A stretch of 64,000 nucleotides of DNA from Salinispira sp. GTDB taxonomy: Bacteria; Spirochaetota; Spirochaetia; DSM-27196; Salinispiraceae. The notes beneath the pieces were generated by a model. The model saw only the letters and a list, made by a program, of their open reading frames with translations. It was not told the DNA's origin and searched no databases. Each line of letters begins with the position of its first letter. Position 1 is the first letter of the stretch. Where the stretch lies: the NCBI GenBank assembly GCA_965226555.1, contig CBDDDG010000010.1, positions 288,001-352,000 of the forward strand, given 5' to 3'. The position numbers and the translations under genes are program-made. Shown here piece by piece: positions 1 to 64,000 of this stretch.

Positions 1-485
1 CTATTATCGGGAAAAATAACAGGGATAATTTGATCGCCGGCATCTTTGGTCATAATTCTATAGTAGCTTCCCTTCCAGACAGCGCGCAGAGGAATTATGA
101 CCGCGGGCAAAATACTTCTATACATGTTCCGCGCTTCTTCCCGTTGATAGTCGTGCCAGCGCGGAATAAAGACCGGAGAAAGTTCAGGATAATGCGCGGT
201 AAAGGCCGTGAGTCCTTTTTTCAGATATTCCCGCAGGTTCCGGACATTCATAAGCCCTTGAAAAGCTGCATCGGAACTATCGGGAAAGATGTTTATTCGT
301 CCTGAACTAATAAATGGGGCGATTTGCTGTTTCAGGGAGTCATCTAGCGATTCAAGAAGCGCAATGGGCGCCCGGATGCCCAGACGGATGGCAGAGCCCT
401 GTTCCTGAATGTGCTCAATAAGGGTGAGAATATGGTTCCCTGCTGTATTGATATCGTAAAATGTAAACATCGGAAGTAAACGCAT
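1..485 (-). CDS. Hypothetical protein, partial (runs off window start)
   Basis: Manual translation from ATG 485 (MRLLPMFTFYDINTAG...) stays open to position 1; no recognisable motif. Confidence 0.5.
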   Translation of the reverse strand, partial: MRLLPMFTFYDINTAGNHILTLIEHIQEQGSAIRLGIRAPIALLESLDDSLKQQIAPFISSGRINIFPDSSDAAFQGLMNVRNLREYLKKGLTAFTAHYPELSPVFIPRWHDYQREEARNMYRSILPAVIIPLRAVWKGSYYRIMTKDAGDQIIPVIFPDN

Positions 486-645
486 GTACATCTTTGTATC
501 ATATTTCAGGAAACTTTTGCATTGGAAAACTTTGTTCAGGTCATTTTTCTGTAAAAAATTTTGTAAAATGCAAAAGTTTCTGTAATAGAGTTTTTTTTCT
601 TGATGTTTGCGTATCTTTTTGATATTTTATACATAATTACTTAAT

Positions 646-2637
<1,992 letters not shown>

Positions 2638-2724
2638 CCCGATTCTTTGCGGGTGCTCGCTGGGGCGCAAGGGGCGCTTAGTTGCCGCCCTCCGCATCAT
2701 CTGAAAATGAGACCAACGAGAACT

Positions 2725-2754
2725 AAAAGGCTGCCGTAAACTGGCAGCCTTTTT
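2725..2754. terminator. Bidirectional Rho-independent terminator
   Basis: AAAAGGCTGCC-loop-GGCAGCCTTTTT between convergent groEL and mscS. Confidence 0.85.
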
Positions 2755-2760
2755 ATATGT

Positions 2761-3969
2761 TCAATCGCCGCCGCCGACTACATCGCTGCCGCCGACCACA
2801 TCGCCGCCGCCGACCACATCGCCGCCGCCGACCATGTGAAGATCAAGCTGCGGATAGGGAATAACAATACCTTCCTGCCTGAAGCAATTCCATATTGCCC
2901 GCCGAAGCCAGGCCTTTGCCTTGAGCCGATTGCGGGCATCGTGTATTCGGACAAAAACACCAAGCTCAATCCCCGAAGCTGCGAAGTCGCGGATAATCAC
3001 AGTCGGCTCTGTCTCTTTGTTTATATACGGACAGTCGCTCACAAAGACGGGCAGGAGCTTTTCCACATGCGCTATATCGGTTTCATAATGGACTTGAACA
3101 GTAACGACAACAGCAATTTCACTACTGCCGTAGCTCAAATTATGAACCGGCTTATTAATTATTTCCGAATTCGGAATAATTATTGTTTCATTGAGCACGG
3201 TATCAATAACCGAGTGGAGCAGCGTAATTTTAACAACATTACCCTCCATACTTTCCCTGCCGCTGTTTGCCAGAATAAAATCCCCTTCTTTTATGGGGCG
3301 CGATATAATAATGATAAGACCCGCGAAAAAATTTGCCACCGTATTTTGAAGACCAAAACCGATACCAATACCAAGCACACCAAAAACAAGCACAAGACTC
3401 GAAAGGTTAATGCCAATGAAACTGAGACCAAGGATGGTTATCAAAAGCATGACAGAATAACCGGTGATATTCGTCAGACTGAAGCGCAGCGAATCATCCA
3501 TCGGCAGACGATTCAGCACCTTATGCTCCACCACATGGCGGGAGGCCCTCCCCATCCATGAAGCCAGAAGGAATACCGGTATGGCGGCAATAATGGTTAC
3601 CACCGATATATTGAGATCGCCGCTTTTAAAGAATGGTTCGGTAAGAATGGCGCCTATTGCGGAAAATACCTGAAAGAATTCGGCGCCAAGGAGAAGGATA
3701 AGCAGAATAACGAATGCGGAAAAAATGAGAATTCTGAAAATAAAGCGGATTCCCCGGGTAATGGAGGTTTTATGTTCATCGGTAAACCGCGATTTGCCAA
3801 TGAGCGTATGGAACATTTTCTGCAGGATATTGAGAAAGATATACGCGAGCAGAAGGGGGAGAAGAAATTGGAGCACAAGGTCATGTAACGCAAACGGTAA
3901 AACAAGCGACCCGATGGCGATGGGAGTAGTTACAAATTCCCAGAAGTTGGCAGAGAAATTCTTAATCAT
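2761..3969 (-). CDS. MscS-family mechanosensitive ion channel
   Basis: GIGIGFGLQNTVANFFAG, IIPNS and IPYPQLDLH motifs; C-terminal 18-bp tandem repeat encoding VVGGGD. Confidence 0.9.
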   Translation of the reverse strand: MIKNFSANFWEFVTTPIAIGSLVLPFALHDLVLQFLLPLLLAYIFLNILQKMFHTLIGKSRFTDEHKTSITRGIRFIFRILIFSAFVILLILLLGAEFFQVFSAIGAILTEPFFKSGDLNISVVTIIAAIPVFLLASWMGRASRHVVEHKVLNRLPMDDSLRFSLTNITGYSVMLLITILGLSFIGINLSSLVLVFGVLGIGIGFGLQNTVANFFAGLIIIISRPIKEGDFILANSGRESMEGNVVKITLLHSVIDTVLNETIIIPNSEIINKPVHNLSYGSSEIAVVVTVQVHYETDIAHVEKLLPVFVSDCPYINKETEPTVIIRDFAASGIELGVFVRIHDARNRLKAKAWLRRAIWNCFRQEGIVIPYPQLDLHMVGGGDVVGGGDVVGGSDVVGGGD

Positions 3970-4109
3970 ATACTGATAATATCACAAAAATATCGGGGGT
4001 GTATATTTTATACTGCTCGCAGGGGATGGAGATGGACGGATCTGCGCTCAGAAAAAACCACTTGCATAGAATAAAAATATTTTGTATATTTATTGATGAG
4101 GTGATAAAC

Positions 4110-5927
4110 ATGAAACGCATTATTATTTTTGTCGTATTTGTCAATTTGCTTGCATTCTTCCAACTCAGCACAGGATGCGGCGGGGAAGCCCGGCCCGCAG
4201 AGGGCGCTGAGGAAATGTCTGAGGCAGTCGCTCCGGGTCTGAGGGTTATTGATCGTGATGTCGGCTGGGAAAGAGGACGAAGAGGCGGGGAATTTATTCT
4301 TTCGGATCTTGGTTCCGGTCCGAAGACATTTAATACTGTTCTCGCTGAAGAAACCAGTTCCACAACCATTACCGACTACATGCTCTCCGATGCTCTGGTT
4401 GAACGAAACCAGCACACACTTGAATGGGAAGCGAATCTCGCTAAGAGCTGGACAATTTCCGATGATCAGAAATCAATTACCTTCAAAATCCGTAACAATC
4501 TGAAATGGTCTGACGGCGAAGCGATTACCGCCCATGACTGGGCCGATGCGGTGAATTCTGTTATTTACAACGATGACATTCAAAGTTCCGCCATAGATGC
4601 CTACACTGTCGGCGGAGAACGCGCGCAATGGGAAGCGCTGGATGATCTCACTCTGCGCATTACTGTTGCGGAGGTATATGCCGGTTTACTCTCCATCGCC
4701 AGCACCCTGCCCCTGCCTATGCACATTATCGGGCCAATTCTCGATGCCGAAGGAGCAGAGGGTTTTAATAATCTTTGGGGTATCGATTCAGATCCTACTC
4801 AAATTCCAAGCTCAGGACCCTATGTTGTAGATGAGTACATTCCAAACCAGCGCATCGTATTCACCGCAAATCCGAATTATCATAAGCGGATAGGCAATAC
4901 CCGCCTGCCCTATCTTGAAAGAGTTACCTTTCTTTTCACCCCCGATCAGGACACTCAGCTTCAGCAGTTTCTGACCGGCGCAATTGATTTCTACTCTCTC
5001 CGCGGAGAAGATTATGCGGTTCTCATTGATGAGAAGGAACGTTTAAACTTTGAGATCTATGAAGTAGGCCCTTCCACCAGCACCAACTTTATTACCTTTA
5101 ACCAGAACCCGGATGAAGACGGCCCCGACAATGACGGAGACGCCGGCATCTCCGCCCCCAAGCTGGAATGGCTGAGCAATCTCGACTTCCGGAAGGCCAT
5201 GGCGCATCTCATTGACCGCCAGACCTACATCAACAACATTGCCTTCGGCTTCGGATACCCCCAGTACAGCTTCGTCTCCCGCTTCAGCCCCTATTACTGG
5301 GAAGATGTCGACACTGCGGCCATTACCTACGATCCTATTGAGGCAGCCACAATTCTCGACCGTATCAATTACATTGACAGAGATGGAGACGGCTGGAGAG
5401 AAGATGAAAACGGCGTCAAGATTTCCCTAATCCTTTCAACCAACGCCGGTAACCGGGTGAGAGAGGACATTGGTTCCGCCTTTGCGCAGGAAGCCGCAAA
5501 CATCGGCGTAGAAATTACCTTCCGCCCCTTGGATTTCAATGAACTTGTTACCCAGCTTGTCGCAACATACGACTGGGACATGATCCTCATCGGCTTCACC
5601 GGCTCTGTTGACCCGATCTCCGGCGCAAATGTATATCCCTCCTACGGCAATCTGCACATGATTGAACCGAATCAGGAAAGTCCGCGCAGAGACTGGGAAG
5701 TTGCGGTCGATGCCGCCTGGGTTGAAGCCAACGAAACAACCGATGAAGCGCAGCGGAAATCCGGCTTTGAGAAAATTCAGCGTGAATGGGTTGAAAACAT
5801 TCCATGGGCATACACCTATAACCCGCTCATTATGCACGCGGTTGACGGCAGCATTGGGAACGTATACACCCAGCCTGTTACCGGTTACGGCATTATCGGT
5901 ACCATTGAATATCTGTATAGGAAGTAA
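4110..5927 (+). CDS. Peptide ABC transporter substrate-binding protein (family 5), probable lipoprotein
   Basis: Signal peptide ending STGC, LAKSW..KWSDG..ITAHD and SSGPY motifs; SD GAGGTG before ATG 4110. Confidence 0.9.
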   Translation: MKRIIIFVVFVNLLAFFQLSTGCGGEARPAEGAEEMSEAVAPGLRVIDRDVGWERGRRGGEFILSDLGSGPKTFNTVLAEETSSTTITDYMLSDALVERNQHTLEWEANLAKSWTISDDQKSITFKIRNNLKWSDGEAITAHDWADAVNSVIYNDDIQSSAIDAYTVGGERAQWEALDDLTLRITVAEVYAGLLSIASTLPLPMHIIGPILDAEGAEGFNNLWGIDSDPTQIPSSGPYVVDEYIPNQRIVFTANPNYHKRIGNTRLPYLERVTFLFTPDQDTQLQQFLTGAIDFYSLRGEDYAVLIDEKERLNFEIYEVGPSTSTNFITFNQNPDEDGPDNDGDAGISAPKLEWLSNLDFRKAMAHLIDRQTYINNIAFGFGYPQYSFVSRFSPYYWEDVDTAAITYDPIEAATILDRINYIDRDGDGWREDENGVKISLILSTNAGNRVREDIGSAFAQEAANIGVEITFRPLDFNELVTQLVATYDWDMILIGFTGSVDPISGANVYPSYGNLHMIEPNQESPRRDWEVAVDAAWVEANETTDEAQRKSGFEKIQREWVENIPWAYTYNPLIMHAVDGSIGNVYTQPVTGYGIIGTIEYLYRK

Positions 5928-5990
5928 TAAAAATGTGAATACTTTAGCTTTATTATGTGGTTTCTCCGCCTCTCGTTTATCAATACTGAA

Positions 5991-6959
5991 ATGTTTCGCT
6001 ACATTCTCCGCCGCATAATTCACATTGTTCCTATACTTCTTACCGTTATTGCCATTGGGTTCCTGCTGCTTCAGCTGGCGCCCGGCGATTTTTTTACCAA
6101 ACTCTATCTTGAACAGGATTTGAGCGCGGAGACTATTGACCGCTACCGGGAGGACTTTGCTCTTGACCGCCCTTGGTATGAGCAGTTTTTTCGGTATATC
6201 TGGAATGTTCTTCAGGGAAATTTCGGATTTTCGGCTGAATACCGAGCGCCGGTTTTTGAGATAATTAAGCAGCGGGTGGGGCCGACTCTTCTTCTCAGCC
6301 TCAGCGCTCTTGCTGTCAGTTGGGGATTAAGCATTCCCATGGGTATTCTCGCCGCGCGGAAACAATACCAATGGCCCGATCAAGTCATTTCAGTACTGGC
6401 ATTTATCGGCCTTGCCATACCGAATTTCTTCCTGGCCTTTCTTATCCTCTATTTTGTTACATCAGCAAACCTCCCGCTTCCGATAGGAGGTATGACGAGT
6501 ATAAATTTCTCACAGATGGGTCCCATACAGCAGTTCTTTGATGTTCTGTGGCATCTGCTCATTCCCCTCTTTGTGCTCAGCACTTCTGCCATGGCAGGTC
6601 TTACCCGGGTTATGCGGGCAAATATGCTTGAAATTCTCAACCAGCAATACATTGTTACGGCGCGGGCGAAGGGGCAGCGCGAGAGCCTCGTCGTCTCCCG
6701 GCATGCCCTGCGCAATGCCATAAACCCCATGATAAGCCTCCTCGGTTTTCAAATTTCCAGCATTCTCGCTGGCGCCGTGCTTACCGAGGTTGTGCTGAGC
6801 TGGCCGGGGCTCGGGCAGCTGACGCTGCAGGCAATTTTAAGCCAAGATATGTTTTTGGTTATCGGGACACTTATATACAGCTCAATTCTTCTGGTTCTCG
6901 GTAATCTTATAGCAGATATTTTACTTGCGCTGAGCGATCCGCGTGTGAGGGTAGGATAA
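5991..6959 (+). CDS. Peptide ABC transporter permease (OppB/DppB-like)
   Basis: APGD, YIVTARAKG and HALRNA motifs. Confidence 0.92.
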   Translation: MFRYILRRIIHIVPILLTVIAIGFLLLQLAPGDFFTKLYLEQDLSAETIDRYREDFALDRPWYEQFFRYIWNVLQGNFGFSAEYRAPVFEIIKQRVGPTLLLSLSALAVSWGLSIPMGILAARKQYQWPDQVISVLAFIGLAIPNFFLAFLILYFVTSANLPLPIGGMTSINFSQMGPIQQFFDVLWHLLIPLFVLSTSAMAGLTRVMRANMLEILNQQYIVTARAKGQRESLVVSRHALRNAINPMISLLGFQISSILAGAVLTEVVLSWPGLGQLTLQAILSQDMFLVIGTLIYSSILLVLGNLIADILLALSDPRVRVG

Positions 6960-8323
6960 TGCCTGAAGTCTCTGAATCTGTCTGGGGCAGATATGTCCGG
7001 CGCTTTCGAAAACACAGCCTCGGAAAAATCGGGCTGGGAATCCTCGCATTCCTGTACCTTACAGCCCTTTTCGCTGAATGTATCTCCCCCTACACCATGG
7101 TCTGGGGCGATAAAACAAAACCACTTGCTCCCCCCAGCGCGCCGCAGCTCATTGCGGAATCGGCAGATGGTACCGGCAGGGTTCTCCGTCCCTTTGTATA
7201 CGAACACATTATTACGAATCAGGCGCTTCGCAGCTATGAGGCAATACCTCCCCACAGCATCAGGGCCATTGGTATGGAAACGCGCGTGCGGGTGAATGAA
7301 ATGCGTGTGTACGCCATGGCAGATTCTGCGGAACGGCGTGAACGCGAACTTGCAAATGCCATTATACGCCACTACCGTATTACCCCCAACAACCCTCTCG
7401 TTGGCGAAATACGCAAGGCAATACGGGATGTCGAAAACTCAGATAACCCGAATGCCCGGCAGGAAGTTGATCTGGGCACAACCACTATCAATTCTGTAGA
7501 AACCCGTGTTCATTTTATACTTGCTCGGGGCAACAAGAATTTCCTCCGGTTCTTCGTTCGGGGAGTTCCCTACAAATTCCTGGGTCTCATAAAAATGAAT
7601 GTTCACCTTTTCGGTTCGCCTACGGGCGGCTATTTTCCCATTGGAACTGATAAAACAGGACGCGATATTCTCAGCCGCCTCCTGTACGGATCGCGGGTAT
7701 CGCTCACTGTCGGCATTTTCGGCTCGCTTATTTCCATTGTTCTTGGTTTGCTTATCGGAGGCGCCGCCGGTTATCTGGGTGGTAAGGTCGATTATGTGCT
7801 TATGCGGATTACTGAAGTAGTCATTGCAATTCCCAGTATTTATCTTCTTTTTACCCTTCGGGCATCACTTCCCATAGGACTGACAAGTGTGCAGGTCTAC
7901 ATGATCATTGTTATCATTCTCTCCCTCATCGGCTGGTCAACAACAGCCCGGGTTGTCCGCGGTCAGATTCTCGCCATAAAAACCGAAGATTTTGTGCTCA
8001 GCGCCCGAGCCATGGGACTGAGCAAATTCAAGATACTGATCAAACATGTACTGCCGAATACGATGAGCTATGTAATTGTAAGCGTTACCCTCTCTATTCC
8101 CGGATACATTCTCGGTGAAAGCGCTCTCAGCCTGCTTGGTCTCGGTATTACTGAACCTCAGTCAAGCTGGGGGCTCATGCTTTCGGTCGGAAGAAATTTC
8201 AGAATTGTACGGGATTTTCCCTGGGTACTCATCCCCGGTTTTATGATTTTCTTATCGATATTGGCATGGAATTTCTTTGGTGATGGTGTGCGTGATGCTC
8301 TTGATCCCAAGAGTAAGCATTAG
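6959..8323 (+). CDS. Peptide ABC transporter permease (OppC/DppC-like) with large extracytoplasmic insert
   Basis: GTDKTGRDILSRLLYGSRVSL and EDFVLSARAMG motifs. Confidence 0.92.
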   Translation: MPEVSESVWGRYVRRFRKHSLGKIGLGILAFLYLTALFAECISPYTMVWGDKTKPLAPPSAPQLIAESADGTGRVLRPFVYEHIITNQALRSYEAIPPHSIRAIGMETRVRVNEMRVYAMADSAERRERELANAIIRHYRITPNNPLVGEIRKAIRDVENSDNPNARQEVDLGTTTINSVETRVHFILARGNKNFLRFFVRGVPYKFLGLIKMNVHLFGSPTGGYFPIGTDKTGRDILSRLLYGSRVSLTVGIFGSLISIVLGLLIGGAAGYLGGKVDYVLMRITEVVIAIPSIYLLFTLRASLPIGLTSVQVYMIIVIILSLIGWSTTARVVRGQILAIKTEDFVLSARAMGLSKFKILIKHVLPNTMSYVIVSVTLSIPGYILGESALSLLGLGITEPQSSWGLMLSVGRNFRIVRDFPWVLIPGFMIFLSILAWNFFGDGVRDALDPKSKH

Positions 8324-8342
8324 AAGATAGTGAGGTTAAGCC

Positions 8343-9449
8343 ATGAAAAAATTGCTGGAGATACAGGAATTACGCACCTATTTTTTTATGCCCGGATATG
8401 TTTTGCGGGCGGTTGATGGGGTGAGTTTTTCGGTTTCGGAAGGCGAAACACTGGGGATTGTCGGTGAATCCGGATGCGGTAAGAGCCAGACAGCACTTTC
8501 CATCATGGGCCTCATTCCCTCTCCTCCCGGAAAAATTGTCGGCGGGGAAATTACCTTTGAGGACACAAAACTTGTGCATTCCCTCCCCGAAGAAGAGTAC
8601 CGAAAAATTCGGGGAAATGACATTTCAATGATCTTCCAAGAACCCATGACAAGCCTTAATCCCATTTTCACAATCGGCTATCAGATCGCTGAAGCCCTTA
8701 TACTTCACCGCGACATGGAAAAGAAGGAAGCACTTGAGGAAGCAGGACGATTGTTAAAAGAAGTCGGTATATCTGACCCTGAAAACCGTATAAAAGAATA
8801 TCCCTTTCAGCTCAGCGGCGGACTGAGGCAGCGGGTCATGATCGCCATGACAATGGCCTGTCACCCGAAACTGCTCATTGCCGATGAACCGACAACAGCG
8901 CTCGATGTTACCATTCAGGCGCAAATTCTCCGCCTCATAAGAGACCTTACCGAAAAAAATAATATGGCAACCATGTTCATTACCCATGATCTTGCGGTCA
9001 TAGCCAGTTTTACAAAGCGGGTTATTGTTATGTATGCGGGAGTAATTGTCGAAGATGCCCCTGTTCTGAACATATTCAAGGAACCACTTCATCCCTATAC
9101 TCAGGGTCTCCTCAATTCCATTCCCGTTCTCTCCCGGAAATCAACAGGCAGCAGACCGAAAAATCTATCGAAAAATCTGCAGCCCATTCCCGGAAATCTG
9201 CCTGATCCAAAGATCCGCATGAAAGGCTGCAAGTTTGCTTCCCGCTGCCCGAAGGTAATGAAAAAATGCCGTGAATCGGAACCCGCCCTCGTTGAAACCG
9301 AAGCAGGCCGCAGGGTACGTTGTTTTCTCTACAGTAACACTGTCCGAAAGAACCCCTCCATTACTGACCTTGAATACCTGAGCGCACTGGGGGGTAAGCA
9401 TTGGCGGAAAGAATTCGATCGTTGGAACAAAACAGTGGAGACAGTATGA
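8343..9449 (+). CDS. Peptide ABC transporter ATP-binding protein (OppD-like)
   Basis: GESGCGKS, LSGG and DEPT motifs; C-terminal Cys cluster. Confidence 0.93.
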   Translation: MKKLLEIQELRTYFFMPGYVLRAVDGVSFSVSEGETLGIVGESGCGKSQTALSIMGLIPSPPGKIVGGEITFEDTKLVHSLPEEEYRKIRGNDISMIFQEPMTSLNPIFTIGYQIAEALILHRDMEKKEALEEAGRLLKEVGISDPENRIKEYPFQLSGGLRQRVMIAMTMACHPKLLIADEPTTALDVTIQAQILRLIRDLTEKNNMATMFITHDLAVIASFTKRVIVMYAGVIVEDAPVLNIFKEPLHPYTQGLLNSIPVLSRKSTGSRPKNLSKNLQPIPGNLPDPKIRMKGCKFASRCPKVMKKCRESEPALVETEAGRRVRCFLYSNTVRKNPSITDLEYLSALGGKHWRKEFDRWNKTVETV

Positions 9450-10609
9450 GCGACGGGAAAGTAATTCTCAGTATTCGGAATCTGAAAAAATATTTCTCCG
9501 TGAAGGCTTCATTTTTTTCATCGCAGAATCTCATTCTCAAAGCCGTTAATCATATTGATCTCGATGTATACCGCGGTGAAACTCTCGGCATTGTTGGGGA
9601 ATCGGGCTGCGGGAAGACCACAGTCGGACGCTGCATAACCCGTCTCTATGAACCCGATGAAGGACGGATATGGCTCAATCCGAATGAACAGGTGGTAAAG
9701 GACGTTTCGGCGCTCGATGATGAAATTCGGGAACTGGGAGATGAGGCAGATAAAAACAATAGAGCGCGCGCTGCGCGTGTGAGGAAGATACAAGCACTGA
9801 AAAAGCAGGCCGATGAACTCGCCCGGGAAAATGATATCCTCTGCATGAACAGGAAGCGCCTCAAGGCTTCCCGGCGTCAGATACAGCTCATCTTCCAAGA
9901 CCCCTGGGCCAGCCTCAATCCTCATATGATGGTCAAGGATATCATTGGTGAAGGGCCGAAGGAATTCGATGTATATCGGGGAGAAAGCCTCAAGGCATGG
10001 GTTCATGAACTTCTGGAGCGCGTTGGGCTTCCCAGCGCTGCCGCCAACCGCTATCCTCATGAGTTCAGCGGCGGACAACGGCAGCGAATCTGTATTGCCC
10101 GCGCGCTGGCTCTGACACCTTCCATTGTCATTTGCGATGAACCGGTATCTGCCCTTGATGTTTCAATACAGGCTCAGGTGCTGAATCTACTCGCATCTCT
10201 TCAGGAAGAATTCGAACTTACCTATATCTTCATTGCCCATGATCTGAGTGTAGTCGAATATGTTTCTGACCGGATTGCTGTTATGTATCTGGGAAAAATT
10301 GTTGAAATGGCTGAAGCGCAACAGCTGTATCAAAATCCGCGGCATCCCTATACACAAAGCCTTCTTTCATCTGTGCCGATAGCCGATCCTACCGTTAAAA
10401 ATGAGCAGATCATTCTGGAAGGAGACGTCCCCAGTCCGATAAACCCACCATCAGGATGCAGTTTTCATCCGCGCTGCCCTTATCGGAGCGAAAAATGCAC
10501 AGAAATTATACCTCTTCTGGAAAAAGATCGGGGAGGACACCGCATTGCCTGCCATAATCCTCCAAACGATCCCCCCGCCCGCCATTCGGCACATGATCTG
10601 TCATGCTGA
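9446..10609 (+). CDS. Peptide ABC transporter ATP-binding protein (OppF-like)
   Basis: GESGCGKT, FSGGQRQR and DEPVSALD motifs; ATGA overlap with the upstream stop. Confidence 0.92.
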   Translation: MSDGKVILSIRNLKKYFSVKASFFSSQNLILKAVNHIDLDVYRGETLGIVGESGCGKTTVGRCITRLYEPDEGRIWLNPNEQVVKDVSALDDEIRELGDEADKNNRARAARVRKIQALKKQADELARENDILCMNRKRLKASRRQIQLIFQDPWASLNPHMMVKDIIGEGPKEFDVYRGESLKAWVHELLERVGLPSAAANRYPHEFSGGQRQRICIARALALTPSIVICDEPVSALDVSIQAQVLNLLASLQEEFELTYIFIAHDLSVVEYVSDRIAVMYLGKIVEMAEAQQLYQNPRHPYTQSLLSSVPIADPTVKNEQIILEGDVPSPINPPSGCSFHPRCPYRSEKCTEIIPLLEKDRGGHRIACHNPPNDPPARHSAHDLSC

Positions 10610-11115
10610 AGATACGAAGCCGTATTTCCCTGCGCCGCAGAGAATCCAATGCTCTTCTCATTGAATGGAACATAATCGGCAGGCTGCTGAATTTTTCTGC
10701 CTTCATCCTTCTTCTTACGGTAGTTATCTATGCGCTCGCCATTGCCGGTGAACGCTTTTCTCTCTTTGGCGGATTCCTCACCCTGTTTTTTGGGCTGATA
10801 TTCTTCTGCAAGGCCGCCATGAACACCCAATACCTGTTCTCAATACAGCGGGGAACACTCACAATTACCCGAAGCCTCGCCGGCATTCCGCTGACGCGTC
10901 AGCGCATTCGGCTTGAAACAATTACGGCTGTTTCCCTGAGCGCCATTGAATATGACGTACAGAAACGTGAAACTTCCGGCCTGTATTATTTGAAACTCTC
11001 ACTGAGCGGATTAGAAACAGCGCATATCAGCATCGATGAATCAACCGACTCCCACGAACTTCGCGCGTACGGCGTCACATTGAGCAGCTACCTTGGTATC
11101 CATTTCGATGAATGA
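10603..11115 (+). CDS. Hypothetical membrane protein (two TM helices)
   Basis: 170-aa ORF overlapping the oppF end, with hydrophobic segments. Confidence 0.6.
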   Translation: MLKIRSRISLRRRESNALLIEWNIIGRLLNFSAFILLLTVVIYALAIAGERFSLFGGFLTLFFGLIFFCKAAMNTQYLFSIQRGTLTITRSLAGIPLTRQRIRLETITAVSLSAIEYDVQKRETSGLYYLKLSLSGLETAHISIDESTDSHELRAYGVTLSSYLGIHFDE

Positions 11116-11141
11116 TATATTGAAACAATGAGGGGCTGCAT

Positions 11142-12362
11142 ATGAACAGGTTAACCGATGATGAAATTATTCTTCTCCTGAAGGGCGGCGAGTCAGACAG
11201 AATCGAATATAAAGAATCATTTAAGGGAGATGTTCCGACAAAGGCGCGGAGGGCAGTATGTGCCTTTGCCAATGATCTGCCTAATCATAAAAAACCCGGA
11301 ATACTCATCATTGGCTTGCGGGACAACGGAGAACCTTCCAATTATTCAATTACCGACAGCCTCCTCCGATCATTAACTGATATGGCACGTGACGGAAATA
11401 TAGTGCCGTTACCCGTTCTCTCCGTCGAAAAACGGACCCTGAAAAATACAGAAATGGCAGTTGTAACCGTCATGCCCTCCGACATGCCGCCGATACGATA
11501 TGATGGGCAGATATGGATTCGCATCGGCCCCCGCCAAGCTATTGCCAACAGACAGGAAGAGCGCATTCTCAATGAAAAAAGGCGGTACAAAGATATTCCC
11601 TTCGATATTTGCCCGGTACCCTCGGGGAAAATTTCCGACCTGTCCAAGTCCATTTTTGAAAACGACTATCTTCCTGCAGCCTTTTCACCGGATGTTCTGA
11701 AGGAAAACAACCGCAGCTATGAGGAACAGCTTTCATCGTGCAAAATGATTGTTTCACCGGATGATACGACCCCGACAATTCTCGGTCTGCTCGCTATCGG
11801 AAAATCTTCGCAGGATTTTATTCCCGGGGCATCAATTCAATTTCTGAGAATTAATGGAACTGAATTAACAGATGATATAATTGATGAAGAGAAAATCGGC
11901 GGAAACATTGCCGAAGTCCTGCGCCGCATAATTGAGAAACTCACCTCACACAGCCGTACTGCCATCGATGTAACATCTGCCCCAACTCATAATATGAAAC
12001 CGACATATCCCATGACAGCCATACATCAGATTGTGTACAATGCCGTCATGCACAGAACCTACGAGGGAACAAACGCGCCAACACGGATATATTGGTATAA
12101 TGACCGTATTGAAATTACCAGCCCCGGAGGACCGTACGGGAATGTTACCCCGGAAAATTTCGGTGAACCGGGAATAACCGATTACCGGAATCCTAACATT
12201 GCAGATGTTATGAAAACCTATGGCTTTGTACAGGCCTTCGGAAGGGGCATTGATATAGCGCGCGCAGCGCTCGAAGAAAACGGAAATCCGAAACCGGAGT
12301 TTGAAGTAGATAAAAGTATTATCATGTGTATTATCAGAAATAAGAAAAAAGGCGAGACATGA
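11142..12362 (+). CDS. Schlafen/AlbA_2 domain plus HATPase_c_4 (RecG C-terminal-like) protein
   Basis: ESDRIEYKES..AVCAFAN..GILIIGLRDNG; NAVMHRTY..DRIEITSPG..RNPNIA..GRGI. Confidence 0.8.
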   Translation: MNRLTDDEIILLLKGGESDRIEYKESFKGDVPTKARRAVCAFANDLPNHKKPGILIIGLRDNGEPSNYSITDSLLRSLTDMARDGNIVPLPVLSVEKRTLKNTEMAVVTVMPSDMPPIRYDGQIWIRIGPRQAIANRQEERILNEKRRYKDIPFDICPVPSGKISDLSKSIFENDYLPAAFSPDVLKENNRSYEEQLSSCKMIVSPDDTTPTILGLLAIGKSSQDFIPGASIQFLRINGTELTDDIIDEEKIGGNIAEVLRRIIEKLTSHSRTAIDVTSAPTHNMKPTYPMTAIHQIVYNAVMHRTYEGTNAPTRIYWYNDRIEITSPGGPYGNVTPENFGEPGITDYRNPNIADVMKTYGFVQAFGRGIDIARAALEENGNPKPEFEVDKSIIMCIIRNKKKGET

Positions 12363-13381
12363 GACCTCCGGTATTGACCTTTTTTAACAATAAAGGCGGC
12401 GTTGGCAAAACCTCACTTGTATATCATCTTGCATGGATGTATGCAAAACTGGGTAAGCGGGTAGTCGTTGCCGATTTTGACCCTCAGGCAAATCTCACGG
12501 CAGCGTTTCTGGACGAAAATACAATAGAAAACCTCTGGACTGACGGACACGCGGGCTCAACAATCTACCAATCGATAAAACCATTGACCGGGGTTGGAGA
12601 CATTGCCGAACCTCAATTGGAAAAAATTGATACAAACCTCTTCCTCATACCCGGCGATGTTGAGCTATCAAATTATGAAGATATTCTCTCCACCGAATGG
12701 CCGCAGAGTATGAATGACAGAAATCTGTACCGTCCGCTGCGTATTCTCAGCGCTTTCTGGCAAGTCATCCAGATGGCAGAGAATAAACTGGCGGGAACTG
12801 AAATGGCGGTTGATATTGTTCTTATTGATATTGGGCCGAATCTTGGCGCCATAAACCGCTCTGCATTATTGGCAACCGATTATGTTGTTATACCCCTCGG
12901 GGCTGATCTTTTCTCCCTGCAGGGGCTCAAAAACCTCGGACCGACCCTGCGGGAATGGAGGATAAACTGGAAAAAACGCCTCAATAACTGGAGTAATAGT
13001 AGTGAGAAACCGGATCATCCTCGTTTTATGCTTCCCTCAGGCAGCATGAGGCCTATTGGATACCTCTGCCAGCAATATGGAATCCATCTGAATCGTCCGG
13101 TGAAGGCATATGACAAATGGGTCCGCCGCTTTCCTCGAATGTATCGGAAATCTGTGCTCAATAAAGATGAGAAAAAAGATATCGCACTGGAAAATGACCC
13201 GTACTGTCTGGCAACAATGAAACATTACCGCAGTCTGGTACCAATGGCGCAGGAACACCGCAAGCCCCTGTTCATGCTCACATCGGCAGACGGCGCCATC
13301 GGCGGTCATGCCAATGCCGTTACAAGTGCATACAACGATTTTCAGCAGCTGGCCAAAACAATATCCCATAAAATGACCTGA
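12359..13381 (+). CDS. ParA/AAA_31-family ATPase
   Basis: FFNNKGGVGKTS deviant Walker A, DFDPQANLT, DIGPNLGAINR; ATGA overlap. Confidence 0.88.
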   Translation: MRPPVLTFFNNKGGVGKTSLVYHLAWMYAKLGKRVVVADFDPQANLTAAFLDENTIENLWTDGHAGSTIYQSIKPLTGVGDIAEPQLEKIDTNLFLIPGDVELSNYEDILSTEWPQSMNDRNLYRPLRILSAFWQVIQMAENKLAGTEMAVDIVLIDIGPNLGAINRSALLATDYVVIPLGADLFSLQGLKNLGPTLREWRINWKKRLNNWSNSSEKPDHPRFMLPSGSMRPIGYLCQQYGIHLNRPVKAYDKWVRRFPRMYRKSVLNKDEKKDIALENDPYCLATMKHYRSLVPMAQEHRKPLFMLTSADGAIGGHANAVTSAYNDFQQLAKTISHKMT

Positions 13382-13382
13382 C

Positions 13383-13940
13383 ATGGGGAAAATGGAACAC
13401 GCCATGGGGCAATTTCTTATGTATACGGATGAAGACGGCACACTGAAGCTGGATGTCCGTTTTGAAAATGAATCCGTATGGCTGACTCAGCAGTTAATGG
13501 TGGAGCTGTTCCAAACAACTAAACAGAACATAAGTCTCCATATTCAAAACATTTACGAAGAAGGTGAGCTTTTACCGGAAGCAACTGTCAAGGAATACTT
13601 GACAGTTCAAACTGAGGGGAAGCGCGCAGTAAAGCGTATGCTGGATTACTACAATTTGGACATGATTATTTCGGTTGGTTACCGAATAAAGAGCCATGTA
13701 GCAACCCGTTTTCGTATGTGGGCAACACAGAAAATAACCGACATCTACACCACAAGCATCGACTACGATCCAAAGCTGGACATGAGCATTGAATTCTTCA
13801 GAACCGTGCAGAACAAAATGCACTGGGCCATTACCGGACAAACGGCCGCAGAAATTATTCATTCCCGCGCTGATGCGGATAAACAGAATATGGGATTAAC
13901 CAATTATCGTGGAGCAAAGGTTCGTAAGCAGGATAATTGA
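13383..13940 (+). pseudogene. RhuM-family (virulence protein-like) gene, internally deleted and truncated
   Basis: ESVWLTQQLMVELFQTTKQNIS..YNLDMIISVGYRIKSHVATRFRMWAT..FFRTVQNKMHWA; 3' end cut by the mosaic duplication. Confidence 0.8.
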
Positions 13941-14514
13941 GAAACTCACCTCACACAGCCGTACTGCCATCGATGTAACATCTGCCCCAACTCATAATAT
14001 GAAACCGACATATCCCATGACAGCCATACATCAAATTGTGTACAATGCCGTCATGCACAGAACCTACGAGGAAACAAACGCGCCAACACGGGTATATTGG
14101 TATAATGACCGTATTGAAATTACCAGCCCCGGAGGACCGTACGGGAATGTTACCCCGGAAAATTTCGGTAAACCGGGAATAACCGATTATGTTGTTATAC
14201 CCCTCGGGGCTGATCTTTTCTCCCTGCAGGGGCTCAAAAACCTCGGACCGACCCTGCGGGAATGGAGGGTAAACTGGAAAATGACCCGTACTGTCTGGCA
14301 ACAATGAAACATTACCGCAGTCTGGTACCAATGGCGCAGGAACACCGCAAGCCCCTGTTCATGCTCACCGCGGCAGACGGCGCCATCGGCGGTCATGCCA
14401 ATGCCGTTACAAGTGCACACAACGATTTTCAGCGGCTGGCCAAAAAAATATCCCATAATATGACCTGACATGGGGAAAAATACGTGAAACTTCAAACTGA
14501 GGGGAAGCGCGCAG
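13933..14514 (+). repeat. Collapsed mosaic duplicate of four segments of the AlbA_2-parA-rhuM locus
   Basis: 13933-14189=11928-12184; 14181-14281=12874-12974; 14273-14479=13186-13392; 14479-14514~13594-13629. Confidence 0.92.
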
Positions 14515-14750
14515 CTTGCGGCAGACGAATATGAAAAATTTTATGCAAGCCGTCTGAAAATCATGAAAATTACATTCGATCCAAATTTGCGTTAATCGGA
14601 ATGGCGATCTGGATGCGCAGCCCCCGACGCATGGGCGCTCAATATGCTGGCATACAACATCAAAAAGCTTTCTTGGCACCCAGTAACTGAATTTCAGTGA
14701 ATGCCGTCTCGTATTTCAGATGATTTCACATCAAACACCATAAAATAATT

Positions 14751-14818
14751 CAAAGTTTTCCAATGCAAAAGTTTGTCTTAAAAGCAATATCATGGATATT
14801 GTATCCGGCATTACTCAT
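14751..14818 (-). pseudogene. 5' relic of an Rpn-family gene cut by a half palindrome
   Basis: Minus strand MSNAGYNIHDIAFKT matches IHDIAFK of the Rpn at 21350; runs into repeat half-site 14751-14775. Confidence 0.55.
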
Positions 14819-14935
14819 GTATATCTCCTGCTATATCTATAACGGGAGAAATGTTATTTTTAACTGTGTTTTTTGAAAGAATTTTGCAAAATTTGTGAAT
14901 TTTTTTCGGGAGTCGGGAATGGGGCTGGTATGCTC
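14806..14935 (-). repeat. Rpn leader element (~130 bp)
   Basis: Reverse complement is highly similar to 37854-37985; contains CCCGTTATAGATATAGCAGGA. Confidence 0.85.
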
Positions 14936-14979
14936 TGAATGTTGATATTATCCGCTCTGCGCGCAGGCAGAGCGGATAA

Positions 14980-16004
14980 TTAGTGCGATCCGTTCCGCAA
15001 TGCCCGCATTTCCTCATCGCTCAGCCCGGTAACATCCTGAATGTCATGGGCTGAAAATCCTTTGGAAAACATACTGCGGGCCGTTTCTCGAATGCCTTCT
15101 TCACGACCTGTCTGCAATCCTGTCTGAAGTCCTTCTTCACGACCTGTCTGCAATCCTTCCTGCCGACCTGTCTGAAGTCCTTCCTGCCGACCTGTTCGCA
15201 GTCCTTCCTGCCGACCCATTTCCGCAATGCGCGCTCTGAATGTTTCCGCATTCATTCTGAACATTTTCGCTACCTCCTTACCTCTCGGTTCTTTTGTTCT
15301 TTCTGAAACTTTTGCATTGGAAAATTGTGCAAGCACAATTTCCAGTAGCAAAAGTTTCAAATTTGGAATGCTTTCTTTGTGCTTAGCATTCTCCAATTTT
15401 ATAGAAAGTTTTGCCTCTGGCAAAACTTTGCTTCTAACTGGTTCATTAGCGTGTCAAAGTCTATAACAATTCCGAACATCGAATCTACCACGCCGATAAA
15501 TTCCTTTATCAGCTCCAGCGATTCCTCATTCAGCATTTCTGCTATCGCTTTCTCCACCTTCTGAATGTCCCAATCCGTATTCAGCAGATTTTTCGAGTAC
15601 AGATCAAGGTACATAACAGCCGCAAACATTCTTCCCCGCTGCTGCAGCTGCTCCGCAGAATAATCGCTCTCACTTATCAGCTCGTAAGGAAAAGGGGGCA
15701 AGATACTGCGGGAATTTCCGCTTCCGTTGCTTTCTGACATTCCCGGGCACCTTCCATTTTCTCGTACCATTATAAAACACAATGGGCAGAAATATCAACT
15801 CGCAGTCATCGGGAATTGCGCCGGAGCGGTGAATGTTCCGGTAGAGAAGGTTTGTGTACTCCGACATGCGGAGGGGCATGTCTTTGTCCATGCGCCTCCG
15901 ACAAAGCGTTGCAGAAATTGGAGCATTATTGCGGGTTGGAACAGCAGAGAGCGGTATCCTTGGTCGTAGGGAACGGGGGCGGGTTTTTCTTTGAAATCGA
16001 TCAT
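14980..16004 (-). pseudogene. Rpn-family (YhgA-like) nuclease/putative transposase, degraded, with intact C-terminal small ORF 14980-15264
   Basis: YDQGYRSLL, DKDMPLRMSEY, LPIVFYNG..W fragments in different frames; GRQEG repeats and ARSMF..VTGLSDEE tail; repeat module inserted at 15305-15430. Confidence 0.8.
15305..15430 (-). repeat. ~125-bp repeat module, copy 2
   Basis: Reverse complement of 646-772. Confidence 0.9.
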
Positions 16005-16020
16005 ATAATTCCTCCTGAAC

Positions 16021-16074
16021 GAAAGTTTTGCTACTGGAAATTGTGCTTGCACAATTTTCCAATGCAAAAATTTC
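16021..16074. repeat. 54-bp palindromic core
   Basis: GAAAGTTTTGCTACTGGAAATTGTGCTTGCACAATTTTCCAATGCAAAAATTTC. Confidence 0.9.
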
Positions 16075-16210
16075 TGAACGTTTCTTTCTGAATAGGGGAG
16101 CTCCCATGGCGACATGGTCCCATGGTGAATTCTCTCCTCTATATCTGTGACGGGTAAAAAGTCATTTTTGACTATGTTTTTTGAGAAAATTTGAAAAAAG
16201 TTTGCCTTTG

Positions 16211-17321
16211 CTGGATTCAACATTTGAAGTGCACCACTTCGGGCCCACTGTGAGATAGTTTAAGCATTCTATCAAAAGCTTCCTGCGGTGTCAAATAGTT
16301 CAGAATTTTTCGCGGTCGATTGTTGAGCGACCGCTGAAACTCCAGTATTTTCCCTGCGTCAATCATATTGAAATCGCAGGACTTGGGAAATTGTCGGCGT
16401 ATGAGACCGTTGGTGTTCTCTACCGTTCCCTTTTCCCAACTGTGATACGGCTGGCAAAAATATACCTGCATACCAGTCAGCCGCTCAATGTTCTTATGAC
16501 GAGCGTTCTCGCTTCCGTTGTCGAGAGTGAGTGTCCTCCGCAGGTCGGGGGGCAATGACCCGAGCAGCGAAATGGCATGATGAGCAAAGGTAAATGATGT
16601 TCTATCCGCAAGCGGAGCAATGAAGGTCATCCGGGTTGCCCGTTCAACAAATACCGCCACAGCGCTGCGCTGACCCTTTCCAATTATACAATCGCCTTCC
16701 CAATGTCCTTCCTCGACACGGGCGTCAACCTCTTTTGGGCGCTCGCTAATTCCTTTCTTGCCAACGACATCGGGGTTCTTCTTACAATAAGCTCTCCGGT
16801 CGCAGCGTCTCTTCCGTTTCTTTCTCCGGGTCGGCAGCAGAACGCACCACTGACGATTTTTCGGTCGGTAACAATACTGGTAAATGGCTTCATGGCTTAT
16901 CGATTGACCGGTAATATCAATACCAATGCGCCCTGAGATTTGCTCGGGAGACCAGCTGCATTCCAGCTTTTCATGAACATAGTTCAGGACAATATCATTT
17001 TTCAGATGCGTATACTGACCTTTGTTTTTCCGACGCTCCCGCGCCTTCCGCTGAGCCTGATGAGCTACATACCGCCCGTGATCATTCCGGTTACGGTTCA
17101 ATTCGCGGTAAATGGTCGTATGGCAACACCCAATGGCCCGGGCTATCTCCCTGACGGGATATCCTTTTCGTCGATAATAGGCAATATCCTCATCACTTAT
17201 CCGTATCCAACTGATTATACTGTCTGTGCGCCACCTTTTTGTCCTCCTCGTAGTGGTTTTTTCTTATACTCACTATATCTCAGAGGGCGGGGAGGTGGTG
17301 CACTTATGGTTGAATTCACCG
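16211..17321 (-). mobile_element. IS30-family insertion sequence
   Basis: Imperfect TIRs ATTCAAC...AAGTGCACCAC at 16215-16240 and 17292-17315; possible TTTG duplication; IS30 transposase inside. Confidence 0.85.
16217..17234 (-). CDS. IS30-family transposase (frameshift near 17195)
   Basis: WSPEQISG, GHWEGD, TLTLDNGSE, WEKGTVENTNG, NNRPRK; the N-terminal HTH (VREIARAIGCCHTTIYREL) is out of frame with GTG 17234. Confidence 0.9.
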
Positions 17322-17402
17322 TTTGCAAAATATTACTATTGCATGGATTCTTTGGGTATGATATTATCCAACAATCTCAATTGTATCGTGAGGAGTTATA
17401 TC

Positions 17403-19031
17403 ATGAACATCAAATTATACACGGGAATCCGCTTTCTATTCTGCGCGATGTGCATAGCATTAATTGCTGCATGTCCGATGCCGGAACCCGAGCCAATGCC
17501 GGAACCCGAGCCAACTGTGCCGGGTACAATAGGTGCCCCAGACCTTAAAGCGGGGAATGGGCAACTAACGGTTAACTGGACTGTGCCGAACAACGGCGGC
17601 AGCCCCATTATCGGGTATGCGCTGCAATATCGCACAGGCGAGGGAGAATGGACCGGAATTAGCTCCGGTTTCACCGGCACAAGCTACACCATTATGAACC
17701 TGACAAACGCCGCTGAGTACCACGTACAGGCTCGCGCCGTCAATGCAGTCGGCGCTGGGTCATGGTCGGAATCTGCCGTTGCAACTCTCCCTACCGCTGC
17801 AACTCCCCCTGCCACCATTCCTGACGCGCCGGCTGCTCCAACCCTATATGCGGGCACTGGGCGGCTTGTTGCGAGATGGTCTGAACCGGACGATAACGGC
17901 AGCGCCATTACCGGGTATGAGCTGATATATCGCGAAGTCGGCGTAACTACATGGACGGCTGCTTCCGGCATCACCGGAACAGACCACACCATTACCGGCC
18001 TGACAAACGGTGCTCTCTACCAAGTGCAGATGCGCGCCATCAACGCGGTTGGTACTGGACCCTGGTCTGCACCCGTAACGGAATCGCCGCTATTTTCTCC
18101 GACAGAGATTCCTTCAGGGGAGGAAGGGTCTATAAGCCTTTTGGCTGCCGATAATGCCATTGTTACTGCCAGTATTGCCAATGAGAACCTGAACATCAAC
18201 TTTTCTTTGACCACGGTAGAACCAGACCCTCTTTCGGTTACTGGAGGAGACCTTATGGTAACCCCCAATGGGGCGCCCACAGGAGTCACCATTCCGACAG
18301 TTAATGCGAGTACCGGAATTGTTACGGTTACCGCGAGTACAACAGCAGGAACATATCTGTTATATGGTGAAACAGAAAATGGCGACATACTCTTTGCCGA
18401 ATATTTCTATGTTACCGTGAGTCCACAAGATGGCGATGGTACTGGTGTTACTGCTAATGATGGTGATGGCGGTAACGATGAACTGAAAGCAGCGGTAGAT
18501 GCGGGAATAACTGCTTGGGGACAAACTGCCGATTTCAACTACATTATTACCACGGCAGTAACGGATATGTCTGAAATTTTCAATTCCAAAACCACATTTA
18601 ATGGCGATATCTCACTCTGGGATACTGCGGCGGTAACGAATATGAGCGGTATGTTTATTAGCGTAACAGTATTCAATGGCGATATCTCACTCTGGGACGT
18701 CAGTAAGGTAACGGATATGTCCTATATGTTCAATAATGCAAGCGTATTCAATGGCGATATCTCCGGCTGGGATGTCAGCTTGGTAACGAATATGTCCCAG
18801 GCTTTCCGGCAAGCAAGAGCATTTAATCGTGATATCTCAGCTTGGGAGCCTGCTGCGGTAACGAATATGAGCCGTATGTTTACTGACGCAGATGCATTCG
18901 ATCAGGATCTTGAGGAGTGGAAGGATCATTTGCCGCTCATTAATGCTAATGGCAAATACACCGGAACCAAAACAGATGTGTTTAAGAATTCCGGCGTGAC
19001 AGGTACTCTGGTGCCGTCATGGTATGAGTAG
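17403..19031 (+). CDS. Lipoprotein with two fibronectin type III domains and DUF285/BspA-like repeats
   Basis: Lipobox IAAC, NGGSPIIGY/QARAVNAVG Fn3 motifs, FNGDISLWDVSKVTDMSYMF repeats; SD GAGGAG. Confidence 0.88.
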   Translation: MNIKLYTGIRFLFCAMCIALIAACPMPEPEPMPEPEPTVPGTIGAPDLKAGNGQLTVNWTVPNNGGSPIIGYALQYRTGEGEWTGISSGFTGTSYTIMNLTNAAEYHVQARAVNAVGAGSWSESAVATLPTAATPPATIPDAPAAPTLYAGTGRLVARWSEPDDNGSAITGYELIYREVGVTTWTAASGITGTDHTITGLTNGALYQVQMRAINAVGTGPWSAPVTESPLFSPTEIPSGEEGSISLLAADNAIVTASIANENLNINFSLTTVEPDPLSVTGGDLMVTPNGAPTGVTIPTVNASTGIVTVTASTTAGTYLLYGETENGDILFAEYFYVTVSPQDGDGTGVTANDGDGGNDELKAAVDAGITAWGQTADFNYIITTAVTDMSEIFNSKTTFNGDISLWDTAAVTNMSGMFISVTVFNGDISLWDVSKVTDMSYMFNNASVFNGDISGWDVSLVTNMSQAFRQARAFNRDISAWEPAAVTNMSRMFTDADAFDQDLEEWKDHLPLINANGKYTGTKTDVFKNSGVTGTLVPSWYE

Positions 19032-19056
19032 TTTCATAGCCCGCAGCGGCCAGCCC

Positions 19057-19235
19057 TGCGCTCCACCTCCGGCAGGCGCGGGGGGCTGGTCGGAGGCGTG
19101 CGCCTCCGGGGCTGCTCGCCATGCGTCCGGCTCGCCCATGCGGCTGTTGCTGAGACTGGGCTGGTCGGCGTTGCACGCCTGCTCGCCATGCGGCTGTTGC
19201 TGAGACGGGGGCTGGTCGGAGGCTCCGGCAGGGTT
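19057..19235. repeat. GC-rich dispersed repeat with internal sub-repeats
   Basis: TGCGCTCCACCTCCGGCAGGCGCGGGG..CTGGTCGG; core also at 22607 and 48892, partial at 21226. Confidence 0.75.
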
Positions 19236-19303
19236 TTCGGCAGAATGTCTGCCAGTTGATTTCAGTACCGGAAAAGGCTATTATACATGAGAGGAGACAG
19301 ACA

Positions 19304-19930
19304 ATGCCAGAACTAACCGTACAAGAAATTAAAGACATGATGGCAGAAACGGCAAAGGCCCAAAAGGAGGCTCGAATTGAGGCTGAGCGTCGAGGGAGGG
19401 AAATTGACCTTCGAATGGAAAAGGACAGACAAGAGGCTAAGCGTCGAGGGAAGGAACTGGACCGCCGAATGAAGGAAACCGACCGCAGGCTAAAAAAGCT
19501 CGATGAACTCTTTACCTCCCAGTGGGGCAAGCTCATAGAGAGCCTCGTGGAGGGCGACTTGGTAAAGTTGCTCAAGATGAGAGGAATTACCGTAGACAAA
19601 ACTTTGGTTAGAAGAGAATATATAGAAGTTCCGGGAAAACCGCTTGCCGAGTTTGATCTTATTGCCTGCAACGGCAATGAAACGGTGGTAATTGAAGTTA
19701 AAACCACTCTCAGGGTAGAAGATGTGGATCATTTTCTCAAGAGCATGAAACTATTTCGAACAGCCATGCCCCGCTTTCAAAACGATATTATTTACGGGGG
19801 TGTTGCCTACATAAATGTTGTTGGATCGGCCGATAAATACGCTCAAAAAAAGAAGATCTTTGCCATTAAAGCCACGGGTTCCAGCGCCTCCATTATCAAC
19901 GCCGAAGACTTTGAACCGCAGACATTTTAA
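19304..19930 (+). CDS. Coiled-coil plus PD-(D/E)XK-like protein (DUF3782-like)
   Basis: Charged N-terminal repeats, WGKLIESLV, AEFDLIACNG..VIEVKTTL; SD GAGGAG. Confidence 0.7.
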   Translation: MPELTVQEIKDMMAETAKAQKEARIEAERRGREIDLRMEKDRQEAKRRGKELDRRMKETDRRLKKLDELFTSQWGKLIESLVEGDLVKLLKMRGITVDKTLVRREYIEVPGKPLAEFDLIACNGNETVVIEVKTTLRVEDVDHFLKSMKLFRTAMPRFQNDIIYGGVAYINVVGSADKYAQKKKIFAIKATGSSASIINAEDFEPQTF

Positions 19931-19936
19931 TTCATA

Positions 19937-19990
19937 GAAAGTTTTGCCTTGGAAAATTGTGCAAGCACAATTTCCAGTAGCAAAACTTTC
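19937..19990. repeat. 54-bp palindromic core
   Basis: GAAAGTTTTGCCTTGGAAAATTGTGCAAGCACAATTTCCAGTAGCAAAACTTTC. Confidence 0.9.
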
Positions 19991-20757
19991 GTATTGAGCA
20001 CAAAAGCGCGTATGATCCAAAGGTCAGCGAACAGTTCGATAAATACCAGAAAGCCCTCATAAACAGCAGGACATTTCAGGCGCAGACCGATCTTCTTGTT
20101 CTGGTGCTATGGTACCATGGCGAACTGATATGGGAAGGAGATCTCAGTTTCCACAGTTCAGGGGATGTGCATACACACATACCGGAAAAATTGTACACAA
20201 TGATGGAAAAATACCTTGCGAGGCCAAAGGTTCTCAATAGGCCTGTGATGCTCGATGTGAATAGGATGTGAGCGAGGAGGAGTTTACCCGGGGGTCAGAC
20301 GGGGTTATGTTGACAGGGGGAGCTCTGTGCTATATTATGCGGAAAGTCAGTAAGACAGGCGATGAAGACTTGAAACTGGATACACGCTTTGAAAAAATCA
20401 ACAGGGAAATAAATCCCGAAACAAAATTTTGCCTGAGGCAAAATTTTCTACAAAATGCGAGAATGCTAAGCACATAGAGTCATCCAAATGTGAAACTTTT
20501 GCTACTGGAAATTGTGCTCTGCACAATTTTCCAATGCAAAAGTTTCTGGAGGAGAAAGACGTATGATGAAAAAAGTTCAGATGAGCGATTGGTTTGTCAA
20601 CCAAGGCATGGAGAAAGGTCGCGCGGAGGGGCATATTGAGGAGCGGAGAAAAAACGCCCGCAGTATGTTTTCGGAAGGCTTGTCGACAGAGGCTGTTCAG
20701 AGGATTACCGGGCTGAGCGATGAGGAAATGCGGACAGTGCGGAACGGATCGCATTAA
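19991..20757 (+). pseudogene. Rpn-family relic lacking its N-terminus, with intact C-terminal small ORF 20563-20757
   Basis: IEHKSAYDPKVSEQFDKYQKAL..LWYHG aligns to the Rpn at 21350; tail EERRKNARSMFSEGLSTEAVQRITGLS. Confidence 0.8.
20422..20546 (+). repeat. ~125-bp repeat module, copy 3
   Basis: Same three-part structure as 646-772. Confidence 0.88.
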
Positions 20758-20766
20758 TTGGAGCCG

Positions 20767-21178
20767 CTCGGCCTAGGATGTCAGTACGGTAACGAATATG
20801 TCTGCTGGGAGCCTCTGGAAACTCGAAATTTTCATGATTCATTGCGTAAAACAACGTTGTTTTAAGCTCAATCATGCGGACACTGGTTAATTTTTCTGCC
20901 AGATATTAGGTTTCCAGAGGTTCCCTGCTATGTTTCAAAACGCAATCAAATTCAATAGCGATATCTCGGGCTGGGATGTCAGTTCGGTAACGACTATGAT
21001 CGCTATCTTCGCTTTCGCAAGCGCATTCAATCAGGATCTTGAGGAGTGGAAGGAACATTGGACGGCCGAAACCGGCAATAAGCTTACTACCGCTGATCCA
21101 TCCAAATATACCGGAACCACAACAAATATGTTTCAGGGTTCCGGCGTAACAACAACGCCGTCATGGTATGAGTATTAG
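20767..21178 (+). pseudogene. 3' fragment of a DUF285/BspA lipoprotein gene interrupted by a MITE
   Basis: DVSTVTNMSA[MITE]MFQNAIKFNSDISGWDV...PSWYEY; 3' end homologous to 18900-19050. Confidence 0.8.
20807..20925. mobile_element. 119-bp MITE
   Basis: TIRs GGGAGCCTCTGGAAAC / GTTTCCAGAGGTTCCC (15/16 match); TGCT target duplication at 20803-20806 and 20926-20929. Confidence 0.88.
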
Positions 21179-21349
21179 TTTCATAGCCCATAGCCCGCAG
21201 CGGCTAATGAAACGTTGCAATTCAACTCAGGCAGGCGCGGGGCTGGTCAAACAGTAATATCTCAAAATAATAGAAACTTTTTACAAAAATTTCTCATTTT
21301 GTCATTCATATCTCGTTTTTCTCCCGTCATAGATATAGCAGGAAAATGT

Positions 21350-22411
21350 ATGAAAAAATCATCCCAGAGCACAGGCCATATCCACGACATAGCCTTCAAG
21401 ATCGCCTACTACAGAACCCCCCGTATGATTCCCGACCTGCTACGGCTGTTCTGTGAGGATACGACTCTTGCCAAGCTGGACTTGGGCAAAATTCGTATTG
21501 AAAACCCCAGCTACATTGCAGGAAAAAAGAACCTTCACTGCGATCTCATTGTCAGCGCCCCCTTCTTGTCAGACCCCGACCGGAAGGCCCTATTCATTAT
21601 TGAACACAAAAGCTACCAGCATAAACATGCTCTCACACAGATCGATAATTATCAGTATGCCCTCAGAAACAGCAATGTGTACAATGAAAATGATGCTATC
21701 TATATACTGCTGCTCTACCATGGAAAAAATGAATGGAACCTCCCACTCACATTTTACAGTTCGCATGGAACTCCAGCTTCCGAATCCCTTACCGAAGGCA
21801 CGGTGGATGTCAGGGCGAGAGTGTCGTACATTGTGCGCGATCTGAGGCGAATGGACAAAAGGCAGTTGGCATTGCGTTTCGATGGAAAACGATATACATC
21901 GACTGCGTTGTGGTATATAATGCGAGATAATGAGATGGATGCTGAGGGGCTGAAAGAAATTGCGCAGCTCCTGAACGGTCTGTCATCACAAGACTTTACT
22001 GATCTGGCAGAGAGTGTGCTAGGGTACCTGAAAGATCTGGGACTGTATGGACAGTTTGAGAAAATTGACAGGGAACTATATTCTGAAGGAGAAAACAGTA
22101 TGCGGACATATAATATTACCAACGCCTTCGTCAGAGAAGGCATTGCGAAGGGCCGGATTGAGGGTCTTGAACAGGGAATGGAGAAAGGCATTCTGAAAGG
22201 CCGGGTTGAGGGTCTTGAGCAGGGTATCACAAAGGGCAGGGCTGAGGGCATTGAGAAAGGACTGCGAACAGGTCGCGCTGAGGGGCATATTGAGGAGCGG
22301 AGAAAAAACGCCCGCAGTATGTTTTTGGAAGGGTTGTCGACCGAGGCTGTTCAGAGGATTACCGGGCTGAGCGATGAGGAAATGCGGACATTGCGGAACG
22401 GATCGCATTAA
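21350..22411 (+). CDS. Rpn-family recombination-promoting nuclease/putative transposase (intact)
   Basis: HDIAFK, LHCDLIVS, IIEHKS, LLLYHG motifs; EGLEQG/EKG repeats and terminal HTH. Confidence 0.85.
   Translation: MKKSSQSTGHIHDIAFKIAYYRTPRMIPDLLRLFCEDTTLAKLDLGKIRIENPSYIAGKKNLHCDLIVSAPFLSDPDRKALFIIEHKSYQHKHALTQIDNYQYALRNSNVYNENDAIYILLLYHGKNEWNLPLTFYSSHGTPASESLTEGTVDVRARVSYIVRDLRRMDKRQLALRFDGKRYTSTALWYIMRDNEMDAEGLKEIAQLLNGLSSQDFTDLAESVLGYLKDLGLYGQFEKIDRELYSEGENSMRTYNITNAFVREGIAKGRIEGLEQGMEKGILKGRVEGLEQGITKGRAEGIEKGLRTGRAEGHIEERRKNARSMFLEGLSTEAVQRITGLSDEEMRTLRNGSH
22100..22411 (+). CDS. Putative in-frame intragenic small protein (RpnS-like antitoxin), 103 aa
   Basis: GAAGGAGAAAACAGTATG: SD plus in-frame ATG at 22100. 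Confidence 0.6.
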   Translation: MRTYNITNAFVREGIAKGRIEGLEQGMEKGILKGRVEGLEQGITKGRAEGIEKGLRTGRAEGHIEERRKNARSMFLEGLSTEAVQRITGLSDEEMRTLRNGSH

Positions 22412-22569
22412 TTGAGCAGGGGCAAGCTCAGCTCCGGAGTGAGTATGTACTCAATATGCTTAAGGATGGTCTGTCTATGGACCTTATTCATAAGATTACC
22501 AAGCTCAGCGGGGATGAAATTCGAGCATTTACGAAAAACGAAAATGGCAGGGAAAACGGTAGAGCGTAG
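22411..22569 (+). pseudogene. Orphan alternative Rpn C-terminal tail
   Basis: Translates IEQGQAQLRSEYVLNMLKDGLSMDLIHKITKLSGDEIRAFTKNENGRENGRA* with no start codon at its 5' end. Confidence 0.75.
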
Positions 22570-22606
22570 CACAGAGCTTTGCGCGCCTGAGCGTAGCGCA
22601 GAGCTC

Positions 22607-22695
22607 TGCGCTCCACCTCCGGCAGGCGCGGGGGGGCTGGTCGGCGCTCCGCGCCTGCTCGCCCAAGCATCCGGGCTGGTCGGCGCTCCGCGCCT
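22607..22695. repeat. GC-rich dispersed repeat
   Basis: Matches 19057-19093; internal duplication of GGGCTGGTCGGCGCTCCGCGCC. Confidence 0.75.
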
Positions 22696-22728
22696 TCACG
22701 CATCATAAAATTACTCAGGGGGAAAAAC

Positions 22729-23325
22729 ATGCAGATAGTCTGTCTTGATCTGGAAGGAGTTCTCATGCCGGAAATATGGCGTGCTCTGGCTCATGATACC
22801 GGCATTGAAGAACTCACACGCACAACCCGCGATGAACCCGATTACAACATTCTCATGCGGCAGCGGCTGAAAATTCTGCGGGAGCATCATGTATCAATAC
22901 AGGACATTCACCGAACCATTGCCGCAATGGAGCCGCTGGACGGGGCGGCGCTTTTCCTTGAAAGCCTGCGGCGGGAACGGCAAATCATCATTCTCTCCGA
23001 TACCTTTTACTCCTTCATAAATCCCTTCATGAAAAAGCTCGCCTCCCCCACTATTTTCTGTAATGATCTTATTATTGATTCCCAAGGAGTAATACAGGAC
23101 TATGAGCTCAGGAAGGAAAACGCTAAGGCAGACGCGGTTGCAGCGCTGCAATCCATGAACTTCACGGTCTTTGCCGCCGGCGACTCATACAATGACATTA
23201 CCATGATTCAGCAGGCAGACATGGCATGTTTCTTTCGTGCTCCCGAAAGTATACTGACGGAATATTCGACAATTCCTGCCTTTACCGACTATGAGAATCT
23301 ATTGAATTACATCTGCGGGGACTGA
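22729..23325 (+). CDS. thrH: Phosphoserine phosphatase/homoserine phosphotransferase
   Basis: CLDLEGVLMPEIW, TTRDEPDY, AAGDSYNDITM. Confidence 0.92.
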   Translation: MQIVCLDLEGVLMPEIWRALAHDTGIEELTRTTRDEPDYNILMRQRLKILREHHVSIQDIHRTIAAMEPLDGAALFLESLRRERQIIILSDTFYSFINPFMKKLASPTIFCNDLIIDSQGVIQDYELRKENAKADAVAALQSMNFTVFAAGDSYNDITMIQQADMACFFRAPESILTEYSTIPAFTDYENLLNYICGD

Positions 23326-24437
23326 GCGGGACTTATGGCTGCTTTTTTCTGTACCTTCGGCTTTCCCGAAAAACAGGGGCAGAGCGATTTGAAAAGCGGG
23401 CCATGGTGGACAATCATTACCTGATACAGGATTCGAGGTAAAATGCGGGCGAGTTCGGCATAGCTCATACCAACTGTGTATTGAAACAAATTTACTTCCT
23501 TTGCTGCCCCGCCAACTGAAGCATCAACTGAAGCTCCATACGGCACAGACGGCTCGCCAACTAAATTGCCATAAGCAGCAGCCCTTGCCGCTTGCCCGCC
23601 ATCTACAAAAGGCAGCGCAACGGTGGGATTCATCAATATTCCGCAGATAAATGCCGCATCAACACCCTGATCCATAAGATACCGGGCGCAGGTAAAATCG
23701 TTAAGGCCGATCCTTCGCCTATCCTGTGTGTGCAGGTAGGCAATGCCATCCAGAATTTGCTCCAGCGGACCCTTTGAATAATGAAATGCGCGGGACATAT
23801 CATACCGGGAGCGCACAATTCCCACCTTGATCAGGGCATCGTGCATTGAACGAAACAACTGTTCAAGATTGGTGTTATTGAGAGCTGTGCGGAAGGCCAT
23901 AACAGCGATATCGGTTCCCTGGTTGTTTTTATGAATAATGGCCGGAATGTCATAATTTATTACATACATACCGCGGATATGTTTGACCGATTGTCCATTA
24001 ATGGTACATACGCTATTTTTCGAAACCCAGAGACTAAAAAGCTCTTCTGCGCTTATATCGAATATCTTCAGGGCCTGAAAGGCTCCAATGATCTCAGAAT
24101 CCTCAAAACTCCGGTGAAAATAGTTTTCAAATGAGGTGATCATCGCGGGGGTGAAGGCTTCCCTCCCCATGACGGCAAAATGAAGTTTCAGCGCATAGTA
24201 TTGTTCGATAATGTTATTTTTTACAATAAATTCACCGGGGAAGTTCGCCATATAGATTAATTCCATGGCGGAGCAATATTTTTCGGTGGATTTCAGCACC
24301 TTGAGCATGGTGCTTTCAACAAGTACCCCGTTCGTTTCGGGGCGGAGGGCAACAAAAATATCCTGATAATTCGGATCGGTTGCGGGGCCGGGATATGGGA
24401 CGATAATGGTCGGTAATCCGTTCATTTTCACAGCCAA
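23307..24437 (-). CDS. Hypothetical protein immediately downstream of pheT
   Basis: 376-aa ORF abutting the pheT stop. Confidence 0.65.
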   Translation of the reverse strand: MAVKMNGLPTIIVPYPGPATDPNYQDIFVALRPETNGVLVESTMLKVLKSTEKYCSAMELIYMANFPGEFIVKNNIIEQYYALKLHFAVMGREAFTPAMITSFENYFHRSFEDSEIIGAFQALKIFDISAEELFSLWVSKNSVCTINGQSVKHIRGMYVINYDIPAIIHKNNQGTDIAVMAFRTALNNTNLEQLFRSMHDALIKVGIVRSRYDMSRAFHYSKGPLEQILDGIAYLHTQDRRRIGLNDFTCARYLMDQGVDAAFICGILMNPTVALPFVDGGQAARAAAYGNLVGEPSVPYGASVDASVGGAAKEVNLFQYTVGMSYAELARILPRILYQVMIVHHGPLFKSLCPCFSGKPKVQKKAAISPAQSPQM

Positions 24438-26201
24438 TTATCCACCCAGGAGCATATCCAGATCAATTTCACAGGCGCTCGCCGGCATACTAATACTCCA
24501 ATTCACCAGAATTCCAGGATGCAGTTCTCCAAACACCCCTACCTGCCTGCCATGTACCATAAGAGCGGCAACACGCCCGTTGATGAAACGAAGGTCATTC
24601 GATTCTTCAATAGTATATGTTTTTCCAATATAATAAAACAATGTTGCTACCTGACTCGAAATATGATTAAAGCCCGCATTCTGATCCGCTACGACAAAAC
24701 CGAGCGCATTTTTACTCCGTGAACCATAGGCATTTTCGGCATCGGGCGAGACTGTCTTACCCACTTCAAAAATAGCATGGGGATATGCCGCATTGCCCGA
24801 TACCGATTCAGCATTCAGTAAGGCAGGGAGAATTGAATTGCGAAGGAATTCATGATTTTCACTCATGGGGTTAAGAATTTGCACAATGTCCGCCGGTAAT
24901 AATATATCGCACAATGAGTCATGGGACGATGTTTTGTCATCGGATTCGGATGCTATGAGAGAAAAATTTGGATGCATTCGATAAATATAATCGCGGGCAG
25001 AACCAAGATAGTTGAATATCATCTCCTGAAAACCAAGTCCGACCATAACATTCCGCACGCTGCGCATAAATTCTTCTATCGGTGTAAGCCGGCCAATGGT
25101 AAAATCGTTCGGAAGTTCGGGGCTGAAACTGTCCATGCCCCTGCCTATCATAACATCTTCCGCAACATCGACACTATGGAGAAAGTCGTTCCGGTATTCG
25201 GGGGGAACGAGCAGTAATGAATTGCGGGACTTCACTATCTTGTTTCCCATGCGCTCAAGCGATTGCCGAATTTCCGTGCTATTTAGCCGGAGGCCCAGCA
25301 GGCTGTTAATTGAATGTGATTCGACCTTCTGCGCTTCCTGAAAATAATAGGGGATGGTAATTTCTCTGCCAAACTCGGTAGTAAAAGGATATTCTGCTTT
25401 TACGGGCAGTATCGTGAAGCCTTCGTCCGCCAGATCACAGGCAACAATTGAGGCTGTGAGTATGAGATTTTGAAGATTTGTACCCGTCAGCTCTACAAAA
25501 ATCTCATTATGACCAACCTCTACAGCGCCGATATCCGCGGAATTAATAACCGGCGGATAACTGAGGACAGCACCTTTATCATCGCAGAGAAGGGGAAAAA
25601 GCGGATGTTCGGCAACAATGTGCCCATATTCCTGCCCCTTGGGATGATCTTCATTTATTTTCCGGAGGCTCATGGGATGATCGAAGCCCAGAGGGACAAA
25701 GGTTGTTGTATCGGGGTCGGCGCCGCGGTAGTGCACAGGATATTGAATGCGGTCGTTTCGATATATGCCCATGGCAATGGCCCTGCGTTTCTGCCCGAAA
25801 TTCCAGCAGAGTTTTTCCTGTGTCTGGATAATTTCATTCAGTATGTCTTCTGTTATTGTCCGGCCGCCTGCGGCAAATCCGACAATGTAGGGGCGGATAT
25901 TTTGAATGCTTTTGTCTACCTGTATGCGGCGGTTAGCGGAATTTTTCGTGTCGTTTATGCGTGAAAAGAAGGGGTATTCGGGAATGTCGGCGCCTTCATA
26001 GATGCGCAGAAGGCGGGTAAGACCGGCAAGCGACCAGAGATCGGGGCGGTTCGTATCGTTTAGTTCGATTTTAATGGTATTGTCCAGCATTTCATCGAGT
26101 TCGGCCTTGGCAACGGTAAGTAATTTTTCGAGTTCATTGTTGGTACAGGTTTTTCCGAGGCGGGCAAAAAATGCGCCTCGGGATAGTTCAATTTTAGGCA
26201 T
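24438..26201 (-). CDS. pheT: Phenylalanine-tRNA ligase beta subunit (archaeal/eukaryote-type)
   Basis: MPKIE start, DTNRPDLWS, QEKL..NFG.KR, RNDFLHSVDVAED, GELHP. Confidence 0.95.
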   Translation of the reverse strand: MPKIELSRGAFFARLGKTCTNNELEKLLTVAKAELDEMLDNTIKIELNDTNRPDLWSLAGLTRLLRIYEGADIPEYPFFSRINDTKNSANRRIQVDKSIQNIRPYIVGFAAGGRTITEDILNEIIQTQEKLCWNFGQKRRAIAMGIYRNDRIQYPVHYRGADPDTTTFVPLGFDHPMSLRKINEDHPKGQEYGHIVAEHPLFPLLCDDKGAVLSYPPVINSADIGAVEVGHNEIFVELTGTNLQNLILTASIVACDLADEGFTILPVKAEYPFTTEFGREITIPYYFQEAQKVESHSINSLLGLRLNSTEIRQSLERMGNKIVKSRNSLLLVPPEYRNDFLHSVDVAEDVMIGRGMDSFSPELPNDFTIGRLTPIEEFMRSVRNVMVGLGFQEMIFNYLGSARDYIYRMHPNFSLIASESDDKTSSHDSLCDILLPADIVQILNPMSENHEFLRNSILPALLNAESVSGNAAYPHAIFEVGKTVSPDAENAYGSRSKNALGFVVADQNAGFNHISSQVATLFYYIGKTYTIEESNDLRFINGRVAALMVHGRQVGVFGELHPGILVNWSISMPASACEIDLDMLLGG

Positions 26202-27819
26202 GGCGCATGCTCTCTGCGCTCGGCGGGGCTGCGCTCTGCTGGGCTGTTGCGCTCGGCGGGCGGGACTGACATCTGAGTCTGACTTTTTCAATGTCCATAC
26301 TGAAGAGTTCCCTGAGATCATTCAAGCCGAGACGCATAAGCGCCATACGGTCAATTCCAAGACCCCAGGCCAGAACAGGAACCTCAATACCCATTGGCCG
26401 AGTAACCTCTGGGCGAAAAATTCCTGCTCCCCCAAGCTCAAACCAGCCAAGTGTCGGATGCTCTATGTGAACCTCAACTGAGGGCTCCGTGAAGGGAAAA
26501 TATCCCGGAACATATTTAACAGCCGAGGCTCCCGCAATTTCAGTTGCGAACATCTTGAGGAGGCCAAGCAGAGTTCTCAACGATACGCTTTCCCCCAGAA
26601 CAATGCCTTCGGTCTGATAAAAATCGGAAAGATGGGTTGCATCTACCTGATCGTAACGGAAACAGCGGAGAATACCAAAGTACTTTCCGGGAACCCGCGC
26701 TTCGTGGAGTGTTTTTGCGCTCATCACGGTACCCTGACTTCGGAGAATGAGACGGCGTGTAAAATCTCTATTAAATTGATATCCCCATCCCCTGCTTCCC
26801 GTATCGGCTCCATTTTCATGAACAGCGGCAACATTATCCAGCCAGGGCTGTTCTATTTCTTTTGCATACAGGGGGTCTTTTACATAATAGACATCGTGAA
26901 TGTCGCGGGCTGCGTGAAATTGGGGCATAAACAGGGCATCGGAATTCCAGAATTCCGATTCCACCAGAGGACCGTCAAACTCTTCAAAGCCCAGCGCAAC
27001 CAATTTATCCCGAACCCAGTCGAGGTATTCTGAATATGGATTTTTTCTTCCCGCATACAGGCGGCTGGGAGGAAGCTGAATGGCATAGGGCCTGAAATGC
27101 GCCCCCTTCCAGCTGCCCTCTTTCAGCATTTTCGCGGTAAGTGCCGTAATTTCTTCCCCGCTTATGCCCTCATCACGGAGGGCATCATGTGTTTTTACCG
27201 CATCGTCGGTAAATGTATAGAGGACTTCTTCCCGTTCAATAATACGAAAAACGGCAGTAGAAGCTCCCCGTTTTTTCCCTATTCGGGCAAGTATGCCGCG
27301 TTCATCGGGGCTGAGATCATCCATATTATAGTGCGTTGCAGATTTTGTTCTGTTCAGAATGGCGCGGGTTTTTATAAGATCGATGGCGCATGATTCATCG
27401 CGCAGCACGACCTGTTTGTGATCATCCATGGAAAGCGCGCCCTGCTTTGAAAGCTGTCCGAAAGCTGAACCGACATCGCGGTTTTCCAGACCTAGGAGCT
27501 CAGCAATGCGCGGAAGCGCAGCGGCTCCGCGCTCTTTGAGAAGTGTGATAATTCGCTCGGCGGGAGTGCCGTTGCGCTTATATGTTTCCCCAAGCGCAGT
27601 AAGCTCATAATAGGTGAGTGTTTTCCGTTGATTTTCACTAATGAGCGATCGGGCTGCAAGCCAACTGAGAGCCTGATTTGCCTGCCCGGTATTAAAATGC
27701 AATTCACTGCACAGAAGATCCGCGCTGAGAATTTGGGGCGGGCGGGCAGGCGCCGAAGCTGATGACATAAAATGAAGGAGCACCTTAATTTCCAGCGGAT
27801 GTAGATTTCGTAGATCCAT
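26194..27819 (-). CDS. pheS: Phenylalanine-tRNA ligase alpha subunit (archaeal/eukaryote-type)
   Basis: FWNSDALFMPQFHAARD, FRYDQVDATH, GYFPFTEPS, AWGLGIDR. Confidence 0.96.
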   Translation of the reverse strand: MDLRNLHPLEIKVLLHFMSSASAPARPPQILSADLLCSELHFNTGQANQALSWLAARSLISENQRKTLTYYELTALGETYKRNGTPAERIITLLKERGAAALPRIAELLGLENRDVGSAFGQLSKQGALSMDDHKQVVLRDESCAIDLIKTRAILNRTKSATHYNMDDLSPDERGILARIGKKRGASTAVFRIIEREEVLYTFTDDAVKTHDALRDEGISGEEITALTAKMLKEGSWKGAHFRPYAIQLPPSRLYAGRKNPYSEYLDWVRDKLVALGFEEFDGPLVESEFWNSDALFMPQFHAARDIHDVYYVKDPLYAKEIEQPWLDNVAAVHENGADTGSRGWGYQFNRDFTRRLILRSQGTVMSAKTLHEARVPGKYFGILRCFRYDQVDATHLSDFYQTEGIVLGESVSLRTLLGLLKMFATEIAGASAVKYVPGYFPFTEPSVEVHIEHPTLGWFELGGAGIFRPEVTRPMGIEVPVLAWGLGIDRMALMRLGLNDLRELFSMDIEKVRLRCQSRPPSATAQQSAAPPSAESMRHA

Positions 27820-27862
27820 GTACTCTCCCGTGAGTTATGAGAACACCAGCAGTATACTGACT

Positions 27863-27973
27863 GAAAGTTTTGCATTGGAAAATTGTGCGCGCACAATTTT
27901 CCAATGCAAAACTTTGTGACTGTTTCTTATAGAAACCACACTATACGAAAATTTTATAAAATGCAAAAGTTTC
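27863..27973. repeat. Palindromic core (27863-27916) plus half-site (27947-27973)
   Basis: GAAAGTTTTGCATTGGAAAATTGTGCGCGCACAATTTTCCAATGCAAAACTTTG, an almost perfect palindrome. Confidence 0.88.
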
Positions 27974-27999
27974 AGGAGATTTATATGAGGAACATCTCA

Positions 28000-29586
28000 T
28001 TACTCTCTCTGCGTCATGCGTGACGGCCGCGCAAAAATTTCACCGCTTAATTTTCGTTCTCTGAAAAATCCGCGCTCAGGATTGTTAAAAGAGTCGTATG
28101 TTGCAAGCCGAAAGTAATACATTTTGTCGTTCTCAAGACCCTCAAGAAGCACCTCATCTACATTGCCCACATTTACCGGACTCACTCCGAGGGTACTATC
28201 TCTCCCGAAATAATTTCCGGGCGCATCTCCATAATACAAAAGATACCCTTCAGCGCCAATTACCTCACGCCAGAAAAGCCGTATTGTTTCATCGCCCGGC
28301 TGCGCGGTAATAGTAAGCGGCGCCGGCGGTATGGGATTATGTTCGTAATGAAAAACAAGATTCTGGACAATGGGAATGTTTTTCGCGCTCCCGTCCGGCA
28401 GAAAATCGATACGCACAAAAAGATAGCGCCCGAAACCGGAGCCCGCAGAAATATCTGAAGAAATAGTATGTTCATACATGCTCCTCGGGCTGAGGGGCGC
28501 CCAGATCAAAGAATCCGTAAAATGATCATATGACGTGAATGTTTCTCTCTGAAGCATGGAAAAGCGCAGCCCGCTGTTTCCCGGAGTCCGATAAAGCGCA
28601 TCGAATTCGGTAATGCGGGCGCCGTCGTGCCCGAGGTCTATTGGACCAATTACCGCATAGCCCGGTTCCTTCGATGCCGCTCCCAGCTCCGGCTTATCAA
28701 CCCAGGTACGCTGAATGCGCAGATCGTCCATGAAGCCCTGATAATTTGCCCCTATGGAAAGTGTGGTACCGGATTCTTCTCCAATGTGGAACAGAAAGGG
28801 ATCGCCCGATTCAGTGCCGGTGCCTGTTGCATAGGCAAGGTCATCGCTTATGCCATTAATGAGATATTCAACAAGACCCCACTGACTATTGTAGCGGAGT
28901 AAATGATGGCTCCAGCTTCGGGGAACAATTTTTCTGCGGCTTGTGAGAGAAATCGATTCATATTGTACGTGTGTCTGCCCCTGCTCATCGGCAAAGAGTC
29001 TCATGAATACATTGTCCATGCGCCATGTGAAATGTCCATTTTCTATGAAAGCACTGAGTTCCTGAATGGCGGGGTCTTCATCCAGCCAGGATCGTCCCTT
29101 CCAGTACAAAATTTCTTCGGAATCTCTGAACTCAGCAGGATATATCCAGAATTCTATTGTGAATGCATCGGGAGTATTACCCGGAGCAAAGAGGCTTTGC
29201 TGACCGGCACTGAGTTCGAGGCTTTCTCCCGGAAAAAATACGGCAGCGCCCTCTCCCCGGTACCAATGTGAATGCTGAACATTCGTCCAATTGCTCATAA
29301 CTTCATAGGGAAAAGAATTGTGAAGAATGTACTCAGCCGGATCAGTGTTAAATGGTAACAATACATCGGTGTATTCATCTCTATAATTTTCCGCATCGGC
29401 AAGACCGAGCGCGCTGTCATTCCATAGACCTGAGCGAACCTGCGCGCCGCTGAGAAGGTAGGTATGATCAACAGGGTTTATCTCCAGCTCATACTCAAGA
29501 GCATTCATGGAAACAGAACATGGCAGAATGATAATACTGAACACGCAGATTTTACAGATCACGGTATTCCGGCATTTTTTTAACAT
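28000..29586 (-). CDS. Secreted LamG-like plus fibronectin III domain protein
   Basis: Signal peptide, FTIEFWIYP, YQGFMDDLRI, GYLLYYG..LENDKMYYFRL. Confidence 0.7.
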   Translation of the reverse strand: MLKKCRNTVICKICVFSIIILPCSVSMNALEYELEINPVDHTYLLSGAQVRSGLWNDSALGLADAENYRDEYTDVLLPFNTDPAEYILHNSFPYEVMSNWTNVQHSHWYRGEGAAVFFPGESLELSAGQQSLFAPGNTPDAFTIEFWIYPAEFRDSEEILYWKGRSWLDEDPAIQELSAFIENGHFTWRMDNVFMRLFADEQGQTHVQYESISLTSRRKIVPRSWSHHLLRYNSQWGLVEYLINGISDDLAYATGTGTESGDPFLFHIGEESGTTLSIGANYQGFMDDLRIQRTWVDKPELGAASKEPGYAVIGPIDLGHDGARITEFDALYRTPGNSGLRFSMLQRETFTSYDHFTDSLIWAPLSPRSMYEHTISSDISAGSGFGRYLFVRIDFLPDGSAKNIPIVQNLVFHYEHNPIPPAPLTITAQPGDETIRLFWREVIGAEGYLLYYGDAPGNYFGRDSTLGVSPVNVGNVDEVLLEGLENDKMYYFRLATYDSFNNPERGFFRERKLSGEIFARPSRMTQRE

Positions 29587-29596
29587 GATATTCCTA

Positions 29597-29748
29597 CAAA
29601 GTTTTGCATTGCAAAATTGTGCGCGCACAATTTCCAGCAGCAAAAGTTTCTATATTACTGTATCGGCATGTGTTACTATATAGTAACACTCTGAGAAACT
29701 TTTGCATTGCAAAATTGCGCGTGCGCAATTTCCAGCAGCAAAGGTGTC
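29597..29748. repeat. Two palindromic core copies (29597-29650, 29695-29748) between divergent genes
   Basis: TTTTGCATTGCAAAATTG.GCG.GC.CAATTTCCAGCAGCAAA occurs twice. Confidence 0.85.
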
Positions 29749-29768
29749 GGATCTGGTAATGGCGCGTT

Positions 29769-31565
29769 GTGAATAGAGATGAATTAAAAAACAGTGTGAA
29801 TGATTTTCCTCTTAGTCCGGGAATCTACCTCATGAAAGATAGATACGGACGAATTATTTATGTGGGCAAGGCAAAAAAACTCCGTAACCGCATTCGTTCA
29901 TATTTTTCTCCCGTTAAGGATAAGAAAACATCTCTGCTTATTGGGAAGATTGATACCATTGATGTTGTTGTTACCGACAACGAATATGAAGCGCTTATTC
30001 TCGAAAATAACCTTATAAAGGAACATTCGCCCCGCTATAATATCAACCTGAAAGACGGCAAAACCTACCCTGTTATCCGAATTACTGCCGATGAGTACCC
30101 CCGGGTTTTCCGCACCCGAAACATCATTAAAGACGGCTCCGATTATTTCGGCCCCTTTGTGAACCTCAAAGCAACCGATATGTACCTTGGTATTATTGAT
30201 ACGCTTTTTCCTCTGCGGAAATGCAGGGGACGGCTGAAAAAACGGGAACACCCCTGCCTTTACTACCACATCGGAAAATGCCCCGGGCCCTGCGCCGGGC
30301 TCATTACGCGCAAAAAATACCAGCGGCAGGTTACGCGCATCCGAAATTTCCTCAGTTCCTCACCTGAGAACATAAAGCAGAATATACGGAAGAGTATGGA
30401 GAAGTCCGCGAAAAAGCTCAATTTTGAACGGGCTTCGGAATTCCGCGACAGCCTGCTCGCCATTGAAGCCATGGAAAAAGATCAGCATGTAAATGACTTC
30501 GACAATGAGAAACGGGATTATACGGCATTTCATGAGCATGGAGGAATTATCAGCTTTGTGGTGTTTCAGATGCGGCAGGGAAAGTTGATCGGAACCGATA
30601 TTTTTCGCAGCCGGAATTTTGCGGATGATGGAGACGGTAGTCTTGAACAGTTCATTATGCGCTACTATGAAGATATACGAAAACCGCCCTCCGTTTTGTA
30701 TGTTCTCGCCGACACCGTAGACTTCGGGCTTCTTGAGCGGTTTTTCAGAAAACACCAAGGGGCTGCGGTGCGGGTGCGCGCTGCGGAATCGGACAGGGAT
30801 CGCCGCCTCCTGCGCATGGCAAAGGAGAATGCGCGGCACGATAGCGTTAAACGCGCCAGAGAAATAGGTGATGAAGAGGGTATTACCGAGCTGAAGAAGT
30901 TATTCAAGCTTCCCGGTCTTCCGCGGCGCATTGAGGGTTTTGACATTGCTCATATGCAGGGAAAGTACACGGTGGCAGCCCTCGTGAGCTTTTGGAATGG
31001 AATTCCCGATAAGAAAAATTATCGCTATTTTAATATGCGCAATACACAGAACAAAATTGACGACTATGAATCTATGCGGGAAGTCATAGCCAGAAGATAT
31101 ACCAAACTTTTGAATGAAAAAAAGACTCTGCCGGATCTCATTCTTCTTGATGGTGGAAAGGGTCAGCTTAGTGCCGCCTGCCGGATTCTTGAGGGCATAG
31201 GATTGAAGGGACTTCCCATTCTCAGTCTGGCAAAGCAGGAGGAAGAGATATTTCTCCCCGGACATGCGCAAGGGTTCATTCTGCCAGCAGGGAGTCCCGG
31301 ACTCCGTGTTCTTCAGGCGGTACGGGATGAAGCGCACCGCTTTGCGACCAGTCGGAGGGCAGCATCACAAAGCGGGGAAATTAGACTGCAGCAACTGGAA
31401 GCAATACAGGGAATAGGACCCAAACGTGCAAAAAGGCTCATGGAATTCAGCGGATCATTGGACACGCTTGCTGCCAGCGCAGTCTCCGAAATTGCGGAAG
31501 CATGCGGCATCAGCAAAGAACTTGCCCGGGCTGCCAGAGACAGTATCAGGAAAAATTTTCAGTAG
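29769..31565 (+). CDS. uvrC: Excinuclease ABC subunit C
   Basis: GIY-YIG (PGIYLMKD..IIYVGKAK.LRNR), RIEGFDI, LLDGGKGQL, RDEAHRFA, HhH. Confidence 0.97.
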   Translation: MNRDELKNSVNDFPLSPGIYLMKDRYGRIIYVGKAKKLRNRIRSYFSPVKDKKTSLLIGKIDTIDVVVTDNEYEALILENNLIKEHSPRYNINLKDGKTYPVIRITADEYPRVFRTRNIIKDGSDYFGPFVNLKATDMYLGIIDTLFPLRKCRGRLKKREHPCLYYHIGKCPGPCAGLITRKKYQRQVTRIRNFLSSSPENIKQNIRKSMEKSAKKLNFERASEFRDSLLAIEAMEKDQHVNDFDNEKRDYTAFHEHGGIISFVVFQMRQGKLIGTDIFRSRNFADDGDGSLEQFIMRYYEDIRKPPSVLYVLADTVDFGLLERFFRKHQGAAVRVRAAESDRDRRLLRMAKENARHDSVKRAREIGDEEGITELKKLFKLPGLPRRIEGFDIAHMQGKYTVAALVSFWNGIPDKKNYRYFNMRNTQNKIDDYESMREVIARRYTKLLNEKKTLPDLILLDGGKGQLSAACRILEGIGLKGLPILSLAKQEEEIFLPGHAQGFILPAGSPGLRVLQAVRDEAHRFATSRRAASQSGEIRLQQLEAIQGIGPKRAKRLMEFSGSLDTLAASAVSEIAEACGISKELARAARDSIRKNFQ

Positions 31566-31629
31566 CAAAATTTTCTATAAAATGTTATATCCTGTAGAAA
31601 ACTCACTGATATGAAGGCATGGAGGTCTC

Positions 31630-32427
31630 ATGAATGTTACCAACACACTCAGATACGGGGGAACATGCAATTTTTCTGTTAAGCCGGGCGCTGCCGCGCT
31701 TGACATTAGCGGACTCAGCTTTGCGTATCCCCGAGATACGGAATGTGTGTTGCAGGACCTCAATATACGTGTGGAACCGGGCGAGCGTGTAGCTCTTGCA
31801 GGCCCGAACGGAGCAGGAAAATCGACCCTGCTTAAAATTATTATGGGAGAACTCTCATTCCGAAACGGAAGTATACTCATCTACGGACATCCCGTGCAGC
31901 GCTGCCACCACAGGGTTGCCGTTATACCGCAACGATCGAAGATCGACTGGAATTTTCCCCTGAATGTACGGCAAATTGTGAACATGGGGCGTTATCCTCA
32001 TCTTGGTTGGCTGCATCATCTTCAGAAAAAAGATGAGGAAATTGTCGATACGGCAATGGAAACTATGGAGATACAGGATTTGGCAGACCGCCAGATCGGA
32101 GAGCTTTCGGGCGGACAGCAGCAGCGGGTCATGCTCGCCCGCATGCTCGCTCAGGATTCCGATCTCTTTCTGCTGGATGAACCTCTGAATCATGTTGATA
32201 TACGAAGCCAGGAACTTATCTTTCACACACTTGAAGACCTCTCTCGGAAGGGGAAAACCTCAATCGTCAGCACCCACGATCTTGGTATTCTCACTGTTCA
32301 TTTCAACCGCGCGCTCTTTCTGGATAAGAAAATAATTGCCGATGGGCCGGTGAAAACGGTTATGACTCCTGAAACCATCGCCCGCGCCTACGGCTTTGAA
32401 TTCCACAAGGATTATCATCGTGTTTGA
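31630..32427 (+). CDS. Mn/Zn ABC transporter ATP-binding protein
   Basis: GPNGAGKST, PQRSKIDWNFP, LSGGQQQR. Confidence 0.9.
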   Translation: MNVTNTLRYGGTCNFSVKPGAAALDISGLSFAYPRDTECVLQDLNIRVEPGERVALAGPNGAGKSTLLKIIMGELSFRNGSILIYGHPVQRCHHRVAVIPQRSKIDWNFPLNVRQIVNMGRYPHLGWLHHLQKKDEEIVDTAMETMEIQDLADRQIGELSGGQQQRVMLARMLAQDSDLFLLDEPLNHVDIRSQELIFHTLEDLSRKGKTSIVSTHDLGILTVHFNRALFLDKKIIADGPVKTVMTPETIARAYGFEFHKDYHRV

Positions 32428-33238
32428 ATTGCTTACCGCCCCCCTTCGCTACGACTTCATGCTGCGCGGGCTGGGCGCAGGGATCCTTGCCGCAATAGCC
32501 TGCGCCGCCCTCAGCTGCTTTGTTGTCTGGCGCGGCTGGGCCTTCATTGGCGATGCTCTGGCGCATACCATGCTTCCGGGAATTGTTCTGGCTCAGGCAA
32601 GCGGAATTGGGCTTATATTCGGCGCCCTCATTGCCTCTATTTTCAGCGTACTCGGCATTGGAGCCATAAAAAACAAGAGCAACCTCCGGGAAGACAGCGC
32701 AATTGGTATTATTTTTGCGGGATTTTTTGCCTTAGGGATACTCCTGCTGAGCACGTTGAGCGGTCTGCAGGATCTGAGCCATATTCTCTTTGGCAACATT
32801 CTCGGTGTGAGTAATGATGACCTCGTTCTGCTGGCAATTGTAACAGCAATTATTCTGATAGTTCTGAAATTGGGTTTTAAGGAGCTTCTCACCGCCTCCT
32901 TCGATCCGGCGCATGCTTCCGCAATTGGTCTTTCACCGGGTTTCATACGGTATCTGCTTCTCGTTCTGCTGGCGCTTACAACGGTTGTTGCTGTGCAGGC
33001 AGTGGGTGTTGTACTCGTTGTTGCTTTGCTGGTTACTCCTGCGGCAAGCGCCTCGTTGTTGACCCGAAAGCTTGAAACGACAATAGCGCTGTCTTTTGTG
33101 TTTGCCCTTACGGCAACAATAATCGGCTTCTATATTTCCTATTATACCGATCTGACTTCCGGGCCGGTTATTGTGCTTACCCTCATTTCATTCTTCTGCG
33201 TAAGTATGGCAGTATCTCATTTTCGCCAGAGCCGGTAA
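32420..33238 (+). CDS. Mn/Zn ABC transporter permease
   Basis: GDALAHTMLPG, REDSAIG, ILFGNILG motifs. Confidence 0.9.
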   Translation: MFELLTAPLRYDFMLRGLGAGILAAIACAALSCFVVWRGWAFIGDALAHTMLPGIVLAQASGIGLIFGALIASIFSVLGIGAIKNKSNLREDSAIGIIFAGFFALGILLLSTLSGLQDLSHILFGNILGVSNDDLVLLAIVTAIILIVLKLGFKELLTASFDPAHASAIGLSPGFIRYLLLVLLALTTVVAVQAVGVVLVVALLVTPAASASLLTRKLETTIALSFVFALTATIIGFYISYYTDLTSGPVIVLTLISFFCVSMAVSHFRQSR

Positions 33239-33312
33239 CGCTCATGACACATTCTTCTGCGCGGGCGCGCGGGCATTCTTCTGCGCGGGCGCGGGCATGG
33301 CAATATTGGCGC

Positions 33313-33519
33313 TCAGGGGGCGGAGTTCTCAGAATCGTTCTCGTTAATTGATTGTGGTTCATCTGATGTCCCGCGAATCATCCCGAACATTTCCTTAACA
33401 AACTCCGTGGTCCTTTTTCTTAAATCTTCCCGAATTTCCCTATACGCTTCATCGTTGAGGAAATCATTATCCGATGGTATTGAGCTGTCAATAAATTCAA
33501 AATTTTTATTTGGTTCCAT
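33313..33519 (-). CDS. Small acidic hypothetical protein (68 aa)
   Basis: SD GGAGGT before ATG; co-oriented downstream of the Ntn-like gene. Confidence 0.55.
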   Translation of the reverse strand: MEPNKNFEFIDSSIPSDNDFLNDEAYREIREDLRKRTTEFVKEMFGMIRGTSDEPQSINENDSENSAP

Positions 33520-33549
33520 TGTAACCTCCCATAAAAAGTTAATCGTGAG

Positions 33550-34857
33550 TTATAAAACTCCCTTCCTGAAATAATTATTGAGAAAATGAGTATTATACTC
33601 CTTATCGAAATAGTGTTTTCTCCGAATCCAGATAAACCCATCGCCCTTTGAAATGAGCGCTACATCAACGGGACCGCCAACTGTCTCCGCTCCTTCCGAC
33701 AACTTACCTTTGAATGATGTTAAATTTACTAAGGTTTCTGCCATAGCGGCAAGTTCCATCTTCGGTAACGAGACAACAATATCCATTAATGGGTTTATAA
33801 ATACTTTGTGTTTTATGTGTTTAATTTGCGAATCGATAAACGTATATATTTTTTTAACCTTTCTGTTCAAGTCGTCTCCTTCGTTGGTCGTAGTATTTTG
33901 TGCTGGAGTAGTATTCGCAACAGTATCGGAAATTTGCCTGTAGAATGAAACAAGTTCTTCTCTCAACGCATTTTCAAAATCGGGAGCAATTCCCTCAATA
34001 AATGTTCTGATCATATCCGATTGCGCAAAGGGCCTAATTGCTGCCCGCTGATCAAAGTCAATGCTCGCGGATGTCGCCTTCTGATACTTCAGTTTGTTGC
34101 CAATAATACTTTCTAAGGTATATGAAACGAGAGCAGGAAAAATATCTTTTTCTCCATACCCGGAAATTACTATTCCCGTATTCGGACTCCCTGAATAATA
34201 CCGAGTTAATGACAATATAGCAATATCTGTTAGCTTTTTCGATCCGCTTGGTGAGAGCGGTAGTCCGGTAAATATTTTATTTTTGATATTCTCTATATCC
34301 TTCTGAAGGATTCTTTCAATGCGTTCTCTATCCTTATGTGGGAGTGGTTTACCGCTACGTAATTTCATTATTGATAAATTCTTGAATGTGGATAAAGTAT
34401 TATCAATAATTCTATCCAGAATCTTCTGTGGTTCTGCCTGCTGTTTTTTCGTCTTCATGCTTGCAAAATGAAAGAATAGATAGTCCTTGTAATCATTCAG
34501 GATTTTTGAATAGAGCGTCCCGATAGCAGTCAGGTTATATGTATATTGTTGCGATTCGGGAAATATGTCACGATTTGTTTCTATGAAACGTAAAAAATCG
34601 TTTCCATATTCAGCCAGATGATCAAAATGCTTGGCACCGAGCTCTTCTCTATATATTTTTATTATTGTTTCCCAGTGTACTCCCATAAAACATGCGTTGC
34701 TGTATATCATAATGCCAACGGGATGATACTTTGAGAGCATGAACAGTTTATTTGCAGATGGATAAATTTTCGGCGCATCGGTTCCGCCAATTGTGACCGC
34801 GCTGTCGGCTGCAAGAGCGACAGCTGTCTGATTCAAAATTGCAATTTCCGTAGTCAC
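33550..34857 (-). CDS. Putative Ntn-hydrolase/proteasome-beta-like protein with large insertion
   Basis: (M)TTEIAIL..AVALAADSAVT, K in SANKLF, C-terminal TVGGPVDVALI; AT-rich. Confidence 0.6.
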   Translation of the reverse strand: MTTEIAILNQTAVALAADSAVTIGGTDAPKIYPSANKLFMLSKYHPVGIMIYSNACFMGVHWETIIKIYREELGAKHFDHLAEYGNDFLRFIETNRDIFPESQQYTYNLTAIGTLYSKILNDYKDYLFFHFASMKTKKQQAEPQKILDRIIDNTLSTFKNLSIMKLRSGKPLPHKDRERIERILQKDIENIKNKIFTGLPLSPSGSKKLTDIAILSLTRYYSGSPNTGIVISGYGEKDIFPALVSYTLESIIGNKLKYQKATSASIDFDQRAAIRPFAQSDMIRTFIEGIAPDFENALREELVSFYRQISDTVANTTPAQNTTTNEGDDLNRKVKKIYTFIDSQIKHIKHKVFINPLMDIVVSLPKMELAAMAETLVNLTSFKGKLSEGAETVGGPVDVALISKGDGFIWIRRKHYFDKEYNTHFLNNYFRKGVL

Positions 34858-34910
34858 CGGACTCTCCTTGGCGCAGTGTACTCAAAATGCACCCAAGCGG
34901 ATGCCGCAGA

Positions 34911-36095
34911 TTACTGCTTGTGTTGTTGCTTGATCTGCTGCTTGAGTTGAATAGAGGCGGTTGCGTAGCCGCCATCGGCAGCATCGACAAAATGCACTTC
35001 CTCATCGGAGCCGAAGTTTATCATACAGGTCATGAGCGCCCGATCGCTCACATGCACGCCGTAGAATATTTTTCCTTTTTGATAGAGGACATTGAGAAGG
35101 CGTTCAAAGCGTTCGCGCTGTTCGGTTGTGCAGGCAATAACCATTTTCAGGGTGCCATCGTACTTTCGAAAATCTGAATTAATAATGTTATCTTTTTTTA
35201 CATCTCTAAAATATTTTCTCCCTCTCCGTATGGGAATACGGAGTTTCTCAACAATTTTCATTATGACAATTTCCATGCGAATGAGCAGCATCCGCACAGC
35301 ATAGGGAAAGCCGGAAGTTTCGCCGCTGAAAACACGGGCTTCGCCGGTAATTTCAGACTCGCTCATAGATTGATTCTCAACTCGGAGCGGATGATACCGT
35401 TCCTGAGTACCAAAGATTTTTTCAATGCTTTCAATGAGCACCGCCATGAATTTCTCGGTGGCAGCCATGGTTTTTTCACGCGATTTAATAATGAGGGAGA
35501 TAGTTTCGCCGTATATACTTGGAATAGCCTTCCACCGGCAGGTAAAGCCTGAAAAATCGGCAATACCCTTGGGTTCGGCATCTAAGGGAATGATATAGGG
35601 ATTATCCAGAGCAGGATCCTTAACGAGCTCTTCAGCAAGATCGATGCCGGGGCCGCTGATAATGGCCTGAACATACTGAGGCGATACTTTAAAACGGGCA
35701 AGCTGTATGTGGCTGCCGCTGTCGTATACCTCCTGAATGGGGACAATGCCAAGCCGGAGATCAAGATCGAATACCTTTTTCACAAGATCCCGGGTATCAA
35801 TAAGAAGCTCTCTCACCTGATCCATGAGTTCCGATGGAAGCAGATAGGTCATACCGTCACCGCCGAAAATAAAGGGAAATTCCATATCGCCAATGAGGTT
35901 ACTTATTGCCATAACAGCAAGGCTCCCCGCGGTGTTCACTTCCTTATACTTTTCATTTTGGATGGCAGTGGTGGAATTAATGACATCGGTTATAATAACG
36001 TACCAGTTCATAGGAGGGTCGCGATAATACTTCTGTTTGAAAATATCACTAAAACTGGTAATTGCTTCAAGTTGGGAATAAAAATTCTCATTCAT
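34911..36095 (-). CDS. DUF3095-family protein
   Basis: ITDVINST.AI...YKEVN, FIFGGDG, SGFTCRW, DFRKYDGTLKM, HFVDAADGGYA; SD GGAGGT. Confidence 0.85.
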   Translation of the reverse strand: MNENFYSQLEAITSFSDIFKQKYYRDPPMNWYVIITDVINSTTAIQNEKYKEVNTAGSLAVMAISNLIGDMEFPFIFGGDGMTYLLPSELMDQVRELLIDTRDLVKKVFDLDLRLGIVPIQEVYDSGSHIQLARFKVSPQYVQAIISGPGIDLAEELVKDPALDNPYIIPLDAEPKGIADFSGFTCRWKAIPSIYGETISLIIKSREKTMAATEKFMAVLIESIEKIFGTQERYHPLRVENQSMSESEITGEARVFSGETSGFPYAVRMLLIRMEIVIMKIVEKLRIPIRRGRKYFRDVKKDNIINSDFRKYDGTLKMVIACTTEQRERFERLLNVLYQKGKIFYGVHVSDRALMTCMINFGSDEEVHFVDAADGGYATASIQLKQQIKQQHKQ

Positions 36096-36141
36096 GATAC
36101 CTCCAGCATAATAGCGAATACAATAAAATACAAGTACTAAC

Positions 36142-37768
36142 CAGAACTTCCCCAACAATTTTTTTAGACCATTGCAGGAACTCTCATACGCATTCATGAT
36201 CTACTAATCATCAACACATCACAGAATTCCTGAGTATTTTACCTAATGAAAAGCTTTATGTCAATCAAAAATTTCACTTTTACTGAAATTATACCTGATC
36301 ATAGTCTTCTTTGCACGCAAAATGAGCATACCCCCCTTCGAAAATCCACTTATGCGCGGTACAATTCCCAATTATGGGAGGGACTATGTGTTCTCAGAAA
36401 AAAAGTGTTGCCCGAACCTTTATTCAAAGGCTCGGACAGATGCTGAAAACAACCAATTTAACCGACCCTCGGAAACGACCGGTTGTTCAGCTATCACAAA
36501 TAATGGCTCTCATTATATCGATGCCATTATTTTCATGCAAGAGTCTGTTTGATCTCGATTATCTGGCTCGGAATAAACATGTTCGGAAGTTACTCGGCAG
36601 CAAACGGTATATGGTCGGTTCCGACAGCACCATACAACGGGTGATTTCTCAGATCATACCGGATGAAGTGACGACGATGGTGGGAACCAGTATGAAGTTG
36701 TCAGTGAGTGACACTGAAGAATCGTGTTATTTGGACACGGGAGTTCATCGGAGTATTGGTATTGTCGATGGCACCTGTGTCTTCGGGAGCGTCTGGTTCA
36801 CCGTGCTGGCGCGACCGACAAAGACAGGAACGTATGCGCAGGTTGTGAGACCGATGAAGGGCAGAGGGCACGAACTGCGCGGGTCTGAAGAAATGCTTTT
36901 GAGGGAAGGAGATACCCTGCCGCAATTGTTAAGTTTCGATGGGCTCTATCTGTGTGAGCCCTTTCTTCATCTGATCTGCGCAAAATTAAAGCGTCATATT
37001 CTGGTGAAATTTCGTTCGGTAAAGCGGGATGGCACTCCGCGGAAACATGAGCGGTTGCTCCTTGATCGCGCAGCCCGCTATATGGAACATCAGGGGTTCT
37101 ATAGTGATGCAGTCCAAACCGCGAGCGGGTATGATTATCAACGATCAACGAGTTACCAGATTGAGGCAGTGCTTGACGAATGGCATGGCGTTCCGGTGCT
37201 GGTGCTGCGGGTCACTGAAGGGAAGGAGACGTTCTGGGTAATTACGAGTGATGTACATCTGTCATTGCCTGCTGCGCGGGAAGCTGCGCACCTGCGGTGG
37301 AGCATAGAGAATGATGAGTTTAAGCGCATGTCGTATCTTACCGGCACCAAGAGAGTGCGGACGCATAACAAGATCGCCGCTGTGTGTTTGTTGTGCTGCA
37401 TTGCCATGGGGGTCAATTTTCTCACCAGTATCAACCATGTGCTGGCGAGCGTCGTAACAAAAACGCTTCCTGTTAAGCGAACATGGAAAATAACAGGGCG
37501 GTGGATATGGAAGGGAATAAAATGGCAGATTCGCACAGGAGGGATGTCTGTGTTGAGCTAAGTAGTGAACAATCGGTCGTTTTCGAGGGCAGTCTACCGA
37601 GTTGATTTCCTTACATATCACTAACACACAATCAACGCAGACCGGCGGTTCTGCGGCGGGGGTGGTCTATGCGCCCGGTATTCCCGCCACATACTCACTG
37701 CTCAAGGGCAAAATCTCCCTCCATTATTCTGTCAAAATCCCGTCAAAAAAATTGTTGGGGAAGTTCTG
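36142..37768 (+). mobile_element. Complete 1627-bp IS (IS4-like DDE)
   Basis: Perfect 24-bp TIR CAGAACTTCCCCAACAATTTTTTT; 9-bp TSD AGTACTAAC at 36133-36141 and 37769-37777. Confidence 0.93.
36374..37561 (+). CDS. DDE transposase (IS4-like; family uncertain)
   Basis: SDSTIQR, GIVDGT, SFDGLY, RWSIENDEFK. Confidence 0.85.
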   Translation: MGGTMCSQKKSVARTFIQRLGQMLKTTNLTDPRKRPVVQLSQIMALIISMPLFSCKSLFDLDYLARNKHVRKLLGSKRYMVGSDSTIQRVISQIIPDEVTTMVGTSMKLSVSDTEESCYLDTGVHRSIGIVDGTCVFGSVWFTVLARPTKTGTYAQVVRPMKGRGHELRGSEEMLLREGDTLPQLLSFDGLYLCEPFLHLICAKLKRHILVKFRSVKRDGTPRKHERLLLDRAARYMEHQGFYSDAVQTASGYDYQRSTSYQIEAVLDEWHGVPVLVLRVTEGKETFWVITSDVHLSLPAAREAAHLRWSIENDEFKRMSYLTGTKRVRTHNKIAAVCLLCCIAMGVNFLTSINHVLASVVTKTLPVKRTWKITGRWIWKGIKWQIRTGGMSVLS

Positions 37769-37853
37769 AGTACTAACCAGAGAATCCCCGGATATTCCGG
37801 GACTTCATACATTCATATTTCCACAAGGACCTCGCGCTGAGCATTGTCCCCGG

Positions 37854-37985
37854 GAGCATACCAGCCCCCATTCCCGACTCCCCGAAAAAAATCACAACAT
37901 TCTTTCAAATTTTTTCAAAAAACACAATCAAAAATAACATTTTGCTCGTCACAGATATAGCAGGAGGTATACATGAGTAATGCCC
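37854..37985 (+). repeat. Orphan Rpn leader element
   Basis: Highly similar to the reverse complement of 14806-14935, including SD and ATGAGTAATGCC, but no Rpn ORF follows. Confidence 0.8.
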
Positions 37986-38071
37986 ATTCCTGCCGTAATA
38001 GCGACAACGGTTACGGTATTGATATTTTTTGCTCAACATGTTCATAATTAATGATCTACGAGAGTTGATCT

Positions 38072-39349
38072 ATGCTGGGAAGAAAAATATCGCAAAATAT
38101 CATGCTCATTCTCCTTGGGATGATTCTGACTCTTGCCGTCATCTTCGGATTTGGTCTTATCAAAATTCCCGCAGCCGACATAAGCGAAAAATCCTCCGAA
38201 AAATCTGACCCCTCCGGCTCGGAATCAACCGTAGCCCCAAACCCAGCAGCAGCCCCAACATCTTCCGCATACTCCGAACTCAATCTCCAGAGCAACAACG
38301 GATACATTGTTCCTGCCTTCGATGGGCGAAGTAATTTCACCATCGATGAGAACAATACCATTGAGGTCTATGAAAAACGGAACGAAGCAGTAGTGAATGT
38401 GAGCACTGAAACAATATCCTATTCCTTCTTTTTCGAGCCGCTGCCGCAGGAAGGGGGAGTGGGGAGCGGAACCGTCATCGACAGGCGGGGCTATGTGCTC
38501 ACCAACTACCATGTTATTCGGGAATCGGTGAAGATTTTTGTGACACTTGCCGATGGAGAGCGCGTTGAGGCGGAGCTGATTGGCGCTGATCCCGAAAATG
38601 ATCTTGCCGTGCTTAAATTTGAGCCGGACGGGCGGGAATTGCAGACTATTCCGCTGGGCAATTCCGATGCGCTGCGCATTGGGCAGAAGGTTCTGGCAAT
38701 TGGGAACCCCTTCAGTTTCGACCGCACCCTCACCACCGGTGTTGTGTCGGGGCTCGGCAGACCGATCAGGAGCGAAAACGGCATGATTATTCAGGGAATG
38801 ATTCAGACAGATGCCTCCATCAATCCCGGCAATTCCGGGGGCCCCCTCCTCAATTCCCAAGGCAGCCTCATCGGGGTGAACACGGTCATTTATTCCCTCA
38901 GCGGAGGAAGTGTGGGAGTGGGCTTTGCCGTTCCGGTGTCCACGGTAAAACGCGTGCTTCCCGATCTTCTTGAATTCGGAAAGGTGAACAGGGGGTGGAT
39001 TGACATCAGCCCCATACAGCTCTTTCCCCAACTTGTTACGTATGCCCGCATTCCGCTGCCGCAGGGCATTCTTGTAAGCGCGGTTCGGGGGGGCGGAAAT
39101 GCCGATAATGCCGGAATACGCGGCGGCAGCAGAAACAGCGCGGTGCGCTACGGTAATACCATTATTTATCTCGGCGGCGATATTATTACAGAGGTAGACG
39201 GCACGGTAACGCACAGCATCGCGCAGCTCTATGAAGCCCTTGAAGACAATAAACCAGGCGATGTGGTCACTGTTGTGTATTATCGGGGTTCGCGGCGCAT
39301 TGAAACAGAGGTGGAACTCTCTCAGCGCCCGGAGCAGTTTGCTCTGTGA
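38072..39349 (+). CDS. HtrA/DegP-family serine protease with PDZ domain
   Basis: TNYHV, DLAVL, TDASINPGNSGGPL. Confidence 0.95.
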   Translation: MLGRKISQNIMLILLGMILTLAVIFGFGLIKIPAADISEKSSEKSDPSGSESTVAPNPAAAPTSSAYSELNLQSNNGYIVPAFDGRSNFTIDENNTIEVYEKRNEAVVNVSTETISYSFFFEPLPQEGGVGSGTVIDRRGYVLTNYHVIRESVKIFVTLADGERVEAELIGADPENDLAVLKFEPDGRELQTIPLGNSDALRIGQKVLAIGNPFSFDRTLTTGVVSGLGRPIRSENGMIIQGMIQTDASINPGNSGGPLLNSQGSLIGVNTVIYSLSGGSVGVGFAVPVSTVKRVLPDLLEFGKVNRGWIDISPIQLFPQLVTYARIPLPQGILVSAVRGGGNADNAGIRGGSRNSAVRYGNTIIYLGGDIITEVDGTVTHSIAQLYEALEDNKPGDVVTVVYYRGSRRIETEVELSQRPEQFAL

Positions 39350-41402
39350 AGGAATTGAAGGTCAGGGCCGATTTCAGCCCCTCCGGGGATCAGCCTCAGG
39401 CAATCGACAAGATTGCCCGAAATGTTCTGGACGGAAAACATTTTCAGACACTCAAGGGAGTAACCGGCTCGGGTAAAACCTTCACGATGGCAAAGGTTAT
39501 TGAGAAGGTCCAGAAACCGACGCTTGTTATCTCTCACAATAAAACGCTCTCAGCCCAGCTCTACCGGGAATTCAAGGAGTTTTTTCCCGATAATGCCGTG
39601 GAGTATTTTGTATCTTACTACGATTATTATCAGCCGGAGGCCTACGTGGCCAGCAGAGACCTGTATATCGAAAAAGATGCTTCCATTAATGAGGAAATTG
39701 AAAAGCTGCGGCTTGCGGCCACGGCAAGCCTGCTTGAGCGGCGCGATGTCATTGTTGTTGCGACAGTGTCCTGCATCTACGGTCTCGGGAGTCCGCGGGA
39801 ATATCGCGACATGCGCATCCGGCTTGACCGAGGCACCCCGCTCGACATAAAAACCCTGCGCCGCGATCTCATCGCTCTCCAGTATGAGCGCAACGATGCC
39901 GCCCCCCGCCGCGGGGTTTTTCGGGTTCGCGGCGATGTTATTGAGGTTTTTCCCGCCTATTCTGAAGATGTCTACCGCATTGAGCTTGAATGGGATGAAA
40001 TTAACAGAATCAGCAAAATTCATCCGCTGAGCGCCGAGGTTCTGGAAGAGTTTGAAACGCTGATGATCTACCCTGCCAAGCACTTTGTTCTGCCTGAGGA
40101 GATGCTCAAAAAGAGCCTTGGTGTTATCCGCAATGAGCTTGAAGATCGGCATGCCTCGCTCCTGCGGCAGAATAAGCTTGTGGAGGCGCAGCGGATTAAG
40201 AGCCGCACGGAGTACGATTTGGAGATGATGCAGGAAATGGGGTATTGCTCCGGTATTGAGAATTACAGCCGGCATCTCACGGGGCGAAAGAAGGGAGAAC
40301 GCCCCTCAGTACTCATCGACTATTTCCCCAAAGATTTTTCTCACCATTATTGATGAAAGCCATGTTACCGTGCCGCAGATCGGCGGTATGTATGCCGGCG
40401 ACCGTTCGCGGAAGCAGAACCTCGTTGAATTCGGTTTTCGCCTGCCCTCAGCCCTCGACAACAGACCCCTGTACTACGCAGAATTTGAAGGGCTCTGTAC
40501 CGGCACTGTTTTTGTCAGCGCGACTCCCGGCGACAATGAACTTGAGAAATCGGGGCCGCCGGTTGAACAGGTGATCCGGCCGACCGGTCTGCTTGACCCC
40601 GAAATTGATGTACGCCCGACCGAGGGACAAATTGAAGATCTGCATGGTGAAATTACCCGGCGGATTCAGGCGGGTGAGCGCACCCTCATTACAACGCTTA
40701 CCAAGAAAATGGCCCGAGGATCTCAGCGGCTTCCTGAGTTCCATGGGGCTGAAGGTACGCTATCTTCACTCGGAAATTGAGACCATAGAGCGGGTGGAAA
40801 TTCTTACGGAACTCCGCATGGGAACCTTCGATGTGCTCATCGGCATCAACCTCCTGCGCGAGGGCCTGGATCTTCCCGAAGTATCGCTGGTAGCCATTCT
40901 CGATGCCGACAAAATCGGCTTTCTTCGTTCCGCAACCAGCCTCATTCAGACCATTGGGCGTTCTGCGAGAAATGCAAACGGCACGGTCATTATGTACGCC
41001 GACCGTGAATCGGATGCTATGAAAAAGGCAATCGCAGAAACCCGGCGGCGCAGAAGTTTACAAATGAAGTACAATGAGAAGAACGGCATAACTCCTAAGA
41101 GCATCAGCAAGGCTGTGCAGAGTATTCTCATCAGAAAAAAGGAAGAGAAGCAGCAGGAGGGCCTCGATGATATCAACATACTGAAGGCAGAATTTAATGT
41201 GATGATACCTGCCGACCGCCGAAAACTTATCAAAAAACTCGGCGAGCACATGCTTGAGCATGCGAAAAACATGGAATTTGAACAGGCTGCCATTATCCGC
41301 GATGAAATTGAAGGAATTGAAAAAGTTATAAGCGCCCATGCGGACGGATCGCCCATCCTCTCATTGCACCCTGAAAAGAACGGGATCAATGCCGTTTCCT
41401 GA
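39346..41402 (+). CDS. uvrB: Excinuclease ABC subunit B (two single-base frameshifts, probably artefacts)
   Basis: [33 protein letters not shown]; extra base in T5 at 40335-40339 and in C3 at 40713-40715. Confidence 0.95.
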
Positions 41403-42396
41403 AATATGAGGATAAAACACTGCATTCGAATATGTGCCGGATAATCTGATATATTCATTGCATGTGCTGTCAATATTGTGGAAGATATAGGCGTAGGATT
41501 CACTCAGCGTTATCAGTTTGTCATTATTTGATATCGCCGTGCTTTGCTGATTCAATGAGGAATCCGGTAAAAATACCGTTCTTCCGAACTTCCTGGTGCA
41601 GATTCGGGATATCGTCAATAAAACTTCCGCGTCCACTCGTTGCTCTTAAGAACATCCTCCGACCACTCGTAGCTTTATGCAAGGCTAGGCTCGATGCCGG
41701 GAGTACCGACAGATTCTTCCCTACCTGCCGCTTTCAAATACCATTACCGATACTCTCAGCAATCCCATTGCGCTCGGTCCCGATGCAGCTGAAATTCGAA
41801 CGGGTGCGACATTGCTTGCAGGTAGGCTGTCCACTCCAAAGCCCACCGGCAGATTCCCAGCGCTATTACAGGCATCGAAAATTGCTATGGTATGACGAGT
41901 GGTTAATTCTCCTATTTTCTGTAACAACGCATCGGAAGATACGAAGGCCTCAGTGCTTGCGTTTCAAATCATCAGAATTCAAATTATCAGGAATCCAATT
42001 GGAAAAAATGATCAAACTCTCGCCGAAGGCTTCCAAACCGTGACCTGCGAAGTATATGAAGAGTATATCATTATTGCTCACGGTATCGGCAGCCCTGTCA
42101 ATATCACGCCAAAACTGAGCCTGTTCTATCCACCCTCCGACATTTTCATTAAGCACGGTTATTCCCTGCTCCCTGAAAAGTTGAGCCATCTCCCTGCCAT
42201 CGGTTGTCGCGTTCGGAAGCTGATTATCTACAGGCAGGTAATCATATTCACCAACCCCGTACACGAGTGCATAGCGACCCGGAGGTTCCAGATCGGACAT
42301 AACACAGGATGTCAGCATGAACACAAGTACCATTCCGGCAATGGAGGTTCTCAGAAGAGAAGTTCTCAGAAACGGCAGGCAGATTTTCCAATTCAT
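41361..42396 (-). pseudogene. Caspase-like (peptidase C14) lipoprotein, multiply frameshifted
   Basis: Lipobox LTSC, YALVYGV, IYFAGHG, and IFDACNS in another frame. Confidence 0.75.
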
Positions 42397-42470
42397 ATGT
42401 ACAATAATATACCTTCTTCATCATGATATATCAAAACTATGCAAACGAGTGGGCGCCTGCCATTGAAACG

Positions 42471-43004
42471 TTACAAATACAGCGTAACAGCAGCCCCTGC
42501 CTGAATAGTGAAGTCAGTATCTCGTCTGAAATGGAGGTTTGTGAAAAGCCGCATGGCAATACCGGGGTTCTGGTCATAATATCTCAGCGGAAACTGGGCA
42601 AAGACTCCGAGGGTAGGGCTTGCAAAAAGCACCCATGTATGCCAGAAAAACTGGAAATCAAGGGCGGCCTCCGCCCCCAAAGTTAAGCGGGGAGAAACAA
42701 TGTAGGCGCCGTATAGGCCTATGCCCATGCCAACATCGCCCCGAAAACCAAGGAGCAATTCCTCATCTGCGGCAGGCGGCGGCGCAAGCGAAAAGCGTGC
42801 CTGCGGACTTATTATAAAAGAATCGATAACAAATGCGGCGCCAACAGAAAGGCTGGCGCTATAGTGGAGAACATGAAGCCGATATTCTTCCGCATATGAA
42901 TAGCGAAGCCCTTGGGTAAGGGTCGGCTGTACATACACATCCACTGCCTGAGCGGAAACAGCACATGTCAACAGTAAAAACATGCAGAAAATACCCGTAT
43001 TCAT
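42471..43004 (-). CDS. Putative outer-membrane beta-barrel-like protein
   Basis: Signal peptide, alternating aromatic strands, C-terminal VTLYL. Confidence 0.55.
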   Translation of the reverse strand: MNTGIFCMFLLLTCAVSAQAVDVYVQPTLTQGLRYSYAEEYRLHVLHYSASLSVGAAFVIDSFIISPQARFSLAPPPAADEELLLGFRGDVGMGIGLYGAYIVSPRLTLGAEAALDFQFFWHTWVLFASPTLGVFAQFPLRYYDQNPGIAMRLFTNLHFRRDTDFTIQAGAAVTLYL

Positions 43005-43038
43005 ATCAGTATTATACTACAACAAAGTTTTCGAATAT

Positions 43039-43470
43039 ATGATAATCTCTTTCTTCGGTGATATTGTGGAGAAAGCGTATAAATATCAATTTCTATCTAT
43101 ATTTTTGCTGATATGCGCGCTCCTGCTCCCTTCCTGTACTAGGGAACCGCAGCAACTTCCCGATTTGCCGAAAACGCAGGTGCTTTATGCGGCTAACTCA
43201 TGGGGAGTTACGATTCTCCCCTACCTGCCGATCTACAATTCAGACAGCATTGAGGCACAGGTACTGCAGCTACTTCGCCGGGGCGACATTGTTGAGGTCC
43301 TTGAGCAGCGTCCCGACGCCGAGTTCATGTATGGCGATAGAAATCACTGGTATCGTATTCTTCATAACTCATCCGAAGCCTGGGCCTTCGGCGCCGGTTT
43401 CCGTTTTTTCCCCACCGAAGATCAGGCTCATGATGCAGCGCGGCGATTGCTGCATGGAGAGAATTTTTGA
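43039..43470 (+). CDS. SH3-domain lipoprotein
   Basis: LPSC lipobox, LRRGDIVEV..WYRI..AWAFG; start uncertain (43039 or 43066). Confidence 0.7.
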   Translation: MIISFFGDIVEKAYKYQFLSIFLLICALLLPSCTREPQQLPDLPKTQVLYAANSWGVTILPYLPIYNSDSIEAQVLQLLRRGDIVEVLEQRPDAEFMYGDRNHWYRILHNSSEAWAFGAGFRFFPTEDQAHDAARRLLHGENF

Positions 43471-45086
43471 CAACTTCGGCTATTATCGGTATTTTACTCC
43501 CGCCCATTCTCGGGGCAATTATCGGATATGTTACCAATGCTCTTGCCATCCGCATGCTCTTTCGACCGCTTACCCGAAAATATCTCTTCGGACGCATCCC
43601 CATTCCCTTCACGCCGGGAATCATTCCCCGGCAGCGGGAAAGGCTCGCCCACAGCATTGCCCGCATGGTAAGCGCGAATCTTTTTAACGCCGAGATAATT
43701 ATCGAACACCTCCATAAGGCTGATTTTCAAGCAATGCTCCGCGCCCGAATTACCGAACTCCTTAATCCCTTTACGGATACCGCCAATTTTCCCGAGCTAT
43801 CCACAGAGTTGCGCAAAGAGCTGCCCCCAAAGCTGTCCAACGAGGAAAGAATATCCCGCATCCGGCGGCGCATAAACAGCGTTGAAGAGCTCCTTATGCC
43901 CATTCTTGAAGCGCCGGCAGGAAAAATTCTCATGACGAACATTCTTCATTTTGCCGGAGATCGGATCGGCAGGCTCAATATAAACACTCTGTTTCAATCT
44001 GATATAAACGGAGGCGGCAACCTTATGGAATATGTTCGTCTTCATCTGGCGGGAAGGGGGGGACGTCGATGTATTCTAGCAGCCGTATTCTGGCTGAGGA
44101 AGCAGGAAACGGATAATGTTCCCATTGAAAAAATTTTCCCTCATACGCAGCTGAACCGGGCAATACTATCCTTCGACAGTTGGTATATTCCTGCCATCCA
44201 TTTCATACTTGAATTTCTCCGCAAACCGGAAGTTCAGCGTGAGCTCATTAAGCGGGGTAAACACATCCTTTCCGACATTCTCATACAACTGACTCCTGTT
44301 CAGAGAATAATGATCAGCATCGGTCAGTATGACAGAATGTTGGAAGAAAAAATGCCGTCAATTATCAAAAACCTCATAAGCACTCTGGAAGATACTCTCC
44401 GCTCGCGGGAAAACAGAAAAAAGATATTGAATGCCGTTCACGAATTTCTTCAACGCACTGTCAAACAGGGCCTGAGAGATATTGAGCGGGAGTACGGGTT
44501 CAAGATCAGCCGGAGTGCCTATCGTCTGCTTCTTCGCATTCGGGAACTCTTATTGAGTGAGATGTTTACGGAAGATTCTGCCGATTCTGCCGATCCGTCC
44601 GATTCTGCCGATCCGTCCGATTCTGCCGATCATTTTGCTAGTCGATTTTCGAAACTCACTATTAATTCGCTCCTGAATTCCTGGAGCGGACAATCGCTGA
44701 GCGCACTTTTTATGAATATCTACCAGAGCTTTATGAACCGTGCAAAAAATCCGCCTCAGTGGGAAGCCTTCAAGGCGAAACTGACTGCCCTTATCGCAGC
44801 CGTGCGCCCCGACCCCGCCGCCGCGGACGCAGCCGACACCCCCGACCCCGCTGAACCAATTGCAGGCGCCCTTACCTCAGTTATGACGCGGGCGCTTCCT
44901 CAGATTATTGACCATCTCCATATCTATCGGCTGGTCTCCGACCGTATTAATGCGCTTGATGCGGAAGAAGTGGAGGGGCTTATTCTGGGGGTAGTGGCAG
45001 ATCATCTGAAATACATTAATGTTTTCGGGGCAATTCTCGGATCCCTCATCGGCGCAATTCAACTATTGTCCTCGCTTCTCCCGTAG
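43467..45086 (+). CDS. DUF445-family membrane protein
   Basis: GAIIGYVTNALAIRMLFRP, FTPGIIPR, HLKYINVFGAILG. Confidence 0.9.
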   Translation: MTTSAIIGILLPPILGAIIGYVTNALAIRMLFRPLTRKYLFGRIPIPFTPGIIPRQRERLAHSIARMVSANLFNAEIIIEHLHKADFQAMLRARITELLNPFTDTANFPELSTELRKELPPKLSNEERISRIRRRINSVEELLMPILEAPAGKILMTNILHFAGDRIGRLNINTLFQSDINGGGNLMEYVRLHLAGRGGRRCILAAVFWLRKQETDNVPIEKIFPHTQLNRAILSFDSWYIPAIHFILEFLRKPEVQRELIKRGKHILSDILIQLTPVQRIMISIGQYDRMLEEKMPSIIKNLISTLEDTLRSRENRKKILNAVHEFLQRTVKQGLRDIEREYGFKISRSAYRLLLRIRELLLSEMFTEDSADSADPSDSADPSDSADHFASRFSKLTINSLLNSWSGQSLSALFMNIYQSFMNRAKNPPQWEAFKAKLTALIAAVRPDPAAADAADTPDPAEPIAGALTSVMTRALPQIIDHLHIYRLVSDRINALDAEEVEGLILGVVADHLKYINVFGAILGSLIGAIQLLSSLLP

Positions 45087-45087
45087 A

Positions 45088-46423
45088 TCAGATGTCGGCC
45101 GGCAGGCACATGGTGAACACCGTTCCGCTGCCGACCTCGCTATCTACCGAAATTGTACCGCCGTGTACCTGTATAATATGCTTTACAATCGCCAGTCCCA
45201 AACCGCTTCCATCTGTTGCCTCCGCAATATCTACCCGATAAAAACGCTCAAAAAGGCGGGGAAGGTATCGTTGGGGAATGCCCGGTCCGTTATCCTTAAT
45301 CTGAATTTCCACCAATTCCGATACAAGACGCACAGTAATCCACACTTCAACAGCGCTTCCTCCATATTGCATGGCGTTATTCATAAGATTATCGATAATT
45401 TGTTCAAAAAGCGCAGGACTGATCTGGAGCTTCGGATTGTCGTGTATGGAGACATGTACGGGAAGTTGCGCAAGTTTCGGACTATTCCGCATATTTTCCA
45501 GGCTTTTTTGAATAATTTCCTCAATGTTGATGCTAATGAAACGCATCATATCCGCATTGCGATGCTGCCCCTCCAGCCGTTCGTCTTTCGTCCTGCTCCT
45601 CCTGCTGCTCAATTTTTGATAAAATAAGCAGGTCTGAGATAATTTTTTTCATCTTGAGGGAATTATTCAGAATAATTCTGGTAAAGGCATGCAGAGATTC
45701 CCCGTCTTCCATGGCTCCATCGAGAATACTTTCGGAAAATCCCTGTATCGCAGTAATTGGTGTTCTCAATTCATGAGAAACATTTGCAACAAAATCTTTC
45801 CGAACCTGTTCAAGACGGCTAATTGCGGTAATGTCGCTCAGCACAATGAGAATGCGGGGCTCGGGAGTATCGGCAGGGTCAATGAATACTCCGTTCACGT
45901 GCAGACTTCGGGGATGATCCTGATCCCATATCTGAATTCGGGCAGTATTCGGAGCCTGTTTGTGTATGAGATTTTCAGTGAAGGCGCTAAAACTCGAATT
46001 GCGGAAAACATCAATAATGCTTCGTCCCCTGCATGAGGGGGGCTGCTCGCTCATTGAGAAAAATTCCAGGGCCTGTTCGTTTACGATAAGAATACGTTCA
46101 TTCATATCAATAACGGCAACCCCTTCCTTCATGTTCTCAAGAATACTCTCAAGTTCTTCAATCCGCTGCCTGAGTGCATTCAAATCTGATCGTTCAATTT
46201 CTCTGCGGATGGAATCGGCGCGCTCCTTCGCGCTCATAATGTTTCCGATAAGGAAATTCATAAGAACGGAGATCAGGATCGCTACCGGCATGGTAATGAG
46301 GAGAGTGAGAAGAGGCAGGGCTGAAACAGTACGTTCCATTCTGTACGAAATGAGGTGAATAACACATGCAAGCACAGTGTTGGCAGTGAGAATAATGAGA
46401 AAAATTGTGCGTCGGTCATTCAT
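45088..46423 (-). CDS. PhoR-like PAS sensor histidine kinase (frameshift near 45610)
   Basis: FVANVSHELRTPIT, NLMNNAMQY, DNGPGI, FERFYRVD, GSGLGL split over two frames. Confidence 0.88.
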
Positions 46424-46636
46424 GGCTTTATTGCAAAACTTTCTGATATTATTACGGTTTTAGCGGAGCATTGCAATGGTACAAACAATTTTGTTCTTTT
46501 TTGAGCGTACATTTTTCTTGAATGTTGACTGGAATATTGATATATATTTAATGTATACTGCCAATGAGTCCGCACTGCGCTCATGCATGGTGAAAGTACC
46601 CATGCGCAATGAAGCGCAGGACTCATATTTTTATAA

Positions 46637-46762
46637 CAAAGTTTTGCATTTTGCAAAACTTTCTATAAAATAGGAGAATGCTAAGCACAAAGAAAGCATT
46701 CCAGATCGGAAACTTTTGCTACTGGAAATTGTGCAAGCACAATTTTCCAATGCAAAAGTTTC
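46637..46762 (+). repeat. ~125-bp repeat module, copy 4
   Basis: Near-identical to 646-772; ends 2 bp before SD TAAGGAG. Confidence 0.92.
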
Positions 46763-46783
46763 TATAAGGAGAATAGTAAAATA

Positions 46784-48886
46784 ATGTGTAATTGTAATCC
46801 ACTACGAAAAGTACGGGGGAAGTTTCCTGTGTTAGTTGTCATAAGCGTGGTTCTCGCAGCCTTACTTACCGGATGTCCAATGCCGGAACCCAATATGGGG
46901 GGGGGGTAATGTAAGCCCGCCGGGCACAATGGATGCCCCAACTCTTGAAGCGGGAGATGAGCAACTCATTGCAACATGGACTGCGCCAACAAACACCGGC
47001 GGCAGCGCCATTACCGGCTATGAACTGCAATATAGCTCAGACGGCGGAACCACATGGTCGGTCCTCCTATTGAAGTCGCCGCGCCAGCCGCAAAGACCAT
47101 CATCACCGGACTGATCAACGGCAGCAGTTATGAAGTACAGGTACGCGCCGTCAACGCGCAGGGCGCAGGCGGCTGGTCGGACAGCGCATTAGCAAGCCCT
47201 GTTGCCGTTCCCCATGCTCCGAACGCTCCCGGGCTTACCCCGGAAAATAGTCAACTAACAGTTTATTGGGCTGCGCCGACCGATAACGGCGGAAGCGCCA
47301 TTACCGGCTATGAGCTGCAATATAGACAATATAGCTCAGACGGCGGAACCACATGGTCGGATCCTCCTATTGAAGTTGCCGCGCCAGCCACAAAGACCGT
47401 CATTACCGGCCTGAGCAACGGCAGCAGTTATGAAGTACAGGTACGCGCCGTCAACGCGCAGGGCGCAGGCGGCTGGTCGGACAGCGCATTAGCAAGCCCT
47501 GTTGCCGTTCCCCATGCTCCCGACTTGCCAAGCCTCACCGTGGAAAATGAGCAACTTCGCATTTCATGGGCAGCGCCGACCAACACCGGCGGCAGCGACA
47601 TTACCGGCTATGACCTGCGCTACGCACTAAACAATTCACCCCTGCCGGACGATCCGCAAATTAGCAACACAAGCAATACCTCTCATACCATTATGCAACT
47701 GGAAATTGGCAGCCGCTACACCGTACAGGTGCGCGGCATCAACGCTGAGGGCAGGGGTCCGTGGTCAGAATCCGCAACGAAAACATTCCCGCTCATTGCG
47801 ACACAGGTGCCGGAGGGTACAGAGGTCTTTGTCATTCTTTCGACTGTTGACAACGCAATTGCCAATGCCGCAAACCCAAACATTACTGTGGTTCCAGTTA
47901 CTTCCCCGGCATCAACGGTCGTCTTGCCGACAATTGATGCGGCTACCGGAATTATTATGGTTACCGCAAGCACAAGCCCCGGAACATATACGGTATCGGG
48001 CGCAGACGGAGGAATCGAACTGTTTGACCCCGAAGAGTTCTCTGTTACCCTGAGTCCTCCTACTAACGCTGAACTGAAAACAGCGGTAACTAATGGAATA
48101 TCAAACTGGGGACAAACTGCCGACCTCAACTACATTCTTACTACGGCAATAACGGACATGTCCGAAGTGTTCAAAGATAAAACCGCATTCAATGGAAATA
48201 TCTCGGGCTGGACTGTCAGCGCTGTAACGGATATGTCGGAAATGTTCAATAACGCAGACGCATTCAATCGTGATCTTAATAATTGGAATGTCAGTGCGGT
48301 AACGGATATGTCGGAGATGTTCAGGGACACAAACTCATTCAATGGCAATATCTCCAGCTGGACTGTCAGTGCGGTAACGAATATGTCGGAAATGTTCAAT
48401 AACGCAGACGCATTCAATCGTGATCTTAATAATTGGAATGTCAGTGCGGTAACGGATATGTCGGAGATGTTCAGGGACACAAACTCATTCAATGGCAATA
48501 TCTCCAGCTGGACTGTCAGCGCGGTAACGAATATGTTCGGAATGTTCAATAACACAGCTGCATTCAATGGCGATATCTCCGGTTGGGATGTCAGCTCGGT
48601 AACGAATATGTCGGGGATGTTCGCTAACACAGGCGCATTCAATGGCGACATCTCGGGCTGGGATGTCAGTAAGGTAACGACTATGGCCAATATGTTCCAG
48701 GGCGCAAGCGCATTCAATCAGAATCTTACTGCATGGGGCGGGACAGATGAAGGGAGCTTACGGCGTGATCCTAATGATAATAGCAAATATGGAGTAACGG
48801 TAACGGATATGTTTACGAGTTCCGGCGTTGTGGATACCGGGGGCGTGGGTGTTCCCGATTGGTATACTGCGATTATTGCCTATTAA
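46784..48886 (+). CDS. Lipoprotein with three Fn3 domains and DUF285 repeats (frameshifts at G10 46897-46906 and ~47061)
   Basis: MCNCN..LLTGC lipobox; Fn3 repeats; DUF285 repeats; paralogous to 17403-19031. Confidence 0.82.
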
Positions 48887-48891
48887 CGAGT

Positions 48892-48942
48892 TGCGCTCCA
48901 CCTCCGGCAGGCGCGGGGCTTGCGTCTCCTGCTCGCCATGCG
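48892..48942. repeat. GC-rich dispersed repeat
   Basis: TGCGCTCCACCTCCGGCAGGCGCGGGGCT directly after the DUF285 gene, as at 19057. Confidence 0.75.
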
Positions 48943-49149
48943 AGTGTGCGCTACTTATGAGACAGCCCCTTACCGGATAATCACCCTTGTGATATACACC
49001 CATAATGATCTTTTGCCCGTTATAGATGTAGAAAGAACATTTATGTGCTTAAAACGTGCACATGGGCTGAAAAAATAGAAATTTTTACATTTTTCAAAGT
49101 TTTTTCGCAAAAACTCAATCCTCACGAACATTTCACCCGTTATCCTTAT

Positions 49150-50340
49150 ATGAAGAAAAAGAAACTGAATCAGGCGGCTCATCAAAAGCCGCGAAAACAA
49201 TGGGATGAAACTCATAAGTTCCTGTTTGCCGATGCGGAGTCCATATATCAACTGCTGCAATTTGTCGATGATGACTGGATCACGGTATGTTCGCCCTGAG
49301 AACATTACGATTGTGAGCAACGAATTCATCGCTCGGGAGCTCGGAGGCAAAAAGCTGACGAAGCTCATGCGCAAAATATCGGATATCGTTGCGAAAATTT
49401 CCTTCCGCTCCGGGAACAAGAATGAAGAGAAAACCGTCTATATCATTCTGGAACATCAATCGACTGTCGATTATTCCATGAGCAGGCGCCTATTCGAATA
49501 TACCGATATGCTCGAAGCAGCGCTATCCGCAATTCGAAAACGTACCGACATCATCGGGTGTATCCCATTGTTCTGTACACGGGAATGCGGAAATGGCCGC
49601 AGATCGCGACGGAAGATACGTCGGGCGGGGATTCCTTCCGAGCGCATATCGCCAATTCTTTGAGTATCCTGTTATTGATGTGCATAGGCTCCCGCATGAG
49701 AAGATACTGAAGTTCCACGGTCGTGTGGCTGCCTATTTTTACCTTGCGCGCTACAACAAAGATTTGAAGAATGAGGATAATTGCGCTGAATTCACGAAGA
49801 ATCTTTTGAACATTCTCCAGCATGACACTGGCGAGAAGGTGAAGGAGTCCTTGCTCATTATGAGCGATGTGCTCTATAATACACACATCTCAGAGGTGAA
49901 TGTTAACGATTACACTATAAAGGAGGTAATTGATATGATCACAAAAGAAGGGATAGAAATACTGTTCCCGTGGCAACTGAGAATTTACAAAGAGGTCAAA
50001 GCCCAGGTCAATCAGGAAGTGCAGGAAGAAATGCAGGAAATGCGGCGGGAAATGCAGGAAGTCCGTCAGGAAGGGATTCAGGAATGCCGGCAGGAAGGCC
50101 GTCAGGAAGGCCGATTCGAGAAGGTCGTCAGGAAGGCCGATTCGAGAAGGCCGTCAGGAAGGACTTCAGGCAGGTCGCTCGGAGGGGCATATTGAGGAGC
50201 GGAGAAAAAACGCCCGCAGTATGTTTTCCAAAGGATTTTCAGCCCATGACATTCAGGATGTTACCGGGCTGAGCGAGGATGAAATTCGATCATTTCAGCA
50301 AAACGGCCAAAAAAACGGGCAGAAAAGCGGCAAAGAGTAA
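49150..50340 (+). pseudogene. Rpn-family nuclease/putative transposase, frameshifted
   Basis: WDETHKFLF, SDIVAK, IILEHQSTVDYSMSRRLFEY, YPIVLYTG; internal AAGGAGGT SD plus ATG 49935; RQEG repeats. Confidence 0.8.
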
Positions 50341-50376
50341 CAGCGCAGCAAACTGCGGCAGGAATTGGAGGGATCA

Positions 50377-52082
50377 ATGAAAAAATCGAAACAAAAGTGG
50401 ATGGATATCGATTGGGATATCCTGAGTCCATCAGAATTAATTGACATTCTGAAGACAAAGACCGATGTGAATGCGGCTAACGATGTCGGATTAACGGCGC
50501 TCTCGTATGCTATTTTGAATAGGAGAGACATTACCATTATCCATGCAATTCTCGAAGCCGGAGGAGATGTGAATGCCCGTGATGATAATGGCAGAACAGC
50601 TCTTATGCTTGCGTCCGGGAACAGCGAAGGCCCCGACATTGTTCGCGCCCTCATTGAGGCAGGAGCCAATGTGAATGCCGCCGATGCGATAGGCTTTACC
50701 GCCTTGGGATATGCGACTATGATCAATCAAACTCCATCTGTTATTCGCGCCCTCATTGAAGGCGGAATTAATGTGAATGCTCATGATGATAATGGCAAAA
50801 CGCCTCTTATACTTGCGGCAGGGAACAATAAAAGCCCCGACATTGTTCGCGCCCTCATTGACTGCGGAGCAGATGTGAATATTGTTGAGCATGATACGGG
50901 ACTGACAGCCCTCATGCACGCGGCTCAGCGCTCTGAAAACCCCGACATTGTTCGCGCCCTCATTGACTGCGGAGCAGATGTAAACACTATTGACTCGCAT
51001 GGCATGTCAGCTCTCGATCATGCGGCCGTATTCGGTAAAAATATCTATATAATCCATGCCATTGTTGAGGGGGGAGCCGATGTGAATGCCGCCAATGAGA
51101 ATGGACTAACAGCCTTAATTTTAGCGATTACGGCAAACGCGGATCCCGACATTATTCGCGCGCTCATTGTATGCGGGGCAGATATAAATGCCGTCGATGC
51201 GAAGGGACGGACAGCCCTCGACCACGCGCGGGAGCAAAAAAAGAAATACGCGGAGAAACTTCTTACCAAACACGGCGCAAAAAGCGGAAAAGAACTCCCC
51301 AAGGATGGCGCGCAGAAGCACAGCAAACTGCGGCAGGAATTGGAGGGATCAATGAAAAAATCGAAACAAACGTGGATGGATATCGATTGGGATAGCCTGA
51401 GTACATCAGAATTAATTGCCCGCCTGAAGGATAATGTCGATGTGAATACGGCTAACGCTTCTGGATTAACGGCGCTCTTATATGCAATTCTGGGCAATAG
51501 AGACATTAGCATTGTTCGCGCCCTCATTGAGGCCGGAGCCGATGTGAGCGCGATCAATGACTACGGCGTAACAGCCCTCATGGCGCGGCAACAAACGCCA
51601 AGACCCCCGCTCTTATCCACACCCTCATTGAGGCCGGAGCCGATGTGAATGCGGTCAATGCGGACAACGTAACACCCCTCATGTGCGGGGCGGCGAGCAA
51701 TGGAAGGGTCTCTGTTATTCGCGCGCTCATTGAGGCCGGAGCCGATGTGAATGCGGTTGATTTAAACGACATGTCACCCCTCATGGGCGCGGCTGTGCGC
51801 AATAAGAACCCCGCTGTTATTCACGCGCTCATTAAGGCCGGAGCCAATGTGAATGCCTCCATCAAAGGTATAGGATTAACAGTTCTCATGATCGCGGCTA
51901 AAAACGCCGAAGACCCCTCTATTATGTACACGCTCCTTGAGGACGACGCCGATGTGAATGCAACCGATAACAAAGGATGGACAGTCCTCGACCACGCGCT
52001 AAAACAAAAAAAGGAGAGCGAGGTGCGGCTTCTCAGGGAGTTCGGAGCCAAACGCGGAAAGGAGCTCCGCAAAACAGACTAA
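50377..52082 (+). CDS. Ankyrin-repeat protein made of two fused paralogous units (frameshift ~51585)
   Basis: Repeated GADVNA.D..G.TALM motifs; second MKKSKQ start with its own SD at 51352. Confidence 0.88.
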
Positions 52083-52159
52083 GGAATATCTCATATGCAA
52101 TTATGAACAATGAAGACATTCCTGCTATCCGCCTCCTCATTGTGGACGGCGCGGGGCTG

Positions 52160-52250
52160 TGAAGCGCAGCAAACTGCGGCAGGGAACAGCGCAAACCCCG
52201 ACATTATTCGCGTCCTCATTGAACTCGGAGGAGAAATAAATGCGAAACAC
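52160..52250 (+). pseudogene. Third ankyrin-unit relic
   Basis: CAGCAAACTGCGGCAGG leader fused to GNSANPDIIRVLIELGGEINAK; abuts the IS3 remnant. Confidence 0.6.
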
Positions 52251-52783
52251 CCGCGGAGACTTCTTCTGGGATGTATTGCTCATTGTTGTTCGCGGGCGAT
52301 ATGCCTTCGTTCTCCCCGCATTGAGCCCCGATTCCCTCATAAGCCGGGCGACTCGGTTCCTCCCGATTGCTTCACCATGAAGATGCAGCAGCATGTCCGG
52401 TCTGCTTCAGCTGCTCAATTCCTCGATACTTCATTTCAGGCTCTCCTTTCTGCAAAAAAAACCATTGCATCATTGAGTATTGCCACCGCCTTTTTCTCGG
52501 CGCGCAGTTCCTTTCTCAATCGTTTGTTCTCGGCCAGGGCTTCCTGAAGTTCCCGAAACTCGGGACCTTTCTGGTCGTTCCGAACCCATTTCGCGAGGGT
52601 ATGATAACTTGCTATACCCAGCTTTTCCGTCGCCTGCTTCGTGCCAATTTCTTTGGCAAGCTCCACAGCCTGTTCCTTAAAATCCTCAGCATAGAATTTT
52701 CTGACTTTCCGTGTTTCCATAACACTCTCCTCTCCCTATAGTATCGTGCTTAGAAGAGTGTCCGTTAAATCGAAGCAAGATCA
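52250..52783 (-). mobile_element. IS3-family remnant (left IR, orfA, truncated orfB)
   Basis: End TGATCTTGCTTCGATTTAACGGACAC; orfB fragment IGRNRVARLMRESGL. Confidence 0.8.
52436..52720 (-). CDS. IS3-family transposase OrfA
   Basis: FYAEDFKEQAVEL HTH and coiled coil ENKRLRKE..IL. Confidence 0.8.
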   Translation of the reverse strand: METRKVRKFYAEDFKEQAVELAKEIGTKQATEKLGIASYHTLAKWVRNDQKGPEFRELQEALAENKRLRKELRAEKKAVAILNDAMVFFAERRA

Positions 52784-52829
52784 ACCTCACATACCAGTTC
52801 CTTCAGGAATGCTCAGATATTCCGGGACT

Positions 52830-53558
52830 TCATATATTCATATTAATGCGGGAAATAAGCGCAGCCTCATATTCCTCGGCAATGCCGGCATAGCCGCGCC
52901 GGAGAAAAAGCGGATAGCGGAGGGCATATTCATGGAGGAGCACGGAAAGAAAGCTGTTTCGCGTGAAGGGAAGCGGGAGCAGATCGTTGAGGGCGGTAAT
53001 GGAGTACGTGCGTATGCTATTATTCGGCAGATGGGGGGCAGCAACAATATTCATGCCCAATCCGATAACGAGGGTCCGGCATGCGCCATCTAAAAAACGG
53101 GATTCGCTCAGTATGCCCCCAACCTTCTTTCCTTCAATGAAGATATCATTCGGCCATTTTATCTTCACTCGCGCGCCAGCATCAGCACCGACATCGGCAT
53201 TAGCATCGGCATCAGCACCGACATCGGCATCAGCGCGGGCACGGCGGCAAGCAGCAACCGCGGCAAGTGCCATGAGCTGCGTAAACCCTTCGGGAAGCAG
53301 ACCCTGCGGAGGGTCTTTTTCAATCAGGCTCATGTAAAGATTTCCCCGGACAGAAGAATTCCACTGCCTCTGCCGCCGTCCTCTGCCCGCCGTCTGTACA
53401 GTACTCACAATGACACTATGGTGATCCAGCTCCGCTATTCTTTCCAGCGCGTAGGTATTTGTGGAGTCCACTTCATTGAGAAAAACAGGAACAAAACCCG
53501 GCGGGAGCGGAGGCCCTGGCGGAGCCGACGTCGGAGACGGGAGCTCAGGGGGGGTCAT
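52830..53558 (-). CDS. birA: Biotin-[acetyl-CoA-carboxylase] ligase
   Basis: VDSTN, QTAGRGR, IKWPND, KVGGIL; Ala/Asp repeat insert. Confidence 0.9.
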   Translation of the reverse strand: MTPPELPSPTSAPPGPPLPPGFVPVFLNEVDSTNTYALERIAELDHHSVIVSTVQTAGRGRRQRQWNSSVRGNLYMSLIEKDPPQGLLPEGFTQLMALAAVAACRRARADADVGADADANADVGADAGARVKIKWPNDIFIEGKKVGGILSESRFLDGACRTLVIGLGMNIVAAPHLPNNSIRTYSITALNDLLPLPFTRNSFLSVLLHEYALRYPLFLRRGYAGIAEEYEAALISRINMNI

Positions 53559-54363
53559 TAAGCGACCAGTCGTAATCGTAGCGCACAGGAGCATCTGAAA
53601 CATCCTGCCGCTCAAGAAGATCGGCAAGATCCCGATATGAGGATATATAATTGAGAATTGCTGCCTTCTCATCGCCGAAATCTTCCGCGTACCAGTTGAA
53701 GATGGAACTAATAACAAGATTCCGTCCTCTCAGCGACACTCCCCGCGGATGATTCAGATAGGTGAAGGTCGCCTGCTCCAGAATGGTTTCTGAGTTTTCG
53801 GCAGTGAGAACCTTCGCGGGAATGTCCGGACAGCCGATGCTGGCGCAGTTAACCACAAAATGTATGCGCGGATCCTTCCAGCGGGGGCGGAGAATGCGGT
53901 GTTCAATATCGTTCAGGCTGATGTTCTCGCCTGCAACCATAAGAAGCTTTTCATCCCATGGTTCCGAAATGCGGCGGATGCTCTCAACCGGATATTCCCG
54001 GAGAATGAGCTGTACCGTAGCGGCATTATAGAGATTAACCCAAAAAGCAAACTGCTCGTCAGGGTTAAGCGAATCGACATTGCTGTTCTCAAGGTATTGA
54101 ATGTAGCGGCCAAGCGCAGTTCGGTCGGAGGGGGTTACATCCGCATATCGAATTTTTGCGACATTGTCGGCGGTATCAACAATTCGATATGTATTGAGAA
54201 AATTCTGCAATGGCTCATGGTCAATTTTTTCAGCGCTGTCCGCATCGAACAGGGTCCAGCGCTCCCAGAGTTCTGCTTTGGCGCCGGCAAAAATTGAGCC
54301 TGCGCCCCCAAAAAGGAACAGACAAACGAATAGAAACAGAGTCCTGAACAAAGCCGTGATCAT
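53545..54363 (-). CDS. DUF547-domain secreted protein
   Basis: AFWVNLYNA, SLNDIEH.ILR, DPRIHFVVNCASIGCP, YDWSLN. Confidence 0.9.
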   Translation of the reverse strand: MITALFRTLFLFVCLFLFGGAGSIFAGAKAELWERWTLFDADSAEKIDHEPLQNFLNTYRIVDTADNVAKIRYADVTPSDRTALGRYIQYLENSNVDSLNPDEQFAFWVNLYNAATVQLILREYPVESIRRISEPWDEKLLMVAGENISLNDIEHRILRPRWKDPRIHFVVNCASIGCPDIPAKVLTAENSETILEQATFTYLNHPRGVSLRGRNLVISSIFNWYAEDFGDEKAAILNYISSYRDLADLLERQDVSDAPVRYDYDWSLNDPP

Positions 54364-54983
54364 TATATACCGTCTTCCCGCAGAAGAATCCGCAGGGTCT
54401 GCGCAAAACGAAGGAGGGCGCCGAGGAATGTCAGCCCCGCCATAGCGAGAGCAAGCGGTACGAAAAACTGCGGGAATCCTAACATAAAACAGTTAAACAG
54501 CATCGTCTCAAATCCTTCAACGAGCCCCCGCGGCATGATAATTGACGTCTGTCCTGCGCCGGATTTCATGCCCCTTTTCTCAAAAATAGTGGAACTTACC
54601 ATCCACACGGCAGCATTACAATAGAATATGCCGAGGAGCAGGGCAGCGGCAGCAAAATACGCGGTCTCGCCCGAACGGATGGCAATAACCAGTGGAAGCG
54701 CCGCATAGAGAAAAAAATCGACAACAAGATCAACATAGGCTCCGAGATCAGACTGTCTGTTGCTCAGGCGCGCTGCCATACCATCAAGACCATCGAAAAT
54801 GCGGCAGAGAATCCACAGGAGTACCGCTGGCAGGAGGTGGTCAAAATACAGCGCAAGCAGGGAGGCAATGCCCGAGAGCAGGCTCATAATTGTTAATGCG
54901 AGGGGATGGAATGTGGATGCGATGGGGCGGAGAAGCGGTTCAATGTATTGGGATTTAAAGTGACGGAATTCAATATCAAACAC
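54363..54983 (-). CDS. CDP-alcohol phosphatidyltransferase family protein
   Basis: DGLDGMAAR..SDLGAYVDLVVD. Confidence 0.9.
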   Translation of the reverse strand: MFDIEFRHFKSQYIEPLLRPIASTFHPLALTIMSLLSGIASLLALYFDHLLPAVLLWILCRIFDGLDGMAARLSNRQSDLGAYVDLVVDFFLYAALPLVIAIRSGETAYFAAAALLLGIFYCNAAVWMVSSTIFEKRGMKSGAGQTSIIMPRGLVEGFETMLFNCFMLGFPQFFVPLALAMAGLTFLGALLRFAQTLRILLREDGI

Positions 54984-55050
54984 AGGTGTATTCCTTTTCT
55001 TGACGGTTTAGGATAGTATAGCATATTGTGAGAATTAAGTGCGGGCGCCC

Positions 55051-56389
55051 ATGGAAATTTCCATAAAAAACCTCGGAAAGTCATATAGCAATAAGGCTGT
55101 TCTGAAAAATCTTTCCATGAACCTCAGAAAGGGCGAGCTTGTCTCCATTGTCGGCCCCTCCGGTGTCGGTAAAACAACACTTCTCCGCATACTTTCAGGT
55201 CATGGAGCAGGAATATGACGGGGATATTTCCTATACGCCGCATGATCATAGCTGGAGACCTGTTATTATGGTATTTCAGGATTTCATGCTTTTTCCTCAC
55301 ATTACGGTGCGTAAGAACATTGGCTATGGTATTGAATCGCAGCAATTTTACGCGCGCCTGTTTCCCGAGCAGGATGAAAAACAGTTCCTCAAGCGTATGG
55401 CGCCTGCCTTCCGCAGACGGAAACGGCAGCGCATTGCTGAGCTCACCGGGCAATATGTTGAGCAGTTCGGGCTCAGGGGTCTGGAGCATAAGTATCCTTC
55501 CCAGCTTTCTGCCGGACAACGGCAGCGGGTTTCTCTCGCGAGGGCCATGCTGATTCGCCCCTCCCTCCTTCTCCTCGATGAACCATTTGCTAATCTTGAT
55601 CAGAATTTGAAAATGGAAACTGCCCTGTTTATTCGGAGAATGCAGCAGCAGTTCGGAGTGAGCATTCTTGCGGTTACTCATGATCTGCAGGAGGCCTTTG
55701 CCATGAGCGATCGGATTGGCGTTATGCTGCATGGCGCAATTCCTCAGATAAGTGATGTGGAGACGCTCTATCGTTTTCCGGTGAATGCTGAGGTCGGACG
55801 TTTTCTCGGAGCGATTAATGTATTACCTGAAGGGCTCTGGCAATTCTGCGAGTTTCCAACAGGGAATCCCGCTGGGGGCGCTGGCGGCGGAACCGGCGCA
55901 GGAAGCGCAGGCGCAGACAATGAGACCGGCGCGCTCGGCGCTGGCGGCGGAACCGGCGCGGGCAGCGCAGGCGCAGACAACGAGACCGGCGCTCTCGGCG
56001 CGGGCAGCGGAAGCAGCGCAGGCAGCAGCGGAAATGCCGCAAAATCTCAGAATGAAAACAGCATACTTGTGCGGGCAGAATCGGTTGAACTCATTCCCGA
56101 TACCAGAGGGCACGGAATTGTACGCGCAAAACGCTTTCAGGGAACACTCATTCATCTGGAAATTGAAATTGCGGATACGACAATCACTTCATACCGTCTT
56201 TCCTCAGACATTGGGAACGGCGAACGCGTACGGATAATTATTCGGGATTTTGTCAGCGCAGATACATCAAAAATCAGCGCAGGCGCGTCAAAAATCAACG
56301 CAGACGCATCAAAAATCAATGCAGACGCTCCAATCATCAACGCAGACGCATCAAAAATTAATGCAGACGCGCCAAAAAATGTGATATAA
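55051..56389 (+). CDS. ABC transporter ATP-binding protein (frameshift ~55201)
   Basis: [17 protein letters not shown] in an upstream frame; LSAGQRQR and DEPF downstream; low-complexity inserts. Confidence 0.85.
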
Positions 56390-56418
56390 TGTAGAATATA
56401 TACCCCAATTCTCAGGAG

Positions 56419-57257
56419 ATGGTCATGAAAAAACATACAGCCCTCTATACTATTCTTAATGTTGCCGGGTTTATTGCAACACTGCTCATTAATGCTCTGG
56501 CAAACATTCTGCCCTTTAATGGGAGGACAACGGGGGAAATTTCCGATTCCTACCCCAACCTCTTTGTGCCGGCAAATATCACCTTTTCCATATGGTCGGT
56601 CATTTATGCCTTACTTGCAGCCTTCATTGTATACAGTATTTTTGCTTCGGCGCGAAAAAAACCGGACAGGAGCAAAGATTTTATTGCAACGATTGGTCCG
56701 TGGTTTTTTGTTTCTTCCATTTTCAATGTTTTATGGATTATCGCCTGGCATGCGGAAATTATTCCCCTCACCCTGCTGCTCATGCTTTTTTTCTTCGCAA
56801 CCCTTCTCAGAATATATGTACTGCTTGGAATTGGCTCGGCTGGCGGTGCTGGCATGGGCGTGGCATAGTCGGCGCGGGCGGTGCTCGTACTATTCGGCGC
56901 ATCTGCGTTGAACTCCCGTTCAGCGTGTATCTGGGCTGGGTTACCGTTGCGACGATAGCCAACGTTACTGCCTTCCTTGTTTCTGTGAATTGGAACGGAT
57001 TCGGCATTGCAGAAAGTTTTTGGGCGGTGCTCGTTATTGTTACCGCCGTACTCATTACTGGTTTTATGATTATCAGAAAACGCGACTATGGATATACTCT
57101 GGTAGTAATGTGGGCATTGTTTGGTATCTGGCTTAAACGCAGCAGCGTAGAGAGCCCAACATCTTCCGTTGCGGTTGTTTCAATGCTCGGGGTGATAATA
57201 CTTGCTGCCATGCTTGTTTTGAGGATATTGATGAGCCGGAGAGCGATGAAGGACTGA
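56419..57257 (+). CDS. TspO/tryptophan-rich sensory-like membrane protein (frameshift ~56860)
   Basis: NALAN.LP.NG.TTGEISDSYPNLFVPA..FSIW; PFSVYLGWVTVATIAN in the next frame. Confidence 0.75.
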
Positions 57258-57332
57258 TGCATAGGCTGTGATGCGCAGGCCTGAAAAGAACGCATCCGCT
57301 GGGCTGCGGGCGGCTTTGCGGGCGGCCTGCCT

Positions 57333-58526
57333 TCATTTTTTCCACTTTTTCTTTTGATGGTTCTTCTGGTAGTTTTTCTGGGAGCTTTTCCGGCGTTCTC
57401 GTATGGCGCCGCGTTCAAGCTGACGTTTTTCCAGATTTTGTATTTCACCACGCAGTTTTTTGTATGATTCATAGCGCCTCTGTGTGAGCCGGCCGTCTTC
57501 ACGAGCATTCCGAACAGCGCAGCCCGGTTCTGAACTGTGGCTGCAGTTGCGGAATTGGCAGTGTTGTATGAGCTCTTCCATATCGGGAAAGGAACGCGCC
57601 AGATCAGCCTCATCGCTCCACAGTTTCAATTCCCGAAGTCCGGGAACATCAACAATAAACGCTCCCCATGGCAGCGGATAGAGCCGGCTTTCGGTAGTTG
57701 TGTGTCGGCCTCTCCCATCTTCCCGTATTTCACCCTCCCGGGCAGGCCTGCTGCTCCCGCCGCCGAAGGAAAACAGAGCATTCACCAGAGACGATTTTCC
57801 CACACCGCTTTTTCCCAGCATGGCAACTGTCTGACCTGCTGTAATGTACGAAACAAGCTCATTAATACCTTCCATGCTCCGCGCGCTGAGCATAAAGATT
57901 GGAACTCCCACAGATAGATTTTCTGCTTCAGTCCGAACTGCGGCACGGATATCTTTCGAGGCGCAATCAATTTTATTCACAACAATAACAGGCTGCGCGC
58001 CTGAACTCCATGCGGCTGTCAGGCTGCGCTCAATCATATTACCGAGAAAATTTCTTTCACCCTCCATCGCAAAAACAAGTAATAGACAATCAACATTCGC
58101 AGCAATAACCTGCGGCTCCGTCCGCTCACCCGCTGCCCAGCGCCGTATTTCGCCCCTCCGAAGAAACAGATCTTCAATGATCCCCTCCTGTCCGCCGGGC
58201 AGGAGAGACAGAAGCACCCAATCGCCCACAACAGGAAATGCGCTGTTCTCCTGCCACTCATTCCGACGGGCGCCGCGTACCCGGGCGCTGCGGGTCTGTA
58301 CATTTTCAGGGGCATTTTTCTGTGTGTTTTTCTGCGCATTTCTCTGCGCATTTTCCGGGCGGCGGCCTTCACGGCAGCCTTCACTCGCGAAGCGGGTGAA
58401 TGGAAGGACGCAGGTATATTCATAGTGAAGCTGATGGATAACCCTCGCCGGCAATAGGTTATCGCCTGCCCTGCTCCGCCATTCTTCTTCAATGCGGGGG
58501 GGCAGATTCCAATGATCGCTATTCAT
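57333..58526 (-). CDS. rsgA: Ribosome small subunit-dependent GTPase A
   Basis: VVGDW, NKID, GKSGVGKSS, GRHTTT, DVPG, CQFRNCSH..EPGC. Confidence 0.93.
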   Translation of the reverse strand: MNSDHWNLPPRIEEEWRSRAGDNLLPARVIHQLHYEYTCVLPFTRFASEGCREGRRPENAQRNAQKNTQKNAPENVQTRSARVRGARRNEWQENSAFPVVGDWVLLSLLPGGQEGIIEDLFLRRGEIRRWAAGERTEPQVIAANVDCLLLVFAMEGERNFLGNMIERSLTAAWSSGAQPVIVVNKIDCASKDIRAAVRTEAENLSVGVPIFMLSARSMEGINELVSYITAGQTVAMLGKSGVGKSSLVNALFSFGGGSSRPAREGEIREDGRGRHTTTESRLYPLPWGAFIVDVPGLRELKLWSDEADLARSFPDMEELIQHCQFRNCSHSSEPGCAVRNAREDGRLTQRRYESYKKLRGEIQNLEKRQLERGAIRERRKSSQKNYQKNHQKKKWKK

Positions 58527-58581
58527 ACAAAAGCGGATGATTCTTCTCAATGTGTTTCATTTCTTTTTCTCTGTTTATTAA

Positions 58582-58813
58582 GAGCCTGTCGGACTTAGAA
58601 AAATAATCACCAAAGTGCTCAAAATATGCTAAATGTATTCGTTGTTTTAACAAAAAAATTACCTATCTCCCCGAAAAAATCTAATTTTTCACATAAAAAT
58701 ATAGTAAAAACACCTATTTCCCTTTATTTATACTTGAAAATTACAAATTACTTCATCGCATAAACATATTTCTTTACAAAATATGGTGGATGCCGGCAAA
58801 GTCCGACAGGCTC
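58582..58813. mobile_element. 232-bp MITE or internally deleted IS
   Basis: Perfect 15-bp TIR GAGCCTGTCGGACTT; TTAA on both flanks; AT-rich non-coding interior. Confidence 0.85.
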
Positions 58814-58824
58814 TTAAAAACGTA

Positions 58825-58878
58825 CAAATTTTTGCTACTGGAAATTGTGCAAGCGCAATTTTGCATTGCAAAACTTTG
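58825..58878. repeat. 54-bp palindromic core
   Basis: CAAATTTTTGCTACTGGAAATTGTGCAAGCGCAATTTTGCATTGCAAAACTTTG. Confidence 0.85.
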
Positions 58879-58956
58879 ACGTAGTATATATGATTTTTTT
58901 TGCTTTATGCAAAAGTTTATGTTATACTATGAATAAGATTTTATGGAGGTAATTGT

Positions 58957-60582
58957 ATGGACACAGGACACAGGACACAGGACACAGGACACAGGACACA
59001 GGACACAGGACACAGGACACAGGACACAGGACACAGGACACAGGACACAGGACACAGGACACAGGACACAGGACACAGGACACAGGACACAGGACACAGG
59101 ACACAGGACACAGGACACAGGACACAGGACACAGGACACAGGACACAGGACACAGGACACAGGACACAGGCATTATATGCGCTCATAGGGCTTTTTATCG
59201 CAGGGGTACTTCTCGTTGCCTGCGAAATGTATGATGCAAACGGCTTTAATGACGCCGGCATTCATCAGGAGACCGGCACGCGCTACGACCCGAATGGTTA
59301 TGACAAAGACGGGTATGCGGGAAACGGCTATGACAAAGACGGCTATAATGCTGCTGGTTACGATATTGATGGCTATAACGCAGATGGTTACGATGCGGAG
59401 GGCTACAATAGAAATGGTTATAAAGCAGACGGCTACAATGCAGCCGGTTTCAATGCTGACGGTAATCATCGTAACGGAACGAAATACAACCCTGAAGGGT
59501 ATGACGTAAACGGTTACGACAAAAACGGCTTTAACACTGAAGGCAAACACCGCGACACTGGCATGGAATACAACCTCTACGGTTATGGCAAAGATGGCTA
59601 TAACGCAGCCGGTTTCAATGCTGACGGTGATTATCGTGATGGAACGAAATACAACCCTGAAAGTTATGACGAACAGGGTTATGATGAAGACGGCTTTAAT
59701 GTTGATGGCTATGACATAAACGGTTACGACAAAAACGGCTTTAATGCTGAGGGCATTAACAGGGCAACCGGCATGATCTACGACCGATATGGTTATGCGA
59801 AAGACGGATTCACTGCCGCAGGGGATCACCGAGACGATTTCATACTTGCCGCCGTGAATACTGACCCGGGAGGAATCTGGTCGAATGGAACAACAATGTG
59901 GGTGTCCGATAAAATGGACAACAAAATATATGCCTACAACACGATTACCAAGGAACGCGATGCGGGCAAAGATTTCAACACGCTTGTTGTCGTGGATGCG
60001 GGCGGCGATGGAACTCTGGACTCCACCCCCGGAGGAATCTGGTCAGATGGAACAACAATGTGGGTACTAAATATCCCCGTCACCCTCTATGACCACCCCA
60101 GTAAAAGAATCTATGCCTATAATATGGATAGCGCCAAGGCAAACGTACCTTCAAAAACTATTTCCTATACTCAAAATGAAATAAGAAATATTTGGTCAGA
60201 TGGAACAACAATGTGGTTAACGTCTTATACTGTGAGCATTCCTATTTATGCCTATGATATACAGGGGAATAGCGCCGTTGTCGGCAAAAATATTAGACTT
60301 GTGTCAAATACTTCTCCTGGGAACATCTGGTCAGATGAAACAACACTGTGGGTGGCGGATGGTAACAGGGATGTAATTGACGCCTACGTGTTTAACGCAA
60401 ACGGTGGAACATTAACGCGGGATACAACAAAAGATTTCGCCACAATTGTTGTTAATGGGAATAATATGAAACCCCGCGGCATCTGGTCGAATGGAACAAC
60501 CATGTGGGTGGCCGATTCTACCACTAACAAAATTTATGCCTACGATATGGCAACCGGAGCGCGTCCGCCGAAAACAGAATAA
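58957..60582 (+). CDS. Surface lipoprotein with GYD/GYN repeats and C-terminal IWSDGTTMWV (propeller-like) repeats
   Basis: SD GGAGGT, lipobox LLVAC, two repeat domains. Confidence 0.8.
   Translation: MDTGHRTQDTGHRTQDTGHRTQDTGHRTQDTGHRTQDTGHRTQDTGHRTQDTGHRTQDTGHRTQDTGHRTQALYALIGLFIAGVLLVACEMYDANGFNDAGIHQETGTRYDPNGYDKDGYAGNGYDKDGYNAAGYDIDGYNADGYDAEGYNRNGYKADGYNAAGFNADGNHRNGTKYNPEGYDVNGYDKNGFNTEGKHRDTGMEYNLYGYGKDGYNAAGFNADGDYRDGTKYNPESYDEQGYDEDGFNVDGYDINGYDKNGFNAEGINRATGMIYDRYGYAKDGFTAAGDHRDDFILAAVNTDPGGIWSNGTTMWVSDKMDNKIYAYNTITKERDAGKDFNTLVVVDAGGDGTLDSTPGGIWSDGTTMWVLNIPVTLYDHPSKRIYAYNMDSAKANVPSKTISYTQNEIRNIWSDGTTMWLTSYTVSIPIYAYDIQGNSAVVGKNIRLVSNTSPGNIWSDETTLWVADGNRDVIDAYVFNANGGTLTRDTTKDFATIVVNGNNMKPRGIWSNGTTMWVADSTTNKIYAYDMATGARPPKTE
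58959..59168 (+). repeat. (GGACACA)30 heptanucleotide tandem repeat
   Basis: 210-bp perfect array starting at the last base of the ATG. Confidence 0.97.
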
Positions 60583-60741
60583 GGATCCGCGAACATGCGC
60601 CTGATCAGACGGTAGAAGAATGTTTCACAGAAAAAACCTTCCCAGCTCTGTAAGGGGGCGCTGTTTTCCATGAAACTTTGTTCATGATATTCACTCCATC
60701 GAAAAAAAACTGCAACATCGAAAAAAACCTCGCCATATGAA

Positions 60742-60770
60742 TTGACAAAACTCCGCAGAAATTATAGAGT
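60742..60770 (+). promoter_or_regulatory. Putative sigma70 promoter
   Basis: TTGACA-N17-TAGAGT upstream of the gene at 60814. Confidence 0.5.
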
Positions 60771-60813
60771 CAAATTTCGTAAAAAATCTATCTCATACAA
60801 CTCAGGAGGAGAC

Positions 60814-61269
60814 ATGAATAATTCTCGGATTAATAAAGAATATCTGGTAAACACATTACGTGACATTACCGCGCAAATTCAGGAACAGGAAAATCCGGTA
60901 GAACTCGATGAATATCGGCGAATTTTTAAGAAAAACGTTTCTATTTTCAAAAGAGCCTACGTGGCTGCATATATGCTGAAGTATTTCAGGCATCGACCGC
61001 GGAGGCAGGTGAATTCTTTGAATGCCAATATGGTATCGTTGTTTATGAACATTGGGAGATCGCGGCGCGTTTCTAAATCGGATGTTATCCGCTTAATAAC
61101 TGACAAAACAGACGCTCAGCGGGAAGATGTCGGAATTATCAAGATTCTTGATAACTATTCCTTTATTGATGTAAACACCGAACATGCCGAAAAAATTATT
61201 GAGAATCTCAACGATATCGAATTTCACGGCAAAGTGATCAACGTTAATTACGCCAAAAAACGAAACTGA
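60814..61269 (+). CDS. DbpA RNA-binding domain protein
   Basis: LFMNIGR..VGIIKILDNYSFIDV; SD AGGAGG. Confidence 0.85.
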   Translation: MNNSRINKEYLVNTLRDITAQIQEQENPVELDEYRRIFKKNVSIFKRAYVAAYMLKYFRHRPRRQVNSLNANMVSLFMNIGRSRRVSKSDVIRLITDKTDAQREDVGIIKILDNYSFIDVNTEHAEKIIENLNDIEFHGKVINVNYAKKRN

Positions 61270-61288
61270 AGCAGCGGACCTGCGGGAA

Positions 61289-62377
61289 ATGAGACAAATA
61301 CAATCTCGCATTGTTATTAAGGTCGGAACGAAGACCATTAGCGGAAAGAACGGGGTTGATCAGAATTTTCTGAATGATCTGGCGCAGGACATAAAAGAGC
61401 TTATTTCAGGAGGACGGCAAATTCTTCTCGTTAGTTCGGGGGCAATTGGAATGGGTTCCATGACCCTGAAACTGACGCAGAAGAGTCAGAGTATCGCAAT
61501 GCGGCAGGCCTGCGCCTCTATCGGCCAGCCCCTGCTTATGCAGGCATACCGGAATGCGTTTCTGGACTGCGGAATAGTAACTGCCCAGATTCTTCTCACA
61601 CGGGATCAGTTCAACAATCGCCGGAGTTTCAACAATCTTAAAACGACGGTTGAAAAACTTCTGAAACTTGGTGTTGTACCCATTGTTAATGAAAACGACA
61701 CTGTCAGCACAGAAGAAATTGGGCGGAGTTTCGGAGACAATGATCAGCTTTCCGCTCTTGTGGCGAGTAAAATAAGCGCCGATCTCCTTATTATTCTCAG
61801 TGATGTTGATGGGCTGTATGACAGCGATCCGCGAAATAATTCAGAAGCTCACCGAATGAGTTATGTGAAAAAACTCAGCAGTGAGCATCTGAAGGCGGCA
61901 GGCGGGCGGGGAAGCAGGTTTTCTTCAGGGGGGATGGAGACAAAGCTCAAGGCCGTTGCCATTGCCGGCGATGCGGGTTGTCCGGTCATTCTCGCCCAGG
62001 GACGCAGTAAGCAGGTTCTCAGGCGCATATGCGGGGGAGAAGATATTGGTACATTTTTTGAGGCAGCGCAGCCCCTGAAAAACCGGCAGCGCTGGATTAA
62101 GAACGCCGATCCTCAGGGCAGCATTACCGTAGATGCCGGAGCGCTTGCGGCTATTATGAAAAAGGGAAGCCTTCTTCCCAGCGGTGTTACCGACATTCAC
62201 GGTGTGTTTACCCGCGGCGCGGTAATACTGGTGAACAATCAGATTAAACTGATTAGCTCCTTCGACAGTAATGAGCTTGAGAAAATATTGGGCAGGCACA
62301 GCGCGGAGATTCGGAAGATTCTCGGAAAAGAAGGCCCCGAGGTTATTGCCAGACCTGAAGACATGGTCATTATCTGA
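61289..62377 (+). CDS. proB: Glutamate 5-kinase
   Basis: IVIKVGT, VSSGA, NENDTV, FGDNDQLS, GGMETK, PUA domain. Confidence 0.96.
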   Translation: MRQIQSRIVIKVGTKTISGKNGVDQNFLNDLAQDIKELISGGRQILLVSSGAIGMGSMTLKLTQKSQSIAMRQACASIGQPLLMQAYRNAFLDCGIVTAQILLTRDQFNNRRSFNNLKTTVEKLLKLGVVPIVNENDTVSTEEIGRSFGDNDQLSALVASKISADLLIILSDVDGLYDSDPRNNSEAHRMSYVKKLSSEHLKAAGGRGSRFSSGGMETKLKAVAIAGDAGCPVILAQGRSKQVLRRICGGEDIGTFFEAAQPLKNRQRWIKNADPQGSITVDAGALAAIMKKGSLLPSGVTDIHGVFTRGAVILVNNQIKLISSFDSNELEKILGRHSAEIRKILGKEGPEVIARPEDMVII

Positions 62378-62415
62378 GTGGGTTCAGGGTAGGTTCTGCG
62401 AGATTTCTGAGCAGG

Positions 62416-63321
62416 CTATATTCCGCTCTTTATTGTCTTTCGAATTCTTTCAAAGGTTTCAGATCCCGAACAGATGACCTGAGCCCTCCGCATTTGCCAG
62501 TATACGCTGGGATCGCTTGGCGGAATGTGCCAGAATTCATGAGTAACCTCTGCGGAAAACCCCCTATAGCGCTCCCTGAAAGAGGTATGTTCCGGCTGCC
62601 GGCCTGTGCCTGAACGTGATCCCGAGCTTGAGCTGCGGAGGGACCAGACTTCTATTCCCAGTTTAAAAAGCAGGGCGCAGCCGCCTGCAATATCCCACAA
62701 ACGCGCCTGAGTGAAATATGCGCAAATTCCTCCCCGAGCAAGATACAGAATACTCGATACACAGGAACCAGTAGAAAGAATAGTGGCGCCTTTTTGAAAG
62801 GTACAGGTTTTCAGAAGAGTCTGATTCATGGTAACAATGAGGTTAGGAGGAACAGGAGGTTTGAGCGGTCTCAATTCAGAAATGGCGGGACAGGTTCTGT
62901 CGGCGCGGCATCCGTACAATACTTCATCGCCGGAGGAAATTAACAGCTCGCCGGAGGCCGGATAGAAAATTGCTCCTTCGGAAAGACGGCCTTCGATCAT
63001 ATAGCCAATTGAAATACCCCACCCCGGTAAACGATTCGCGTAGAGCATGGTTCCATCTATGGGATCAATAACATAGCACCTCCCGCCCAGCGCTTCGCTA
63101 TGGTAGCCATCTCCATGACTATGGGCAGTTTCTTCCCCAATGAAAAAAACACCGGGGTCCGATTTCAGTTCTTTTGTTAGTATGGCTTCAATACGGATAT
63201 CTGCTTCAGTAACCAGCGTATCATCGGATTTACGGCTCCGTTTTGCGGAATGCTGCATTTCAAGAGCAAATGCGCCGCATTCACGAAGAAGTTCAATAAT
63301 GTGTTCAGGATTCCATGACAT
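62416..63321 (-). CDS. Inositol monophosphatase family protein
   Basis: LVTEAD, GEE, IDPIDGT, WDIAGG. Confidence 0.88.
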   Translation of the reverse strand: MSWNPEHIIELLRECGAFALEMQHSAKRSRKSDDTLVTEADIRIEAILTKELKSDPGVFFIGEETAHSHGDGYHSEALGGRCYVIDPIDGTMLYANRLPGWGISIGYMIEGRLSEGAIFYPASGELLISSGDEVLYGCRADRTCPAISELRPLKPPVPPNLIVTMNQTLLKTCTFQKGATILSTGSCVSSILYLARGGICAYFTQARLWDIAGGCALLFKLGIEVWSLRSSSSGSRSGTGRQPEHTSFRERYRGFSAEVTHEFWHIPPSDPSVYWQMRRAQVICSGSETFERIRKTIKSGI

Positions 63322-63427
63322 ATGAACAGAGATTATCACTTCACAGAACTTTACACAACAGAACGTTTCTGATACAATCATTTTCCATGTGGACTACGGT
63401 CCATATCTTCATGAAAGAGGTATATCA

Positions 63428-64000
63428 ATGCTTTTAAAAGGAAAAAAGGCGCTTATTACAGGTGGTTCCAGAGGAATAGGACGGGAAATTGTACTCGCCT
63501 TTCTGCGTGAAGGAGCTTCAGTATGGTATTTGGATATTATGGAGGGAGACTATCTCTCGGAATATCAGAATTTGGCAGCGCAGAACAGGGAAACAGCAGT
63601 ATACAGGGAATGTAACGTTGCCGATGAAGAAGCGGTAAAGCGGGTTATTGATGAGATTATTGAAGATGCGGGGTCTATTGATATCGCAGTAAACAATGCA
63701 GGCATAACCCGAGATACTCTAATGATGCGGATGACGTCTGAAAACTGGAAATCGGTACTGGATATTAATCTCTCCAGCGCCTTCTATATTTCCCGCGCGC
63801 TGTACCGTCACATGGCAAAGAACAAAAGCGGTTCCATTGTGAACATTGCGTCCATTGTCGGGATAATCGGCAACGGCGGCCAGACAAACTACTCTGCCAG
63901 TAAGGCAGGCCTTATCGGCATGACGAAAAGTATGGCGAGAGAAGTAGCAAGCCGCAATGTTCGGGTAAACGCAGTAGCTCCGGGTTTTATTGTAACTCCA
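63428..64000 (+). CDS. fabG: 3-oxoacyl-ACP reductase, partial
   Basis: TGGSRGIG, NNAGITRD, GQTNYSASK, VNAVAPGF; runs off window end. Confidence 0.88.
   Translation, partial: MLLKGKKALITGGSRGIGREIVLAFLREGASVWYLDIMEGDYLSEYQNLAAQNRETAVYRECNVADEEAVKRVIDEIIEDAGSIDIAVNNAGITRDTLMMRMTSENWKSVLDINLSSAFYISRALYRHMAKNKSGSIVNIASIVGIIGNGGQTNYSASKAGLIGMTKSMAREVASRNVRVNAVAPGFIVTP

Follow-up and report, generated by a model that had tools for sequence, protein, structure and literature searches.

The window, a stretch of 64,000 nt from the genome of Salinispira sp., contains a clade C Rpn locus at about 20 kb and a clade B Rpn locus at about 15 kb, each of which is interrupted by a hairpin module. At the clade C locus, on the plus strand, the module is a 125-nt hairpin MITE (20422..20546) made up of a short hairpin (20422-20448), a spacer (20449-20491) and a long hairpin (20492-20546). 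It follows a reading frame ending in FEKINREINPE, its flanks (CGAAA and TGGAG) do not form a clean 5-nt duplication, and the interval 20345-20590 folds with z=-3.76. Downstream of the module lie the native SD of the internal small ORF (20548..20555), which empty alleles also possess, and an intact stand-alone clade C RpnS ORF of 64 aa (20563..20757) that matches the C-terminal part of TIGR01784 (E 3.9e-8, below the cut-off). Upstream of the module, codons 81-250 of the nuclease part persist as a relic (19993..20421) whose 5' part is gone and which bears a 2-nt frameshift near 20267 and an 84-nt deletion near 20370. A native internal sigma70 promoter, TTGACA-17-TATTAT, is predicted within these Rpn codons (20310..20338, plus strand). 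The relic is now joined to the end of the upstream gene by a long hairpin (19937..19990, plus strand), which is what remains of an insertion at clade C codon 80.

The clade B locus is read from the minus strand. Its hairpin MITE (15305..15430) lies 40 nt before the start of an intact stand-alone clade B RpnS ORF of 94 aa (14980..15264, SD at about 15272-15279) and carries a TTGCCA-16-TAAAAT sequence (15423-15396) directed at RpnS. The nuclease relic (15432..15980) bears a deletion of about 153 nt and a frameshift, and a native internal promoter is predicted within it at 15798-15769. A separate long hairpin with a perfect 5-nt duplication (16021..16074, minus strand) occupies the 5' UTR of this clade B gene. 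Two further Rpn features are a 14-codon 5' stub of a clade C gene that terminates in half a hairpin (14751..14818, minus strand), and an intact clade A gene encoding 353 aa (21350..22411, plus strand; PF04754 39.1 bits, cut-off 21), with a predicted internal RpnS start at 22100 that would yield 103 aa.

An earlier sequence-only reading of this DNA had located both modules (20422-20546 and 15430-15305), the SD, the 64-aa and 94-aa ORFs, the hairpin cores at 19937 and 16021 and the intact gene at 21350-22411, all of which we find as described, and both small C-terminal ORFs are whole, as it stated. It had also treated the clade C relic and the 21350 gene as a filled and empty pair. The insert is indeed absent from true clade C empty alleles, which read PEGERVMM at C10:234879 and PGGERVMM at C12:36260 and lack the 130-nt insert, but the 21350 gene belongs to clade A, is 38% identical to the clade C relic and is thus the wrong empty site. 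Likewise, the divergent clade B gene does have its module ahead of the RBS, as proposed, but the gap between module and RpnS start is 16 nt in clade C and 40 nt in clade B. The suggestion that second cores bracket the nuclease half does not hold, since the hairpin at 16021 is a separate 5'-UTR insertion, an equivalent of which precedes 10 of the 32 intact clade B genes, and the hairpin at 19937 is the codon-80 remnant. These are unrelated insertions, and we rejected a composite transposon on this account. In contigs of four runs, joints that skip both modules (14700-22600) were not counted as strain polymorphism, since these could stem from empty paralogues.

Several other repeats and multi-copy genes occur in the window. 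An IS30-like element with an rve domain (16210-17320) lies ahead of the clade B relic, and other copies of it interrupt Rpn genes. A GC-rich palindromic repeat family, distinct from the module, is present at 19031-19240 and 22569-22700; its members follow gene ends and are frequent beside Rpn loci. The interval 19304-19930 encodes a small coiled-coil and restriction-endonuclease-like gene with weak Hjc/AHJR matches and about 9 genomic copies. Lipoproteins with Fn3 and DUF285 repeats (one whole, one relic) and genes with ankyrin-like 102-nt repeats, all multi-copy in the genome, are found at 17226-19031, 20767-21178, 48075-48803 and 50342-52243. Partial copies of ATPase-like and ParA-like genes have fused into a chimeric relic at 11923-14479, a 14-nt tandem array of about 20 units (58917-59217) starts right after a module, and the window also encodes an archaeal-type PheT, which is consistent with a spirochaete.

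Identity of the hairpin module

Genome-wide, the module consists of a 27-nt hairpin, a spacer of 43-46 nt that comes in two types, and a 54-55-nt hairpin, and its parts are also found singly. There are 623 clusters, of which 500 elements in 378 distinct flank groups are left after excluding lone spacers and inner hairpins. These roughly 500 copies range from 27 to 155 nt, have terminal inverted repeats and encode no transposase. The genome contains 305 short and 283 long hairpins, and a shuffled genome contains none of either, indicating that the family is not a product of chance. An exact 5-nt flank repeat is present at the true boundary in 87 of 432 hairpin-bounded elements and in none of the 432 when the boundary is offset by 1 or 2 nt.

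A candidate partner is a 1340-nt IS5 element with five uninterrupted full-length copies and a 364-codon open frame. Its transposase belongs to the IS5 family (NF033581, 228.7 bits, cut-off 140), with distant relatives (best full-length match 46%). The module ends read GAAA(C/G)TTTTGC and the IS ends GAAACCTTTG(C/A)A, and one IS end fragment terminates in a MITE terminus. Perfect 5-nt duplications, mostly T-N-N-N-A, flank 7 of 9 IS5 copies, and outside Rpn genes a perfect duplication is present at 24 of 34 composite modules. Given a candidate IS5-family partner with nearly the same ends and a 5-nt duplication of the same AT-rich kind, the most fitting identity for the module is a MITE related to IS5. 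The earlier claim that the module is mobile is likewise borne out by true filled and empty pairs, by the IS5-like ends and by the 5-nt duplications that flank most copies outside Rpn genes. A second IS5-like element (C14:98461-99955) is flanked by 5-nt repeats and has ends that are related but less similar, and some of its copies have been struck by the module and by a GC-rich repeat.

The module was absent from 30 related genomes, 7 genomes of the family and a JGI scan, and a GTDB pattern scan did not find it among the matches listed. No Rfam family was matched at its gathering score, and a search of solved structures gave no match. Two other identities were rejected: no terminator is flagged within the module, and it is not an in-frame protein insert, because the 129-nt insert at site A83 holds a stop. 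Outside Rpn genes, an SD lies within 30 nt of 26 of 93 elements with near-perfect duplications, compared with 318 of 3000 intergenic control sites, as counted with a rough gene model. This bias agrees with the preference for destabilised promoter regions reported for IS5 (PMC5493358).

The Rpn family, its module sites and its lesions

A profile search, in which 150 of 164 candidates were scored, identified 140 PF04754 matches in the 2.98-Mb genome, whereas 30 related genomes queried with a clade A protein gave 0-10 weak Rpn matches each. The family, of at least five clades, occupies roughly 5-7% of the genome. We recovered 66 full-length Rpn ORFs and assigned them by identity clustering to clades A (30), B (29), C (5) and D (2), among which between-clade identity is 23-38% (26-38% among A, B and C); further types are clade E and a second D type. 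The proteins have the PF04754 domain with PD-(D/E)XK catalytic residues, and motif residues are kept in 20/29 clade A, 30/31 clade B and 4/4 clade C intact copies scored. Clade A proteins score below the TIGR01784 cut-off. The C-terminal part, RpnS, consists of variable 4-residue repeats downstream of an internal RBS and in-frame start; clades A-C have 134 such starts with an SD, and the ORF lengths step by 4. RpnS sequences are nearly all distinct among intact copies (29/30 in A, 32/32 in B, 5/5 in C), and tails have been swapped or homogenised between clades, with 43 of 130 intact RpnS sharing 90% identity or more with the tail found in the window. Native promoter-like sites are predicted inside 26/30 intact clade A, 25/32 clade B and 5/5 clade C genes, and in clade C the TTGACA-17-TATTAT site is present in 5/5 intact and 5/5 filled copies. 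A relic of the 5' part of a clade E gene precedes many clade A and C genes (e.g. C14:203169), suggesting mosaic cassettes. Clade E genes themselves are riddled with several modules each, some of them nested (C17:7500-10350, C14:104350-105100, C23:11400-12300 and C9:6690-7030).

A module lies just ahead of the RpnS start at 31 of the 134 clade A-C starts (16 in clade A, where the filled allele is at the homologous codon, 10 in B and 5 in C), and in each clade these derive from one founder site, all in the same orientation. Modules also occupy the coding sites A83, A103, A195, A227, B161, C15 and C80, two sites in clade D and six in clade E. Our hand tally comes to 18 coding sites, 14 of them not pre-RBS, plus two 5'-UTR sites. 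With 4 of the 18 within 45 nt of an RpnS start (p=0.02, for a distance window picked after the fact), or 3 of 17 if the homologous A and C sites represent one event (p=0.08), module position departs from random only modestly. The sequence-only reading had named random module positions as the outcome that would count against it, and the answer is mixed: sites are mildly enriched ahead of RpnS and otherwise scattered. None of the 134 clade A-C RpnS ORFs contains an element, although for the 10 A-C sites this absence reaches only p=0.05 by length. Filled alleles occur in many combinations among Rpn copies, which we take as a probable mark of conversion among paralogues. At A195 (e.g. C10:187409), the most amplified site, the module has entered some 10 nt beyond the -10 box of the RpnS promoter predicted inside the gene, close to where transcription would be expected to begin. 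Those at A83, C80 and E88 fall right before the catalytic I-E-(H/F)-(K/Q)-S motif (window 19937-19995), the clade E insertion involving a different module type and orientation.

We compared decay of the nuclease part and of RpnS at 153 clade A-C loci, after dropping three contig-edge loci. Both parts are intact at 63 loci, only the nuclease part is broken at 65, only RpnS at 1 and both at 24, many of the last being small fragments. This 65:1 asymmetry is what an essential antitoxin predicts, and it answers a comparison proposed in the earlier reading: the small ORFs do not share the decay of the other parts. Because the copies are not independent, the event-level test gives only p≈0.02; it counts 19 distinct sole lesions in the nuclease part (one of them at a contig edge) and 1 in RpnS (p=0.019 at a 26% length share). 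The proposal that the long protein is disabled while the small one is spared is supported for the family overall, but is not special to the pre-RBS site. Insertion of the module leaves a frameshift or stop in the long ORF. At least one module is carried by 48 of the 65 nuclease-broken loci, while the pre-RBS module is present at 31 and absent from 34.

Decay of the nuclease half, also proposed earlier, is evident at both window loci but not throughout the filled alleles. Of the 16 filled copies in clade A, 15 carry an additional structural lesion and the remaining one has Ala at the predicted catalytic Asp65, whereas a full-length tail-less nuclease ORF of 254 aa with D14, D66, E87 and Q89 survives at 6 of the 10 filled loci in clade B, among them a C10 locus whose RpnS starts at 261488. 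Since tail-less RpnD is reported to be much less toxic but not dead (PMC5350276), an insertion ahead of the RBS probably weakens the predicted toxin rather than abolishing it. RpnS, for its part, survives every upstream lesion because its own RBS and predicted promoter lie inside the gene. Published work shows that RpnS is an antitoxin that is translated separately, has a transcript of its own and acts specifically on its cognate and according to repeat number, and that it already exists as a separate gene (10.1101/2023.05.02.539157).

The explanation that we consider probable is that a non-autonomous hairpin element with IS5-type ends has spread in an expanded Rpn family, and that its insertions likely persist and spread only where RpnS, the predicted antitoxin, stays intact. 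The IS5 transposase would move the module, and duplication and gene conversion would then have carried a few founder insertions to other paralogues. Where the module lands ahead of the RBS, RpnL would lose its tail and be weakened, whereas a hit within RpnS would deprive an active copy of its predicted antitoxin and be eliminated by selection. The position directly before the RBS would be occupied mainly because the element has a general preference for such places and because it is the furthest point at which an insertion would do no harm. Transcription of RpnS would start from the predicted native promoter within the Rpn codons, to which the module would add a second one in clade B alone. The lesion asymmetry most likely arises because losing RpnS from an active copy would be lethal, not because the element targets or drives RpnS.

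It is also conceivable, if unlikely, that the element is a neutral parasite of a dispensable family, in which Rpn copies are not meaningfully toxic, modules gather in the AT-richer nuclease part, and RpnS is spared as a short, target-poor and conversion-repaired segment. The AT content of RpnS is indeed lower than that of the nuclease part, and AT-rich target sites are fewer in it (6/22, 1/17 and 5/30). The sharing of tails across clades means that conversion could repair RpnS without selection, and the six tail-less nucleases with catalytic residues are evidently tolerated. For the nuclease part, intact and broken copies have similar singleton nonsynonymous:synonymous counts (29:24 and 17:13 in clade A, 12:11 and 11:8 in clade B), and of 67 stand-alone RpnS just one has the same sequence as the RpnS of an intact gene. 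However, the same skew is produced by lesions other than modules, since 13 of the 19 sole nuclease-part lesions are deletions, IS insertions, frameshifts or truncations. RpnS is also lost from 24 of 89 nuclease-broken loci but from only 1 of 64 nuclease-intact loci, a difference of p=1e-5 at the copy level that is inflated by small fragments.

Junctions and predicted expression

The junctions of Rpn-resident modules are mostly not IS5-product-like, which our preferred explanation leaves open. Excluding nested copies and copies without clean ends, a perfect 5-nt duplication flanks 2 of 16 modules at Rpn sites, as opposed to the 24 of 34 composite modules elsewhere (p=2e-4), and the second base after the module is G at 16/16 Rpn sites and at 4/34 elsewhere (p=1e-9). 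Empty alleles are mostly without this capped G and fit 0-1 duplicated nt plus 2-nt caps. By hand tally, 16 of 18 Rpn sites are in gene orientation (p=0.001), and homologous codons have been struck in different clades (A83, C80 and E88; A245 and C250). An IS5 copy and two modules inside Rpn genes keep perfect duplications, indicating that the locus alone does not erode them.

The simplest reading of these junctions is that the Rpn-resident modules represent an older wave moved by an enzyme since lost; their spacers vary more than those of intergenic modules, which are near-identical, and a few capped copies are located elsewhere. We rejected a genome-wide capped wave represented by decayed solo elements, which show no excess of G at position 2. 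A second insertion route, in which modules enter Rpn genes at near-blunt breaks that the Rpn nucleases may themselves introduce into the genes encoding them, would account for the G cap, the scarcity of duplications, the gene orientation and the homologous codons, but we judge it improbable. Modules of one subtype are concentrated near Rpn sequence, 27 of 36 lying within 300 nt of it, a zone that holds 5 of the 40 modules of the other subtype and makes up 10% of the genome, although the groups are not all independent. In addition, we found no match to the Y1 transposase PF01797 in this genome, which is 93.5% complete (the control was positive in 6 of 14 genomes), and no reverse transcriptase, TnpB or Ku. 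Against this route stand the spacer diversity, which fits an older wave, the occurrence of a few capped modules outside Rpn genes, the incompleteness of the genome, the low sequence specificity reported for RpnA in vitro (PMC5350276) and the lack of transposase behaviour of rpn genes (10.1101/2023.05.02.539157). In its fullest form, Rpn nucleases would open their own genes for duplication-free, oriented capture of hairpins, continually making a library of antitoxin-only alleles from about 140 loci, some with a module promoter. We hold this to be just as doubtful, but it would, if true, give Rpn proteins a DNA-mobilising role and provide a self-limiting mechanism for runaway toxin expansion.

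The sequence-only reading further suggested that the element may drive an orphan antitoxin at 20395. For the clade C locus this is not supported: the predicted native internal promoter is also present in empty alleles, and a predicted module promoter is gained only in clade B. The module's TTGCCA-16-TAAAAT is intact in 10/10 filled clade B loci, and the A and C module variants have no promoter match at 10/12. MITE-borne promoters are known (PMC10969869), and on motif matches a module promoter driving RpnS is possible for clade B only. With the module in place, opening the start region is also computed to cost 1.5-3.8 kcal/mol more, rising from 8.9 to 12.7 kcal/mol in clade A, 7.7 to 9.2 in B and 7.7 to 10.1 in C (empty to filled). 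Cross-neutralisation of the 21350 gene product by the proteins starting at 15264 or 20563 appears unlikely, given their different clade and length or repeat number under the E. coli specificity rules.

Selection for the pre-RBS placement, as a source of driven, stand-alone antitoxins that buffer intact Rpn toxins, could draw on the common position and orientation in three clades only 26-38% identical and their amplification to 16, 10 and 5 copies, on the clade B promoter, and on the 22 of 64 stand-alone RpnS for which there is an intact gene of like clade, length and tail type, but it is very unlikely: other sites, A195 (18 copies) and A83 (14), are amplified to a like degree, the A and C variants offer no promoter match, the start region becomes costlier to open, modules elsewhere show no gene-ward orientation bias (4 vs 2 of 26), the sole clade D insertion at an RpnS start has lost the RBS, and proximity to intact genes is no greater for stand-alone RpnS than for the intact genes themselves (19/64 vs 19/65 within 2.5 kb).

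Comparison with known systems

The module shares many features with the Correia element (PMC10969869), which is likewise short and gene-less, has terminal inverted repeats and a target duplication, occurs in many copies often ahead of genes, carries a sigma70-like promoter in some copies, inactivates genes and becomes nested. It differs from the Correia element in its hairpin-spacer-hairpin build, each hairpin carrying terminal repeats and also occurring alone, in ends that match an IS5-family element, and in having a second junction class, without duplication, that is concentrated in one gene family. With the insertion of IS5 at destabilised promoter-proximal DNA (PMC5493358) it has in common IS5-family ends and a bias toward gene starts, the E. 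coli IS5 case having been shown under stress. REP, BIME and REPIN sequences and IS200/IS605-derived elements have the same hairpin-linker-hairpin layout, but most intergenic copies here have a 5-nt duplication and IS5-like ends, and the genome yielded no Y1 transposase. The duplication-free, oriented junction class, on the other hand, would resemble HUH products. The literature searched, with subscription journals mostly outside its scope, contained no report of MITE insertions in rpn genes, including in the accessible text of PMC3184786.

The Rpn genes correspond closely to the RpnL/RpnS system (10.1101/2023.05.02.539157), with the same PF04754 nuclease part, the D, D and E-x-(K/Q) motifs, an internal SD and start, 4-residue repeats, an internal promoter-like site and tandem duplicates. 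Toxin-antitoxin function of Rpn has been shown experimentally with E. coli proteins only. Lying in a distant lineage, this genome amounts to a natural mutagenesis of about 150 Rpn copies in which lesions pile up in the nuclease part and RpnS is spared, supporting the toxin-antitoxin model. It also supplies ready-made alleles, namely six split, tail-less clade B genes and 64 stand-alone RpnS of nearly all different sequence, and the second junction class bears on whether Rpn nucleases take part in DNA movement. Stand-alone small genes have already been described in the RpnL/RpnS system (ypaA/rpnE_S, DUF4351). The family here, however, has 140 matches compared with the 26-copy example in that work, and its stand-alone RpnS stem from in-place breakage of the nuclease part, mostly by a MITE, rather than from downstream duplicates, which shows a simple route by which such genes arise. 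The parts are known, comprising Rpn toxin-antitoxin genes, stand-alone RpnS and IS-derived MITEs, and the arrangement is new and its scale unusual.
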